From contig DAIENX010000038.1 of NCBI GenBank assembly GCA_027340875.1, positions 1-64,000 of the forward strand: a stretch of 64,000 bases of DNA, read 5' to 3'. Below the pieces are notes generated by a model, which was given only the letters and a program-made list of their open reading frames with translations, did not search any database and had not been told where the DNA came from. Position 1 is the first letter of the stretch; every line of letters starts with the position of its first letter. The translations under genes were made by a program, and so were the position numbers. Positions 1 to 64,000 of the stretch are shown here, one piece after another. This DNA comes from Elusimicrobiota bacterium. Its GTDB lineage: Bacteria; Elusimicrobiota; Elusimicrobia; Elusimicrobiales; UBA9959.

Positions 1-1
1 C

Positions 2-976
2 CCCGGAACCGTGCGCTGCGAGCCCTTCCTGCTGTCGGCACATATGGACACCGTCGGGCCGGCCGGCAACGTGCAGCCGCGAGTGCACCGGGACAGGATC
101 ACTTCCGACGGCACCACCGTGTTGGGGGCCGACTGCAAGGCCGGCATCGCCGTTATCCTGGAAGTGCTCAAGGTGCTCGAGGAGAACAGGCTGCCCTACC
201 CGCCTATCGAAGCCGTCTTCACCGTCAGCGAGGAGATGGCCCTGATGGGGGCCAAGCACCTGGACTACGCCTCGCTGCGCTCCCGCTGCGGCCTTATCTT
301 CGACAACGAGCAGGGCATAGAGAACGTCATCACCAGCGCGCCCGCCGCCGACAAGATGGAGATAAAGGTCTACGGGGCCGCCGCCCACTCCGGAGTGGCC
401 CCGGAAAAGGGCATCTCCGCGATACAAGTGGTCTCCGACGCCATCTCCAGGATGAAGCTGGGCCGCATCGACCGCGAGACCACCGCCAACATAGGCTTCA
501 TCTCAGGCGGCAACGCCATCAACATCGTCCCGCCGCTGGTGGAGCTCTCCGGGGAGGCGCGCAGCCACGACCCCGCCAAGCTCAGGCGCCAGACCCGGCA
601 CATGGAGGACTGCCTCAGGAAGGCGGTCAGGGCCGTGAAGGTGCGCGACGGCTCCCGGCTGATAACGCCGCGCTACGAGTTCCTTCTCGAGAGGAAATTC
701 CCCAACCTGCGCATAGACAGGACCAACCCGCTGCTGCCGCTGATCTCGGCGGCGATGGCGGCGGAGGGGATAAAGATGCGCCCGTCCTCCTCCGGGGGCG
801 GAACCGACAGCAACATACTGTACGGCCACGGCATAAAGGCGCCGGTGCTCGCCACCGGGATGAGGGACGTGCATACCACGGCGGAGTACCTGGAACTGAA
901 GGACTTCTTCGCCTGCGCCCGCGTGACGCTGAGGATACTGCAGGACTGGACCCGCTCCGGCGGGGAAGCCAACTAG
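2..976 (+). CDS. M20/M25/M40 family metallopeptidase (peptidase T-like), 5' end lies outside the window
   Basis: SAHMDTV, GADCKAG, SEE, AAHSG, GGGTD, HTTAE motifs; frame open to the window edge. Confidence 0.85.
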   Translation, partial: PGTVRCEPFLLSAHMDTVGPAGNVQPRVHRDRITSDGTTVLGADCKAGIAVILEVLKVLEENRLPYPPIEAVFTVSEEMALMGAKHLDYASLRSRCGLIFDNEQGIENVITSAPAADKMEIKVYGAAAHSGVAPEKGISAIQVVSDAISRMKLGRIDRETTANIGFISGGNAINIVPPLVELSGEARSHDPAKLRRQTRHMEDCLRKAVRAVKVRDGSRLITPRYEFLLERKFPNLRIDRTNPLLPLISAAMAAEGIKMRPSSSGGGTDSNILYGHGIKAPVLATGMRDVHTTAEYLELKDFFACARVTLRILQDWTRSGGEAN

Positions 977-995
977 CTCGTCAAAGGAGACGTAA

Positions 996-1580
996 ATGGC
1001 CCACGCATTCGACCCGGCCGAAAGGCACAGGCTGGACACCCCGGAAAGGCGCGTCGACATGCCGCCGGAGGAAACGCTGGTGAAGGCGGGCATCCGGCCG
1101 GGCGACATAATTCTCGACGTGGGCTGCGGCACCGGCTACTTCACCTTCCCGGCCTCCCGCATGGTGGGCCCGAAGGGGATGGTGTACGCCACGGACATTT
1201 CCGGGATCATGCTGGCCGACCTGCGCGCGAAGGCGGCCTCTTCCGGAGTCTTCAACATCGAGACCAAGCAGCTCCCCCGGTCGAAGCCGGAGTTCCCTGA
1301 GGCCCCGTACACGCTGGCCATAATCTCAGACGCGCTGCACGAGGTGGACGACAAGCCGGAGTTCCTCGCCGGCGTGGCGGCCGCGCTCAAGCCCGGCACC
1401 CGCCTGGCCGTGATAGAATGGGAGAAGAAGGATACCGCCGAGGGTCCGCCGCTCAAGGAGCGGCTTTCCGAGGACGAGGTGCAGGTCCTGCTCAAGAAGG
1501 CCGGCTTCACCGAGCCGGCCTCGTCCCCGCTAGGCAGGAGCCACGTGCTCTACACCTGCAGGAAAAAGACCGGAGGATGA
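996..1580 (+). CDS. class I SAM-dependent methyltransferase
   Basis: ILDVGCGTG motif I; AAGGAG RBS. Confidence 0.85.
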   Translation: MAHAFDPAERHRLDTPERRVDMPPEETLVKAGIRPGDIILDVGCGTGYFTFPASRMVGPKGMVYATDISGIMLADLRAKAASSGVFNIETKQLPRSKPEFPEAPYTLAIISDALHEVDDKPEFLAGVAAALKPGTRLAVIEWEKKDTAEGPPLKERLSEDEVQVLLKKAGFTEPASSPLGRSHVLYTCRKKTGG

Positions 1581-2986
1581 GGAAGCCGCCGGCGGACTAC
1601 TCGCTTGCCGCGCTGTCCGGCCTTCTGCTTTCCGCGTCGTTCGCCCCGGCCTCTCTGGGCTGGACGGCCTGGGTGGCGCTGACGCCGCTGTTCCTCGCCC
1701 TGCTCGGCGCCGCAGGCCCCGGAAGGGCGTTCCTGCTGGGCGGTACCGCCGGCCTCGTCTTCTACTCCGTATCCCTGTCCTGGATGGCCGACGTCGTCCA
1801 CTACCTCGCCCCCGTGTTCTGGGGCGTCTTCGCGCTCTGGATGGCCGTTCACTCGGCCTTAGCGCGGGGTCTATGGGAAGCCTTAGGCCGCCGCCCGTCC
1901 AGGGCCGGCGCCTTCGCCTGGGCCAGCGCGGCGGGGCTCTGCTGGGCCGGCCTGGAATATTTCCGCTCCGAGGTCTGGGGGCTGCGCTGCCCCTGGCTGG
2001 GCCTGGGCTACAGCCAGACCTTCGTCCCGCCCTTCTTTCAATCGCTCTCCTTCTGGGGCGTCTACGGCCTTTCGGCCTTCATAGCCGCAGCGAACGCGGC
2101 CTGGGCGCTGGCGCTAAAGCGCCGGCGCCTGCCGGCCGCGCTGTTCCTGACGGCCGGCCTTGCCGCCGCCGGGCTTGGCGCCCTGCGTCTCACCTCGTCC
2201 GGCATAGCTTCCGACGGCAGGCCGTTGCGCGCCGCGCTGGTGCAGGCCGAGCGCGAGACCGTGGACGGGCTGCTAGGGCTCAGCCTCTCTTCCGCCGCAG
2301 CGCGGTCCGACCTGCTGGTCTGGCCTGAATGCTCGGTGATGATGCCCGGAGAGACCAGTCCCTCATACGCGGCCCTCATAGCCCGCGGCCTCCGGGGCTA
2401 TCCCGGAGAGGCGGTGATCGGAGCCTGCGCGCCCGAGGACAGGTCCAGGGGCGTACGCAGGGCCAATTTCGCGATGTTCTTCGGACGCGGCGGACTTTCG
2501 GGCGTCTACGACAAGATGCACCCGGTGCAGTTCGTGGAGACTGGCCTGCCTTCCAACAGGAAGCCGGAACCGGAAGCCACGCCGCTTGGCAGGCTGGGCC
2601 CGCAGATCTGCTACGACCTGGCCTTCGAGAACGGCTCGCGGGCCATGGCCGCCCGCGGGGCGGAGCTGCTCGTCACGCCGACGCTGGACCCCGCGGAGTG
2701 GGGGGACCTGCAGCACACCCAGCATTCCGACATGACCGCCGCGAGGGCGGTGGAGACGGGGCTCTGGATAGTGCGCGCCGCCTCGTCGGGCCGCTCGCAG
2801 ATAATAGACCCCCTGGGTCGCGAAAGGGCCTCTCTTCCCAACGGCGCCAGGGGCGTGCTGGCGGGCGAGGCGAGGCTGAGGGCCGCCGGAACGTTCTATA
2901 CCAAGGCGGGCTGGCTGGCCGGGCCGCTCTCTCTGCTGTTCACCGCGGGGGCCGCTCTATTCGTCTTTATAAGAAAAAGAATTTGA
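1577..2986 (+). CDS. lnt: apolipoprotein N-acyltransferase
   Basis: TM-rich N-terminus, LLVWPE, YDKMHPV, QICYD nitrilase triad; start ATG overlaps the upstream TGA (ATGA), so the ORF-track start at 1418 is too long. Confidence 0.85.
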   Translation: MRKPPADYSLAALSGLLLSASFAPASLGWTAWVALTPLFLALLGAAGPGRAFLLGGTAGLVFYSVSLSWMADVVHYLAPVFWGVFALWMAVHSALARGLWEALGRRPSRAGAFAWASAAGLCWAGLEYFRSEVWGLRCPWLGLGYSQTFVPPFFQSLSFWGVYGLSAFIAAANAAWALALKRRRLPAALFLTAGLAAAGLGALRLTSSGIASDGRPLRAALVQAERETVDGLLGLSLSSAAARSDLLVWPECSVMMPGETSPSYAALIARGLRGYPGEAVIGACAPEDRSRGVRRANFAMFFGRGGLSGVYDKMHPVQFVETGLPSNRKPEPEATPLGRLGPQICYDLAFENGSRAMAARGAELLVTPTLDPAEWGDLQHTQHSDMTAARAVETGLWIVRAASSGRSQIIDPLGRERASLPNGARGVLAGEARLRAAGTFYTKAGWLAGPLSLLFTAGAALFVFIRKRI

Positions 2987-2999
2987 TAGAATCAGAACC

Positions 3000-4004
3000 A
3001 TGAATAACCGGGCGCGCCGCATACTCTGCGTGGATGACGAGGATTTCAACCTGGACCTCCTCGAGGCCCTGCTGAAGCCGCAGGGCTACGAGACCTTCAC
3101 CGCCCTCAACGGCAAGGAGGCGCTCGGAGTCCTGGCCTCCAAGCAGGTGGACCTGGTCCTGCTCGACATCAACATGCCGGTGATGAACGGCCACGAGGTC
3201 TGCCGCCGGCTCAAGGCCGACCCTCACACCGCCCATATCCCGGTCATAATGATCACGTCGCTGGACTCCAAGGAGAACAAGATGATCGGCATGGAGGCCG
3301 GCGCCGAGGAGTTCCTGTCCAAGCCTTTCGACCAGGCCGAGCTGCTGCTGAGGATCGGGAACATCCTGCGCACCTCCGAGTACGAGGACGCCTTCGAGTA
3401 CCTGATCCTGGCGCTGGCCCGCGCGGCCGAGGCCAACGATATCGACACCGGCAACCACATCCTCCGCGTGGGCGAGTACGCGGCGCTGGTGGCGCGCGAG
3501 CTGGGCCAGTCGGAGAAGTTCGTGGAGACGATACGCAGCCAGGCCACGCTGCACGACGTGGGCAAGGTGCACATCCCGAGCCACATCCTGAAGAAGCCGG
3601 GCCGCCTCGACGAGGCGGAGATGGAGGAGATGAAGCAGCACACCACTTTCGGGGCGATGATAATCGGCGACCACCCGCACCTCGAGTTCGGCCGGCGCAT
3701 AGCGCTCTCCCACCACGAGCGCTGGGACGGCACCGGCTACCCGAAGGGCCTGAAAGGCGAGGAGATCCCTCTCGAGGCCCGCATCACCTCGATCTGCGAC
3801 TGCTACGACGCGCTGCGCAATTCGCGCGTCTACAAGCCGAACTACGACCACGACGGCGCCTGCCGCATCATCACCCAGGGCGACGACAGGATGAAGCCGG
3901 GGCATTTCGACCCGAAGGTCATGGCCGCCTTCGTGAAGCTGCAGCCCGCGTTCAAGGCCCTCTACGAGAAGATGCGCGACGACGACAGGCAAGGCGGAGG
4001 ATAA
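3000..4004 (+). CDS. response regulator with HD-GYP cyclic-di-GMP phosphodiesterase domain (RpfG-like)
   Basis: REC domain (VDDE, LLDINMP, KPF) plus LHDVGK and HHERWDGTGYP. Confidence 0.92.
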   Translation: MNNRARRILCVDDEDFNLDLLEALLKPQGYETFTALNGKEALGVLASKQVDLVLLDINMPVMNGHEVCRRLKADPHTAHIPVIMITSLDSKENKMIGMEAGAEEFLSKPFDQAELLLRIGNILRTSEYEDAFEYLILALARAAEANDIDTGNHILRVGEYAALVARELGQSEKFVETIRSQATLHDVGKVHIPSHILKKPGRLDEAEMEEMKQHTTFGAMIIGDHPHLEFGRRIALSHHERWDGTGYPKGLKGEEIPLEARITSICDCYDALRNSRVYKPNYDHDGACRIITQGDDRMKPGHFDPKVMAAFVKLQPAFKALYEKMRDDDRQGGG

Positions 4005-5486
4005 ATGACGGACACGCCGGCGAAGGACACCCTGCTCTCCAGGTTCATGGTGCTGAAAGGCTCCATCAGGGAACTGTGGATCATCTTCGGGACGAAGATC
4101 ATGACGATCCTCGCCTACAGCGTGGTGAACTCCACGCTGGTGCTCTGGCTCTCCTCCGACCTGGGCTACGGCGACAAGTCGGCCGGCTTCGTCGTGGCCA
4201 CCTGGTCCACCGCGCTGACGGTCTTCACGGTGATGGTGGGCTCGCTGGTGGACGCGGTGGGCATCCGCAAGTCGCTGCTGACGGGCTTCGGGCTGGCCGC
4301 CGCGGCGCGCTTCGTGATGGCCTTCTTCGCGGTGAAGTGGATAGCCCTGCCGTTCGGGCTCTTCCCGCTGGCGCTGGGAGAGGCGCTGCAGACGCCGGTC
4401 ATGGTGGCGGCGGTCAAGCGCTTCACCAGCACGAAGCAGCGCTCGATAGCCTTCTCCGTCTACTACGCGATGATGAACGTTGGCTTCGCCGTGGCGGGCT
4501 GGACCTTCGACAAGGTCCGCGGCGGGCTTGGCGAGTACGGCCACTACAGCGTGCCGCTGCTGGGCTTCCAGATCAGCACCTACCAGACGATAATACTCCT
4601 CGGCGCGCTGTTCACTCTGCCCAACCTGGTACTGACGTACTTCGCGCTGCGCGGCGGCGTGGAAGCCACCGACGAGGGGGTCGTGATAAAGCCGGAGCCG
4701 GAAAAGTACCCCGGCAGGTCGTTCCTGGAGGCCTTCCTGCTGTCGAGCCGCGACGCGCTGAAGGACTGGTTCCGCATCTTCTCCGGCCTGTGGAAGGAGG
4801 CCACCTTCTACCGCTTCCTCGCCTTCTTCGGGCTGGTGGTGTTCGTGAAGCTCGTCCTCTACCACATGTACTATACCTTCCCCAAGTACGCCATCCGCGA
4901 GCTGGGCGCGGGAGCGCCTTTCGGCCAGCTCTTCGGCACCCTGAACGCAGTTATAGTCGTGATACTGGCGCCGGTAGTGGGGGCCCTGACCCAGCGCTTC
5001 ACCGCCTACCGGGTGGTGGTCATCGGCACGCTGATAACGGCCCTCTCCGTCTTCTTCATGGTGGTCCCGCCCGCGCAGTACCAGGGCCTGGCCGACGGCG
5101 GCTTCGGCCACGCGATAGCGTGGTGGCTCAAGTTGTCCGGCCCGGTACTGCCCCTCTATGTGGCCATCGTGCTCTTCACCCTGGTCTATTCCGTAGGAGA
5201 GTCCTTCTACTCGCCGCGCCTCTACGAGTACCCCGCCGCCATAGCGCCCAAAGGACAGGAGGGCTCCTACCTCGCCCTCTCCATGCTGCCCTACTTCGTG
5301 GCGAAGTTCTTCGTCGGCTCGATGTCCGGCTTCCTGCTGGACGCCTTCTGCCCGGAGACGGGTCCCCGCAACCCCCGCATGCTCTGGCTCATCATAGGCG
5401 GCATGGCGCTGTTCACGCCGATAGGCCTGCTGCTCTTCCGGCGCTATATACAGGTGCACGAGGCCGGCAGGTCGGACAATTCCTAG
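4005..5486 (+). CDS. MFS transporter (POT/PTR peptide transporter-like)
   Basis: About 12 hydrophobic segments; GSLVDAVGIRK MFS motif; AFSVYYAMMNVG resembles the PTR signature. Confidence 0.8.
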   Translation: MTDTPAKDTLLSRFMVLKGSIRELWIIFGTKIMTILAYSVVNSTLVLWLSSDLGYGDKSAGFVVATWSTALTVFTVMVGSLVDAVGIRKSLLTGFGLAAAARFVMAFFAVKWIALPFGLFPLALGEALQTPVMVAAVKRFTSTKQRSIAFSVYYAMMNVGFAVAGWTFDKVRGGLGEYGHYSVPLLGFQISTYQTIILLGALFTLPNLVLTYFALRGGVEATDEGVVIKPEPEKYPGRSFLEAFLLSSRDALKDWFRIFSGLWKEATFYRFLAFFGLVVFVKLVLYHMYYTFPKYAIRELGAGAPFGQLFGTLNAVIVVILAPVVGALTQRFTAYRVVVIGTLITALSVFFMVVPPAQYQGLADGGFGHAIAWWLKLSGPVLPLYVAIVLFTLVYSVGESFYSPRLYEYPAAIAPKGQEGSYLALSMLPYFVAKFFVGSMSGFLLDAFCPETGPRNPRMLWLIIGGMALFTPIGLLLFRRYIQVHEAGRSDNS

Positions 5487-5568
5487 GCGGTGACTCCCCG
5501 CGGAGGATTCCCGGGGCGACATGTTAGTATCTGGGACTTCGTTGGTTTAAGTTTAGGAGGAAGAAACG

Positions 5569-7185
5569 ATGACTGAACCGAGGAACCTTTATTCCTGCCT
5601 CGCCAAGACGGCGGAAAGGCATCCGGAAGAGACGGCCTACGTCACCGGCGACAAGCGCATGTCCTGGCACGAGGTGCTCTTCTCGGTGGACCGCGCCGCG
5701 GACATGTTCTGGCAGCTGGGCCTCAGGAAGGGCGACCGCGCCGCCATAGTGCTGCGCAATTCCACGGAGTTCGTGATCTCCTATTTCGCGATGGCCAAGC
5801 TGGGCGCCGTGGCCGTCCCGATAAACTACCTGGTCTCCAAAGGCGAGGAGATCTCCTACATACTGGAGAACTCCTCCTGCAAGGGAGTGGTCACCGAGAA
5901 GGAGTTCGTGAAGAACTACACCAGGGTGCGCAAGAACCTTCCCGGCCTCAAGTTCATAGTCTCCGCGGACTTCTGCGGCCTGGACGACGTGACGGACTTC
6001 TGGAGCTACCTGAAGAAGGCCCATTACCACCCGCAGACCCAGCAATCGGCCGCCGACGAGCATGACCTGGCCACCATACTCTACACCTCCGGCACCACCG
6101 GCCATCCCAAAGGCGTGCTGCTGACGCACCACAACATGGTCGAGAACGCCAAAGCGGCCATCACCACGCTGGAACCGACCCGCAAGGACGTGTTCATGGC
6201 CCTGCTGCCGATGTTCCATACCTTCTCGTGGACCGGCAACGTCATCACCCCGATACTGCTGGGCGCCAAGACACTCATCGTAAAGAGCATCACGCCTCCG
6301 AAGCCGTGGCTGCAGGCCATGGGCAGGGAAGGGGTGACCATAATGATAGCGGTCCCCCAGATCTACGGCGTGCTGGCCAAGGAGGCCAAGGGCCTGAAGA
6401 AGTTCTTCCTCAAGTTCTGGAGCCTGCGGAAAGTGCGCCTTTGTCTCTCCGGGGCGGCGCCGCTGGGCCACACCGTGGTGCAGCACTTCAACAAGGCCTT
6501 CGGCCTCCATATCCTGGAGGGCTACGGCCTAACCGAGACCAGCCCGGTCGTCACGATAACGCCGCCGAAGGCGCGCAAGCACGGCTCGGTCGGCAAGGCC
6601 ATACCCGGCGTGAAGATACGCATCCTCGACGAGCACGGCAAGGAGCTCAAGCACGGCGAGGAGGGGGAGATAGCCGTGATGGGGCCGAACATCACCCGCG
6701 GCTACCACGACAACGACCAGGCGACCCGCGAGCTGTTCACGCAGGACGGCTGGCTCAAGACGGGGGACATCGGCGTGCTGGATTCGGACGGCTTCCTGTT
6801 CATCCGCGACCGCAAGAAGGACATGGTCATCGTGAAGGGCCTCAAGGTCTTCCCGGCCCAGATAGAGCACACGATAAACTCGCACCCGAAGGTGCTGGAG
6901 AACGCGGTGATCGGCATACCCGACGGCAGCGGCAACGAGACGATGAAGTGCTTCTGCGTCCCGAAGCCGGACGTGACGCTGGAGAAAGCGGAGATAGTCA
7001 AGTTCATCAAGGAGAACTTCGACGCGTACAAGCGGCCGCGCGAGGTCGAGATAGTCGCCTCTCTGCCGAAGAACACCCTGCAGAAGGTCCTGAAGCGCGA
7101 GCTGCTGAAGAAAGAGCTGGAGAAGAGGGCCAAGGCGGCCGCGGACGAGATAGTGGAGAAGGCCGCCGGACATCACGCTCACTGA
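5569..7185 (+). CDS. fadD: long-chain-fatty-acid--CoA ligase
   Basis: YTSGTTGHPKG AMP-binding loop, EGYGLTE, TGDIG; AGGAGG RBS. Confidence 0.88.
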   Translation: MTEPRNLYSCLAKTAERHPEETAYVTGDKRMSWHEVLFSVDRAADMFWQLGLRKGDRAAIVLRNSTEFVISYFAMAKLGAVAVPINYLVSKGEEISYILENSSCKGVVTEKEFVKNYTRVRKNLPGLKFIVSADFCGLDDVTDFWSYLKKAHYHPQTQQSAADEHDLATILYTSGTTGHPKGVLLTHHNMVENAKAAITTLEPTRKDVFMALLPMFHTFSWTGNVITPILLGAKTLIVKSITPPKPWLQAMGREGVTIMIAVPQIYGVLAKEAKGLKKFFLKFWSLRKVRLCLSGAAPLGHTVVQHFNKAFGLHILEGYGLTETSPVVTITPPKARKHGSVGKAIPGVKIRILDEHGKELKHGEEGEIAVMGPNITRGYHDNDQATRELFTQDGWLKTGDIGVLDSDGFLFIRDRKKDMVIVKGLKVFPAQIEHTINSHPKVLENAVIGIPDGSGNETMKCFCVPKPDVTLEKAEIVKFIKENFDAYKRPREVEIVASLPKNTLQKVLKRELLKKELEKRAKAAADEIVEKAAGHHAH

Positions 7186-7212
7186 CCGGCCCGCGCACCG
7201 GGTAAGGCATAC

Positions 7213-8694
7213 ATGGACATCACGACCGCGGTCCTGGAAGCTTTCGGCGAAGCCCACCTGGTAGGGGGGGCCCTCCGCGACGCCCTGCTGGGCCGCACGT
7301 TCAAGGACATCGACCTGGCGGTCCCGCCCTCGCCCGGGTTCGAGCCAGCGCTGAAGCGCCTGGCCCGCAGGCTGGGCGCCTCCTGTTTCCCGCTCGACGA
7401 GGAGAACAGGGTCTACCGCCTTACGGCCCCCGGTTCCCCGCCGCTGCAGCTGGACATAATGCCTTTCGTGGGCGGCAAGCTTGCCGCCGACCTGGCCAGA
7501 CGGGACTTCACCGTCAACGCGATGGCCCTGCGCCTGGGACCAGGCATGAAGTTCGCGCCGAAACCGAAGGCCGGAGGGTTCGCGTTCAAGCCGGACCGGG
7601 CAAGGGTCACGGACCCTTTCGGCGGACTGGCCGACCTGCGCGCCGGCAGGATACGCCCCGTCTCTCCGGGGATATTCCGCGAGGACCCGGTACGGCTGCT
7701 GCGAGCCTTCCGGCTGGCCGCCGGGCTAGATTATTCCATAGTCCCGGCGGCCCTCAAGGCCATCAGGGCGCAGGCCGGACTGATCAAAGACACCGCTCCG
7801 GAGCGTGTACGCGAGGAATTGATGCGCCTGCTCGAAAGTCCGGAGTCCCATAAATGGCTGGCCCTGATGCACCGCTGCGGCCTGCTCTGCGCCGTCTTCC
7901 CGGACCTGGCGGCGCAGGAGAAATGCGCCGTCGCCTATTACGGAAAAGGCGGCGTGCTCACGCATACGCTACGGGTAGTGGAGCGCTGCGACCACCTCTT
8001 CATAGACCCCGCGTCCTACCTCCCGTGCTACGAGAAAGCGGCGCCCCTGCTGCCGCAGCCCCGCCTTATGAAACTGGCCGCTCTGCTGCACGACATAGCC
8101 AAGCCGGCCAAGGCGGCTATGGTGAAAGGGCGGCTGCGCTTCTTCGGGCACGAGGAACACGGCGCGGTGATGGCGGAGAAGGTGATGGAGGGCCTGCGCT
8201 TCTCCAGGGCCGAGATAAAGCTGGTCTCGGCCATCATCGGCACGCATCTCCGGCCCGGCAACCTGGCCGCCAACGACGTCATCTCCTACAGGGCAATGTT
8301 CCGCTTCTTCAGGTCGCTCGGGGAGCGCACAGTGCCGCTGCTGACCCTGTCCTGGGCCGACCACGCCAGTTACGTGACCGAGGCGCAATTGAAAAGGATG
8401 AAGAAAAAGCTCAAAGAGGAGCCGAAGCCGCTGCCCCCGGGCCTGCCCTACAATTCCCCGAAAAAGACGCTGCGCTACATGCAGGTGCTGGGCCAGCTGC
8501 TCTGCGTCTACCTGAAGAAGGACGTACCGGCCAGGACCTCACGCCTGGTGAACGGAAACGACGTGATAAAGACCCTGCGCATCCCTGAAAGCCCACGGGT
8601 GGGGGAGATACTGGAGAAAATACAGCTGCTGCAGTTCGAGGGCAGGATAAAGACGAGGGAACAGGCCTTGAAAGCCCTGAAAGGCATGAAATAA
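7213..8694 (+). CDS. tRNA nucleotidyltransferase / poly(A) polymerase family protein with HD domain
   Basis: VGGALRD, DIDL, RRDFTVNAMA, EDPVRLLRAFR, LLHDIAK. Confidence 0.88.
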   Translation: MDITTAVLEAFGEAHLVGGALRDALLGRTFKDIDLAVPPSPGFEPALKRLARRLGASCFPLDEENRVYRLTAPGSPPLQLDIMPFVGGKLAADLARRDFTVNAMALRLGPGMKFAPKPKAGGFAFKPDRARVTDPFGGLADLRAGRIRPVSPGIFREDPVRLLRAFRLAAGLDYSIVPAALKAIRAQAGLIKDTAPERVREELMRLLESPESHKWLALMHRCGLLCAVFPDLAAQEKCAVAYYGKGGVLTHTLRVVERCDHLFIDPASYLPCYEKAAPLLPQPRLMKLAALLHDIAKPAKAAMVKGRLRFFGHEEHGAVMAEKVMEGLRFSRAEIKLVSAIIGTHLRPGNLAANDVISYRAMFRFFRSLGERTVPLLTLSWADHASYVTEAQLKRMKKKLKEEPKPLPPGLPYNSPKKTLRYMQVLGQLLCVYLKKDVPARTSRLVNGNDVIKTLRIPESPRVGEILEKIQLLQFEGRIKTREQALKALKGMK

Positions 8695-8725
8695 CGGACC
8701 TGTTATCAGCCCCCCAGCCCCATGG

Positions 8726-8765
8726 GGACCCGAAGGGCCTACCTTACCGTAGGCCCTTTGCCTTC
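8726..8765 (+). promoter_or_regulatory. tandem 16-bp palindromic operator (TRGGCC-N4-GGNCYA type), copy upstream of 8845
   Basis: ggacccgaagggccta (8726) and taggccctttgccttc (8750), 24 bp apart; same motif at 33022, 35114 and 36248. Confidence 0.55.
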
Positions 8766-8844
8766 TCCGGGGGCGGCTGATGGACCCGTGCTCTCCGGCA
8801 AAGTAACAGCTAAACTATGATATACGCAACGGAGGACCCGGAAT

Positions 8845-9465
8845 ATGAAAAACAGACTCTTCATTTCTGCCGCGCTCATCTTACTCGCCGGCGCGGTTCC
8901 CGCCTTGGCAGGGTCCAAGGGCGCGGCCGCCCAGGCGGTCCCCTCGGTCTCCGCGGAGGACGCCAAGACCAGGGAGTTCAAGGACATCCTTTTCAAACTG
9001 GTACGCCAGGACGAATACCTGGACGAGGCCGTCGAGATGCTCGACACCTCCACCGGCCGCCCCGGGGCCGAGGACCTCGCCGCCCTGGGGGTCAGCCTCC
9101 GAACCATCTCCAACAACCTTAAGCACGTGGCGGCGCTGAACAAGGCGGAGTTCGCCGCCGTGCAGCCCGGCTCGCAGTACGCCAGGTACACCAACGCCAT
9201 ACTCAGCTACAGCAAGAAGGTCGACCGCAAGGCAGTCCAGGTCGGCGGCCTTATCTCGCAGTTGGCCGCCAGCAACAAGAAGGCCGCCATGCGAGACGCG
9301 GTCTCCTCCAGAAAGGGCGGCAAGAAGGCCCGCGGCCGCTCTCTGAACCAGATCCTCGCCGAGCAGAAAGCGATGCAGAAGCTGGCCTCCGACGCCAGGG
9401 GCCTCCGAGTGGCTTCCCGCAACCTGAGCGCCACCAGCAAGTGGCTCTACATAGCCTCCAAGTAA
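8845..9465 (+). CDS. secreted hypothetical protein
   Basis: Signal peptide MKNRLFISAALILLAGAVPALA; host-like codon use; GGAGG upstream. Confidence 0.75.
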   Translation: MKNRLFISAALILLAGAVPALAGSKGAAAQAVPSVSAEDAKTREFKDILFKLVRQDEYLDEAVEMLDTSTGRPGAEDLAALGVSLRTISNNLKHVAALNKAEFAAVQPGSQYARYTNAILSYSKKVDRKAVQVGGLISQLAASNKKAAMRDAVSSRKGGKKARGRSLNQILAEQKAMQKLASDARGLRVASRNLSATSKWLYIASK

Positions 9466-9491
9466 ACGAAGACGAGTTCCGACCTCCGACG

Positions 9492-9520
9492 TCCCCCGCC
9501 TCCAGGGCGGGGGATTTTTT
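9492..9520 (+). terminator. Rho-independent terminator
   Basis: tcccccgcc-tccag-ggcggggga followed by a T6 tract. Confidence 0.75.
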
Positions 9521-9534
9521 GTAGAATTGTATCC

Positions 9535-10089
9535 ATGAAAGACCCTATTGAAACAGCCGCCCTCAGCATCTTGAAGGCCCTGGGGGAGGACCCCGCCAGG
9601 GAAGGCCTGAGGAAAACGCCGCTGAGAGTGGCCCGCGCGCTACGCGAGATAACCGCCGGCTACGGGGCGGACATGGACAAAGTCTTCAACGGGGCCTTCT
9701 TCAAGACCAACTATCGGGAGATGGTAATAGTAAAGGACATCGCCTTCTATTCCCTGTGCGAGCATCATATGCTGCCGTTCTTCGGAAAGGCCCATGTCGC
9801 CTACATCCCGAACGGCCGCATAGTGGGCCTTTCCAAACTGCCGCGTCTGGTCGAAGCCTTCGCCCGCCGCCTGCAAGTGCAGGAACGGCTGACCGGCGAG
9901 ATAGCCCGCACGCTGTTCCAGAAACTGAAGCCGCGTGGCGTCGGGGTTGTGATGGAGGCGGAGCACCTGTGCGTAAGCATGCGCGGCGTGAAGAACGAGA
10001 CCTCCTTCGCGACCACCAGCGCCATGCTCGGCGTCTTCCAGACCGACAGCCGGGTAAGGCAGGAGTTCCTAGACCTTATAAAGAGATAA
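9535..10089 (+). CDS. folE: GTP cyclohydrolase I
   Basis: SLCEHH, GLSKLPR, RRLQVQERL, HLCVSMRG. Confidence 0.96.
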   Translation: MKDPIETAALSILKALGEDPAREGLRKTPLRVARALREITAGYGADMDKVFNGAFFKTNYREMVIVKDIAFYSLCEHHMLPFFGKAHVAYIPNGRIVGLSKLPRLVEAFARRLQVQERLTGEIARTLFQKLKPRGVGVVMEAEHLCVSMRGVKNETSFATTSAMLGVFQTDSRVRQEFLDLIKR

Positions 10090-10217
10090 TAATATTATTG
10101 AAACACGGTGCCGTTTTAAGTAGAATTAACACGTATTCGTTCTTTAATACTGCCTTACTTAATACAAGAGATTCCGCAGGCGCATAGCGATATTCCGCAG
10201 GCGGGAGTATGACGGAC

Positions 10218-10288
10218 GCGGGCGTAGTTCAATGGTAGAACGAGAGCTTCCCAAGCTTTAGACGTGGGTTCGATTCCCATCGCCCGCT
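10218..10288 (+). tRNA. tRNA-Gly (anticodon CCC), CCA not encoded
   Basis: Acceptor GCGGGCG/CGCCCGC, D arm GTTCAATGGTAGAAC, anticodon arm AGAGC-TTCCCAA-GCTTT, T loop GGTTCGATTCC. Confidence 0.95.
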
Positions 10289-10372
10289 ATTCGCTTTCCA
10301 GCACGCAGAGTAATGCGATCGGACGAGACGCGCCGTTCCGGACAATCCGCGCGAATAGCGGGCGATGGGAAT
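10273..10372. repeat. perfect 22-bp inverted repeat whose left arm overlaps the tRNA 3' end
   Basis: attcccatcgcccgctattcgc (10273-10294) and gcgaatagcgggcgatgggaat (10351-10372). Confidence 0.85.
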
Positions 10373-10475
10373 ATTCCTTAAATAGCTCGCTAACGCTCGC
10401 ATGTCGCCCGCTTTTTTAGCAACAGGCACTATTTCAAATAAACCTTCCTTGAAAACATAGTTCCATTAAAAGACC

Positions 10476-10997
10476 ATGACGAAATCAAAAATCTTCTGGG
10501 CCGCCTCGGCGCTTCTAAGCCTGGCCCTGATGGCCTTCGCAGGCTATTCCATCTACGAGCGCATCACCCTGCATTTCTCCGGAGATACCATAGAGGTCCA
10601 TCCCGTACCGATGCCTCCGCCGCAGGAAGAGGAAGCGGAAACCGATGAGACTCCGGAAAAGGCGCCCCAGCCGGACAAGAAAGAGGAAAAGAAGGAAGAA
10701 CCCAAAGCCGCCAAGGCCGCCGAGCCGCTCAAAGCCGAGCCGCAGCGGGTCAAGGCCGTAAAGACGCAGTTCACCTACAAGGACGCCAAGGCCAAGTCGG
10801 TAGAGATAGCCGGCAGCTTCACCTCCTGGAAGCCGAAGAAGATGTCCAGGAAGAACGGTGCGTGGGAGGCGTCGGTCTACATACTCCCCGGCACCTATCC
10901 CTACCATTTCATAGTGGACGGGAAACAGAAGACAGACCCCGGAAAACCCAAGGCGCCTACGGGCGACTCCCTGGTCAAAGTGGAAAGTCCGAATTAA
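10476..10997 (+). CDS. membrane-anchored protein with C-terminal glycogen-binding (AMPK-beta/CBM48-like) domain
   Basis: N-terminal TM, P/E/K linker, then AKSVEIAGSFTSW...PGTYPYHFIVDG. Confidence 0.82.
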   Translation: MTKSKIFWAASALLSLALMAFAGYSIYERITLHFSGDTIEVHPVPMPPPQEEEAETDETPEKAPQPDKKEEKKEEPKAAKAAEPLKAEPQRVKAVKTQFTYKDAKAKSVEIAGSFTSWKPKKMSRKNGAWEASVYILPGTYPYHFIVDGKQKTDPGKPKAPTGDSLVKVESPN

Positions 10998-11051
10998 AAT
11001 TTAGTTAACAATCCTGTAACAGGTTTCAGCTAGACTATATCGGGTTAAGTT

Positions 11052-14000
11052 ATGGATTCCAGAAAACTCCAGGCCCTTTTACTGCTGTCCGCGGCGATGC
11101 TGGCTCCGCGGCCGGCCTCCGCCGCGTTCACGGCGAGGCACAGCCATGCCGTCACGCTGCTGCCCGAAGGCAACGTTCTGATCTCCGGCGGCCGCACCGG
11201 CGCCAACACCGCGACGGACAGCGTCCAGACTTACGACATGGCCACCAACACCTACGTCGACTGGACCGCGGGAGGAGGAGGGGACGGCGGACTGGTCGTG
11301 GCCCGCTCCTCTCATACGGCCACGCTGATGTCGGACGGCCGGGTACTGATAGCCGGCGGCTTCGGCAGCAACGGCCAGCCTGTCCCGGTGGCTAGCTCCT
11401 ACGAGATCTGCGATCCCAAGACCCGCTCCTGCGCCGCAGCCGGGGTAAGCGCCAAGGCGCTGCGAGGCGGCCATACGGCCACCCTGCTCTCCACCGGCAT
11501 CAACGCCGGAAAGGTCCTGCTCTGCGGAGGCCAGTCCGGCTCCGCGATGACGACTATCACTGATACCTGCGAGACCTTCAGCGCCGGCGCGGCCGTAGCC
11601 TGGGCAGGCTCGATGGTCGCCCCGCGCGAGGGCCACACTGCCACTCTGATGCGCGGAGGCCGCGTCTTCGTCTCGGGCGGCAGGCGCTTCAGCGGCGCCT
11701 GGCTCTACGAGCCGATGAACGAGATGTACGATCCGGCGGCCGACACCTGGACCCCGGTCTCCTCCCTGTTGCAGGGCAGGATCAACCATACGGCCACCGT
11801 CCTGAACAACGGGACCGTGCTGATAGCCGGCGGTTATAACGGCAACAACATGCTCTACTGCCAGGCCACGAGCGCGAACAGCCTGGAGGACGACTGCTGG
11901 TACCTGCGCAACCTGCCTAACACTCTGGACCAGAACGACGGCACGCAGGGCTTCGTGGACGGCGCCGAATATTTCGACCAGAACGGCGCCCGCGTGGCCA
12001 TTCAGGAGAAGAACTACGGCGAAATGCCCTACCGCGTGGCCTCGCAATCCGCCGTGCTGGAGACCGACGGGCGCGCGCGCCTGCACGGCGGCTACGGCAA
12101 CATCTTCCCTACCTTCTTCCAGTACTCGCCTTCCCTGGACGCCACCACCGTCATCTACCTCACGCGCGTCGGTCCCAGTTCGGCCACCGTCAACAGCGGC
12201 ACCAGCAACATCAGTTTCCCGCTCTCGATCAGCCTTGTCAGACCGGTATCCGGCCGCCTGACCAACGCCGATATCTTCATCTCCGGGCCGCAGGACTCCA
12301 CGAGCCCCTCCTTCAGCCTGGAGAACGTGAAGTTCACCCTCTCCAGGTCCACGGTGCAGGCGGACGGCAAGGCCGTGGGCACGCTGCTCGGGAGCGCCTA
12401 TAAGCCCGGTGATTTCTCCGCCACGGTCTCGCTGCTGAACCCCAACGGCGTCGCCCAGTTCGCTCCGCTCCAAGTGACTTCCGGAGGGGACACCAACCCG
12501 ACCACTGCCATAACCTCCACGCTGACCATCACGGGAGGGCAGGTCGCTCCGACGGCGAGCGCGAACGTCAGCGGCAGCATCTACACCAATGTCTCTTTAC
12601 TGCTGCCGGACATCTATCGCGGCGGCATAGAGGGTACGGCCACCCTGCAGTCCGGCTCCATCGTCAACGACACCAACAAGAACTTCGTGATAGAGTTCAA
12701 CAAGACCGGCAGCGCCTATTTCATCATAGGCGCGCCCACCTCCTGCGACCCCACCCAGCAGACCTGCGAATTCACCGGCCAGCTGACCTTCAGCGGCATA
12801 ACCGGCAAGGTAACCAACAACAACGCACTGGACAGCTACACCACCTTCTATTCTCCGATAGGCGTCTCCCTGGTCGGAGGGGAGAAGATCTCGCTCGGAC
12901 TGCAGCTCGACTTCACGGCCAATCAGGTCAACATCCTCGACCGCGCCCCCACCTACAACTTTGACAGGTCCTCGGCCGTGGTCCGCGGCATGATCTTCAG
13001 CTCCGAGTACGCGTACTCCCCGAAAGACAATGCGTGGAGCGACCTCACCAAGACCGGGGAGAACCCGACGCTCTCCGCGCCCGTCTTCAACCACACCGCC
13101 CTCTACACTCCGGCCGCGGATACCCCGATAATAGGCGGCAGGAACTGCGAGAACGCGCCCGCCGCGGACTGCCTGCGTACCGCTTGGAACTTCCAGGCGG
13201 TCGCCGGAGGGGGGGTGTTCATCCCGGTCTATGTGGGAGCCGACGGTTCGACCTCCTGGCCTTCCGGTCCAAAACTCACCGCACAGAGGGCCTTCCACAC
13301 CAGCACCTTGCTGCCGGACGGCAACATATTGACCTGCGGAGGTTCCGACGGTTCCAGACCTCTTTCCTCCTGCGAGCTGATGAACCTGGTACTGAAAACG
13401 TCCAGCGCCACGGCCTCGATGAACATGCCCCGGGCCAACCATACCGCCACTCTGCTGCCCAACGGCAACGTGCTCGTGGCTGGCGGCATCTCTCCGCTGG
13501 GAGTGGCCATCAGTTCGGCCGAGATCTTCTACCCGGACACACAGCGCTGGGTACCTACCAGCTCGATGGCCTACCCGAGGCAGCTCCATACAGCCACACT
13601 GATGCCGGACGGGAACGTGCTGGTAGCCGGCGGCGCCACCTCAAGCACCTATTCCGCTACGGCCGAGATCTACATAACCTCCACTTCGTACTGGATCAGG
13701 GTCGGGGACATGGCGAACGGCCGCGCGGAGCACACCGCCACGTTACTGAAGAACGGCAACGTGCTGGTGACAGGCGGCGTAAACGGCTTCGGCCCCACGA
13801 AGACCACCGAGGTGTTCAACTATACCGTCAGGACCTTCACGCCAGGGGCAAACCTTCATTATGCCCGCTACGATCATACCGCCACGCTGCTCAGGGACGG
13901 CTATGTGCTGGTGGCGGGCGGCTCCAACGCGTCCGACGCACTGGCCTATACGGAACTCTACGACGGGTCCGCCTGGACCGACGGTCCGGACATGAACTAC

Positions 14001-16832
14001 AACAGGTCCAACCACAGGGCGCTTCTGATGCCCAACGGCAAGGTAATGGTCACCGGCGGAGAGATGCGCGGCACGGCCCAGACCACCCCGGAGAGCTTCG
14101 ATCCAGACTACCGCAGCTGGAACAATCAGGGCTCGATGAACTCCGGCAGGATACATCACACTTCCGTACTGACCAAGGACAACGAGGTGATCAACCTCGG
14201 CGGCTGGAGCGGCGGCGGCTTCCTGGACACCACCGACGCCATCCCGTTCAACTTTACTCCAGACATGTCCGGCCTGCCGGCCGAAACGGACCGCCGCCCG
14301 ACCATCTCCACCGGCACCGCGTACTTCGACCGCGCCGGCTACGCCACGCTCCTCAGCAACACCTCCAACTTCCACGGCATAACCGAGGCTTCCGGCGGCG
14401 GGTCCGGCCCGATGAACTCCTCCTACAGCAACCCGCGCGTATACATGCAGCAGCTGGACAATCCGAGCGGCTTCATCATAGATCTCTCGACCAGGATCTA
14501 CTCCTCGTACGGAAGCCCCAACTCCAGCTGGGATAAGACCCTTTCCTCCATCACTATCATTACCCCCAGCCTGCCGGGAGTCATGCCGCACGGCTGGTAC
14601 AACGTGCGCGTAGCCGCCAACGGTTCCTTCTCCGACGGCTATACCGTGCAGGTCACTACGCCGCGGCCTAACGGCACTCCGGCCAACGTAGCCGGCACGG
14701 TCCTGGGGACCAGCTCCATCACCTGGTCCTGGGACCGGGGCAGCATCCCCTTGGGCGGCGCCGACGGCTACAACATCTACGCGGCCAGCAACAGCGTCTT
14801 CATAGCCACCGCCTCCTTCAACAACGGCAACCCGGTGACCTACACCCAGACGGGCATGGCTCCGAATACCAGGGCCTCCATCATGGTCTCTCCGTTCAAC
14901 GTGGGCGGGCGCGGTTCGCTCGCCTACTCCGCCACCTACTACACGCTCGCGGCGGCCCCGGCTTCGCTGAGGATAAACTCCGCCAGCTTCGAGAATGCGG
15001 ACCTGGAATGGTCGGGCAGCGGGAACTCCGGCCTGACTATCTACGAGGTCTCCATGTCGCCAGCCAAGAGCCCGCAGTTCTCCGACCCGCTGGCCATCTC
15101 CACGCCGGTGCCGTTCAGCGTGAACTACCTCAGCACCTCCACCGTGATAGGCTCGCTGTCCGCCAACCAGCTCTACGACTTCCGCGTCAGGGCCATGAAC
15201 GGGTCCGGCCAGCCTACGGTCTTCTCCAACTACGCCTCCACGGTGACGGTCAGCGGCGTCAACAACTTCACCGGCCAGGCCCTCAGCAGCTCCACGATCA
15301 ACTGGTCCTGGGACGAGTCCCTCGGCGCGACCTACTACGAGATCTACGACGTGGCCGCCGGCACCGAGACCGCGCCGGTCTTCGTCGGTTCGACCACGGC
15401 GAACAACTATTCGCAGACGGGCCTGCTGGCCAACCGCAAATATATCTCGGTGGTCAACGCCATCAACGACACCTCCGGCTTCGGCCCTATACGGGGTCCG
15501 ATCTCCGGCTCGGTCGGGGTCTACACGCTGACCGTGCAGCCCCTGCCCGGCGTGCCGAACGTGTTCACCAACATCACGACCGGCACCATCACCGCCAACT
15601 GGATAACGAACGGCAACTCCACCTGGACCGTCTACAACGTATACCTGTCCTCCGCGGCGACGCTGGACATGTCGACCGGGACCATCAACCAGGCCACATA
15701 TTCAGGTTCGGCCACCTTCGCCACGCTCTCGCCGAACATCCAGTACCACTGCACGCTGGTCCCCGTCAACGGGGACGGCATACAGGGCACCGCGATGGAC
15801 CTTGGCGCCAAGTTCACGCTGGCCAGGGTGCCTGCCAGCCTCACGCCTGACCAGATCTCCATGTCGGGCATACATCTCACCTGGGACCCGGTGGACAATT
15901 CCACGGGGACCATCTACGAGCTTCGCAGCTCCACCAGCGAGCTATTCGCGGACCCGGTAACCACTCATATACCGTTCGCCTACTATTACAAGGACACCTC
16001 GGCCCTGGTCACCGGACTGCTGACCGCCACCAGCTATTATTTCGACGTGGCCGCCCGCAACGGCGAAAGCGTCACCACGGCGCGCAAGCTCGCGGTGGTG
16101 GCCTATACCACGGCCGGGCCTTCCGGAGCCCCTTCAGGGTCCGTGGGCGGCACCAGCGACCCGGCAAAGAGCGCCACGATATCCGGCACCCTTCCGGACA
16201 ACAGGGCCGTCTCGCTCAGCGTGCCGGCCGGAGCCTTCCCCGCCGCCACGGCGATCGCCATCTCGTCCTCGGTCAAGAACCCCTGCGGCTATCAGCCCGG
16301 CGGCCAGTCGGTGGCGGTGGAGGTCTTCTCCCAGAACGGCGCGCAGCCGATGGAGCCCGTCACGCTGACCCTCTGGTTCAACAGCGACCCGGGCAAGAAC
16401 ACGATAATCTCCGACCAGGCGAAACTCGTCCTGGCACGCTACAACCCCGACTCGGGACAGTGCCTGCCGCTCGAGACCGAGGTCAACGTGGGAGCCCGCA
16501 CCATCACCGCGACCCTCAACCACTTCAGCCTCTTCCAGCTGATCATGCGCACGGCGGCCTCCGGCCTGAGCAACGTGCTGGTCTACCCGAACCCCTTCTA
16601 CCCCAACCGCGGCCAGGGCTTCGTCACGATAGACCGGATCCCGGCCAATTCGAAGGTGCGCATCTACACACTTTCCGGCGATAAGGTCTGGGACACCACC
16701 GCGGGCAGCACCGGCGTGGTGATCTGGAAGGGCGTCAACAAATCCGGGAACCTGGTCGCCAGCGGCATCTATCTGGCCGTGATAGATTCCAGCGCCGGGA
16801 AGAAAGTCCTGAAGATAGCGGTGGAAAGGTAA
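11052..16832 (+). CDS. giant secreted kelch-repeat / fibronectin-III protein with C-terminal YPNPF (T9SS-CTD/FlgD-like) domain
   Basis: Signal peptide; many HTATLLxxGxVLxAGG kelch repeats; FN3-like W...Y repeats; C-terminus VYPNPF...IYTLSG...WKG...ASGIYL. Confidence 0.85.
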   Translation: MDSRKLQALLLLSAAMLAPRPASAAFTARHSHAVTLLPEGNVLISGGRTGANTATDSVQTYDMATNTYVDWTAGGGGDGGLVVARSSHTATLMSDGRVLIAGGFGSNGQPVPVASSYEICDPKTRSCAAAGVSAKALRGGHTATLLSTGINAGKVLLCGGQSGSAMTTITDTCETFSAGAAVAWAGSMVAPREGHTATLMRGGRVFVSGGRRFSGAWLYEPMNEMYDPAADTWTPVSSLLQGRINHTATVLNNGTVLIAGGYNGNNMLYCQATSANSLEDDCWYLRNLPNTLDQNDGTQGFVDGAEYFDQNGARVAIQEKNYGEMPYRVASQSAVLETDGRARLHGGYGNIFPTFFQYSPSLDATTVIYLTRVGPSSATVNSGTSNISFPLSISLVRPVSGRLTNADIFISGPQDSTSPSFSLENVKFTLSRSTVQADGKAVGTLLGSAYKPGDFSATVSLLNPNGVAQFAPLQVTSGGDTNPTTAITSTLTITGGQVAPTASANVSGSIYTNVSLLLPDIYRGGIEGTATLQSGSIVNDTNKNFVIEFNKTGSAYFIIGAPTSCDPTQQTCEFTGQLTFSGITGKVTNNNALDSYTTFYSPIGVSLVGGEKISLGLQLDFTANQVNILDRAPTYNFDRSSAVVRGMIFSSEYAYSPKDNAWSDLTKTGENPTLSAPVFNHTALYTPAADTPIIGGRNCENAPAADCLRTAWNFQAVAGGGVFIPVYVGADGSTSWPSGPKLTAQRAFHTSTLLPDGNILTCGGSDGSRPLSSCELMNLVLKTSSATASMNMPRANHTATLLPNGNVLVAGGISPLGVAISSAEIFYPDTQRWVPTSSMAYPRQLHTATLMPDGNVLVAGGATSSTYSATAEIYITSTSYWIRVGDMANGRAEHTATLLKNGNVLVTGGVNGFGPTKTTEVFNYTVRTFTPGANLHYARYDHTATLLRDGYVLVAGGSNASDALAYTELYDGSAWTDGPDMNYNRSNHRALLMPNGKVMVTGGEMRGTAQTTPESFDPDYRSWNNQGSMNSGRIHHTSVLTKDNEVINLGGWSGGGFLDTTDAIPFNFTPDMSGLPAETDRRPTISTGTAYFDRAGYATLLSNTSNFHGITEASGGGSGPMNSSYSNPRVYMQQLDNPSGFIIDLSTRIYSSYGSPNSSWDKTLSSITIITPSLPGVMPHGWYNVRVAANGSFSDGYTVQVTTPRPNGTPANVAGTVLGTSSITWSWDRGSIPLGGADGYNIYAASNSVFIATASFNNGNPVTYTQTGMAPNTRASIMVSPFNVGGRGSLAYSATYYTLAAAPASLRINSASFENADLEWSGSGNSGLTIYEVSMSPAKSPQFSDPLAISTPVPFSVNYLSTSTVIGSLSANQLYDFRVRAMNGSGQPTVFSNYASTVTVSGVNNFTGQALSSSTINWSWDESLGATYYEIYDVAAGTETAPVFVGSTTANNYSQTGLLANRKYISVVNAINDTSGFGPIRGPISGSVGVYTLTVQPLPGVPNVFTNITTGTITANWITNGNSTWTVYNVYLSSAATLDMSTGTINQATYSGSATFATLSPNIQYHCTLVPVNGDGIQGTAMDLGAKFTLARVPASLTPDQISMSGIHLTWDPVDNSTGTIYELRSSTSELFADPVTTHIPFAYYYKDTSALVTGLLTATSYYFDVAARNGESVTTARKLAVVAYTTAGPSGAPSGSVGGTSDPAKSATISGTLPDNRAVSLSVPAGAFPAATAIAISSSVKNPCGYQPGGQSVAVEVFSQNGAQPMEPVTLTLWFNSDPGKNTIISDQAKLVLARYNPDSGQCLPLETEVNVGARTITATLNHFSLFQLIMRTAASGLSNVLVYPNPFYPNRGQGFVTIDRIPANSKVRIYTLSGDKVWDTTAGSTGVVIWKGVNKSGNLVASGIYLAVIDSSAGKKVLKIAVER

Positions 16833-16835
16833 GCT

Positions 16836-17879
16836 ATGAGAACGCTCCACGCCATCAGAACGCTCTCCGCCCTGGCCCTGCTGCTGGCCTCGGCCGCCGC
16901 GCCGCTGCGCGCCCTGGAGGACCCCCGCTACTTCTCCAAGAAGGCGGTCGGCACCACTACGGCGGACTTTCTCAATCTCTCCGTGGGAGCCAGGGCGGCC
17001 GCCATGGCCGGCGCCTATACCGCGGTCAGCGAGGAGGCCTCCGCCGTCTACTGGAACCCGGCCGGCCTGGTGCAGATACCCAAGCTCTCCGCGGTCTTCA
17101 TGCGCGCGCAGTACCTGGAGGACATCAGCTACCAGTACGCGGCCTACGCGCACCGCCTCTCCTACGATTCCGTGCTGGCCGGTTCGGTCATGCTGACCGA
17201 CATAGGCTCGATAACCGAGACCGACATCTCCGGCAACACGCTGGGCAGCTTCACCCCGAAGGACCAGGTCTTCACCCTCTCCTACAGCAAGGCCATCCTG
17301 GAATTCTCCGACAAGGACATAGACGTCTCGGTCGGCGTCTCGGCCAAGTACCTGCGCTCGCAGATCGTCCATTCCGCGAAGGCCTACGCCGGGGACATCG
17401 GCGTGATGACGTACAACTTCTCCGACATTCCGTACCGCCTGGCCGTTACGGCCACGAACATGGGCGGCGGCCTTTCGTTCGACCAGGAGTCCAACCCGAT
17501 ACCGCTGACCTTCAAGCTGGGCGCGGCGGTAAACCCGTTCCGCAACTTCCTGGTGGCCACGGATTTCGTGATGCCGAAGCACAATTCGCCCAGCATGCGC
17601 CTGGGCGCGGAGCTGGCCACTACTCCCAACGAGCTCACCCGCCTGTGCGTGCGCGCGGGCCTCGACAGCCAGCGCCTGCGCGACAGCCTCGGCGGCTTCA
17701 CGATGGGCGTCGGCGCCACGCTGCACTTCTTCAGCCTGGACTACGCGTTCGTGCCGATGGGCGAACTCGGCTCCACGCACAGGATCTCGCTCACCTTCGA
17801 CTTCCCGTTCCGCAGCCCCATCTTCCAGCGGCGCGACCGGACCATCTTCACGAAGATGAAGGGCATCTCGTTCAAATAG
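16836..17879 (+). CDS. PorV/PorQ family outer-membrane beta-barrel protein
   Basis: FLNLSVGARAAAMAGAYTA...AVYWNPAGL; C-terminal LDYAFVPMGELGSTHRISL. Confidence 0.85.
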   Translation: MRTLHAIRTLSALALLLASAAAPLRALEDPRYFSKKAVGTTTADFLNLSVGARAAAMAGAYTAVSEEASAVYWNPAGLVQIPKLSAVFMRAQYLEDISYQYAAYAHRLSYDSVLAGSVMLTDIGSITETDISGNTLGSFTPKDQVFTLSYSKAILEFSDKDIDVSVGVSAKYLRSQIVHSAKAYAGDIGVMTYNFSDIPYRLAVTATNMGGGLSFDQESNPIPLTFKLGAAVNPFRNFLVATDFVMPKHNSPSMRLGAELATTPNELTRLCVRAGLDSQRLRDSLGGFTMGVGATLHFFSLDYAFVPMGELGSTHRISLTFDFPFRSPIFQRRDRTIFTKMKGISFK

Positions 17880-17898
17880 AGCGGTCTTGCCTTGACGT

Positions 17899-17927
17899 AA
17901 AAAGGGGCCTGGAACGGCCCCTTTTTT
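17899..17927 (+). terminator. Rho-independent (likely bidirectional) terminator
   Basis: aaaaaggggcc-tggaac-ggcccctttttt. Confidence 0.8.
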
Positions 17928-17942
17928 CCGGCTTCCCGGCCG

Positions 17943-17971
17943 TTGACACGCCGGGGCGAATAATATAGATT
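17943..17971 (+). promoter_or_regulatory. sigma70-type promoter for speD-speE
   Basis: TTGACA-N17-TAGATT just upstream of speD. Confidence 0.55.
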
Positions 17972-17988
17972 ATTAAACCGGAAAAACC

Positions 17989-18342
17989 ATGAAGGCGCTA
18001 GGACAGCATCTCGTACTGGAACTCTACGGCTGCAACGCCGGGGTGATCTCGTCGGTCCCGAACGTGCAGGAGGCGATGGTAAAGGCGGCCAGGGCGGCCG
18101 ACGCCACCATCATAGATTCCATCTTCCACCATTTCAAGCCTCACGGCGTTTCCGGGGTAGTCGTCATAGCCGAATCCCATTTCGCCATACATACCTGGCC
18201 CGAGCACGCCTACGCCTCCGTGGACCTCTACACCTGCGGCGCCAAGACCAGGCCCTGGGAGGCCTTCAAGGTACTTAAGAAGCTCTTCAAGGCCTCGCAC
18301 TTCAGCGTGATGAAGCTGGAAAGGGGGCTGCTGCCGGGCTAG
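17989..18342 (+). CDS. speD: S-adenosylmethionine decarboxylase proenzyme
   Basis: GQHLVLELYGC, GVSGVVVIAESHFAIHTWPE (E-S self-cleavage site), DLYTCG. Confidence 0.95.
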   Translation: MKALGQHLVLELYGCNAGVISSVPNVQEAMVKAARAADATIIDSIFHHFKPHGVSGVVVIAESHFAIHTWPEHAYASVDLYTCGAKTRPWEAFKVLKKLFKASHFSVMKLERGLLPG

Positions 18343-18398
18343 GCCGTCCGAGGAGCCAGCTCCTGATACTGCCCATAGTCTAGCCAGGCGCCACCGCC

Positions 18399-19367
18399 AT
18401 GAAGGAAAAGTTCGACTGGATAAAGGCCTCCGGCCGCGTGCTCCCGAAAGGGAAATGGTTCGTGGAGTTCTTCACTCCCGGCGAGCTGCACGCGCACCGT
18501 TCGCTCGAGGTGCTGGAGACCTCCTCCACCGCTTTCCAGGACGCCGCCCTGATCAGGACCCACACCTTCGGCAAGGTGCTGGTGCTGGACGGGGAGACGC
18601 AGTCCAGCGAGTACGACGAGGCCTTCTACCACGAGTCGCTGGTCTACCCCGCCCTGCTGGCCAGCAGGGCGCCGAGGACGGCGCTGATACTCGGCGGGGG
18701 GGAAGGGGCCACCGCGAGGGACATACTCAACGACCGCGGCATGCGCATGGTGGTCATGGCGGACATCGACTACAATATCCTCCGCTTCGCCGCGAAGCAC
18801 CTGACGCCATGGCACCGGGGTTCGTTCTCCGACCCGCGCCTGCGCCTGCTGGCGCAGGACGCCAGGAAGTACGTGCAGTCGACCTCGACGAAGTTCGACC
18901 TGATCTATTCCGACCTCCCCAGCCCGGTGGAGGGCGGCCCCGCGGTAGCGCTCTACACGCTGGAGTTCTACCGCCGCCTCAAGAGGATACTGAAGCCGGG
19001 CGGCGTCTTCACAGTGCAGGCCGGGCCCGGCACCCCGCTGCAGTTCGAGCTGCACCCGGCCATAAAGAACACTCTCGCGAAGGTCTTCCGCCACGTCGGG
19101 AGCTATTCCACCTTCGTGCCCTCTTACGACATGCCCTGGACCTTCCTCTACTGCACCGACGATGCGTCCAAGGCCCCCGCCAGACTCTCGGCCGCGGCGC
19201 TCGACAGGGCGGCGGCGGCGCGCCTGCGCAAACCCCTCAGATTCTCGGACGGAGAGACCATAACCGGGGCCTTCAGCCTGCCCAGGTACTACAGGGACAG
19301 GATCAAGGCCAGCCGGGCTGTGATAACGGAAGCGCGGCCGGTGTTCTTCAGCACCTCGCAGCGCTGA
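18399..19367 (+). CDS. speE: spermidine synthase (polyamine aminopropyltransferase)
   Basis: FGKVLVLDG, YHESLV, ALILGGGEGATARD; adjacent to speD. Confidence 0.92.
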   Translation: MKEKFDWIKASGRVLPKGKWFVEFFTPGELHAHRSLEVLETSSTAFQDAALIRTHTFGKVLVLDGETQSSEYDEAFYHESLVYPALLASRAPRTALILGGGEGATARDILNDRGMRMVVMADIDYNILRFAAKHLTPWHRGSFSDPRLRLLAQDARKYVQSTSTKFDLIYSDLPSPVEGGPAVALYTLEFYRRLKRILKPGGVFTVQAGPGTPLQFELHPAIKNTLAKVFRHVGSYSTFVPSYDMPWTFLYCTDDASKAPARLSAAALDRAAAARLRKPLRFSDGETITGAFSLPRYYRDRIKASRAVITEARPVFFSTSQR

Positions 19368-19404
19368 GACCGGACCACTAAGCAGGCAGCGACGGAGAAT
19401 CGAT

Positions 19405-19887
19405 ATGAAAAAAACCAAGAAAGCTGAGAAAAAGGCGCCGGCGAAGAAGCCGGCCGCGAAGAAGCCGGCGGCTAAGAAGGCCGCCCCCAAGGCCAAGGCG
19501 CGCCCAACGGCGGCCAAAGCCCAGCCGGCCGCGGAGGCGCTGACGCGCCAGGAGCTGGCCGAGATAGCGACCTCGCTGAGCGAAATGAAGGCCGACATCT
19601 CCAAGAACGTCGAGGACAAAAAGAACATGGACCTCCTTGAACCGGAAGTAGGGGACTCCATAGACCAAGCCAGCCAGAGCCTGGACAAGGAGATACTCTT
19701 CGAGCTGTCCGACAACGAACGCCGCATCCTGCGCGACATAGACGCGGCGCTCAGGAAGATGGAAAAGGGCACCTACGGACTCTGCGAGCACTGCAAGAAG
19801 CCGATACAGAAGAAGCGCATAAAGGCGCTGCCTTCCGCGAGGTACTGCATGACCTGCCAGAGCGGCTCCGAGAAGAGCGGCGCCTGA
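19405..19887 (+). CDS. dksA: DksA/TraR family C4 zinc-finger protein with Lys/Ala-rich N-terminal tail
   Basis: DSIDQAS (DxxDxA), GTYGLCEHC...RYCMTCQ; PAAKK repeats. Confidence 0.85.
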   Translation: MKKTKKAEKKAPAKKPAAKKPAAKKAAPKAKARPTAAKAQPAAEALTRQELAEIATSLSEMKADISKNVEDKKNMDLLEPEVGDSIDQASQSLDKEILFELSDNERRILRDIDAALRKMEKGTYGLCEHCKKPIQKKRIKALPSARYCMTCQSGSEKSGA

Positions 19888-19903
19888 AGCCGGACCGGCC
19901 AAT

Positions 19904-19934
19904 AAAAAAGCCCCGCGGAAGCGGGGCTTTTTTT
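19904..19934. terminator. bidirectional Rho-independent terminator between convergent genes
   Basis: aaaaaagccccgc-ggaa-gcggggcttttttt. Confidence 0.88.
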
Positions 19935-19949
19935 GCTCCGGAAGCGCGG

Positions 19950-20843
19950 CTACGGCATTATGCCGGGAGGCGGAGGGGCGTCCACCTTGGAGACCACCTT
20001 CACGTCGCTCTTGCGCCAGTTCCGGGCCTTTGCCGTGATGATGAAGCGCCTGCCGTTCGATGAGATGACCAGCGAATCCGGCGAGAGGTTCTGATAGAGC
20101 TCCGCCCGCACCGCGTTGACGTTGCCGGTCAGGTCGGCGAGACGCCCCAGGTCCTCGGTATAGCGGCCGTTCTGCTTCATGTAGATATGTTCGAGCATAG
20201 CCAGCTTCGAGACGGTCGTCTGCGCCGCGCGTATCTGCTTCATCTCCGCAGGGGTGACCTTCAGCAGCGTGCTGTTCAGCCAGGTGCCCAGCAGGATGAC
20301 CAGCAGCCCCCAGGAAAAGGCCAGGACCAGCCCCTCTCCTAGGTCGCCGCGAGGCTTGATGCTTACGACCCTGCTGCCGGCCACGTAATCGTGCAGCGCC
20401 CTCTTGTCCCTGGTGAACAGCGCCATCAGGTAGCCTATGTTGAAAAGTGCGGAGCTGAGGAAATAGGCGCAGGCCCGGACCAGCGCCCTGAAGAAAGGAA
20501 GGTCCGAGCCGTCCGCGGCCCTCACCCTGATGTTCAGCAGGTATTTGCCCAGCGTGGCCCTGCCGCCGCTGGAGAAGACGGCCTCGTAGACTATGTACAG
20601 GCCCATCCAGAGGAACTTCCAGAGCCACTCGTTGCCGCGGGTGTAGGGGAAAAGGCCGGCCCTGACGGCCATCTTCAGCGTTATGAAGGTGATAAGGACG
20701 AACGGCAGCGCGTCGATGACATAGGCCACGAAGCGTTCGTTGAACCCGGCCGGCGCCGGGCCGCTCTCGGCCGGGGCCTGAACCTCCTCCTCCGCGCCCG
20801 GGATGGGGGGAAGCGGCTTGAACTCGAAGTCCTTGTATTCCAT
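19950..20843 (-). CDS. RDD family membrane protein with C-terminal pilin-like extension
   Basis: ERFVAYVID, ATLGKYLLNIRV, KRALHDYVAGSRV; ATG at 20843 preferred over TTG at 20864. Confidence 0.82.
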   Translation of the reverse strand: MEYKDFEFKPLPPIPGAEEEVQAPAESGPAPAGFNERFVAYVIDALPFVLITFITLKMAVRAGLFPYTRGNEWLWKFLWMGLYIVYEAVFSSGGRATLGKYLLNIRVRAADGSDLPFFRALVRACAYFLSSALFNIGYLMALFTRDKRALHDYVAGSRVVSIKPRGDLGEGLVLAFSWGLLVILLGTWLNSTLLKVTPAEMKQIRAAQTTVSKLAMLEHIYMKQNGRYTEDLGRLADLTGNVNAVRAELYQNLSPDSLVISSNGRRFIITAKARNWRKSDVKVVSKVDAPPPPGIMP

Positions 20844-20960
20844 TCTGGGTAGCTCTCCGGTCAAAGGCGTTCTGCCGCTGACAGCGGCCTGCCATTATTA
20901 TATATAAACTTACCACCCGTTTGAATACCGCCTAAAAAATTGTTTAAATATGCACTTAAC

Positions 20961-21788
20961 ATGTGTCGCATAACGGCAATAATCTCTTCCTCCCCGGCCT
21001 CTCAGTCGGAGCTGCTCTGCGGCTCCGCAAAGAGCCTGCTGGCGCAGGCCGGCGCCGTCAAAGGACGCTACCAGGACGACGGATGGGGAATAGGGCATTT
21101 CCGCCGCGGCGAAACGGCGGTGGTCAAGAGCCCGCGCCCGGCACGCCTTGAGAAGAGCGCGTTCTCCGCCGCGGCAGCAGGGGCCGTATCCGGGGTCACG
21201 CTGGCCCATGTCCGCTACGCCTCCGCCCCCGGGGTCCCCAGGTCCGCGCAGCGGCGCCCCGAGAACACCCAGCCCTTTTCAGCCGGCGGCTTCATTTTCG
21301 CCCATAACGGCACCCTCTTCGTCAAGGACGAGGTCCGCTCGCTGCTCGGCGGTTACGCCTCCAAGGTGCGCGGGACGGGGGATTCGGAGGTCATCTTCTG
21401 GCAGGTGATGAAGATGCTCGACGCGTACGGCTCCCCGGAGGCGGCGCTGGCGGCCGCCGTGGACGAGATACGCACCATCTGGGTCTCGTGCCGCGACGCG
21501 AAGCCCGGAAGGAAAAGGCCGTACACCTCCCTCAACCTCTTTCTGGCCTCTAAAGATTCGCTGACCGTGCTGTGCCACGCGCCCAGCAGCGACGCCAGGA
21601 CCGCCCTGACCACGCCGGGCTGGGAATACGGCAGGATAGCGTGGCGGCGGGAAAAGGGACGCGTGATCTTCTCCAGCGAGCCGGCCGACGAAGTCCCCGG
21701 CTGGAAGAAGATGAACGACCCTGAGATCGCCTCCGCCTCCGTCAGAGGCGGGAAGATCTCCCTCGCGTTCAAAAGGATAACCCTATGA
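20961..21788 (+). CDS. class II glutamine amidotransferase (YafJ/EgtC-like)
   Basis: N-terminal MCR (catalytic Cys2), DGWG, AHVRYAS, NTQPF, FAHNG, GDSE. Confidence 0.88.
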   Translation: MCRITAIISSSPASQSELLCGSAKSLLAQAGAVKGRYQDDGWGIGHFRRGETAVVKSPRPARLEKSAFSAAAAGAVSGVTLAHVRYASAPGVPRSAQRRPENTQPFSAGGFIFAHNGTLFVKDEVRSLLGGYASKVRGTGDSEVIFWQVMKMLDAYGSPEAALAAAVDEIRTIWVSCRDAKPGRKRPYTSLNLFLASKDSLTVLCHAPSSDARTALTTPGWEYGRIAWRREKGRVIFSSEPADEVPGWKKMNDPEIASASVRGGKISLAFKRITL

Positions 21789-22411
21789 AATGGTTCCTGA
21801 TGCTTCTCATCTTCGTCGCCGGGATCTACTACCTGGTCAACCAGAAGAAGGAAGCCGCCCGGCAGCAGACGCTCGTCGAAGAGGCCAAGAAGGGACAGGC
21901 CGCCGTGCTCAAGGACCCGGACCTCCCGATCAAGCCGGAAAAGACCTACCTGATAAAGTTCTCTATGGCCACGCTGAAAACGCTGCACGCCCTGACCCAG
22001 GACGCCAACGCCAAGGTCCGCTTCGCCTCCGCGGAGCTGCTCTGGCAGCTGCAGGACGAGGAGGCCCCGGCCGTCATCAAGAACATGCTGGAGAACGAGA
22101 CCGACCCGTCGGTGAAAAATCAGCTCATCGACATGCTGGCCAAGGACAAAAGCAAGCTCAGCCTGGCCCTGCTCACCGAGGCGCTCAAGGACTACGACAG
22201 GGATACCCGCCTGCACGCGGTAAAGGCCATAGGCACGTTCTCCAACAAGGAAGCCATACCCGCCCTGGACAGGGCGCTGCAGGACTACGACGAGGAAGTG
22301 CGCCTGACCGCCATCCAGGCCGTCAACACGATACGCAAGGACATCGAGGCCCACAAGGAGCAGCAGCTCCGCGAACTGGAGGCCAAGAAGCCCCTTTTCC
22401 GCATAGAGTGA
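21785..22411 (+). CDS. membrane-anchored HEAT-repeat protein
   Basis: N-terminal TM; repeats of LxDxxxxVRxxA. Confidence 0.82.
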   Translation: MKWFLMLLIFVAGIYYLVNQKKEAARQQTLVEEAKKGQAAVLKDPDLPIKPEKTYLIKFSMATLKTLHALTQDANAKVRFASAELLWQLQDEEAPAVIKNMLENETDPSVKNQLIDMLAKDKSKLSLALLTEALKDYDRDTRLHAVKAIGTFSNKEAIPALDRALQDYDEEVRLTAIQAVNTIRKDIEAHKEQQLRELEAKKPLFRIE

Positions 22412-22431
22412 CCCGGGGCCGGGGCGGGACC

Positions 22432-22513
22432 GGGGTCAGGTCCTGGATCTTGACTTTCCCGCCGGCGGCCGCGTACACCGACGAACCGCGGTCAAGATTC
22501 AAGACCTGACCCC
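22432..22513. repeat. REP/REPIN-like intergenic inverted-repeat element
   Basis: ggggtcaggtcctggatcttgac (22432-22454) and gtcaagattcaagacctgacccc (22491-22513), 21/23 complementary; a third copy flanks the IS at 41745. Confidence 0.8.
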
Positions 22514-22558
22514 AGACAGGCCGCGCAACCGTTATTCCCAAAGGAGCGTATATATAAT

Positions 22559-23548
22559 ATGGACTCTGAAATCTCGAAGCTGAACCAGAAGATACAGCAG
22601 GACTCGCTGTTCATCCAGGACCTCCGCCGCGAGCTGGCCAAGGTGGTAGTCGGCCAGGAGGACCTGATAAACAGCCTGCTCGTGGGCCTGATAGCCAACG
22701 GGCACGTGCTGGTGGAAGGCGTCCCCGGCCTCGCGAAGACGCTCACGGTAAAGACCCTGGCATCCGCGATGAACGCCGCCTTCCAGCGCATCCAGTTCAC
22801 CCCGGACCTGCTGCCTGCGGACATCGTAGGCACGCTGGTCTTCAACCCTAAGGAGAACACCTTCAGCGTGCGCAAGGGCCCGATCTTCGCGAACATCATC
22901 CTCGCGGACGAGATCAACCGCGCCCCGGCCAAGGTGCAGAGCGCGCTGCTGGAGGGCATGCAGGAGCGCCAGGTCACGATCTCCGACTCCACGTTCAAGC
23001 TGCCGGAGCTGTTCATGGTGCTGGCCACCGAGAACCCTATAGAACAGGAGGGCACCTACCCGCTGCCGGAGGCGCAGGTGGACCGCTTCATGCTGAAGGT
23101 CAACATCACCTACCCGACCAAGCAGGAGGAGGCGAAAGTGCTGGAGCTGATGGCCACCCAGAACCTGCCGCAGGCCGCCAAGGCCGTGACCGCGGAGCAG
23201 GTGCTGCAGGCCCGCCGCACGGCCGACCTGATCTACGTCGACGACAAGATCAAGAACTACGTACTGGACCTGGTCATAGCCACGCGCGAGCCGGAGAAGC
23301 ACGGCCTGCCGAAGATAAAACCGTGGATAAACTACGGCGCCAGTCCCCGCGCCACGATCTTCATGATACAGGCGGCCAAGGCCTACGCCTTCATCAACGG
23401 CCGCGGCTACGTCACCCCGGAGGACATCAAGGCCGTCGGCCTAGACGTGCTCCGTCACCGCGTGCTGCTGACCTACGAGGCCGAAGCCGAGAACATCACC
23501 TCGGAGGACATAGTCAAGAGCATCTTCGAGGCGGTGGAGGTACCCTAA
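22559..23548 (+). CDS. moxR: MoxR family AAA+ ATPase
   Basis: HVLVEGVPGLAKT, RIQFTPDLLP, LADEINRAPAKVQSALL. Confidence 0.95.
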   Translation: MDSEISKLNQKIQQDSLFIQDLRRELAKVVVGQEDLINSLLVGLIANGHVLVEGVPGLAKTLTVKTLASAMNAAFQRIQFTPDLLPADIVGTLVFNPKENTFSVRKGPIFANIILADEINRAPAKVQSALLEGMQERQVTISDSTFKLPELFMVLATENPIEQEGTYPLPEAQVDRFMLKVNITYPTKQEEAKVLELMATQNLPQAAKAVTAEQVLQARRTADLIYVDDKIKNYVLDLVIATREPEKHGLPKIKPWINYGASPRATIFMIQAAKAYAFINGRGYVTPEDIKAVGLDVLRHRVLLTYEAEAENITSEDIVKSIFEAVEVP

Positions 23549-23649
23549 CAGCCGGGAACTGAGCGCCCGAAAGCCGGAGCCAGGCCGCGTTATCCGCGGC
23601 CGCCGGCACGAGCTTTCCGGCGTTCCGGCATACCAGCGAGCGTCCCGTT

Positions 23650-24537
23650 ATGAACACCGCGGAACTCCTAAAGAAGGTACGGCAGATAGAGATAACTACC
23701 GGCCGCCTGGTCAGCGAGACCTTCGCCGGCCAGTACCAGAGCGTGTTCAAGGGCCGCGGCATAGAGTTCTCCGAGGTGCGCGAGTACGTGCCCGGCGACG
23801 ACGTCCGCTCGATAGACTGGAACGTCACGGCCCGCGCCCGCAAGCCTTTCGTCAAGCAGTACATCGAGGAACGCGAGCTGACGCTGATGATACTCTGCGA
23901 CGTCTCCGCGTCGCAGGCCTTCGGCTCGGCCTCCAAACCCAAGAGCGAGGCCGCGGCGGAGCTGGCGGCCATGTTCGCGTTCTCCGCGCTAAAGAACAGC
24001 GACAAGAGCGGCCTGCTGCTGTTCTCGGACAAGCCCGAGCTCTACATCCCTCCGCGCAAGGGCCGCAACCACAGCCTGCGCATCATCCGCGAGCTGCTGG
24101 CTTTCACGCCCAAGAGCCGCGGCACCGACGTGGCGATGGCCCTCAGGATGGCCAACCGCGTGATGAAGAGACGCGGCATCATAATCCTGATCTCCGACTT
24201 CAATTCTCCGGACTACACCAAGGAAGTGCGCCTCACCTCCACCCGCCACGACCTGATACCGGTGGTGATAACGGACCGCTTCGAGCGCGAGCTCCCGGCG
24301 GCCGGAGCGCTGCTGGTCTCGGAAGGGCTCGAGAGCGGGGCCGGCTTCACGGCCGACCTGGCCAGCCCGGCCTACCGGGCTCTCTACGCCAGGGAGGCCG
24401 CCTCGCGCCGCTCGGCGCTGGAAGCCGTACTGCGCTCCGCCGGGGCCGACTGGATAGACATAGACCCGGCCCTGCCCGTGCACGGCCCGGTGGTGAAATT
24501 CTTCCGCCAAAGGAGAAAGATCTTCAAGCTGCTATGA
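23650..24537 (+). CDS. DUF58 domain protein
   Basis: SVFKGRGIEFSEVREYVPGDDVRSIDWNVTAR; follows moxR. Confidence 0.92.
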   Translation: MNTAELLKKVRQIEITTGRLVSETFAGQYQSVFKGRGIEFSEVREYVPGDDVRSIDWNVTARARKPFVKQYIEERELTLMILCDVSASQAFGSASKPKSEAAAELAAMFAFSALKNSDKSGLLLFSDKPELYIPPRKGRNHSLRIIRELLAFTPKSRGTDVAMALRMANRVMKRRGIIILISDFNSPDYTKEVRLTSTRHDLIPVVITDRFERELPAAGALLVSEGLESGAGFTADLASPAYRALYAREAASRRSALEAVLRSAGADWIDIDPALPVHGPVVKFFRQRRKIFKLL

Positions 24538-25511
24538 GGCTCCCCGCGCTGTTCCTGCTGACGCTGCTGGCCCGCCCGGCGTCCGCCGACGATTCCGTCT
24601 CGCTCTCCGTGACCCCGCCGGCCGGAGAGGTGCGCCTGGCCGCGGAGTTCAAGCTGAAAGTGGACGCCTCCCTGCCCGAAGGCTTCTCCATCCGCCCTGA
24701 CACCGCGGCGGCCGGCGGCGAGGATTTCGAAGTGCTCTCCTTCACGAGGACGGCCGACGAGAAGGCCGCAGGCCGGAGGAAGGAGACGTTCGAGGTGCGC
24801 GCCAGGGCCTTCACGATAGGCTCCAGCACCTTCCCGGCCATAGCCTGGAGACTTTCGGGGCAAGGCGTCCCGCCGGACACCCTGGTAATGACCAGCACCT
24901 TCACGCTGGCGGTCTCGCCCGCCTTTGCGACCAAGGAGGGGGAGGACATCCGGGACATCTACGAGCCGTACGGTTATTTCCCCTGGCCCTGGGCCATAGC
25001 CGGCCTCGCCGCGGTACTGCTGGCCGCCTGGCTGCTCTCGCGCCGCCGCGGTAAGGCCGCGGCCGCCGCGGCCTCCTGGAAGGATACCCGCGACCCCTAC
25101 CAGCGCGCCAGGGACAGGCTGGGCGGGCTGGAGAAGTCCAAACTGCTCGATGACGGCAGGCTCAAGGAGTACTACATCGGCCTCACATCCATCCTCCGCC
25201 TCTACCTGCGCGAGGAGTTCTCCATAGACGCCGTGCAGATGACCACGGGCGACCTGAGCCGCGAACTAAAGAGGACCGGCGCGCCGCTGGCCACGGCGCT
25301 GAAGGCCAGGGAGCTGCTGCAGAGGTCCGACCTGGTGAAGTTCGCCAGGATGAAGCCGGAGAACGCCGCCGACGACTCGGAGGCGCTGATAGGTCTGCTG
25401 ATGGATTTCCACCGGACGGCGGAGAACGCCAGGACCCTCGCCGCGGAAAAGGCCGCGCAGGCCGCCGGCAAGGCGGCCCGGGCCGGCGGGGCCGGGGGGA
25501 GAAGCGTATGA
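24534..25511 (+). CDS. Bat-operon membrane protein (BatD-like N-terminus)
   Basis: Signal peptide, TM, C-terminal LRLYLRE...MTT...DLVKFAR typical of the gene preceding batA. Confidence 0.75.
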   Translation: MRLPALFLLTLLARPASADDSVSLSVTPPAGEVRLAAEFKLKVDASLPEGFSIRPDTAAAGGEDFEVLSFTRTADEKAAGRRKETFEVRARAFTIGSSTFPAIAWRLSGQGVPPDTLVMTSTFTLAVSPAFATKEGEDIRDIYEPYGYFPWPWAIAGLAAVLLAAWLLSRRRGKAAAAAASWKDTRDPYQRARDRLGGLEKSKLLDDGRLKEYYIGLTSILRLYLREEFSIDAVQMTTGDLSRELKRTGAPLATALKARELLQRSDLVKFARMKPENAADDSEALIGLLMDFHRTAENARTLAAEKAAQAAGKAARAGGAGGRSV

Positions 25512-26494
25512 ACGGCTTCAAGTACCCGCTGGTCCTGCTGCTGCTGCCCCTGCTGGGGCTGCTGGCTGGCCTGGCCAGCTCCCAGCGCCTGCGCCGCCAC
25601 CAGTCCGCCGGAGTGCCGGTGCAGCTCCCCGCGCTCAAGACCGCGCGCGCCCGTCTCTTCGCCATAGTCCCTTTCTGGGGCCGTGTTGCCGCCCTGGCCC
25701 TGCTGGTAGTGGCGCTGGCCCGCCCGCAGCAGGCGACCAGGGGAGAGGTCCCGCCGGCGGAAGGCATAGACATCATGCTCGCGCTGGACACCTCGTATAG
25801 CATGGCGGCGGAGGATTTCAATCCGTTCACTCGCCTGGACGCCGCCAAGAAGGCGGCGGAGGATTTCGTAAAGAAACGGCGCAACGACAGGATAGGCGTG
25901 GTGGTCTTCGGCGGCGCGGCGATGCTCTCCTGCCCGCTCACGCTGGACTACCAGTCCGTGCTCGACATGATAGACGCCTCCTACCTCAATATGACGCGCG
26001 CCGAGGGCACCGCCATAGGCGACGCCATAGTCACGGCCGTGAACCACCTGAAGGAGAGCAAGGCCAAGAGCAAGGTCATAGTCCTGCTGACCGACGGGCG
26101 CTCGAACACCGGCATGGTGACCGACCTGGCGCTGGCGGCGAAGACCGCCAAGGCCTTCGATATAAAGATCTACACCATAGGCACCGCCGGCAAGGGACGC
26201 GCGCCCATCAGCACGGGGGACCCGCTGCAGCCGGTGGCCTACATCGACGACGACCTGGACGAGCCGGCGCTGCGCGAGATTGCCGGCCTGACCGGCGGCG
26301 AGTTCTACCGCGCGAAGAACTACGCCGAGCTGCAGAACATCTACGACAAGATAGACACGCTGGAGAAGACGAAGTTCGAGGTGAAGAGCTACACCGAGTA
26401 CTCGGACAAGTACCTCTATTTCCTCTGGCCGGCGCTGGCCCTGCTGGTCCTGGTGGTGGCGCTGGAAAAAACGTACCTGAGATCGATACCGTGA
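25508..26494 (+). CDS. batA: VWA domain protein BatA
   Basis: ALARPQ, MIDAS motif DTSYSM, GTAIGDA, LLTDG. Confidence 0.9.
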   Translation: MNGFKYPLVLLLLPLLGLLAGLASSQRLRRHQSAGVPVQLPALKTARARLFAIVPFWGRVAALALLVVALARPQQATRGEVPPAEGIDIMLALDTSYSMAAEDFNPFTRLDAAKKAAEDFVKKRRNDRIGVVVFGGAAMLSCPLTLDYQSVLDMIDASYLNMTRAEGTAIGDAIVTAVNHLKESKAKSKVIVLLTDGRSNTGMVTDLALAAKTAKAFDIKIYTIGTAGKGRAPISTGDPLQPVAYIDDDLDEPALREIAGLTGGEFYRAKNYAELQNIYDKIDTLEKTKFEVKSYTEYSDKYLYFLWPALALLVLVVALEKTYLRSIP

Positions 26495-26495
26495 T

Positions 26496-28220
26496 ATGGA
26501 ACTGTTCCGCTCGCCGTTAACACTGGCCTGGCTGGCCGCCGCTTTCGCGGCGCTGCTGGTCTTCCGCTACAAGGCGGAGGAAAAGCGCCTGGCCGCCGCG
26601 CGCTCGGTCCTCGGGCCCGCGTTCGACGGCTACGCGGCCGGGCCGGAGGCCGCGCGCCGCAGGCTGCGCGGCGTTCTCTACTTCGCCGCGCTGGCCCTGC
26701 TCTGCCTGGCGGCCGCCGGGCCGCAGTGGGGGGTGGAGCTCACCCCGGTGACGGACCTGAAGGGCAACATCGTCATCGCCGTGGACACCTCGCTCTCGAT
26801 GGGCGCCCGCGATCTCAAGCCCGACCGCCTCTCCAACGCCCGCCTGCTGCTGGGCGCGATAGCGGAGAAGTTCGCGGATTACCGCGTGGGCGTGGCCGCC
26901 TTCGCCGGGGACGCCTACGTACAGTGCCCGCTCACCACCGACCAGGACGCTCTCACCTATTTCGCCTCCGGCCTGCGCCCCGGCATGCTGCCGGTGCAGG
27001 GCACCGACTTCTCCGCCGCCATCGACACCGTGCTCGGCATGCTGTCGCGCTACGGCGGCCAGAAGGTGATGGTACTGGTGACGGACGGCGAGGACCATTC
27101 CACCACGCTCGACACCGTGCTGAAGGACGCCGAGGCCCAGAACCTTAAGATCTTCACGATAGGCATAGGCAGCCCCGACGGCGAGCTGGTGCCGATGACC
27201 GACTCCGCCGGCAACACGATGGAGTACAAGAAGGACAGCCACGGCAAGACCGTGGTCAGCCGGCTCGACGAGGCCGCGCTGATCAAGATAGCCAGCCGCA
27301 CCGGCGCCGCCTATATCCGCTATTCCGGCCCCGACTCCGCCGCCGACGCCGTGCGCTCGGCCGTCTCGGCGCTGGACCTGCAGAAGAGCAAGGGCAAGGG
27401 ACGCTCAGGCTACAAGAACCGCTACCAGTGGCCGCTGGCTTTAGCGCTGCTGCTGCTTTTGATAGAATTGCTGGTGATGGAGAAGGGCTTCCGCTTCGGC
27501 CTGCGCCTGCCGTCCCTGCGTCTCTTCGGGAAGTCCGGCGCGGCCGCGCTGCTGCTGCTCGCGCCCGCCGCCAAAGCAGGCGGCGCCGCCGAGGCCAGGA
27601 AGGGCAACTACGCCTACCGGGCCTCCGACTGGCAGAACGCGATAGAGCACTACAACAGGGCCCTCTCCGCCGAGCCGGCCGACAAGCGCCTCAATTTCAA
27701 TACCGGGGACGCGTATTACCGGCAGGAAGAGTACGACAAGGCGGCCGAGGCCTTCTCCCAGGCCGCCGCCGCGCCGAAGGTGGCCGTGAAGGCCGAATAC
27801 AACCGCGGCAACGCGCTCTACCGCAAGGGCGACCTGGCCGGCGCGATATCGGCCTACAGGACCGCGCTCGACAAGGACCCCGAGAACCAGGACGCGCTGT
27901 TCAACCTGCAGAAGGCGCTGGAGAAGAAGCAGAAGAAGTCCTGCCCCAACCCCCAGGACAAGAAGAAGGACAAGGACAAGAAGGACCAGGAGAAGAAGGA
28001 CGGCAAGCAGGACCAGAAGCAGGGCGGCGGAGGCGACAAGGACAAGCAGCAGCAGAGCGAACAGGAGAAGCGCAAGGCGGAAGCCAGGGAGCGCAGCAGG
28101 CAGATACTCGAGATGATGAAGGAACGCGAGAAATCCGCGGCCCGGGACCCCGAGGCCATACGACAGTCCGCCGTGAGGCAGGGCAAGCCCGAGCAGCAGA
28201 AGCGTCTGGAGGACTGGTGA
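26496..28220 (+). CDS. batB: VWA + TPR protein (BatB/BatC fusion)
   Basis: GPQWG, DTSLSM, VTDGEDH, then TPR repeats and a K/D/Q-rich tail ending EDW. Confidence 0.88.
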   Translation: MELFRSPLTLAWLAAAFAALLVFRYKAEEKRLAAARSVLGPAFDGYAAGPEAARRRLRGVLYFAALALLCLAAAGPQWGVELTPVTDLKGNIVIAVDTSLSMGARDLKPDRLSNARLLLGAIAEKFADYRVGVAAFAGDAYVQCPLTTDQDALTYFASGLRPGMLPVQGTDFSAAIDTVLGMLSRYGGQKVMVLVTDGEDHSTTLDTVLKDAEAQNLKIFTIGIGSPDGELVPMTDSAGNTMEYKKDSHGKTVVSRLDEAALIKIASRTGAAYIRYSGPDSAADAVRSAVSALDLQKSKGKGRSGYKNRYQWPLALALLLLLIELLVMEKGFRFGLRLPSLRLFGKSGAAALLLLAPAAKAGGAAEARKGNYAYRASDWQNAIEHYNRALSAEPADKRLNFNTGDAYYRQEEYDKAAEAFSQAAAAPKVAVKAEYNRGNALYRKGDLAGAISAYRTALDKDPENQDALFNLQKALEKKQKKSCPNPQDKKKDKDKKDQEKKDGKQDQKQGGGGDKDKQQQSEQEKRKAEARERSRQILEMMKEREKSAARDPEAIRQSAVRQGKPEQQKRLEDW

Positions 28221-30076
28221 AGAGGATGCTGGCCGCGGCGGCCGGCGCCGCAATGCTGGCCGCGGCGCTCTGCGCGCCGGCGGCGGCCCTGCTCACCGTG
28301 AGCGCGGAGACCGACCGCGACACGGTGGAGATAGACGGCAACCTCTACCTGACCGTCACGGTGGCGGGGGACTCGGCCAACGTGCCCGAGCCCAAGCTGC
28401 CGAACATGCAGAACTTCAACGTCTACTCCTCCGGGCGCAGCCAGAGCATCTCGATAATCAACGGCAAGATAACCACCTCCGTCTCCTTCACCTATATCCT
28501 GACGCCGCGCTTCATAGGCGTGCAGGCCATCCCGTCCATCTCGGTCTTCAACGGCCGGGAGAAGGCCGTCACCCCGGAGCTGAAGATAAACGTGGTCAAG
28601 GCGGCCCAGCAGCCGAAGCAGGCGGCTCAGCAGCCGGCCCAGCCGCAGCAGCAGCCGCGCCAGAAGCCGACCAGGGCGGCCAGGGCCGCCGCGGACAAGG
28701 GCGAGCAGATCTTCCTGAAGGCCGAGACCGACAAGAAGGCCGCCTACCCGGGCGAACAGATAGACATCAGCATCAGGTTCTACACCTCGGTCCCGCTCTC
28801 CTCGAACCCGCAGTACGTGCCGCCTTCGTTCACCAATCTTATCTCCGAGGACCTGCCGCCGGTGCGCAACGGCGAGACCGAGATAGGCGGCGTGCGCTAC
28901 GCCTACAGCGAGATAAAGGCGGCGCTGTTCGCGCTAGCGCCGGGCTCCGCCGAGATCAAGTCCGCCAAGGTCATAGCGCAGGTGCCGGCCACCGACCCGA
29001 TAGACCCTTTCGACCCCAACTTCTTCCAGAAGTTCATGTCGATGAGCGGCGCTCAGGGCCGCAGCCTGGAGTTCAACACCGACCCGATAAAGCTGACCAT
29101 CAAGCCGCTGCCGCACGGCGCGCCTGCCGGCTTCGACGGCGCGGTAGGCAATTTCTCCATCTCCGCCTCGGCCGACCGCCGGGACGCCAAAGTGGGGGAG
29201 GCGGTCAACTTCTCCCTTACGGTATCCGGCGGCGGCAATCTCAAGGCCGTGGTGGCCCCCAAGTTCCCCGACCTGCCGGACTTCAAGGTCTTCGACACGA
29301 TGAGCTCGCTGGACGTCAGCAAGGAGCATGACGTGATCAGCGGCAAGAAGACCTTCACCTACATCCTCGTGCCGCGCGCCGAGGGCAGGAAGACCGTCCC
29401 GCCGCTAAAGTTCTCCTATTTCGACCCGAAGGCCGGCGCCTACCGCGAACTGCAGACCGAACCCGTGACGCTCAGCGTGGAGAAGGGGGACCTCGGCGGC
29501 AAGAACCTCAATTTCGGCGCCCAGGGCACGGCCGCGCCGGTCACCGCCTCCGGCTCCGACATACGCTACGTCAGCGACCGCACCTCCGGAGGCGCGCTGC
29601 CGCTCTTGGCGGCCTCCGTGCTGGAGCTGCCGTGGTGGGTGCACGCCTTCCCCGCCGCGCTGCTGCTGCTCTCGCTCTGGATGGCGCGGGCCAACCGCTT
29701 CAAGCTGGCCAACCCGCTGCTCTTCAGGGCGCGGCAGGCGCGCAGCGAGGCCGCCAAGGACCTGGAGGAGGCCGAAGGGCTGATCAAGGCCGGCAAGACA
29801 AAAGAAGCGGTCTCTCTGCTCTACGACTCCTTCCTGGACTATCTCTCGGACAAGTGCGGGGTCAAGGTGAGCGCGCTGACGATGCGGAAAGCCGCCACCC
29901 TGATCAAGGAGCGGTTCCCGAAGGTCAGCGAGCGCTCGCTGGAGGAAATTAAAGAGCTATGGGAAGCCCTGGAGCTGCGGCATTACTCCCCGGGAACGGC
30001 GGAGGCCGAGGGTACCTCCGACCTCGCCAAGAAGTACTTCCTGCTGATGGAGCTGCTCGAGAAGGAGCTGAGATGA
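28217..30076 (+). CDS. batD: BatD family protein
   Basis: GTG start overlapping the upstream TGA; SQSISIINGK, GAVGNF, FSYFDPK; ORF-track start at 27428 is too long. Confidence 0.88.
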   Translation: MKRMLAAAAGAAMLAAALCAPAAALLTVSAETDRDTVEIDGNLYLTVTVAGDSANVPEPKLPNMQNFNVYSSGRSQSISIINGKITTSVSFTYILTPRFIGVQAIPSISVFNGREKAVTPELKINVVKAAQQPKQAAQQPAQPQQQPRQKPTRAARAAADKGEQIFLKAETDKKAAYPGEQIDISIRFYTSVPLSSNPQYVPPSFTNLISEDLPPVRNGETEIGGVRYAYSEIKAALFALAPGSAEIKSAKVIAQVPATDPIDPFDPNFFQKFMSMSGAQGRSLEFNTDPIKLTIKPLPHGAPAGFDGAVGNFSISASADRRDAKVGEAVNFSLTVSGGGNLKAVVAPKFPDLPDFKVFDTMSSLDVSKEHDVISGKKTFTYILVPRAEGRKTVPPLKFSYFDPKAGAYRELQTEPVTLSVEKGDLGGKNLNFGAQGTAAPVTASGSDIRYVSDRTSGGALPLLAASVLELPWWVHAFPAALLLLSLWMARANRFKLANPLLFRARQARSEAAKDLEEAEGLIKAGKTKEAVSLLYDSFLDYLSDKCGVKVSALTMRKAATLIKERFPKVSERSLEEIKELWEALELRHYSPGTAEAEGTSDLAKKYFLLMELLEKELR

Positions 30077-30822
30077 AAAAGCTGCTTTTCGCCTTCGTTC
30101 TCTGCCTGCCGGCCGCCGCCCGCGCCGTGGACCCCGGCGAGCTGGCGGAGCTGAACGACCTGTACCGCAGCGGCCAGTACCAGGAGGCGCTCGACGGCTA
30201 CAACAGGATCATCGCCCGCGAGCCGGCCAACCAGTGGGCCTGGTACAACGCCGGCAACGCCCTTTTCCGCCTCAACAGAATGGGCCCCGCCGTGCACAGC
30301 TACGCCAAGGCCTTCCTGCTGGACCCGCGCTCCCAGGACATCCGCGCCAACCTGGACTTCGCGCTGCGGCAGACAGGGCAGTCGCTGGTGCCGGAAGGGG
30401 CTCCGGCGGCCCTGCATTACCTCTACTACCTGCTTTCCGAGCCCGAGCTCAAGGCCCTCTCGCTGCTGCTGTTCTGGCTGGCCTGCCTGGCCGGGGCCGC
30501 GGCCTTCCTGCTCGACGGCAACAAGTGGAGCCCGGCCGCGGGCCGGGCCGCCGCCGCCGCCGGCGCGCTGCTGCTGCTCTCGGCGGCCTGGCTCGGGGCG
30601 CGCCGCGCCGGGTCCCCGTTCAGCTCGGCCGGGGTCGTAGTGAAGGCCGGCGGCACGCGCATGCTCAGCGGGCCGGGCGAGAATTTCAAGACCTACGCCT
30701 CCGCGCCCGAGGGCCGCATAGTGAAGATACTCGACACCGGCGATATGTCCTACTACGAGATAGGCCTGCCCAAGGAAGGCATAAAGGGCTGGGCCCTGAA
30801 GACGGACATCGACAAGCTCTGA
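30073..30822 (+). CDS. batE: TPR + SH3-like protein BatE
   Basis: Signal peptide, YNAGNA TPR, TMs, C-terminal KGW SH3-like domain. Confidence 0.82.
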   Translation: MKKLLFAFVLCLPAAARAVDPGELAELNDLYRSGQYQEALDGYNRIIAREPANQWAWYNAGNALFRLNRMGPAVHSYAKAFLLDPRSQDIRANLDFALRQTGQSLVPEGAPAALHYLYYLLSEPELKALSLLLFWLACLAGAAAFLLDGNKWSPAAGRAAAAAGALLLLSAAWLGARRAGSPFSSAGVVVKAGGTRMLSGPGENFKTYASAPEGRIVKILDTGDMSYYEIGLPKEGIKGWALKTDIDKL

Positions 30823-30836
30823 CCAAGGAGAACACG

Positions 30837-31286
30837 ATGAAGATAGCTTTAGCCAGCGACCACGCGGGATTCCCTCTGAAGAAAGCTCTGGCGGTGCACC
30901 TGAAGGCTCTCGGCCACGAGGTGAGGGACCTGGGAACTGATTCCGAGGACAAGCCGGTGGACTACCCGGACTTCGCCGAGAAGGCCTGCAGGGAAGTGAC
31001 CGCCGGCCGCGCGGAAAGGGCCGTGGTGGTCTGCGGCTCCGGAGTGGGAGCCTGCGTGGCCGCCAACAAGATAACCGGCATCCGCGCCGGCCTCTGCCAC
31101 GACACCTACTCCGCCCACCAGGGCGTGGAGCACGACGACATCAACGTCCTCTGCCTCGGCGCGAGGATAATAGGCCAGGCCCTCGCCTTCGAGATAGTCT
31201 CGGCCTTCACCGGCGCCCGTTTCTCCGGCGAGGAGAGGCATCAGCGCCGCCTGGACAAGGTAATAAGACTCGAGAAGTCCCATTAG
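30837..31286 (+). CDS. rpiB: ribose 5-phosphate isomerase B
   Basis: MKIALASDHAG, DYPD, CGSGVG, ANK, RHQRR; AAGGAG RBS. Confidence 0.95.
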   Translation: MKIALASDHAGFPLKKALAVHLKALGHEVRDLGTDSEDKPVDYPDFAEKACREVTAGRAERAVVVCGSGVGACVAANKITGIRAGLCHDTYSAHQGVEHDDINVLCLGARIIGQALAFEIVSAFTGARFSGEERHQRRLDKVIRLEKSH

Positions 31287-31308
31287 GTCCTCCCGAAGCC
31301 CTCTTTTC

Positions 31309-31338
31309 TTGACCGGTCCCGCCGGCAAAAGGTATAAT
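31309..31338 (+). promoter_or_regulatory. sigma70-type promoter
   Basis: TTGACC-N18-TATAAT. Confidence 0.55.
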
Positions 31339-31523
31339 ATCCGCAGGGGTAGAGTATAGATACCACGACTTTTCCAGGACAACTCCTCCGGGACCGCCAG
31401 GTCCCGGGAACGACCATCGTCCCGCGAAAAGCCGATTCGCCCAGCCAAAGCCGCGCGCCGCGCGGCCGCGGCAAGGGGCCGGCCGGGTCCAACGGACCGG
31501 GCCCAACAGCGGAGGGAAGCGAA

Positions 31524-31856
31524 ATGCTTAAGTTAGCCGTGAAAAACAACGCAAAGAACGCCAGGACCAAGAGGACCAAGATCGACAATACCGCCGAGTA
31601 CGTGGTGGTCGACTATCCGAAGAACCTGGAGACCATAACCGCCCGCCATTACGCGGCGCGCGTCGGCGCCAGCGAGTGCACGGGCGTCGACATTTCCGTC
31701 GACGACCAGCCCTGGCAGCCCTGCAGGTACGCCGTGGGCTACTGGTGGTACGACTGGCAGGACTATCAGCCGGGCACGCACCAGATCGTGGCCCGCATGC
31801 ACAAGCACAACGGCGAGTACCTGATCTCCAAGCGCCGCCGCTGCAAGATAGCCTAA
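31524..31856 (+). CDS. small hypothetical protein (Ig-like beta fold possible)
   Basis: GGAGGG RBS; host codon use; WQPCR...GYWWYDW. Confidence 0.7.
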   Translation: MLKLAVKNNAKNARTKRTKIDNTAEYVVVDYPKNLETITARHYAARVGASECTGVDISVDDQPWQPCRYAVGYWWYDWQDYQPGTHQIVARMHKHNGEYLISKRRRCKIA

Positions 31857-31961
31857 TCCGCGGCTGCCGCGGATACCGGCCGTCTTCAGGAGCCCCTCGC
31901 GGGGCCCCATGAAGGCGGCCGTTTTCTTTGCAGCCGGGCCGACACTTGATAGAATGTTTTT

Positions 31962-32984
31962 ATGACCAAGATACCGCGGGCACCAAAGACGAAGATACTG
32001 GCCACGCTGGGCCCGGCCAGCTCCACCATGGCCGTCCTGCGCCGCCTGTTCGCCGCGGGGCTCGACGCGGTGAGGCTGAACTTCTCGCACGGCGAACATT
32101 CCGACCACGCCGCCAGGGTGGCGCTGGTCAGGGAACTCAACGCCAGGCTGCGCAGGCGCGTAACGGTACTGCAGGACCTCAAGGGCAACCGCATCCGCGT
32201 CGGCGAGCTTAAGACGCCGCTGACGCTCTCAAAAAGGCAGCGCGTCAGGCTGGTGCAGGCGGCCGGCAAGGCCGGCGAGATACCTTTCGACTACCGGGGC
32301 TCCCTGTCCGTCATAAAAAAAGGGCACTTCGTCTATATCGACGACGGCAACATCGCGCTCGAAGTAAAGTCCGTGGGCCGGGACTCCCTGTCCTGCGAGG
32401 TCGCGGCGGGGGGGCTGCTGAAGTCCAGGAAAGGGGTCAACATCCCGCTGGCCCACCTGGACTTCCCGCTGCTGTCCGACGAAGACAGGGCGGACATTGA
32501 GTTCGGCCTCACGCTCAAGCCGGATTTTGTCGCCCAGTCCTTCGTGCGCTCGGCCGAGGACGTACGGGCCGTGGCCCGCCTGGTTAAGCCCGCCCTGCCC
32601 GGCTGCCGGATAGTGGCCAAGATAGAGGCCCGCGAGGCGATGCGCCGCCTGGAGGAGATCATCGACGCCTCGGACGCCGTCATGGTGGCCAGGGGGGACC
32701 TCGGCGTGATGTTCCCGATCTGGGAGGTGCCGATGCTGCAGAAGCGCATAATAAGGATGTGCCGCCGCCTCGGCAAGCCGGTCATAACCGCCACGCAGAT
32801 GCTCGAGAGCATGACCGAGCACGCCATGCCGACCAGGGCAGAAGTCTCCGACGTGGCCAACGCCGTGCTGGACGGCACGGACTACGTGATGCTCTCCGCC
32901 GAGACCGCCGCCGGCAAGTACCCCGCCGAGGCGGTGCGCATGATGAACCAGGTGGTGAAGTACACCGAAGGATGCCGCCTGTAG
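31962..32984 (+). CDS. pyk: pyruvate kinase, short form lacking the C-terminal regulatory domain
   Basis: [47 protein letters not shown]; ends at aa 340. Confidence 0.92.
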
Positions 32985-33021
32985 GGGGACCCGGCTCCCG
33001 GAGCCCCGGGACGCATAACCG

Positions 33022-33062
33022 CGGACCGAAAGGCCCAGGCTTTGCCTGGGCCTTTCGCCTCT
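33022..33062 (+). promoter_or_regulatory. tandem palindromic operator copy upstream of the S41 protease (also a 14-bp perfect hairpin)
   Basis: cggaccgaaaggccca (33022) and tgggcctttcgcctct (33047). Confidence 0.55.
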
Positions 33063-33232
33063 GCCGCGGGGTATGACTTCATTCCTATAATAGATTTGAT
33101 GCCGGTCAACGCTCCGCCCGGGCGGAAAAGCCGCGCGGGCCACTGCCCGAAAGCACCCTGTTCAAGGCAAGGACAAAGTCTGGAGCGCGGCATATATCTC
33201 GGCGGGGCTGCGGCCCCGGATCGGAGGACAAC

Positions 33233-35029
33233 GTGAAGAACGACGCCAAACTGCTAGCAGTCATTCTGATCCTTTCCCTCGCGGGCGGCCTTTCCGCCGC
33301 CGCCGTGGACGAGCTCCAAACCCTGGCCACTTCTGCCCCGCAGGACTACGGCAGGGTCTTCGACAAGGACCTGGCCTCGGCCACCACGGGAGCCCAGCCG
33401 CAGCTGACCGAAGCCCAGTTGAAGCAGATGATGCTCTCCGACCTGGACTCGATACGCTCCATGATAGCCGCGCGCTACGCGCCGGCCGGCTGGAAGAAGG
33501 AGCAGTACGGCTGGGACCTGGACGCGGAGATCCGGAAGGCCAAGGACGAGGTGAACTCGTCGGAGCGCTTCGGCGTCAAGGACTACCAGAACCTGGTGAA
33601 GCGCCTGCTGAATTCCATGAAGGACTACCACGTCTCGGTCTCCTTCTATTCCACCGAGATGGCCTACCTGCCCCTCACCCTCACCGAGGCCGGCGGCCGC
33701 TACTTCATCTCCGGCATCAACCGCAAGGCCCTGCCGGAGGACGTCTTCCCTTTCAAGGTCGGCGACGAGATTACCGCTTTCGACGGCAAGCCCGTGGCGG
33801 AGGCCGTGGCCGAGCTTAAGAGGAAGTCGGGCGTGGACGACGTGCAGCAGACCGACGCCGCGATGGCGGCCATGTTCCTCACCTTCCGCGCCGGCGCCAC
33901 CGGCGACGCCGTGCCGCAGGGACCGGTCTCGATGGATATAAAGCCAGCCGGAGCCTCCGAGCCGGTGACCTACCCGATGAAATGGATGTACGTCCCGGAG
34001 ATGATAGCTCCGCAGCCTTACGTGAGCAAGGGCGCCGCCGGGCTCAGGATACCGATGTCCTGGCTGGGCATGATGATGGTGCAGGTGTCCGCGGCCCCCG
34101 GTTACGACCAGGCCTCCTACGGCCTGGGAAACAAGGACGGCTTCCTGCCGGACTTCGGCGAGAAGACCTGGACCGTCCCGGCCGACAATTCCTTCCGCGC
34201 CTACGTCTACAAGTCGCCCTCCACCGGCAGGAGCATAGGCTTCGTGCGCATTCCCACCTACGCCGTGGAGGACCCCGAGAAGTCGGCCAAGGACTTCGCC
34301 GCGCTGGTGCCCGAGCTGGAGAGCCGCACCGACGCGCTGGTCATAGACGAGACCAATAACCCGGGCGGCATAGTCTTCTATCTCTATGCGCTGGCGGGCA
34401 TGCTGACCGACAGGCCGCTGACCGTCCCGTCCCACTACATCTCGCTGACACAGTCCGACGTCTCCGAAGCCATCAAGTTCCTGCAGCAGACCGCCGCCGC
34501 CAAGACCGAGGCGGACGCGCTGGACCTGCTCGGGCCGGACATGGCCGGCTACCCGGTAAGCCTGGAGCTGCTCAACAACTGGAAGGCCTTCTACGCCTCC
34601 ACGATAAAGCAGTGGAGCGAGGGCAAGACCATCACCAGCCCGCTGCCTGTCTACGGCATAGCCGCGGTGCGGCCGGACCCCAAGGTCCGCTATACCAAGC
34701 CGCTGCTGGTGCTGACCAACCAGATGGACTTCTCCGGCGGGGACTTCTTCCCGGCCATCATGCAGGACAACAGGCGCGCGGTCATCTTCGGCGAGCGCAC
34801 CGCGGGCGCGGGCGGCGTGGTGAAGGAGTACAAGCGCGAGAACAACCTCCTCGGCGTGGAATCCATCCACCTGACCGCCACCATAGCGCAGCGCGCCGGC
34901 GGCGAGCCGATAGAGAACCTGGGCGTCTCCCCGGACGTCACGTACCAGGTAACGCCGGCGGACGTGCAGGGGAATTACTCCGACTATATCAAGGCCGCCG
35001 ACGCGGCCGTGAACGCGCTGGTCAGATAA
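33233..35029 (+). CDS. secreted S41 family peptidase, CPAF-like
   Basis: Signal peptide; YAPxxWK, DYHV, NNPGG, DFSGGDFFPAIMQDN...TAGAGG. Confidence 0.88.
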   Translation: MKNDAKLLAVILILSLAGGLSAAAVDELQTLATSAPQDYGRVFDKDLASATTGAQPQLTEAQLKQMMLSDLDSIRSMIAARYAPAGWKKEQYGWDLDAEIRKAKDEVNSSERFGVKDYQNLVKRLLNSMKDYHVSVSFYSTEMAYLPLTLTEAGGRYFISGINRKALPEDVFPFKVGDEITAFDGKPVAEAVAELKRKSGVDDVQQTDAAMAAMFLTFRAGATGDAVPQGPVSMDIKPAGASEPVTYPMKWMYVPEMIAPQPYVSKGAAGLRIPMSWLGMMMVQVSAAPGYDQASYGLGNKDGFLPDFGEKTWTVPADNSFRAYVYKSPSTGRSIGFVRIPTYAVEDPEKSAKDFAALVPELESRTDALVIDETNNPGGIVFYLYALAGMLTDRPLTVPSHYISLTQSDVSEAIKFLQQTAAAKTEADALDLLGPDMAGYPVSLELLNNWKAFYASTIKQWSEGKTITSPLPVYGIAAVRPDPKVRYTKPLLVLTNQMDFSGGDFFPAIMQDNRRAVIFGERTAGAGGVVKEYKRENNLLGVESIHLTATIAQRAGGEPIENLGVSPDVTYQVTPADVQGNYSDYIKAADAAVNALVR

Positions 35030-35051
35030 ACGCTTCCGCGACCGCAGCCGG

Positions 35052-35084
35052 AAGGCCCCCGCGACCGCGGGGGCCTTTCTTTTT
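35052..35084 (+). terminator. Rho-independent terminator
   Basis: aaggcccccgcg-ac-cgcgggggcctt followed by tcttttt. Confidence 0.82.
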
Positions 35085-35113
35085 GAAGCGTCGTACCGCG
35101 TTTCCATGCCGCG

Positions 35114-35176
35114 TAGGCCGGCAGTCCCAACTCCCCATGGGCCACAAATCCGACCGTCACTGGGCCTTTCGCATCT
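35114..35176 (+). promoter_or_regulatory. three tandem copies of the palindromic operator
   Basis: taggccggcagtccca (35114), tgggccacaaatccga (35138), tgggcctttcgcatct (35161). Confidence 0.55.
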
Positions 35177-35251
35177 GCCCGGGAGGGCCGCGCGTTGCTA
35201 TCATCTATGCAAGAGAACAGCAAAGCCCAAGATGCGCGAAGGTATCGTCCA

Positions 35252-36214
35252 ATGAAAAAATATATCCTTATCCTCGCCGCGGCCATCATGCCGCACGCCG
35301 CCTCCGCCGGAAGCGCCGTTCCCGCTCCCGCGCTCAACGATCTGCAAAAAGAAGCTCTCGCGAGGTCCGTGACCGTTCCGGACGGCGTCGAAGCGCCCGC
35401 CGCGCAGGCGCTCGTGGAACCCGTAGCCCTGTCCGCTCCGGTCCGATGGGAGATAGTACCTCTGGACCGTAACAGGGACCTCCCCTCGGCCTCGCCGGCC
35501 GGCTCAAAAGAAGAATTCTGCGGGAAGACCGCGGACCCCGATTATTTCCGCGGCCTTATCATGGACCCCGCCAACAGGATCAGCTTCAGGAACGCGGGCG
35601 GCCTGATCAACGGCGGAGTGTGCTGGTGGCACTCGTTCCTGGAGCAGAGGCAGATCTATCTGACGGTTTACAGGCCTGAACTCCCCAAACCGACCAAAGA
35701 GCAGGTGACGGGGATCCTCGACAGCTATCTCCGGGGGAACGCGGTAGTGGAAATGCCCGGCTACGGGAACTTCTATGATTTTTCCCTGGAATGGCATGAA
35801 CTCATCCAGCAGATGCTGAACAGGTGGCAGATCACGGACGGCCTCACGGGCTCATGGCTAAACGGCCTCGCCGGCAGCTCCAAAGTATCCTCAGAGGAAC
35901 TGCGGGACAGGATGGACGCCCTTTTCAAGGAAGTCGACGGCCGCAAGAGGATAGTCTGGCAGAAACTCCAGTTCCCGGGCATTACCGCCCACGCCTGGCT
36001 GGTGGCGGACATGAGCAGAACGGATTACGGGGACTACGGTTACAAATTGACGGTCATCGACAGCAATTACAGCCGCCCGTACACGGTATCCTACTTCTAC
36101 GGCGATACCGCCATCAGCGTGCCCGGATATCCTAATTTCGTCGGTTATACGCAGCATCTGCGGGAGCTGGATAAAATAAGCCGCGCGCAGAAAAAATACT
36201 GCGGTTCCAATTGA
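35252..36214 (+). CDS. secreted hypothetical protein (possible Cys-His peptidase-like fold)
   Basis: Signal peptide MKKYILILAAAIM; GGVCWWHS...AHAW...IDSN. Confidence 0.75.
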   Translation: MKKYILILAAAIMPHAASAGSAVPAPALNDLQKEALARSVTVPDGVEAPAAQALVEPVALSAPVRWEIVPLDRNRDLPSASPAGSKEEFCGKTADPDYFRGLIMDPANRISFRNAGGLINGGVCWWHSFLEQRQIYLTVYRPELPKPTKEQVTGILDSYLRGNAVVEMPGYGNFYDFSLEWHELIQQMLNRWQITDGLTGSWLNGLAGSSKVSSEELRDRMDALFKEVDGRKRIVWQKLQFPGITAHAWLVADMSRTDYGDYGYKLTVIDSNYSRPYTVSYFYGDTAISVPGYPNFVGYTQHLRELDKISRAQKKYCGSN

Positions 36215-36247
36215 ATACCGCCGCCCACCAAGGGCGGCAGCCGCCAT

Positions 36248-36287
36248 TAGGCCTTTGGTCCCATACGGACCAGGGACGGACAGCCCT
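36248..36287 (+). promoter_or_regulatory. tandem palindromic operator copy upstream of the serine protease
   Basis: taggcctttggtccca (36248) and agggacggacagccct (36272). Confidence 0.5.
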
Positions 36288-36321
36288 TCCGCAACGCCTT
36301 TTGGCGGATTATATTATAGAT

Positions 36322-37551
36322 ATGAGAACCTCAAAATTTGCCGCCCTCGCCCTCCTCGGCTCCGCGCTCCTGACCGGGAACGCCGTCTTCGCAGGCGGCT
36401 CCGCGTACAGGCAGCTTGCGGGCGCGGAAACCTCCTCCCCGGCGGTGCCCGCTCCGTCCCTTTCGGCGGCCAAAAGCATTTACGGCGCGAACTCGATGCA
36501 CGAGTACTACCAGGTGCCGGAAAACCTGAAAAAGATGGCGGACTCCACCGTCGCCTTCGTCAGGAAGGACAGCCTGTATTTCGATCCCGTAAAGAAAGCT
36601 TTCAGGATAAAGGACCTGGTAAAGCTGTCCGATTCGGGCAACCTCGATGAGAACGAGGATTTCGCTTCGCAGAACAAGCTCGCCAACTGTTCCGGCGCGT
36701 ATGTCGGTAAAGGCCTGGTCATGACCGCCGGACACTGTGTTTCTGAAGACCAGAAAAGCAGCGACTATTTCAATAACTTCTTCATGGTCTTCGGGTGGAA
36801 ATACGAAAAAGAAGGAACTCCCGTAATGGATTTCCCCGTTGACGCGGTATACGCGATAAAGAAGATAGAGACGCGCGCATACGAAGGTTATAGCGAGGAC
36901 AACAAGCGGGATTTCGCTCTTGTCTCGATGGACAGGGAGCCCGCCGGCCGCCAGCCCCTCGCGCTTGAGAACGACCAGCAGCCCAGGGTAGGCCAGAAGG
37001 TCTTCACGATAGGATATCCGCTGGGCCTGGCTGTGAAGATAGACGACCCGGACCAGGCCCAGGTCTATACCCTGTCAAAGAACGTCTTCCAGACGAACCT
37101 GGACGTCTTCGGAGGCAGTTCCGGAGGCCCCGTTTTCGATTCCGCCACCGGCAGGATAATCGGGATAGCCATAACCGCCGTGGGCACGGAATACTCCTAC
37201 GAACTGAAGCAGGAGTTCAGCTTCATAGCCGAGTTCTCGGGGCCGGATACCAGCATAGCCACGAACTCGGAACTGGGCACGGCGGTCTTCGGCGCCGGAG
37301 AAACCTCCAATGTCCTGACCACGATGCGCGGTTACGGAGCTTCCATCTCCATACTCGACGGGGGGAAATACCTGGTCACGCTCCCCGGAGGCGCCAAATT
37401 CCAGAACAGGGAGTATGCGTTCTGGGTGGTCACCCATATCGGGGGGAAAGGCGTCTTCAGCAAGGGCAGACTTATGCGGGACAAGCAGGAGAGCTTCGGC
37501 ACCGGCGTGATGAGACTGCCGGAGGAGATCAAAAAGATAGTGCAGCCCTGA
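36322..37551 (+). CDS. secreted trypsin-like serine protease
   Basis: Signal peptide; MTAGHC, RDFAL, GGSSGGP catalytic triad. Confidence 0.88.
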   Translation: MRTSKFAALALLGSALLTGNAVFAGGSAYRQLAGAETSSPAVPAPSLSAAKSIYGANSMHEYYQVPENLKKMADSTVAFVRKDSLYFDPVKKAFRIKDLVKLSDSGNLDENEDFASQNKLANCSGAYVGKGLVMTAGHCVSEDQKSSDYFNNFFMVFGWKYEKEGTPVMDFPVDAVYAIKKIETRAYEGYSEDNKRDFALVSMDREPAGRQPLALENDQQPRVGQKVFTIGYPLGLAVKIDDPDQAQVYTLSKNVFQTNLDVFGGSSGGPVFDSATGRIIGIAITAVGTEYSYELKQEFSFIAEFSGPDTSIATNSELGTAVFGAGETSNVLTTMRGYGASISILDGGKYLVTLPGGAKFQNREYAFWVVTHIGGKGVFSKGRLMRDKQESFGTGVMRLPEEIKKIVQP

Positions 37552-37569
37552 CATAAGGCGTCGGGAGAG

Positions 37570-37602
37570 AAAGAGACGGGCGAGATGTCCCGTCTCTTTT
37601 TT
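37570..37602 (+). terminator. Rho-independent terminator
   Basis: aaagagacggg-N8-cccgtctctttttt. Confidence 0.78.
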
Positions 37603-37702
37603 ACTTCCCGCGGAGCATAGGCGGGCTTTTATGTAATGTTCTGTGCGCCCTCGTAGAGATGGAAAAACAGCAAAGAAAAATGAACCGGAGATTGCAACTA
37701 AG

Positions 37703-38056
37703 ATGAACCATAAAAAAATCGCGTTTCAAACAGTTGACTGGGCATCGATCCCGCGAACTGAACATAAAGGGGATACAGGCATGGCTCATTGGCAAACGCT
37801 TCAGTTTCCCGGTCTGCGTGTCAGGATAGTTGAATATTCAAAGGGCTATCTGGCCGACCATTGGTGCCAAAAAGGCCATATTGTGCATTGCCTGGAGGGC
37901 GAGTTCGTGAACGAGCAGCAAGGCGGGGAAAAATCCGTTTTAAAAAAGGGAATGACCTACATCGTATCGGATGACGCCAGCTCTCACCGCTCCCGGACTG
38001 AAAACGGAGTAAAACTCCTGATCATTGACGGAGATTTTTTACGGCCGCAAGGATAA
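37703..38056 (+). CDS. DHCW-motif cupin fold protein
   Basis: GYLADHWCQKGHIVHCLEGE...SSHRS...LLIIDG. Confidence 0.85.
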   Translation: MNHKKIAFQTVDWASIPRTEHKGDTGMAHWQTLQFPGLRVRIVEYSKGYLADHWCQKGHIVHCLEGEFVNEQQGGEKSVLKKGMTYIVSDDASSHRSRTENGVKLLIIDGDFLRPQG

Positions 38057-38112
38057 TGCCTTCGGCGGCAGGCGATTTTATAGATTATCGGCCGGACTTT
38101 TGGAGCGGCGGA

Positions 38113-38964
38113 CTAAAGATCGAAAAGGCGGATCACCCGGCCGACCACATAAAAGAGGGCGGAATTGGCGGTTCTTTGCGAGACGGCGAAAGTCTGCGCG
38201 GAAGACAGGTTCGTGTCCATCACCGGGAAAGAATTCCTTAAAACCGCTGGGGCCGCGCGCACTACGCTCCTCCCGCCATATTCCACGGAACCGGCCGCGA
38301 CAAGCTTCTCCAGATAACCGCGCAGTACGCCTCGCAGTTCGGGCGCATTGTCGTCCAAACTGGGATATTCCATCATCTTGCCGGCCACCTTGGACTTGTA
38401 AAAACCCTTTTTTACTTCTTTCAGCAGTTTAACCCCGGCGAACTTCTCTAGGACTTCCTGTGCGACCGGCCTTTTTATCTCGAGTGCGAGGGCAAGCTGC
38501 TCCGCGGACCAGAGCCCGGTGTCGTTATTCAGCACCAGCGAACATTTATAGGTCTCGAAACTGGCCAGCATAGCGCGCATCTGGTCCGGGTTTAAATAGT
38601 ATTTGTTCGCCGCCAGGCTGCGCTCCAGGGCGTTGTGCACCGGGGAAAATCCGGCCGCCCCCGGCCCTGCGGAAACGAACGGCGCCAGTACATCCTGAAA
38701 GAATTCCCCGCCGCCCAAAGTTTTCAGCCAGGCGACGGCGAGCTCGTTGGCGGAGCCGGTTTTAGAGCGCAAGCGCAGCGCCACGAGCAAATTCCGCAGC
38801 CGGCCGGCTATCGGCAGGATCCTCCCCTGCTCCATCAGCAGATAATTGCGGTAAGACATCCCCAGCATGGCTTTGCCGCCGTTGTCGTGATAGAAACGGT
38901 AGGCCGTGGGGAAGCCCGCCTCCTCGCGCAGCCGGGTCAGCATGTCAGAAAACGGCGTTCCCAT
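38113..38964 (-). CDS. putative DNA-binding protein (N-terminal XRE-like HTH plus winged helix), paralog 1
   Basis: FSDMLTRLREEAGF...YLLMEQG; SAEQLALALEIKRPVAQEVLEKF wHTH; AAGGA RBS. Confidence 0.75.
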   Translation of the reverse strand: MGTPFSDMLTRLREEAGFPTAYRFYHDNGGKAMLGMSYRNYLLMEQGRILPIAGRLRNLLVALRLRSKTGSANELAVAWLKTLGGGEFFQDVLAPFVSAGPGAAGFSPVHNALERSLAANKYYLNPDQMRAMLASFETYKCSLVLNNDTGLWSAEQLALALEIKRPVAQEVLEKFAGVKLLKEVKKGFYKSKVAGKMMEYPSLDDNAPELRGVLRGYLEKLVAAGSVEYGGRSVVRAAPAVLRNSFPVMDTNLSSAQTFAVSQRTANSALFYVVGRVIRLFDL

Positions 38965-39009
38965 ATGCAGGTCCTTCCTTTAATTTCGACCGCGGCCCCT
39001 TGAACCGGG

Positions 39010-39834
39010 CTAAAAATCCAACAGCCGTAACACTTCGCCTGTCACCGAAAAGACGGCCGATCTTTCGGTCTTATCCGCCACGGCGCAACCGCGCGCGGAC
39101 GAGAGATTTGCCTCCAGGAACGGGTAAAAATCTCGCAGTTTTTCCGCGTCCGCGCGGATAATGCCGCTGCGCAGATATATGCAACTCCCGGAAGTCTCCA
39201 GTTTTGCCGCATATCCGTCCAGCTTTTCCTTCAGCGGGTGGCCGGCGGGCATCCAGGGATACTCCAGGGTCTTGCCGGAGAGCAGAGAGCGGTAAAGGCC
39301 TTTCCCGGCCCCTCTTGCCAGCTTGGCCTTTACGAGCAGCTTCAACGCTCTTTCCGCTGCCGGCTTCTTTATTTTCAACGCGACGGCAAGGCCGGCCGCA
39401 GACCAGGCCCCGGCGTCGCTATTCAGGATCAGGGCGCACTTGTAAGTATCGAAACCGGACAGCATAATGCGCAACTGCCCGGTGGTCAGGCAGTATTTCC
39501 CCTGGCAGGTGGACACCTGGGTCGGCGTCCTACTTCGGGCGGATAGAACCGGGGCCAGGACATGCGCATAAGCGTCCTCGCCGGCCATGGTCTTAAGCCA
39601 GGCGGTTATGAGTTCATATGCCTGCGGGCCTTTGGCATCCAGCCGAAGCGCCGCGATAAGTTTCTGAAGCCGTTCGGGGACCGGCAATATCCCGCCCTGT
39701 TCCATGCGCAGGTATTTGCCGTACGTCATCGTCAGCACCGGTCCGCCGCCGCTGTCGTGGTAAAACCTGTAGGCGGTCCGGAATCCGGCCCCGGTCCGGA
39801 ATTTCTTCAGCGCTTCCGAAAATATAGTTCCCAT
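39010..39834 (-). CDS. putative DNA-binding protein, paralog 2
   Basis: Aligns end to end with 38113-38964 (AGFxTAYRFYHDxGG, MEQGxILP, AWLKT, FxTYKC). Confidence 0.75.
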   Translation of the reverse strand: MGTIFSEALKKFRTGAGFRTAYRFYHDSGGGPVLTMTYGKYLRMEQGGILPVPERLQKLIAALRLDAKGPQAYELITAWLKTMAGEDAYAHVLAPVLSARSRTPTQVSTCQGKYCLTTGQLRIMLSGFDTYKCALILNSDAGAWSAAGLAVALKIKKPAAERALKLLVKAKLARGAGKGLYRSLLSGKTLEYPWMPAGHPLKEKLDGYAAKLETSGSCIYLRSGIIRADAEKLRDFYPFLEANLSSARGCAVADKTERSAVFSVTGEVLRLLDF

Positions 39835-40041
39835 AAACGCACCGTCTTTGGACGCAGAACTTGTCCGGCCCCGGCAGAGCCGCGGGAAGAACGCCTTGGC
39901 GGCGTGGCATCCCGGCCAGGGCGGTCCTTCCCCAACTATTTTACAATGATTCCAACATCTTCTATAACTGTCGCAGAAACTATTTGCCTTCGCAGTACAG
40001 TTTGCACATCCTGCGAAAGCCGGGGAACTGAAGTTTTCAGG

Positions 40042-40605
40042 CTAGTCGGCCGAAACCGTAAGCGTAAGGGAGACAAAGCTCTTGTCCGCCGCCCCGGCCG
40101 CATGCTCGAGGAAACTGTAGCGCTCCTCCACGAACACGGCGCTGGCCGGAACGCTGAACCGCACTGCGGAGCCGGCCACGGAACCCACGGGGATCCCCTT
40201 TACGGAAAGGTCCACGTTGCCGTCCTGATCCTTATCCACAAAGACGTCCAGCAGCATGGCCTGGCCGGTCCCGCGCCGCAGACTGCCGAAGCAGGGATTA
40301 TAAAGCCCGGCGCAGTTCACGCCCTTAACCCGGCCTCCCACCTTAAGGATGGAGACCTCTTCGTGCACAGCCTTGCCTGCGGCGGTACCAGACACCACCA
40401 GCTTGTCCGAAGGCAGCGAGTAGACCGCGTCCGCCAGAGGGATCAGTTTTTGCGAACCTTTGCCATACACGACCACGGGCGACGGCACGGCAGCCATGGG
40501 GATATTGGCTTCGGCCATGGAAGCCTGCAGTGATTCAATAGCCGGAGCCGCATAAGCTCCGCCTCCCGACCACAGCATTACCGCCGCTACCAGAATTCTC
40601 TTCAT
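40042..40605 (-). CDS. secreted hypothetical protein
   Basis: Signal peptide MKRILVAAVMLWSGGGAYA; AAGGAG RBS. Confidence 0.75.
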   Translation of the reverse strand: MKRILVAAVMLWSGGGAYAAPAIESLQASMAEANIPMAAVPSPVVVYGKGSQKLIPLADAVYSLPSDKLVVSGTAAGKAVHEEVSILKVGGRVKGVNCAGLYNPCFGSLRRGTGQAMLLDVFVDKDQDGNVDLSVKGIPVGSVAGSAVRFSVPASAVFVEERYSFLEHAAGAADKSFVSLTLTVSAD

Positions 40606-40949
40606 AGTTTTTCTCCTTAGTCTCCGTTATTCGCCGGTTTCCCCGGCCGCATATATAGGATACCCCGCCGCGCCGATATTCGCATGAGGCGGCGGACCCA
40701 GCGGGGTGGCGTATTTATGCTTACCGCTTTTGCCCGTCCGGCTTATAGCGGCGGACGGCGGCATATGGCGTTTTTGGTGATATGGAAGGGAACTATTCCA
40801 TGGGGAATTGGCATGGGGAATCTGGGTCACCCATTTAAGTGGCACCAGTCAAGGATAAAAATATTTCCGGCAGGAATCTTCAGATCCCCGCTGTGTTTTT
40901 TCCTCCGTTATCCAAATCTCCGCCATTGCCGATGTTTCTCGTTCAGGCC

Positions 40950-41135
40950 TCAGTCTCTGCTGTGCCAGTCACCCATCCGGATCAAAACTTGGCAGCTAAC
41001 ATCGCTATTACGCCCCTTCCCCGCAGCGTGGTCAGCAAAGATCGGGATAACGCCTAAATCAGGGCGGGACGGTTTTCCAATCAGGTCTAGTGGTTCTGCC
41101 ACCCATTTCTCCCGGGTTCGCCGTCCCGCCGAATC
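40950..41135 (-). ncRNA. putative IS1111 bridge RNA / seekRNA
   Basis: Non-coding region downstream of tnp; 10-bp stem 41063-72/41121-30 encloses target-matching AGACCTGA; a second loop holds donor-matching ATGGGTGA; ends are approximate. Confidence 0.65.
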
Positions 41136-41648
41136 TCACACAAAGACCCTTTGCGAATCGAATGCCACGCCGTAGCGCATTGTGAAATACTCGGCCCGGG
41201 CCAGCTTGTGCGCCAATGCGTTGTGCGCTATCATGGCTTTCGCGCGCTGTCGCTTGCGCTCGTAGAATTTCCTGGGTGCCTCATGATAGCGTCGATACCT
41301 TGCGGCAAGTTCTCTCGACGCGCCTTGATGTCATTGCACTGCGGCAAGATCGCAAGCCGCAGCATCTCGGGCAGCCAGAAGGGGTCGTGCCTGTCGTCGG
41401 CGTATTTCAGGCCGCTGTACTTCTGTATCTCTGCGGGATTGGCCAGGCGCACGTCATAGCCTTCCGCCATCGGCGCGTCCACCAGCCAATACCAGTTGTA
41501 GGTGGACTCGACGATCACGCCGGAAACAGCGCTTTTGTGCGGTTTCAGCGCGGCCAGGATCGCCGCTTCGTCGTTGGGCAGCTTCTTCTGGTAGACACGG
41601 CGGCCGGTTCCTGCTTGAATGCAGGTCTATACCTGTGTACAATTTCAT
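41136..41648 (-). pseudogene. IS110-family transposase/recombinase pseudogene (frameshifts plus internal deletion)
   Basis: MKLYTGIDLHS; IVESTYNWYWLVD...LANP...KYADDRHD; C-terminal FYERK...ALAHKLARA...F in a different frame. Confidence 0.9.
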
Positions 41649-41833
41649 GCGACACCTCCAAGGTTAAGATGGGAGTCTTTACCCTAAGAGCATACCAGAA
41701 CCTAATCCGTTCTGGTATGCTCGGAGGTGCCACTTATATGATTATCAGGTCTTGAATCTTGACATTTACGAAGTACAAAACGTTAACACTTTTTCCTTCC
41801 TACCTACTAAAGCAAAAAACGTAAAATATAAGA

Positions 41834-41866
41834 GTGAAGAAAGTCCACATCATCACGTTCGGATGA
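41834..41866 (+). pseudogene. miaB: 5' fragment of a methylthiotransferase (miaB-like) gene broken at the island boundary
   Basis: GTG-start MKKVHIITFG* in host-like codons matches the MiaB N-terminus (KxxIxTFGCQMN); sequence diverges at the Cys codon; only 10 codons to judge from. Confidence 0.6.
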
Positions 41867-42009
41867 CCTGTGGGGCCGGCTGTACCGGACGGTTTACAAA
41901 TACCTAGAAGCGACGTATGGATGATCTTACCCGCGAGATGTCGTCGCGGGCGTGGCCACTGCGCGGCCCCGCACCGCTCCTTGCCGCATGCCGCGAGATG
42001 CCGCTCGCG

Positions 42010-42123
42010 GGCTCGGCACTTCGCGCCTTCGCTCCGCTCGCTCGCCGCAGGGTGGCCGCTCGTCGGCCACTATGCGGCTCCCCGCTGTTAGGGGTTCGCC
42101 GGCTCGGCACTACGCGCCTTCGC
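42010..42123. repeat. 23-bp direct repeat in a structured non-coding region
   Basis: ggctcggcacttcgcgccttcgc (42010-32) and ggctcggcactacgcgccttcgc (42101-23), 22/23. Confidence 0.75.
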
Positions 42124-42479
42124 ACGGCTCCAGCAAGCGGAGTCCCGCACTTATAACAACCTCCTTCTGCGCGGCCGCCGGCCACATAAACAGTGGCCTT
42201 GGCGGGCCGCTCCCGGGCCGCTTCGCGGCCCGTACAGCGCAGAATTTAATTTTTTTCTTATTTTTAAATTATGGCCACCGGGGGAGGAGAATTTATACGG
42301 GGGCACCTTGGTTAATCAAAAACCCGCCCCGGCCTCGCGTTCGCTCGGCCCTGGCGGGCTTTTCTGTTAAGTTTATGTCGCCCCCGTGGGGCGGGGGAAA
42401 ACAGCAAAGAAAATATGGAGAGGCCAGGGCCAGTAGCCGCTGGCCACGTGGGGGCCGCGGCCCCTGGCCCTGGCCCTCT

Positions 42480-43004
42480 TTATCTCATAAAGAAAGCGAC
42501 TCCCAGAAGTAGCATCGCCCAGTTAATCGCAGTGACAGCCTTGCTCATCAGTCGCACAAAGTAGCCCTTGAGCCCGATTGGGAACCACTCGCCGCATTCG
42601 GGACAGCGATGAATAATCCAGTTGGGGGGCAAAGGCTTAGCGCACTTGTGGCATACGCGGGTATAGCAGGACGGCATTGAGGTCATAATCATATACGGCA
42701 TGTACATGGCAGGACCGAGGGCCACCAGCCAAAACCCCACGGCGGCAGCCACGCCGGCCAATAGGAGTTGTGGGTAAAGGCCTAACTTCGGGTGAACAAA
42801 TCCATGGACGGGTCCATCGTACTTACCCCACGTGAATAGCTCCACCAGCGCATCGGGAAGCACGGTTAGACCCGCTAGTATGCCGAAGCACACGAGAGCA
42901 AGCCCGGCGTAGAAAACAACATGGCCGGGGACCCGCGCTAGCCGCATTAGCGCATAACGGAACTCTCGTTTTGTCTCAAGATCCTCAAGAGTGTTCCCCC
43001 TCAT
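42480..43004 (-). CDS. membrane protein with zinc ribbon
   Basis: Three hydrophobic segments; CHKC...CPEC; AGGAGG RBS. Confidence 0.7.
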   Translation of the reverse strand: MRGNTLEDLETKREFRYALMRLARVPGHVVFYAGLALVCFGILAGLTVLPDALVELFTWGKYDGPVHGFVHPKLGLYPQLLLAGVAAAVGFWLVALGPAMYMPYMIMTSMPSCYTRVCHKCAKPLPPNWIIHRCPECGEWFPIGLKGYFVRLMSKAVTAINWAMLLLGVAFFMR

Positions 43005-43005
43005 A

Positions 43006-43374
43006 TCACAGCCTCCTCATACTGAGTCGATCGGCCCGCGCCAGCTTCTTTAGTAGAACAGTCCCGAGGTTTGGCTTCTTGCTCATTAGCGTCATCACGA
43101 GCTCTGCCGCATCGTTGGCGTCAAACGCTGCCAGAAACTCGTGCTCCGAGACGTTGTATTCTTTTGCGGCCATGAGGATGGCGGTATCTTCTGGGACATC
43201 GCCGGTCACGCATAACTCCTTTATCCTTTCTATCGCCTCACGGGTCACTACCGGTCGAGGCTCCTCGCTCCATATCCGGGAATAGATGTTCCTGTTTAGC
43301 CAAGGGAGCAGCTTCTTTTGGCCAATCCCCCAAAGCACCCATATAACAAAACCCACCCACAGCAAATAATGCAT
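43006..43374 (-). CDS. hypothetical protein with N-terminal TM
   Basis: Operon spacing (1-3 bp gaps); hydrophobic N-terminus. Confidence 0.65.
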   Translation of the reverse strand: MHYLLWVGFVIWVLWGIGQKKLLPWLNRNIYSRIWSEEPRPVVTREAIERIKELCVTGDVPEDTAILMAAKEYNVSEHEFLAAFDANDAAELVMTLMSKKPNLGTVLLKKLARADRLSMRRL

Positions 43375-43377
43375 ATC

Positions 43378-44010
43378 CTACCCCCGCTCGTCGTGCTTCT
43401 CTTTTCTCTCCGTGTTACTGATTGCGGTGTCGTACATTGCATTAAAAGTATCTTTGAATTCTTCGGTGGTCATGCGAACCTTGAAATGCTGCGTTATCAG
43501 GTGGTATGCGTTCGCGAGCGTAAAGGCCAACCCACCCACAATAGCGGTAAGTATCAAGTCTGCCCTGGTCCCCTTAAGCCTTTCCTCCTCAACCATCTCC
43601 CCAATAAGCACATTTTGCTTATGAACAAAGGCGTTTACAGTCGGCTTTATTCTATTGGCGTCGACGGTAGTATCCCGGTCTTTTGGGGCAGGCCAGGGCA
43701 TGGGTATCGCCTCGGCCAGAGCGGGGCCAGCGGTTTTTTTGTAGAAATCTTTAAACGGATTTAATGTCTCTTTCTGTTCGCGTCCTTGCTGTATTTTCGC
43801 AACCAACCCACGAACCATCTTTGCCAACAAAAGAGAGACTTCAGTAGTAAAGGCACTATCGTTCTTGCTCATTGTCCCCGCAACGAACAGGGATATACCA
43901 TTTAAAAAATGCTTTTCTTTCTCTGATATATCGCCGACAATCTCCAGGCGGACGGTTCTTGCGGTCGAGGTTTTCGTATTGCGAAGGTAGCGCATTTTCC
44001 CATCTGGCAT
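43378..44010 (-). CDS. hypothetical protein
   Basis: GGAGGG RBS before ATG at 44010; first gene of a 3-gene operon. Confidence 0.65.
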   Translation of the reverse strand: MPDGKMRYLRNTKTSTARTVRLEIVGDISEKEKHFLNGISLFVAGTMSKNDSAFTTEVSLLLAKMVRGLVAKIQQGREQKETLNPFKDFYKKTAGPALAEAIPMPWPAPKDRDTTVDANRIKPTVNAFVHKQNVLIGEMVEEERLKGTRADLILTAIVGGLAFTLANAYHLITQHFKVRMTTEEFKDTFNAMYDTAISNTERKEKHDERG

Positions 44011-44032
44011 ATGCCCTCCGGCGTCTACATAT

Positions 44033-44071
44033 AGCATAGCAGACGAACCCGACAACCGTCTGTCGGGTTCG
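44033..44071 (-). promoter_or_regulatory. PafBC/WYL-type promoter, copy 1
   Basis: Minus strand CGACA-gacggt-TGTCGG-gttcgtctgc-TATGCT; 11-bp perfect palindrome arms. Confidence 0.7.
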
Positions 44072-44128
44072 ATTTGGGGAAAACCAACTAATTTTAAGTT
44101 TGATGCCTCTCTAGAGGCTTAAAACACA

Positions 44129-45031
44129 CTAGAGAAGAGTAGAACTGTCTGTCTTGGGAGCTTGGAGTTTCTTAAGCATCTCGGCGGCCAATTTTTTTGT
44201 CTTAAGGAAATTGGCCACTTCAGCATACTGTTCAAAGTCATTATCGGAAGACATATTTAAGGAGTCCTTAGTACGCTGGATTGCGTCACTTAGTGGCGTT
44301 TCTTGTGGCTTCCCTTCCAGAAAAGAATCCACATCAAGTTCAAGAAGGGCACGACTTTTCAATGTTTCTTCATCCTGCCCCACTTTCTTTGCAACTTTGG
44401 TATGAGCTTGGGCATCCACAAAAGCAGGCAAAGCGTCTCCGACATTTAACTTAACCGTCTTCTCAAGAATACCTTTAAGAATCCGGTAATCCGAATCTAG
44501 TACAATTGGATCTTTCAAAAACTCATGGAATCCTTCCCAATGATCATCCTGGGATCTAAAATCTTGGGCCATATCCTCCTCAATTGCGCCAATAGGGAAC
44601 AGGTCGTTTAGAAGAGGCAGGATTAAATCAGGATTGCGCCTATAAATTTTAACAAAGCTCTCTATGACTCTGTGATTCCCTGCGTCTCCCGGCATATATT
44701 CATACGCGTCTCTAGCAAGTTCGCCGATTTTTGCTCTAAGAGTGTCGGGCAATTTACCTATGTCCCTTACTTCCAATAAATCCTTGCAGTGATGCCCCAT
44801 ATCCAGTTTGTTGTCGTAGAAATCGAATATGGATCCGAAAAAAGCGGAAATATCACAATCTTCCATATCTCCGCAATGTTCCACAGCCTTATATATCTCC
44901 GAAGTTAACTCTGCGACAAATTCGGGGTCTTGAGTATAAGCCTCTGGCTTTGCCAGCAGCGGATATTGCCCCGCAAACTTAGTTGTAAATTTAGCCATAC
45001 ATTGCCCCCATTCACATTGCCAGAACTCCAT
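44129..45031 (-). CDS. hypothetical protein
   Basis: Long AT-rich ORF, acidic; start uncertain. Confidence 0.6.
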   Translation of the reverse strand: MEFWQCEWGQCMAKFTTKFAGQYPLLAKPEAYTQDPEFVAELTSEIYKAVEHCGDMEDCDISAFFGSIFDFYDNKLDMGHHCKDLLEVRDIGKLPDTLRAKIGELARDAYEYMPGDAGNHRVIESFVKIYRRNPDLILPLLNDLFPIGAIEEDMAQDFRSQDDHWEGFHEFLKDPIVLDSDYRILKGILEKTVKLNVGDALPAFVDAQAHTKVAKKVGQDEETLKSRALLELDVDSFLEGKPQETPLSDAIQRTKDSLNMSSDNDFEQYAEVANFLKTKKLAAEMLKKLQAPKTDSSTLL

Positions 45032-45123
45032 CGACAATCGGAAAGTTAATTATATCACATAGGCGAATACCTCAGGTTTTCAGTTCAAAACCACAGCGTA
45101 GCACCCTAAAAACAGACTTTCCC

Positions 45124-45160
45124 ATCGCGACACACCCTTGTCGGGTTGGCCTGCTAGACT
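45124..45160 (+). promoter_or_regulatory. PafBC/WYL-type promoter, copy 2
   Basis: CGACA-caccct-TGTCGG-gttggcctgc-TAGACT. Confidence 0.72.
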
Positions 45161-45194
45161 ATTTATGTCGGAACCGGCAAAATCAGGAGGCCCT

Positions 45195-45950
45195 ATGGGG
45201 TCAAATAAAGTTCTAAAAGAGCTAGACGAATTAGTGGCGAGAGAAGAACTGACTTTGGCTTTTCAAGTCTTTGTCTCGGCGTGGAACTCAATGCCACGCC
45301 TGCATTCCGAACTGTGGCACAGAGGTTTTTCCATCGCGCTAACCAGCGATGTTCCGGAAATCCAGGATTCATTTATCAAGCAATGCCAGCGGCTTCTCAA
45401 AGAAGAGCCGGATAACTACGACGTGCTGGGGAAAATGGCCGCGCTATATGATGCCAAAGAACTCTATGCTAGGTCGCTGCCTATCTATCAGAGGATGCTT
45501 AAAATGAAGCTGCCTCCAGAAATCTGCCGCGACGTCGAATACTCTTTGGCGATGTTATATAACTCGACGAAGGAGTTTGTACTCGCAAAAAAGTATTTAT
45601 CCTCAGCGCTACTTAAAACCGAAGACGCCCCGGAGTTTTTCACGCCCTACTATGCATTGATGGGCGAAATAGAAGGGAACCTTGGGAATCTTGGAGCCGC
45701 CGTTTATTGGTACGACACGGCCATCACGAACGATCCTTACGACTCATCTTGGCTCCGCAAATGCGCCCTACTGCTGGAAACCACCGGGGCCAAAGAAAAG
45801 GCAAAATCTTATTGGGAACGAATTCTGGCTATTCCCCGAAACAGGCTTGGGGAAATAGTCTGCGATGACGGCAGGCCATACTGGAAAGAGAGTGAATTTA
45901 GAAAAGACCAGAAAATGGCGCGCAAGTACCTGGGGATAGGTACGGATTGA
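45195..45950 (+). CDS. tetratricopeptide-repeat protein
   Basis: AGGAGG RBS; TPR-like helices (EPDNYDVLGKMA, GNLGAAVYWYDTAITNDP). Confidence 0.72.
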   Translation: MGSNKVLKELDELVAREELTLAFQVFVSAWNSMPRLHSELWHRGFSIALTSDVPEIQDSFIKQCQRLLKEEPDNYDVLGKMAALYDAKELYARSLPIYQRMLKMKLPPEICRDVEYSLAMLYNSTKEFVLAKKYLSSALLKTEDAPEFFTPYYALMGEIEGNLGNLGAAVYWYDTAITNDPYDSSWLRKCALLLETTGAKEKAKSYWERILAIPRNRLGEIVCDDGRPYWKESEFRKDQKMARKYLGIGTD

Positions 45951-45989
45951 TTGCGACTTCAACCAGCTTATAGATAGAATGAGCACATA

Positions 45990-47132
45990 ATGCATATAAC
46001 TTATCTCATCGGCGCCGGGGCTTCTTGCGCCATTGCGCCCAAAGATATTCCGGGGATGCAAATGTTTGCATCCATGGCCGCGTATTTTCCTAAAGAGATT
46101 GAGCAATTCAAAAAGCTCCTCGTAGAAGCCGGCATATACAAGGAATTTATCTATCCCGGGAACATAATCCGGCCCGGCAGGGCATCGCCGGAGAACATCT
46201 CGTCGTTGAATATCGAGAAACTTCTTCAAGAACTTGAAGATGTCGCATCTTGGGGCACGCACGATCAAGCAGCGGCAGCCGACTCCGCCCACAATCTTAT
46301 CCAGTCTTTACTTACCCGATTGTTTTCTCGCTTAAATTCCGATTTTGTTTCCAAAGCGGATAAGAACCCTTATGACCTTTTAGCTGCCGCCATCGCCGCA
46401 GACCGCCACGGGCACAAACACCATTTCATCTCATTCAACTATGACGTTTGGCTGGAACAGGCACTTCAACGCCACGGGCTCTGGAACCCCGTGAATGGCT
46501 ATTTATCAAATAGCGTCAATCCATTGCCTATTCGTTATATAGCAGCCGCACGGGCCCTTGAGCATTTGCCGTCAAACGAACCGTCGCCCACGCTTGTGCT
46601 AAAACCACACGGGTCACTTTCCTGGCTAACCCCGCAGGACGATCCCTACGGCATTCCGGCGATCCTCCTCGATAAAGACGGTTTAGCCCAAGGAGGAAAA
46701 CACACGGTCGGCACGCCAGAATACCTCCCGCCGGACAGCGATTGCGTTGAAATCATCCACCAATCCCAAAAGATGAAATTCTCACCGTTAATAATACCAC
46801 CGGTGCTGAATAAAGCTGTCGGAGGAGAATTCCTTTACAAAATCCATAAAGCGGTCCAGCGCGAATTCGAAAGCTCCGATGCCGTCGTAATTATTGGTTG
46901 GAGTATGCCGCCGACCGACGCCTCGATACGACAACGGATTGCTGATGGCCTTGCCCCTCGTAGTGATTCAAATAATCTTAAGTGGCTAATTGCCTGCAAT
47001 CTAATGAAAACCGATTTATTCTACAATCGCTACCGTGCGACCATTCCAGCCCAAAGAAGCTTAATGTATGACGATGGTTTTGGAAAAGGCTTCATTATGG
47101 CTGCGCTACAGCGCTTGTGGGAAAACAGATAA
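45990..47132 (+). CDS. SIR2-like (SIR2_2) domain protein
   Basis: LIGAGAS, FISFNYD, LKPHGSL, IIPP, IIGWS motifs. Confidence 0.82.
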   Translation: MHITYLIGAGASCAIAPKDIPGMQMFASMAAYFPKEIEQFKKLLVEAGIYKEFIYPGNIIRPGRASPENISSLNIEKLLQELEDVASWGTHDQAAAADSAHNLIQSLLTRLFSRLNSDFVSKADKNPYDLLAAAIAADRHGHKHHFISFNYDVWLEQALQRHGLWNPVNGYLSNSVNPLPIRYIAAARALEHLPSNEPSPTLVLKPHGSLSWLTPQDDPYGIPAILLDKDGLAQGGKHTVGTPEYLPPDSDCVEIIHQSQKMKFSPLIIPPVLNKAVGGEFLYKIHKAVQREFESSDAVVIIGWSMPPTDASIRQRIADGLAPRSDSNNLKWLIACNLMKTDLFYNRYRATIPAQRSLMYDDGFGKGFIMAALQRLWENR

Positions 47133-47196
47133 ACCGAAGCCTCGAATTCCATTAATCAGCCGATTAGTTGGCAAAAACAGTTTCCGTCCTCATTTT

Positions 47197-47234
47197 CATC
47201 GCGACACACCCTTGTCGGGTTCGCGATGTATACT
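47197..47234 (+). promoter_or_regulatory. PafBC/WYL-type promoter, copy 3
   Basis: CGACA-caccct-TGTCGG-gttcgcgatg-TATACT. Confidence 0.72.
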
Positions 47235-47262
47235 ATTTGTGTAAAAAGAGGGGAACCTATTA

Positions 47263-47532
47263 ATGAAAACCAAGAAATGGCCGACTACCGTCGAAGAAGC
47301 AGTAAAAGAAACACTGGCAATGCTTAGCGCCAAAGATAAGAAGGAAATCGCAAAGATTCCCAAGGGACAGTCATTCTTTCTTCACATGTCGTTGGGGATG
47401 CAGATCCGGAACCGCTTCGGGCTGCACCAAGGGAATCAAGCATTGCTGGCAGCTTGCGACGCCATGGAAGCGGATGGTGCGTCGGAGGTAATACTAGAAG
47501 CACTCTTGAAGGCGTTAAAGTCCGTGAAGTAA
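47263..47532 (+). CDS. small protein, DUF6794-like
   Basis: WPTTVEEAV...HMSLGMQIRNRFGL...ASEVIL. Confidence 0.7.
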   Translation: MKTKKWPTTVEEAVKETLAMLSAKDKKEIAKIPKGQSFFLHMSLGMQIRNRFGLHQGNQALLAACDAMEADGASEVILEALLKALKSVK

Positions 47533-47554
47533 GCGGGAGCAAAAGGGGAATATT

Positions 47555-47860
47555 ATGGGGCAACTATATAGTTTCGACTGTCCTTCCTGCGGATATCACG
47601 CCGAGGTCTCCGGCGGCAAAGACCGCGGCTTCGTCGCGTTCATACAGACCAAGGTATGCCAAGATTGTCGAGAAGTAGTAGACGTCCTAATCGGCAAAGC
47701 AGCCGAGTTAAGCGCAGAGAAAGAAACCTCTATCCCAAAAGCAAAGCAGCAATGCCCGGACTGCAAGGGTCATAACCTCAAGGGCTGGAAAACTCACACC
47801 TGCCCGAAATGCAGTGCAAAAATGAAAAAGGGCGGCGGGGCTATTTGCATGTGGGATTAG
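47555..47860 (+). CDS. small zinc-ribbon protein
   Basis: Four CxxC motifs (CPSC, CQDC, CPDC, CPKC). Confidence 0.72.
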   Translation: MGQLYSFDCPSCGYHAEVSGGKDRGFVAFIQTKVCQDCREVVDVLIGKAAELSAEKETSIPKAKQQCPDCKGHNLKGWKTHTCPKCSAKMKKGGGAICMWD

Positions 47861-47868
47861 GAGGTTAT

Positions 47869-49143
47869 ATGAACTATAAAGACTTTTCCGTTCCCAAGGT
47901 TTCCGGCCGCATCTTCTACCAGTACGCTTACTATCCCTGGCCGGTGAAGCGCAAGCAATTTAAAGCCGCCATAGCTTTCTACAACCGCGGCCTCAAGAAA
48001 GACCCCAAGAACGCTGCCTTCCACCGCTGCAAAGGCTGGTTTTATCATCGGGACGGGAATTATTCCATGGCCCGGGCCTGCTACTCCAAGGCTATTAAGC
48101 TCGCACCCAAGGACCCGCTTGGCTACATGTGGCGCGGCTATCTTAACGCCGAGATGAGCCATCCCAAGAAAGCCTTCGCGGATTACAACAAAGGGCTTGA
48201 GTGCGCTCCGGAAAACGCCATGCTATATTCCTATCGCGGTCAGGCGTACAGGGACATCGGGAGCATCCCCGCAGCGTTAAAAGACTTCGGCAAGGCCGTA
48301 GAACTGGACCCGACATTTATATCCACTTACGGCGAGCGGGGTTGGGTGCACTTCTTCAATAAAGATTTTGATGTCGCAATTGCCGACTTCAACTCTATCT
48401 TACAAATTTCTCCTGCCAACATCGAGGCGCTGGCCGGCTTAAGCTGCGCTTATAGTGAGTCCGGCCTGCACGCAAAGGCCCTCGAGGTTATAAACCGTGC
48501 TATCGAGCTTATGCCAACTTCCGCCGAATTATACAACCACCGTGGTTGGCTTAATAGCGACAGGTTTCCGACGAAAGCAGGGATGGATTTTAAAAAGGCC
48601 GTCGAGCTGGCCCCATATAATTCCTGCATTTTAAACAACTATGCTCTCATGCTGAAGAGCAAAGCTACCGCGATTAAACTTCTTACCAAGGCTATTTCTC
48701 ACGATCACCATGAGGTCGGCTTTTTTATTAACCGAGCCTATCTCTACCTGGAGACCGGCGAGATAAACAACGCGATAGAAGACTATAGCCACGCAATAAC
48801 CCTCAAAGGCGGAGCGCTGGCTTATTCCGGCAGGGCGATCGCCAAGGCCATGCTGGGCAAGTGTGAGTCGGCCCTGGCTGATTTTAATGCAGCCTTTAAA
48901 GACGTAGAGCTGGCGGATTATCTCCTCTGCAACCGCGGGCTTGTACACGCCACAAAAGGCAATTCCGCCACAGCCATTGTTGACTACACCGCGGCGATAG
49001 GCGTAAACCCCAACTGCGCCTCCGCCTACAAGCAGCGCGGGGCCGTATACTTTGACAAGGGGAAATACAGGCTGGCCAAGATTGACGCCGCTAAAGCGCG
49101 TGAATTGGAGAAAGCGAAGGCAGGCACTCCGGTATGGGATTAA
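47869..49143 (+). CDS. tetratricopeptide-repeat protein
   Basis: AGGAGG RBS; about 11 TPR units (YxxRG...A..D...A..L.P). Confidence 0.88.
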   Translation: MNYKDFSVPKVSGRIFYQYAYYPWPVKRKQFKAAIAFYNRGLKKDPKNAAFHRCKGWFYHRDGNYSMARACYSKAIKLAPKDPLGYMWRGYLNAEMSHPKKAFADYNKGLECAPENAMLYSYRGQAYRDIGSIPAALKDFGKAVELDPTFISTYGERGWVHFFNKDFDVAIADFNSILQISPANIEALAGLSCAYSESGLHAKALEVINRAIELMPTSAELYNHRGWLNSDRFPTKAGMDFKKAVELAPYNSCILNNYALMLKSKATAIKLLTKAISHDHHEVGFFINRAYLYLETGEINNAIEDYSHAITLKGGALAYSGRAIAKAMLGKCESALADFNAAFKDVELADYLLCNRGLVHATKGNSATAIVDYTAAIGVNPNCASAYKQRGAVYFDKGKYRLAKIDAAKARELEKAKAGTPVWD

Positions 49144-49256
49144 CTGGCTCATAATATAATTATTATTGCCACCCTGGTAGGGAAGATATAGAATTTAAAC
49201 ATGGCCGGGCCTTGATCAGGCGCGGCTAGAACTTTTTCTCAGTCAGCAGTACAACA

Positions 49257-51788
49257 ATGGCAAAACTAACACTTCCTAAGCTTGAAACACATCTCTACAA
49301 AGCCGCCGACATCCTCCGCGGCACCATGGACCACTTCGAGTTCAAGGACTACATCTACGGGCTGCTCTTCCTCAAGCGCTGCTCGGATGTTTTCGAAGCC
49401 GAGCGCGAGACACTTATAAACGAAGCCCTGCGAAGCGGCAAAACCCAGAAGCAGGCCGAGAAGATTGCCGAGGACCCCTCACTGTATAATCTCTTCGTGC
49501 CGGAAAAGGCCTCCTGGGCCTACCTGCGCGACCATGTGCACAGCAATGTGGGCGACGGCCTTGTTAAAGCCCTCCGCACCCTGGAAGAGCACCCGCAGAA
49601 TATCAAGAAACTCAAGGATGTATTCTCCCAGGTGGATTTCACTAAGAAAAGCATTAAGGACGAAAAGTGGCGCGCCCTTATCAAGCATTTCGGAGATTAC
49701 CGCCTGCGCGACGAGGATTTTGACCACCCTGACCTGCTCGGCTCGGCTTACGAATACCTTGTGTACATGTTCGCCGAGACCTCCGGCAAAAAAGGCGGCG
49801 AGTTTTACACCCCGCGTTCCATAATTCCCATGCTGACACGCCTGGTAAAGCCCAAGCCCCGCATGCGCATTTACGACCCCTGCTGCGGCTCGGGCGGCAT
49901 GCTTATTTTCGCCAAGCAGTACGTGGACGAGAACGGCGGCGGCGGGGAAACCCTGTCCCTTAACGGCCAGGAGAGCAACGAAAGCGCCTACGCCATCTGC
50001 CGCATGAACATGATGCTGCACAACTCGGCCGACAGCGCGCGCATAGAGCACGGCGACACCCTGGCCGACCCGCACCACCTCGACGAGCGCGGCGAGCTTA
50101 TGCGCTTCGACCGCGTGATCTCCAACCCGCCTTTCAGCGGCAAGTATTCGCGCGACAAAATAAAATTCCCCGGGCGTTTCTCTTACGGCTATACGCCCAC
50201 TGCCGGCAAGAAGGCCGACCTTATGTTCGTGCAGCACATGCTGGCTGTGCTTAAGAGCGATGGCATGATGACCACCATATTGCCGCATGGCGCCCTTTTC
50301 CGCGGCCAGACCGAGGGAGAAATCCGCAAAGGTTTCCTGAAGGACGACCTGATAGAGGCCATCATAGGCCTGCCTGAAAAACTCTTCTACGGCACGGGCA
50401 TATCCGTCTGCGTGCTGGTAGCGCGGCCCAAAGGCACAAAGCCGCCGGAGCGCAAGAACAAAGTGCTCTTCATCAACGCCGACCGAGAGTACTTCGAAGG
50501 CCGGGCCATGAACTACCTCCAGCCCAAACACATAGAGAAGATCGTCACGGCATTCGAGCAGTACAAAGATATCCCCGGCTATTCCCGCGTGGTATCAATG
50601 AAAGACATAGAGGCCGAAGACTACAACCTCAATATCCGCCGCTATGTGGACAATACCCCGGCCGCGGAGCCGCACGACGGCCGCGCGCACATACACGGCG
50701 GCGCCCCGGAGAAAGAGGTGTGCGCTTTAACCCCACTGCTCGCGCCCTACAACATAAAGCCGGAGAAATATTTCGGCAAGAACGAAAAAGGCTATTTCCA
50801 GATACTAAAGGACTACGACAGCTGCGAAAAGATACTCAAGGCCTTCCAGTCCGAAGAGAACGTGAAGAAAGCCGAAACCGCTATCCTTGAGCATTACGCC
50901 AAATGGTCAGGGCAGGCAAAGAAGCGCTTGGCCGGCATAGATAAAACCAAGGACACGCACAAAGTCAGGGAGGAATTCGTTAAGTCTTTCGTGTCCGGCA
51001 TTGACGGCTCCGGCCTGCTGGACAAATTCACTTCGGTGGGTACGCTGGTGGGCTGGTGGGAAGGCAAGCCGCTGGAAGGGAACACACTTAAAGAAGACCT
51101 TAAGACCGTTATCTCCCACGGTTTCGGCGAGCTTGTGGCCGGCTGGCTGGATATGGTTAATTACCTCGCCTCCGACGAGGCGGAAAAAGACGACGGCGAC
51201 CCTTTCGCCCAGCCTCTGGTTAAGAAACTGATGCCGGAACAGTTGGCCGCTATAGAAGCCGCCCGTTCCGCCGCCGCCGAGCTGGACGCGCAGAAAAAAG
51301 CTTTCGAAGCCGGCGAGCCCGCCGAGGACGGCGAATGGGAAAAGGACGAGGAGTCCAAAGAAACCTATGATGAATTTCTCTCAACGGCGCTGAGAGAAGC
51401 GGAAGGCAGGGCAAAAAAAGGTGACAAGAAGGCCGCTGAGGAAGCGCAAGCCTTGCTGAAAAAGCTCGCCCCGTATGCCGAGATCAGCAAGAAGCTGCGA
51501 GCCGAGAAAAAACAGGTCAAAGAATTGAGCGCGGCATTGCTTAAAGAGCTCCCGAAAAAGGTGGACGGTCTGTCGCCTGAAAATAAAGTGTCGTTGGCGG
51601 TGGACATATTCTTCGACAACCTTCACGCGGATCTTTTAAAAGAAGTGGCCTCCCGGCGCCGCGCCGCCGGCAATGCCGTGGCCAACCTGGTGGAGAAGTA
51701 TGCCATGCCGCTTAAAGTTATAACCGACCAGCGCGATAAGGCCGCCAGGGAACTTGCCGGCTACCTCAAGGAGCTGGGGTATGAGTAA
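49257..51788 (+). CDS. hsdM: type I R-M system methyltransferase subunit (long C-terminal extension)
   Basis: [27 protein letters not shown]. Confidence 0.95.
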
Positions 51789-53046
51789 GTGGAATGCCGC
51801 TCTGGGTGATTGTGTTAGTGATTTGACTGATTTTACGGCCAATGGAAGTTTTGCTGATTTAAAGTCAAATGTAACGTATTACAACGATCACAATTATGCC
51901 GCATTAGTTAGGACTACAGACTTAAACAAGAAAGACTTTCGCCCAGAAGTGTTTACTGATGAAAGAGGTTATAACTTTCTCGAAAAGTCTAGGCTGTATG
52001 GCGGGGAAATTGTGCTTGCCAATGTAGGAAGCGTAGGGAAAGTTTTTCGCGTTCCAAAGTCTGACATTAAAATGACCCTTGCCCCCAATGCTTACTTGGT
52101 ACGCTTTAATCCAAAGCAAGTGGATGAAGAGTACATTTTCCAGTTTCTTATTAGCAACTTTTACAAGGGACAACTCTTTAAGGCTATTGGGTCGACCACC
52201 TTGCAGGCAATGAATAAAACCAGTTTTCGTTCAATTCGGTTTTACAAGCCACCTTCATTGCAAGAGCAAAAAAAGATAGCAAGTATTCTGCGCACGGCTG
52301 ACAGTGTTGTCGAAGCGTCCGAGGCGGCGATTGAAAAGTATAAGGGCATAAAGCAGGCCATGATGCACGACCTCTTCACCCGCGGCCTCGACGAACACGG
52401 CAAACTTCGCCCTCTCCAAACAGATGCCCCTGAACTTTACAAACAATCCCGCCTCGGCTGGGTCCCAAAAGATTGGGATGTTGTCCCTATATCTCAGGTG
52501 GCGCAGGTTAATCCGGAAAAGCGCAAAGCCACCGATGCCCCGATTTCTTACATTGACATTGAGAGCGTTTCAGACCTTTCAGTGAAAGCGACTACTGAAT
52601 ATTCTTCCCCAGATATACCAAGTCGCGCACAGATAATTGTACGTAGCGGCGACATAATAACTTCAAATGTGCGGCCTAACCTGAGAGCTTTTGCTCATAT
52701 TGGCAAAAACCTAGATGGCTGCATCTGCTCTACAGGGTTCACAAACCTTCGCCCTTTTGATATTTCATCTGGATATCTATTTGCACAGGTCCAAAATGAC
52801 AGAATCTTTCTTGCTCAATTGCTTGTAAAAACAGTCGGGTCAAGCTACCCTGCCGTAAATTCCACAGACGTTGCCAATGTTGTTATCGTAAAACCAGATC
52901 CGAGCGAACAGACACTGGTAGAACAACGGTTCTCCGCTCTTGACCGCGAAATATATCTCTCTACAGCCCTTCTGTTAAAAACCAAAATGCTTAAGCAATC
53001 TTTGATGTCCGACCTTCTTTCCGGTGAAGTCCCTGTTAAGGCATAA
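51781..53046 (+). CDS. hsdS: type I R-M system specificity subunit
   Basis: Two variable TRDs, [34 protein letters not shown]; overlaps hsdM. Confidence 0.92.
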
Positions 53047-53049
53047 ACT

Positions 53050-56000
53050 ATGACCGATATCCCCGAACTGCCGCCCGAAACCAGCACGCCCACCGAATGG
53101 TCCAAAGTAGAAAGGCCGCTGCTCATGCAGCTAGCCAAAATGGGCTGGAATATAATTATCGGCGACAACGACGTGCCCTACCTCACCAAGCGCGGCGACT
53201 TCCGGCAGGTAATACTTAAGCCCGACTTGGAAGAAGCGATTAAGAAGATCAACACCGGCATCACGCCTATAGAAATAGAACGCGCAATAATAAAACTCAC
53301 CGCCCCGCAGGGTCGCACCCTCATGGAGAAGAACCGCCAATTCCATGAACTGCTGCTCAAGGGCGTGTATATAACCCCCGAAACCGGCACCCGCCAGAAA
53401 AATGTGAAGTTCATGGATTTCGGCACTCTTGAGAACAACTCGTTCAACGCCATAAACCAGTTCCGCGTAGAAACCGACACCGGCCCTGCCATAATCCCGG
53501 ACATAATGCTTTTCATCAACGGCCTGCCGGTGGGCATAATAGAATGCAAAGCCGCGGACCTCCCGGAACCCATGGAGGAAGCCATAGACCAGATGCTGCG
53601 CTATTCCAGCCAGCGGCATTGGGTGGGGGAACCCGAAGGGCGCGAAGACCTTTTTGTCTACAACCAGGTAATGGTGGCCGCAAGCTTTTATAAAGCCCTG
53701 GTCGGGGCAGTAGGCGCGCAGGAGGACGAATACCAGGAGTGGAAAGACACCACGCCCCGCACGCCGGAAGAAGTTGCGGCTGAACTTGGCAAAGAGGGGA
53801 AGATTAAGGCCCAGGAAATTCTGGCCGCCGGCGTTTTAAGGCCGGCCAACCTGCTGGACATAATACAGAACTTCATAATCTTCGACCATTCCGAAGGCCG
53901 CATCAAGAAAGTTATCCCGCGCTACCAGCAGTACCGGGCGGTGGACAAAGCTGTAAACAAGCTCCTAACCTTCACCGGCCCCGCCGGGTCAGAACTAATC
54001 GACAGGCGAGGCGGCGTAATAGGCCACACGCAGGGCTCGGGCAAGAGCATCACCATGGTGTACCTGATACGCAAGATGCGCAACCTGCACGAGCTTCAGC
54101 CGTTCAAGGTAGTTGTTGTAACCGACCGCACCCATTTGGAAGGCCAGCTGCGGGATACTGCAGCCCTTACCGGCGGCCTGATACGCCCGGATGATAATGA
54201 TTCCCGCCTTGGCAAATCCGACACGGACGTGCTCCTTGCAATATTAAAGCAGGAATCCCCCGACGTGGTATTCGCCATGATACAGAAGTACCTGGTGCGC
54301 GACCCCGACGCCGAGGTGCTGGAATATAAACTGCCGGAAAAAGTCGTGGGGCGCGATAAACTCACCGAAGATGAGCGCGTAATGCGCCAGAGGCTGGAAT
54401 CCCCCGAACCCTTCCCCGTGCTGAACAAGTCGGGCCGGATCCTGCTGCTGGTAGATGAATGCCACCGCACCCACACCAGCGTGCTGCACGCCAACCTGCG
54501 CCAGGCGCTGCCCAACGCCATTATAATGGGCTTCAGCGGCACGCCCATAATGAACAACGAGGCCAACGATACCCGCCGCATCTTCGGCGAGATACTGGAC
54601 TCGTACCCGCTGCAGCAGGCCGTTGAGGATAAGGCCACCGTGCCCATCGTCTACGAGGGCAGAACGGCCGAAGGCGCGGTAGAAAGCGCCAGCCAGTTGG
54701 ACGCTAAATTCGAGGACATGTTCAAGGACAAGACCGACCGCGAAATACAGGCGATAAAAGCCAAGTATGCCACGCAGGACGACGTGCTTGAAGCCACAAA
54801 ACTTATTGCAGCCAAAGCTCGGGACATGCTGCTCCATTATGTCACCACTGTAATGCCCAGCGGCTTTAAAGCTCAACTGGTGGCGGTCTCCCGTAAGGCC
54901 GCGGTGATGTACCAGGCAGAACTGCTGGCCGCCCGTGCCGAACTGGTGGCCGAATTGGAAGCTGTCCCTGCGGCAATCCGCGCGCTGCCGGCGGAAGAGC
55001 TTGAAAAACAGCCGCAGCGTACGCAGTTACTGGTGCGGGCGCACAAGCACCTGGCGCTTATAAAGGAACTTGAATTTGCCGCGGTTGTATCCGGAGTTCA
55101 CAACGACCCCGGCCCCTGGCGGCAATGGAGCGATTCCGCCAAGAGGGACGCAAACATAGCCAGGTTCAAGAAGCCGCTTTTCCATAAAGAACCGGCCAGG
55201 CGCGACGCTCTGGCCTTCCTCTGCGTAAAGAACATGCTGCTTACCGGCTTCGACGCCCCCGTGGAGCAGGTGCTTTACCTGGACCGGACCATAAAAGGCC
55301 ACGAGCTTCTGCAGGCTATCGCCCGCGTAAATCGCCGTGCGGCAAATAAATCCTGCGGCTATGTGGTGGATTACGTCGGGATAACCCGCCACCTGGACGC
55401 CGCGCTGGAAGGCTATAAGGCCGGAGATATAGACGGTGCGCTGGTGGACATAACCGCGGAACTTCCGCTGCTAAGGGACAGGCACCAGGCCGTCATTGAC
55501 CTTTTTAAGGCTAACGGCATTGCGGACATCCGCGACACCGAGAAGTGTGTGGACCTGCTGGAAAACAAAAAGATCAGGGCGGAGTTCATAAACAAGGCCA
55601 AAGAGTTTTACCTGAGCCTGAACATAATACTGCCCCGCCCCGAGGCGCTTAAATACATACGGGACGCCAAGATAATAGGCTTCATCGCCCGCGTGGCTGC
55701 CGTGGTTTACCGCGAAGAAGCGCTTAACCTGTTGGGCGCCGAACGCAAGGTTAAGGCTCTTATAGACGAATACATGACGGCCACCGGCATGGCGCAGAAG
55801 ATTGCGCCCATAGCCATCACCGACGCCAAGTTCGCGGAGATAGTGGCCGCACTGGGCTCGGCAAAGAGCCGGGCCAAGGCAATGGCTCACGCCGCGCGCT
55901 ATCATATTACCACGGGCATGGGCGAAGACCCCGCCTACTACAGGAAGTTAAGCGAAAGGCTGGAGGAGATACTCGCCGAGTTTAAGGACAACTGGGTAGA

Positions 56001-56373
56001 GCTGGAGGCGGCGCTCCGCAAATACATCGCTGAAGAGCTGCTGAAAGGGCGCACCGAATCCGTGGCCGGACTGGACCCTAAAACCCATGTTCCCTTCTAT
56101 GCACTTCTTAAAGAAGAGGCAGAAAGGACCACGGGCATGATAGGGGAAGTCAGCAAGATTGCCGCCGTCACCAAAGAAATAGTGGATAAGATAAAGGAAG
56201 CGATCAGCGCGGCTGATTTCTGGACGCATCCGCTGCAGCGGCAGCAGCTTGAGACGGCGCTTAACCGGCACCTGGCGATGGGGGAATTACCAGTAAGCAC
56301 CGAGCGCAGGCAGGAACTGGTTACGCGGCTGGTAGATGTGGCTAAAAGGCTGCACACTAAACTTGTGCAATGA
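53050..56373 (+). CDS. hsdR: type I R-M system restriction subunit
   Basis: PD...INGLP...ECK nuclease, HTQGSGKS, VDECHR, LLTGFDAP, LQAIARVNR. Confidence 0.95.
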   Translation: MTDIPELPPETSTPTEWSKVERPLLMQLAKMGWNIIIGDNDVPYLTKRGDFRQVILKPDLEEAIKKINTGITPIEIERAIIKLTAPQGRTLMEKNRQFHELLLKGVYITPETGTRQKNVKFMDFGTLENNSFNAINQFRVETDTGPAIIPDIMLFINGLPVGIIECKAADLPEPMEEAIDQMLRYSSQRHWVGEPEGREDLFVYNQVMVAASFYKALVGAVGAQEDEYQEWKDTTPRTPEEVAAELGKEGKIKAQEILAAGVLRPANLLDIIQNFIIFDHSEGRIKKVIPRYQQYRAVDKAVNKLLTFTGPAGSELIDRRGGVIGHTQGSGKSITMVYLIRKMRNLHELQPFKVVVVTDRTHLEGQLRDTAALTGGLIRPDDNDSRLGKSDTDVLLAILKQESPDVVFAMIQKYLVRDPDAEVLEYKLPEKVVGRDKLTEDERVMRQRLESPEPFPVLNKSGRILLLVDECHRTHTSVLHANLRQALPNAIIMGFSGTPIMNNEANDTRRIFGEILDSYPLQQAVEDKATVPIVYEGRTAEGAVESASQLDAKFEDMFKDKTDREIQAIKAKYATQDDVLEATKLIAAKARDMLLHYVTTVMPSGFKAQLVAVSRKAAVMYQAELLAARAELVAELEAVPAAIRALPAEELEKQPQRTQLLVRAHKHLALIKELEFAAVVSGVHNDPGPWRQWSDSAKRDANIARFKKPLFHKEPARRDALAFLCVKNMLLTGFDAPVEQVLYLDRTIKGHELLQAIARVNRRAANKSCGYVVDYVGITRHLDAALEGYKAGDIDGALVDITAELPLLRDRHQAVIDLFKANGIADIRDTEKCVDLLENKKIRAEFINKAKEFYLSLNIILPRPEALKYIRDAKIIGFIARVAAVVYREEALNLLGAERKVKALIDEYMTATGMAQKIAPIAITDAKFAEIVAALGSAKSRAKAMAHAARYHITTGMGEDPAYYRKLSERLEEILAEFKDNWVELEAALRKYIAEELLKGRTESVAGLDPKTHVPFYALLKEEAERTTGMIGEVSKIAAVTKEIVDKIKEAISAADFWTHPLQRQQLETALNRHLAMGELPVSTERRQELVTRLVDVAKRLHTKLVQ

Positions 56374-57062
56374 AAGAACTGATAGAGATTGACGACCTGC
56401 GGGTGCGTCTTAAACGCAGCGCCCGGCGCAAGACCGTAGCCCTGGTGGTAGACAGGGTAGGCGGCGTGGAATTGCTGCTGCCGGAAAAGTTGTCCGACGC
56501 TGATGCCGAAGGCATTATAAAACGCAAGCAGCTTTGGATATATAAAACCCTGGACATCAAACGCCGCGGCCTGCACGAGACCGCTGAAAAAGACTATGTT
56601 TCCGGCGAAAGCTTTTTCTTTTCCGGAAGGAAGCATTCCCTGAGCCTGCAGGGCGAGGGAAAAGGATTAACGTTTCACAATGGCAGGTTTTATCTGCCCC
56701 GCGCTCTGGCCGCCAATGGCCGCAAGGCATTTGTGGACTGGTACACGGAGGAAACCAAGACTATTATTTCTGAGCGCATAGATATTTTGAGCCGCCGCGT
56801 GGCGGTATTCCCCGGCAAGGTGACGGTTCAGGACCTGGGCTTTAACTGGGCGTCCTGCGGCAAGGGCGGCCGCCTGTATTTTAACTGGAAGATCGCCATG
56901 CTCCCGCTGGAAATAGTGGATTACCTGATGACGCACGAGTTGATACACCTTAAAGAACCGCGCCACAGCCAGACCTTTTACACCTTGCTGGTCAGGGCAG
57001 TGCCCAATTACAAGCAGCTCGACCGCTGGCTCCTGGAGAACGGCGGGAAGTATCAGATTTAA
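56370..57062 (+). CDS. M48/YgjP (DUF45) family metal-dependent hydrolase
   Basis: WASC, FNWK, DYLMTHELIHL...HSQTF (HExxH); overlaps hsdR. Confidence 0.9.
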   Translation: MKELIEIDDLRVRLKRSARRKTVALVVDRVGGVELLLPEKLSDADAEGIIKRKQLWIYKTLDIKRRGLHETAEKDYVSGESFFFSGRKHSLSLQGEGKGLTFHNGRFYLPRALAANGRKAFVDWYTEETKTIISERIDILSRRVAVFPGKVTVQDLGFNWASCGKGGRLYFNWKIAMLPLEIVDYLMTHELIHLKEPRHSQTFYTLLVRAVPNYKQLDRWLLENGGKYQI

Positions 57063-57107
57063 CTGGCAGTATTATTTTCGCAAGCGATTAGAATTGCGGG
57101 GGGCAAC

Positions 57108-58034
57108 ATGAAAAGCTATTACCGGATAATGTTGGGAAGAAAAAGCATTTACGCGAAGGAATGCTTCGCTGGCAACTTTATAGGGGCACACCTCAGCATT
57201 TCCGAAAATCTTACCGGGAAGTTGCCGGAAGAATGGCGAGAATTCAATCGCAAGTTTATCCCCGTATTCTTAACCGCACATCCTGACAAATCAAGGATTT
57301 CTGCGGGCCTGGCCTGCGGCTATCTCTGGACCATCGCCAAAGGCATAAAGACAGGCGACATCGTAGTTTGTCCCGACGGAGAAGGGCAATATCGCTTTGG
57401 CGAGGTCATTGGAGATTACGTTTACCAGGCCGGGAGTGAAATCCCGCATAGACGGCCTGTCCGCTGGCTCAACTTAGTGGTAGATCGCGCGAACATGAGC
57501 GAGGCGCTGCAGAACTCTACGGGCGCAATAGGTACCGTAAGCGAAATAACCCAATACAGCGAAGAACTTCAAAAACTGATTGGATCCAGCGCGGGCCCAG
57601 TCCTTCACATAGATGACACCACCGTAGAAAGCCCGTCGGCCTTTGCAATGGAAATGCATCTGGAAGAGTTCCTGGTGAAGAACTGGGCACACACAGAGCT
57701 AGGGAAGGAATATGACATTTTTGAAGAAGACGGCGAATGCGTGGGGCAGCAGTATGAAACCGATACCGGCCCGATAGACATACTCGCCATCAGCAAGGAT
57801 AAGAAGAAGCTCTTGGTTGTGGAACTAAAAAAAGGCCGCGCCAGCGACGCTGTTGTGGGCCAGATATCGCGCTATATGGGCTACGTTAAAGACGAGCTCG
57901 CCGAAAAAGGGCAGACCGTCCACGGCGTTATTATCGCCCATGAGGACGACCAGCGCTTCCGCCGGGCTCTTTCGGTAATACCTAATGTGGAGTTTCATCG
58001 TTACCAGGTCAGCTTCAAGTTGGTTAAGGCATAA
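57108..58034 (+). CDS. NucS/DUF91-like PD-(D/E)XK endonuclease with N-terminal PUA/EVE-like domain
   Basis: IDILA...VVELKKG...VGQISRYMG; N-terminal IKTGDIVV...HRRPVRW. Confidence 0.85.
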   Translation: MKSYYRIMLGRKSIYAKECFAGNFIGAHLSISENLTGKLPEEWREFNRKFIPVFLTAHPDKSRISAGLACGYLWTIAKGIKTGDIVVCPDGEGQYRFGEVIGDYVYQAGSEIPHRRPVRWLNLVVDRANMSEALQNSTGAIGTVSEITQYSEELQKLIGSSAGPVLHIDDTTVESPSAFAMEMHLEEFLVKNWAHTELGKEYDIFEEDGECVGQQYETDTGPIDILAISKDKKKLLVVELKKGRASDAVVGQISRYMGYVKDELAEKGQTVHGVIIAHEDDQRFRRALSVIPNVEFHRYQVSFKLVKA

Positions 58035-58042
58035 TCGCTTAA

Positions 58043-59083
58043 ATGAAATCCCGGTCTATAATAGAGCGGCTGTTTAGAAACAAGAACAACCATCTTGAAA
58101 CCACAATTGTGCCTAGCCGCCAAGTTATTAAACTTGGGAAGCACCCGATATATATAGGCCGCACACCCGGCCGCTTTGTGGAATTTCTCGGGCATCAAAG
58201 CGCAGTTGAACTTAGCATCCAAGACGCCCTTGAGGCCCTTGATGCGAATAGGGCAGCAGAAAATATTTTCCCGCTGGCCGCCACCCCAGGATCACACTGG
58301 ATATACTTTGCTCTCTACTCGGTCTGCCGGCAGACACCGGGCCGTTATCCGATGAAGCAATATCTATATTTCCTTTCCACAATACTTAATCGCCGTAATA
58401 CTGGAATAGCAGTTCGTGTACTAAACAGCAGCCCGACCGATGATATACAGGCAATTTCAGAAAACTATAGAGGCGTGCTTGATATCCGCCGCCGGATAGC
58501 CGATTCAGCGGAACGCAAACGTGTTATTTCAACTCATATCCTGGAAAGACTAGACGCTCTTGTACGCAGCGCCCGCAAGGATGATGGGAACTACAGAGGA
58601 TTAGCAAAGGCGTTCCGCTATGCCTGGCTGCACCAGTCCGAAGTACTTCGAACAAACTCACACCATGTCGTGGTGCAAGAGGACGCCCCGGGGGTCTCTC
58701 GCATAGACAATGCTGATTTATTACGGATTTACTCCGGCTACTGGCTTATACGTGCTCTTTACGGCATTTCACTTGAAGAAAATGATGACGTTGATAAGGC
58801 GAAGCGTCTTGACGCCTTAGTAATCCGCAAGTCAGCTAACCTGGCGCAGAGATACCTAAGAGCGCTTTTTGCAATTACCCCTGGCCTTAAACCCAAAATG
58901 GAAGGTGTCCTTTTGCAACTTAGGGAAGCAGAAAGAACCGGGGATCCACCGCTGATTCATGAATACTATAAAAAGCAGGCTGTTGGCGGCCGAATACTTA
59001 ACGGTTTCAGACTGACACGCTTCTGGTCAGTTCTAGGGCAGTTGGATGTGGCTGTTTCAAGGGGGCTGGATGAGAACGTATAA
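58043..59083 (+). CDS. hypothetical protein, first gene of the PLD-helicase triad
   Basis: 346-aa ORF 8 bp after the nuclease gene; overlaps the next gene. Confidence 0.72.
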   Translation: MKSRSIIERLFRNKNNHLETTIVPSRQVIKLGKHPIYIGRTPGRFVEFLGHQSAVELSIQDALEALDANRAAENIFPLAATPGSHWIYFALYSVCRQTPGRYPMKQYLYFLSTILNRRNTGIAVRVLNSSPTDDIQAISENYRGVLDIRRRIADSAERKRVISTHILERLDALVRSARKDDGNYRGLAKAFRYAWLHQSEVLRTNSHHVVVQEDAPGVSRIDNADLLRIYSGYWLIRALYGISLEENDDVDKAKRLDALVIRKSANLAQRYLRALFAITPGLKPKMEGVLLQLREAERTGDPPLIHEYYKKQAVGGRILNGFRLTRFWSVLGQLDVAVSRGLDENV

Positions 59084-60650
59084 TCCCGCCGCCATTGCGA
59101 GTTTTAAAGGGTTGCAAAAATCACTAAAGCAGCTCTTAGAGGTGCACTCCTACACGTTGGACCTTGGCTTTGCTCTTGGTCTTTTAAAGAGGTCAAAAGC
59201 AAAGACTGTCGGATTCCACGTCGATGCCGCCGGGTATCACCCGTCTGAACTTTCGGCAGAAGAATGGCATGAAATAGCAGGCAGTTACAAATTCCATCTT
59301 ACCCCGCGTTACAAGAAGGGGGATGTTTTCCACTCCAAGGCTTGGTTCTTTAAGAAGGCCCTCCTTCTCGGTTCAGCAAATATATCTGTAAGAGAGGCAC
59401 GTGAGAATTTAAACTTTTGGTGCTGGCTGCCCGGTTTGGATGCGGCGCCTATGCGTAAACTTTTGCATGGCAATGGCCCTGCCACGCTTCTTTGGGACTT
59501 ACAGACCACATCTCCAAAACTTAGAGCAGCGCCTATTGCTACCATCAAGGAAGCTATAGGGCAGAACAAAATACGCAGCCTTGTTATTGCGACCCCACAG
59601 CCGCCCAATAAGACCATACTTAAAAAGCTCCTCTCAAATACCACCAAAGATGGCGCTTGTGTTTTTTTCCTTAACGTAGAGTCTCACGCACTTTCAAAGC
59701 TGCCGGGCAACCACAAATGGCCGGTATACAATCTGATTTCGCAGGACAGAAGCGTTGGCCTGCACGGTAAAGCTTTATATGCCGAATGGGGCACCGGGGC
59801 CAAGCAAGGGGCAGTTTTGTATATCGGCTCAGCAAATTTCACCCAAGCAGCATACTGCGGGGACAATATTGAAGCTGGCATTGTTTTTAAGGGCGAAGGG
59901 CCGGCCATGGTAAAGGATTTGCAGGACGCTCTGCTGGTATTGCTGGGAAGGGCTGGGAATCATTCCGGCAAAGAGACCTGGGCAACAGAGAGGTTTTGGG
60001 GCAGATGGGTTAAGGCAGAAGCGGGCACAGGTGAAACCGCGCCGCCGCCTTTTAGGGCGGAAGAAGATTTAGACTTGGCAGAGTTTATAGACTCTTTACG
60101 CGCTAAACACAATCACCTTGCTTTCCCTGCTAAATATGGAAGTAAGCTTATAACACGGGCGGAGCTTTCCGCATCTGACCGAAAAATAAATATTTGGAGT
60201 GCGCGTAAGGGATCACGCCGCAGATTCTCCGGGGTTGTATGGTGTCCAGATTTAACCTTAACGATTACCCTTAATCACAGGACTGAACGGACCATAAATA
60301 TTCCGCCCCTTGCAGGCATAATGGAGGGAATCCAGGAGCATGCGGGGCTTTTAGAATTGCTTTTAACCCAGACAGCCAATTCTTCAGATAAAAGCACTAC
60401 AAAAGGGGAAGGTCCAGGGCGAGACTTCATTTCTATTTATGGCAATGACCCGAGGGTTTTGTTTCCTTGGGATGCCATCGCAGGGAATGGCTATTCCCAC
60501 CTATTGCGGGATAAACACGAACTAAAACGAGCACTCAAATCTATCGATGAAAAACTGCATGAACCGGATAATGCCGAAGAACCACACCGGCTCAGAAAAC
60601 TTGAGAATATCGCCTTTACGCTAAAATGCCTGCTAAATCTAAAAAAATAA
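59070..60650 (+). CDS. phospholipase D superfamily (putative nuclease) protein
   Basis: Two HxK...GSxN motifs: FHSKAW...GSANIS and LHGKAL...IGSANFT. Confidence 0.85.
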   Translation: MRTYNPAAIASFKGLQKSLKQLLEVHSYTLDLGFALGLLKRSKAKTVGFHVDAAGYHPSELSAEEWHEIAGSYKFHLTPRYKKGDVFHSKAWFFKKALLLGSANISVREARENLNFWCWLPGLDAAPMRKLLHGNGPATLLWDLQTTSPKLRAAPIATIKEAIGQNKIRSLVIATPQPPNKTILKKLLSNTTKDGACVFFLNVESHALSKLPGNHKWPVYNLISQDRSVGLHGKALYAEWGTGAKQGAVLYIGSANFTQAAYCGDNIEAGIVFKGEGPAMVKDLQDALLVLLGRAGNHSGKETWATERFWGRWVKAEAGTGETAPPPFRAEEDLDLAEFIDSLRAKHNHLAFPAKYGSKLITRAELSASDRKINIWSARKGSRRRFSGVVWCPDLTLTITLNHRTERTINIPPLAGIMEGIQEHAGLLELLLTQTANSSDKSTTKGEGPGRDFISIYGNDPRVLFPWDAIAGNGYSHLLRDKHELKRALKSIDEKLHEPDNAEEPHRLRKLENIAFTLKCLLNLKK

Positions 60651-62419
60651 CCCTCAAGGCGAAACAGCCATTTTATGCCGCGCAGGTTTTGCATCAAGTG
60701 CGCCACACCGGTGTAGCGTTGCTCCAACTGCCCACAGGCCAAGGGAAAACCTTAATTACCCTGAAAGCCGTAGCAGAACTACTGCGACGCTCAAAAAAGC
60801 CTCGTCCGGTAATACTGGTCACACCGAAGCGCCAAGATGGTGATATCTTTGAGCGTGCTCTCCGGGGAGAACCTAGAGTTGATGAAAACTGTGAGCATAA
60901 TCCTTGGGCGAGGGACGCCTTTAAAACACACGGCCTGGGCGGGCTTTGCAAAGGAAAGAAGCCTAAGCTTGCCTACGCGCAATGCTGGGGGCCCAGTGAT
61001 CTTCGGTCCTCCTACATTCCACTAGGAGCAATTGTAATCATCGACGAAATACACCGCTTCACCAGCTTTCTTGAAAATTGTGCTGATTGCGCCGGCAAGA
61101 AGAAGAGCGGCATTAAACCCACACCAGCAAAACGCCGTCAATACATCCTCTTATCCGCAACACCGATAAACCCGACGAGGATATCTGAAGGTGAGGACAG
61201 GAGCGAGTTAACGTTTGAGCAGCAAGAGGAAAAAGAAGACAAGTTCATTCGTAAAAGCTACTTAAATCTCTATAAAACGATGATCTCTTTGTCCTTCTTA
61301 AGCATTCGGGAAAAAGAGAAACTAGTTGATTCCCTTGAGCGTTCAGAAACGACCACCCTCCAGTCTTTCGCAACCGACCTTAAGGTGGTCATGAAAACCC
61401 TTCGCCCCGTTCCAGATCCGGAGATATTGCTTAAACTCGGTCCTAAAGGGAAATCCCCATATCAGCCGCCGCCCCAAAAGTTGCAACCATCCAAATATCA
61501 TGAATCCGTCTCGGGCCTTCTTAAATTTCATGAAGCCGTGTCAAAAGACTCCGAACTTAGTTACTGTGCCGTGCGCATGGCACTGGCCGGGGCAAGATCA
61601 AGGCCAGGCACAGCAAGCGTGGGCTTCTGGCCTCTGAAAAAATCATTTATTTCCCGCGGCCACGCACACAACCAGCCAGGACTTGAATACGCAGAACAAA
61701 CGACAAAAGCCTTGCAAACCTTGTATCGACGGGGCCATCCCTTACGGACAATGTTAAGCGCGAAAATAGATGCGCTCGCCGGCTTTCTGGCCGAAGTTTG
61801 GAAGAATAGAAACGCAAAGCGCAAATGGCGGGTATTGGTGTATTGCGCCCACCGCGGATCAGTGTCAGCTCTGGCTGCTGAACTTGAAAAACGTTTTATC
61901 AGAAACGGAATCACCTGTAACTGCAAAGAAAATAATACCTGGCTTTATGGAAATAATGCCGCCAACCGTATTGTTTGGGGGACGCAGGGATACACCAGCG
62001 CACTTCATGAAACACAGGCTGAAAGCACCCTGATTCAGTTATTCAGCAGCCCGCAAGAAAACTGCAAAAGGGGGGGGCGTTGCGCGGCAGGTTTTGTCCT
62101 TGTAACATCAGACCGGCTATCAGAATCTATCAGTTTGCACGACTGCTGTGAAATAATGGTTCATTTCGATCTGGACTGGTCGCCATTACGGATGATACAG
62201 CGTTTTGGCCGCCTGTGGCGGATAGATTCCGCCACGGCCAACAAGGATCATGCCATTCACCGTCCCAAGAAGCCGGCGGTCTTTTACATGGTCCAGCCCG
62301 GTTCAGTTGATGAGGAAATACTCTGGCGCCTGGAAAAGCGCTGGCAACGCTTAGAAGCATTAAAACTGGGGCTTGAAACTGTCAGCCGCAAGGACGCTCT
62401 CGGGGAAAGGATTTATTGA
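60626..62419 (+). CDS. superfamily 2 helicase
   Basis: PTGQGKT, DEIH, SATP, VLVYC, SESISL, QRFGRLWR. Confidence 0.88.
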   Translation: MPAKSKKITLKAKQPFYAAQVLHQVRHTGVALLQLPTGQGKTLITLKAVAELLRRSKKPRPVILVTPKRQDGDIFERALRGEPRVDENCEHNPWARDAFKTHGLGGLCKGKKPKLAYAQCWGPSDLRSSYIPLGAIVIIDEIHRFTSFLENCADCAGKKKSGIKPTPAKRRQYILLSATPINPTRISEGEDRSELTFEQQEEKEDKFIRKSYLNLYKTMISLSFLSIREKEKLVDSLERSETTTLQSFATDLKVVMKTLRPVPDPEILLKLGPKGKSPYQPPPQKLQPSKYHESVSGLLKFHEAVSKDSELSYCAVRMALAGARSRPGTASVGFWPLKKSFISRGHAHNQPGLEYAEQTTKALQTLYRRGHPLRTMLSAKIDALAGFLAEVWKNRNAKRKWRVLVYCAHRGSVSALAAELEKRFIRNGITCNCKENNTWLYGNNAANRIVWGTQGYTSALHETQAESTLIQLFSSPQENCKRGGRCAAGFVLVTSDRLSESISLHDCCEIMVHFDLDWSPLRMIQRFGRLWRIDSATANKDHAIHRPKKPAVFYMVQPGSVDEEILWRLEKRWQRLEALKLGLETVSRKDALGERIY

Positions 62420-62436
62420 GCAGATATTCAGATTAC

Positions 62437-62474
62437 CATCACGACACGCCCTTGTCGGGTTGGTCTGGTATACT
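62437..62474 (+). promoter_or_regulatory. PafBC/WYL-type promoter, copy 4
   Basis: CGACA-cgccct-TGTCGG-gttggtctgg-TATACT. Confidence 0.72.
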
Positions 62475-62518
62475 TTTAGCAGCGGTTTAGAGAAGCTTGG
62501 CAGCGGTTCGGGGGAATT

Positions 62519-63004
62519 ATGTCAGATGTAAAACTATACAGGCATTGCCCAATTACAGATTATTTAGCTGAAGGACTTGATAATTACCACGGAGATATAC
62601 GGTTCGAAGGCAATAAGGCAGTGCTATCGTACACTACCGACGATAATGAAAGGATGGTATGGGACTGCATTGAAGAAGGGCCTGGACATTATATCTGCAA
62701 GGCAAAAGGGGTAGACCTCGACGGAGTTGGCACAATGCATAGATTTCCGAAAGGAACCATTCTGGAGGGTTACTGGGAGATCAAATCCGAAGATGGTATT
62801 AACTCAGGGATGTGGCGAATATCCTTAAGGAATCTCTGGAGAGTACCCGAAGCTGGAGATTGGGTCATTATTCAGGACCCGAAGGGAGAGAGCATCAAGA
62901 AGCATCAGGTCGCGGCCATCGAAAAGAACAATCTTAAGTTCAAGAAACACAAGCCCGTTCCCTTTTCCGACTTCGGCAAGGGCTGGACATACGCACAGGA
63001 TTAA
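62519..63004 (+). CDS. hypothetical protein
   Basis: 161-aa ORF with GGGGA RBS, downstream of promoter copy 4. Confidence 0.65.
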   Translation: MSDVKLYRHCPITDYLAEGLDNYHGDIRFEGNKAVLSYTTDDNERMVWDCIEEGPGHYICKAKGVDLDGVGTMHRFPKGTILEGYWEIKSEDGINSGMWRISLRNLWRVPEAGDWVIIQDPKGESIKKHQVAAIEKNNLKFKKHKPVPFSDFGKGWTYAQD

Positions 63005-63017
63005 TCACAAAAGACCC

Positions 63018-63683
63018 ATGAAAAAAGAAGACATCAAAGAGCGGGACATTTTAGTAAACCCAAAACTGGGATTTTGCGGCTATGTGGTAAAGATCGAGAA
63101 ATATGTTGCGCTTCGCGCGCTCGACGGGAAAGCTATGACTTTTGATGCCGAGTACCTTGAACCCGCGCCGGCCGAGGAAGTCGTCAGGTTCCAGGGCAAG
63201 ATCCCCGCAGCGCCTACTGAGACGACCGAAGAGTCACCCAATCGCAAAGGTAAAACTCCGGAAGAGATAAATGCCGGACTTGAACGATACCTGGCGGGAA
63301 TGGCCGCAGAGCACCCGGCATCGGTTGAGCAATTCAAGGGCTTCTGGCGTGAAATAATAGGTATCATCGGCGAGAACCAAGAAGGCAAGAAGTGGGATAT
63401 GCGCTGGCGCTCTACTGACCATTTCTGTCCGGTCCTAAAAGCTCCGAGCCACAGCTCTAATGAATGGGTAAGCAGCATTTATCTTCTATTCGGAGAAAAT
63501 GTCCGCATTGAAGTCCGAAAAAGTTATATCCCGGCTGAATTTGACACGCTCTTTCCGATCCGGGATGCGATGCACGGCTCAACCAATGGCTTCAAAATGG
63601 ATTGGGCGACATTCAATGCAGGGCCGAGGGCCGAGTTCTTGAGGATGTTAAAAATCCTGCACAGCAAATGGCAGAGAGTCTAA
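63018..63683 (+). CDS. hypothetical protein
   Basis: 221-aa ORF, operon spacing. Confidence 0.65.
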   Translation: MKKEDIKERDILVNPKLGFCGYVVKIEKYVALRALDGKAMTFDAEYLEPAPAEEVVRFQGKIPAAPTETTEESPNRKGKTPEEINAGLERYLAGMAAEHPASVEQFKGFWREIIGIIGENQEGKKWDMRWRSTDHFCPVLKAPSHSSNEWVSSIYLLFGENVRIEVRKSYIPAEFDTLFPIRDAMHGSTNGFKMDWATFNAGPRAEFLRMLKILHSKWQRV

Positions 63684-63693
63684 CGGCGCTCAT

Positions 63694-64000
63694 ATGCAAG
63701 TTTCTATCTACACGACGATACTGAGCAGCCTGCTTACCGGGCTGATTGGTTTACTCGCAGGAAACCGATTGTCCATTGATAGGGACAAGCGGCAGGAGTT
63801 TAATTCACTGGCCGGACCGATTCGCACCGCACTTATGAGAGAAAGGGAAAACCCTACTACTTACGGCGGGCACACCGATAAAGTCACGTTTATGCTGTTC
63901 CGTGAATGGCTACCATTTTGGAAGCGAAAAAGATTTGATTTGGCTTTACAGAATTATCGCGATAGCAAAGGTGAACACAATCAGAAGAGAGATTCCATGG
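63694..64000 (+). CDS. hypothetical membrane-anchored protein, runs off the window
   Basis: MQVSIYTTILSSLLTGLIGLLAGNRLSIDRDKRQEFN..., open to the window end (not in the ORF track). Confidence 0.6.
   Translation, partial: MQVSIYTTILSSLLTGLIGLLAGNRLSIDRDKRQEFNSLAGPIRTALMRERENPTTYGGHTDKVTFMLFREWLPFWKRKRFDLALQNYRDSKGEHNQKRDSM

Follow-up and report, generated by a model that had tools for sequence, protein, structure and literature searches.

The window analysed here is the whole 64,000-nucleotide stretch of DNA from an Elusimicrobiota bacterium, and at 40830-41745 it holds a dead element of the IS110 family, which we place in an ISGsu4-like clade with an IS1111-type layout and which is flanked by two TG cores. 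The element and all of its features described below are read on the minus strand. Element and short flanks together measure 938 nt in the window, compared with 1537 nt in the relative L019. The core at the left junction (41746-41747) forms part of TG-ATAATCAT, the left junction of most relatives, whilst at the right junction (40828-40829) the relatives read AATGGG-TG, followed by variable flanks. The sub-terminal inverted repeats that had been proposed for the element were recovered at 41726-41740 on the left and 40832-40846 on the right, with 41740-41726 agreeing with 40846-40832 at 14 of 15 positions, and the right repeat is kept in relatives. If the repeat is counted as 15 bp the terminal extensions are 7 bases on the left and 2 on the right, and if it is counted as 14 bp they are 8 and 3; the rule for the IS1111 group, as given in the available text of PMC11187229, is 7 bp left and 3 bp right. 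A separate inverted repeat in the left end (41688-41722) sits upstream of the tnp ribosome-binding site and is kept in L019. Further along the window, on the plus strand, 45990-47132, 49257-51788 and 53050-56373 hold hsdM and hsdR of a type I restriction-modification system (NCBIfam) and a 380-aa ORF that has no NCBIfam match and whose motifs recall what we take to be a SIR2-like domain, so that a defence island probably lies near the element. A pair of neighbouring paralogous ORFs (38113-38964 and 39010-39834, minus strand), one of 283 aa and the other of 274 aa, is also without an NCBIfam match.

The tnp remnant (41136-41648) keeps 513 of 1020 nt when compared with the intact homologue P0002. 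The frame is broken from about codon 12 onwards by a 23-nt deletion near 41610, and two further stretches are missing, residues 112-156 and approximately residues 167-281. The second of these contained the counterpart of the IS621 catalytic serine; in P0002 it is S258 that lines up with the serine in the SG motif of IS621. Three intact 339-aa proteins, P0001-P0003, are 92-95% identical to the remnant and carry both Pfam domains of the IS110 family (DEDD RuvC and PF02371), of which the window has remnants only, and P0002 scores 176.8 on NF033542 against a cut-off of 140. Searches of the 92%-complete assembly with both Pfam families, and by tblastn with P0002, found no intact IS110 gene beside the remnant, and the assembly holds no second copy of the dead element, although repeats often assemble poorly. 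The lesions in tnp are present in reads, since contigs from the sequencing runs X1 and X2, which may be the source samples, span the deletion joints and a 2-nt insertion discussed below without differences. A near-identical allele that retains the tnp segments missing from the window occurs in X1, X2 and X5, the last of which belongs to another study, and its depth was 12.7-16.5 in X1 and 15-24.8 in X2, against about 8-15 for the window allele. There was no RNA dataset among the sequencing runs listed.

Taking the element out restores a member of a genomic repeat, with TG found at both junctions. The left target flank (41748-41766) lies within a 22-bp repeat and its final 5 nt, AGACC, match the left guide of the target-binding loop, whilst the right target flank, ACCCA (40823-40827), is complementary to the guide TGGGT. 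A REP-like target had been claimed, and this is upheld by 22 further copies of the restored site in the assembly at four or fewer mismatches, some of them in inverted pairs; the repeat is short, imperfectly palindromic and multi-copy, as are REP/REPIN sequences, and the inverted pairs on contigs C1, C4 and C11 fold as long hairpins. Of the 11-mer target word the assembly has 19 occurrences, where 1.6 would be expected. The 12-mer variant that fits the guide TGGGT has no other copies in the assembly, where 17 copies end in CCCC. Within the window an inverted pair of the repeat (22436-22509) forms a long hairpin between genes, and elsewhere (G000:C69:26515-34750) there are eight direct copies, most of them followed by a terminator-like hairpin, where the repeat ends in TTGACA. 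The sole Y1 (RAYT-like) transposase gene of the assembly (G000:C111:16347-16682) is adjoined by its own, different palindromic repeat. A RAYT-like match was found at 5 of 63 loci with this target type versus 1 of 59 other loci. Adjoining the element itself, a G+C-rich run of short self-similar palindromic repeats (41940-42240) makes up a second repeat family.

With respect to its family, the element is, judged by its sequence, a member of the ISGsu4-like clade of IS110 that works like IS1111. The original prediction had called it IS1111, and this holds for the layout, with its sub-terminal repeats and downstream guide, but not for the transposase, which is ISGsu4-like rather than of the IS1111 clade proper. 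P0002 is without the GL-P----S(t)G motif and has CRKVSTRWLSND, and a homologue at 48% identity to it, annotated as an 'ISGsu4 family transposase', has the same ends and both of the loops described below. ISGsu4, the nearest named element, shares about 15-22% identity with IS1111-type proteins, and it is by way of ISGsu4 that P0002 is placed outside IS1111, the likeness of ISGsu4 to P0002 resting on comparison by eye. In the accessible source data of PMC11187229 ISGsu4 is filed as IS110, and in the part of Durrant's supplementary table (PMC11208160) available to us it shares one row with ISGsu5, ISShfr7 and ISShwo5, a group for whose RNA we found no description in the literature. The right end has a median length of 433 nt among 126 elements and the left end measures about 75-100 nt. 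In both loops the right guide is placed 5' of the left guide, which is the IS1111 rule that the top-strand match lies 5' of the bottom-strand match. The ten commonest organisms of 1584 plasmid matches at E <= 10 include no Enterobacterales genus, the right end of L019 has no match in E. coli genomes, and an Rfam scan of 39000-44000 returned two microRNA matches only, far under the cut-off and ascribed to chance.

Downstream of tnp lies loop 1, the target-binding loop (41063-41130), whose outer stem, 41130-41121 with 41072-41063, pairs perfectly over the 10 bp that had been proposed. Within it are the right guide TGGGT (41105-41101), found where it had been claimed, an inner hairpin (41101-41091), the left guide (41088-41084), the core (41083-41082) and two handshake bases, AT (41081-41080). 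The target-guide 8-mer of the original prediction, AGACCTGA, is present at 41088-41081 and again at the flank (41752-41745), and its donor-guide 8-mer, ATGGGTGA, at 40976-40969 and again at the element end (40834-40827); in dinucleotide shuffles of the right end these matches arose singly in 26 and 21 of 3000 cases, and both together in none. Every coordinate in that prediction could be reproduced, and folding of the guide region, which it had put forward as a check, gave a z of -2.58, with 1 of 200 shuffles folding equally well. The 2-nt insertion mentioned above falls inside loop 1, at 41108-41109, and is missing from the near-identical allele.

The search with P0002 yielded at least 160 loci, a further 9 came from congeneric genomes, and loop sequence was compared with insertion site among these relatives. 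Loop 1 was parsed in 143 elements, window included, among the matches listed. The set used for statistics comprised 84 elements with both flanks and a protein of more than 250 aa; the window was left out, and L127, L178, L114, L010, L088, L155 and L165 were dropped as mis-parsed junctions. A strict pattern parsed loop 2, the second target-type loop considered below, in 67 of the 84, and these were reduced to 40 representatives below 80% protein identity. Across the representatives loop 1 matched the flanks at 9.0 of 10 bases, compared with 4.9 when shuffled, with 4.47 of 5 on the left (shuffled 2.00) and 4.53 of 5 on the right (2.89); 0 of 2000 shuffles did as well, a test which overstates significance when applied across related elements. 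The match extends 5 nt to the left and up to 7 nt to the right. When independent pairs were drawn from a protein tree (a quick IQ-TREE), loop 1 tracked the flank in about 10 of 11 pairs for one trait (p 0.002) and in about 4 of 5 for another (p 0.125). The original prediction had staked itself on this relationship, and loop 1 does track the site; these comparisons show loop 1 to be the module that, by its sequence, would choose where the element inserts.

RNAalifold recovered 3 outer pairs only from the loop-1 alignment, because of misalignment, whilst a search sequence by sequence, run without a shuffled control, recovered a loop-1 helix with 7 or more pairs in 138 of 143 elements. Several relatives carry more than one such structure. 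The right ends of L071/L072, L091 and L010 have two full loop-1 copies plus loop 2, making three target-type loops. In L010 the first copy fits the left flank and the second fits the right flank, which may reflect two targets, a rearrangement involving both copies or a chimeric assembly. In L174, L176, L086 and L078 an additional hairpin or spacer comes before loop 1, within the first 130 nt past tnp, and in the first three of these the hairpin has a loop-1-like outer stem that is degraded inside, which suggests retargeting by duplication and decay.

The core had been given as TGA/TCA, and here the prediction did not stand: the core of the family is TG, 2 nt in length, as TG-AT is also kept in the target loop of relatives with a right flank that begins with a base other than A. 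A three-base TGA core was rejected as a family rule, given that the right flanks of many relatives begin with C or T. If the flank begins with A, the right guide is shifted onwards by one base, and a functional three-base core is possible in that subgroup. The register of the loop 1 right guide is set by the first flank base, in that the guide ends in T if the flank begins with A (49 of 51) and in C, pairing with the core G, if it begins with C or T (27 of 33). Four relatives (L020-L023) have a left end with one additional base past the core relative to the family. In L032, L029, L144, L148, L151, L142, L055 and L171 roughly the final 14 bases of the right end are repeated in tandem, and these right junctions look as if the end had served as a target or been copied twice.

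The two bases that follow each core show a further regularity. In 78 of 84 elements those of loop 1 are identical to the two bases with which the left end begins, and in 77 of 81 those of the donor guide are identical to the opening two bases of the right flank. The latter agreement spans AC, TC, CT, CC, CA, TA and TT, and it held in 4 of 5 pairs on the tree (p 0.125). According to the parts of PMC11208158 and PMC13626964 available to us, IS621 has cross-pairing handshake guides that come after its right guides and favour insertion over excision. The position found here, after the left guides, is the mirror image, as would be expected from the reversed guide order, and we infer that the two bases past each core act as handshake guides mirrored relative to IS621. 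If this is the case, the mirrored handshake would predict, for elements whose RNA lies downstream, which of the strands is the first to be exchanged.

The donor side is less simple. The left-donor guide, ATGGG followed by core TG and handshake AC (40968-40976), in which AC equals the first two bases of the right flank, agrees with the element end in 78 of 81 elements. The original prediction had put a donor guide into a second loop, and the guide does match the element end, but it resides in a multi-branch domain rather than a simple loop. Folds indicate that this multi-loop is closed by a long-range stem, with approximate limits at 40907-41056, in which GTTATC...ATCTTTGC pairs with GCGGAGAT...GATAAC; the stem is still present in the window and its motifs are conserved in relatives. 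We considered GTTATC past loop 1 as a right-donor guide and ruled it out, as it pairs with GATAAC of the long-range stem. Another candidate, GATTTT-C-TGG, is built like a right guide and agrees with the donor at 5 of 6 bases, but it does not follow donor variants.

Part of this domain has been lost from the dead copy. Set against the right end of L019 (83% to P0002), the window is short by 90 nt near 41028, and the deletion, whose joint we place approximately at 41028-41029, took out a target-type loop, loop 2, together with the candidate right-donor guide. Loop 1 and the donor guide are consequently 106 nt apart in the window, versus at least 184 nt in the other 128 elements, and the right end, at 308 nt versus 379-636 nt in 125 relatives, is the shortest of the 126. 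Among the matches listed no contig spans the 90-nt joint of the window allele, and a joint at 40990/41022 in X1, X2 and X5 fits, by arithmetic, an allele with about 90 more bases. Survival of the guide RNA had been claimed and is contradicted by the 90-nt deletion, the 2-nt insertion in loop 1 and scattered substitutions: as read from its sequence, the guide RNA of the dead copy decays along with tnp.

The ends of the element have fared better. A -35-like hexamer, TTGACT (40847-40852), and a -10-like GATAAT (41746-41741) would form a putative circle-junction promoter with a spacer of 18; of 118 elements, the one in the window among them, 112 have TTGAC close to their right end, and in 98 its distance gives a spacer of 17-18. 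By analogy with what is described in the accessible text of PMC11187229, the hexamer pair appears to be the junction promoter in the circle; a promoter and terminator scan yielded nothing exceeding chance. Mini-elements were moved with RNA supplied separately in the work reported there, and the dead copy could move as cargo, because its ends, cores, flanks and junction-promoter hexamers are intact. It had also been proposed that the guide RNA is preserved and functional and that the element is a non-autonomous one mobilised in trans. Such movement is possible, and the intact loop 1 and left-donor guide, alongside the intact ends, speak for it, as does the near-identical allele in X1 and X2 that retains the tnp segments missing here; from the available portions of the literature, a short target-loop RNA sufficed for ISEc11 (PMC11187229) and a non-autonomous ISPpu9 module circularises (PMC12288879). 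There is no sign that it has taken place, however: in the 92%-complete assembly the element occurs once and an intact IS110 gene was not found, and the deleted 90 nt belong to a module that nearly all relatives keep, quite apart from the insertion in loop 1 and the substitutions. We therefore regard a preserved RNA and mobilisation in trans as very unlikely. The dead copy itself is ordinary; its family is less so.

In all 44 of the relatives that were aligned, a second unit lies about 90-115 nt past loop 1. This loop 2 has the build of loop 1, with a right guide, a TGG...CCA hairpin, a left guide and TG, and its stem covaries, with 7 of 12 outer pairs changing on both sides and 0 of 500 shuffles reaching the score. 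A model made from 50 copies was searched against 94 of about 185 loci and matched 88 of 93 held-out loci at E <= 0.002; L180 was found at E 0.28, L077, L116, L182 and L183 were missed, and there was no match in the window or the assembly. By eye, two units can be recognised in L182, L183 and L190 (34% identity) and the pattern is absent in L187, L188 and L189 (27-31% identity). Conservation of the second target loop spans 95% to 34% protein identity. In folds of single sequences, loop 2 branches off within the long-range stem, which encloses the donor guide as well.

Loop 2 also resembles the target. It matches the flanks near the core at 7.2 of 10 bases, compared with 4.9 when shuffled (left 3.62 of 5 against 2.05, right 3.58 of 5 against 2.81; 0 of 2000 shuffles), and the match also holds in 17 retargeted lineages and in 21 representatives below 70% identity. 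The bases past its core equal the left end in 7 of 67 elements and the right flank in 1 of 67, so that loop 2 is without a handshake; the idea that these bases form an excision handshake to the right flank was ruled out by the latter count. At positions where the two loops differ, loop 1 matches the site at 39 and loop 2 at 5. It may be that loop 2 is a second insertion guide, which widens the target range or acts as a back-up during loop 1 retargeting. In 4 of the 67 elements it is the better fit to the site, in 8 the two loops fit equally well, and spare loops do arise, both as additional loop-1 copies (L071/L072, L091, L010) and as a decayed first hairpin (L174, L176, L086, L078). Against this, loop 2 is without the insertion-driving handshake, it is situated inside the donor domain, and loop 1 gives the better fit at 55 of the 67 sites, which leads us to see a second insertion guide as unlikely.

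On the tree, loop 2 tracks the flank in 1-3 of 3-8 independent pairs per trait, none of them significant, and the opposite direction is seldom seen (0.0-0.3 pairs on average). This weak tracking would suit an old duplicate with a structural or protein-binding part, whose likeness to the target stems from ancestry or from occasional copying from loop 1, and in L104, L121 and L119 loop 2 keeps the commonest target of the clade where loop 1 has moved, as it often does. Yet the likeness between the two loops is found mainly at the target-pairing positions (z 2.6-7), extends to position -7 (z 3.3), and is absent from the inner hairpin loop (z -1.3 to -0.2) and from the bases past the core (0 of 40 identical), and the guides of loop 2 differ by clade and fit distinct targets (GGAC, GAAGC, TAGC, TGGC). 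We consider a relic of this kind improbable, and give no greater weight to loop 2 having some job other than a relic, a back-up guide or a helper in leaving the site.

Taken as a whole, the locus is probably best explained as a dead ISGsu4-like copy in a REP-like repeat, from a clade whose guide RNA has three modules and of which loop 2 has been lost here. In the mechanism that we propose, the junction promoter of the circle would transcribe tnp and the guide RNA, and loop 1, a free-standing target loop, would select the site by 5 nt on the left and up to 7 nt on the right. In intact relatives loop 2 is a second target-type loop nested in the donor multi-loop, and the donor guide is the third module. 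The handshake bases would pair only after strand exchange and so drive insertion. Loop 2 would bind the same recombinase and pair with the same target bases, without a handshake, and could hold the target flanks while the integrated element leaves by excision or is copied out as a circle; this role is proposed because the handshake of loop 1 would oppose the excision step. The dead copy would be movable only as cargo, by the protein and RNA of an intact copy.

What is known of excision bears on this from two sides, and in the accessible parts of the 2025-2026 papers excision in the IS110 family is still debated. For IS621, handshake pairing favours insertion and opposes excision (PMC13626964, available text), and a preprint reports, in its abstract, that donor recognition is all that excision requires, so that a target loop would have no part to play in that step. 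ISEc11 circles, on the other hand, needed target flanks, according to the available text of PMC11187229. We hold it possible, if short of an even chance, that the job of loop 2 is to help in excision or copy-out; the broader proposal, that throughout a widespread ISGsu4-like clade loop 1 inserts with a handshake and the handshake-less loop 2 excises or copies out, is more doubtful still. If true, it would represent an RNA-level answer to the disfavoured excision step, and a part that could be used for steering direction in bridge editing.

In its three modules this RNA is new relative to the described bridge and seek RNAs, which have one target loop. No RNA with two target loops is described in the freely accessible literature covered, which includes text of PMC11187229, PMC11208160, PMC11208158, PMC13626964, PMC13604230 and PMC12288879, nor in the available parts of 10.1101/2025.05.14.653916, 10.1101/2025.10.25.684509 and 10.64898/2026.08.31.748434. 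The same is true of the text of 10.64898/2026.10.21.760802, whose Fig. S12 and 86 RNA models may show such a layout.

The comparison with known systems can be drawn as far as the available portions of the respective papers allow. The dead copy resembles MITEPpu9/ssr9 of ISPpu9 (PMC12288879) in being an IS110-type unit without a transposase, with intact ends and in a REP, but that unit has several copies and detected circles, whereas here there is a single decayed copy; several copies would be expected of a MITE-like derivative and the 92%-complete assembly has one only. With the IS1111 seekRNAs of ISEc11, ISPa11 and ISKpn4 (Siddiquee et al. 2024, PMC11187229) the clade shares sub-terminal repeats, a guide downstream of tnp, a 339-aa transposase, the order in which the top-strand match comes first, and insertion at a fixed site. 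It differs from them in a transposase without GL-P----S(t)G and in a right end of about 400-600 nt with two target loops, where PMC11187229 describes one match pair. The IS621 bridge RNA (Durrant 2024, PMC11208160; Hiraizumi 2024, PMC11208158; PMC13626964) likewise has an internal loop in which two guide strands surround a small hairpin, a 2-nt core, a separate donor guide, handshake bases that pair with the other partner once exchange has taken place, and REP targeting. Unlike that of IS621, the RNA of this clade is downstream and mirrored, with the handshake after the left guides, and its donor guide lies within a multi-loop, a feature noted for IS1111 in Durrant (PMC11208160). No covarying right-donor guide was found in the clade, which also sets it apart from IS621, and where IS621 has two guide modules, the RNA of this clade has three.
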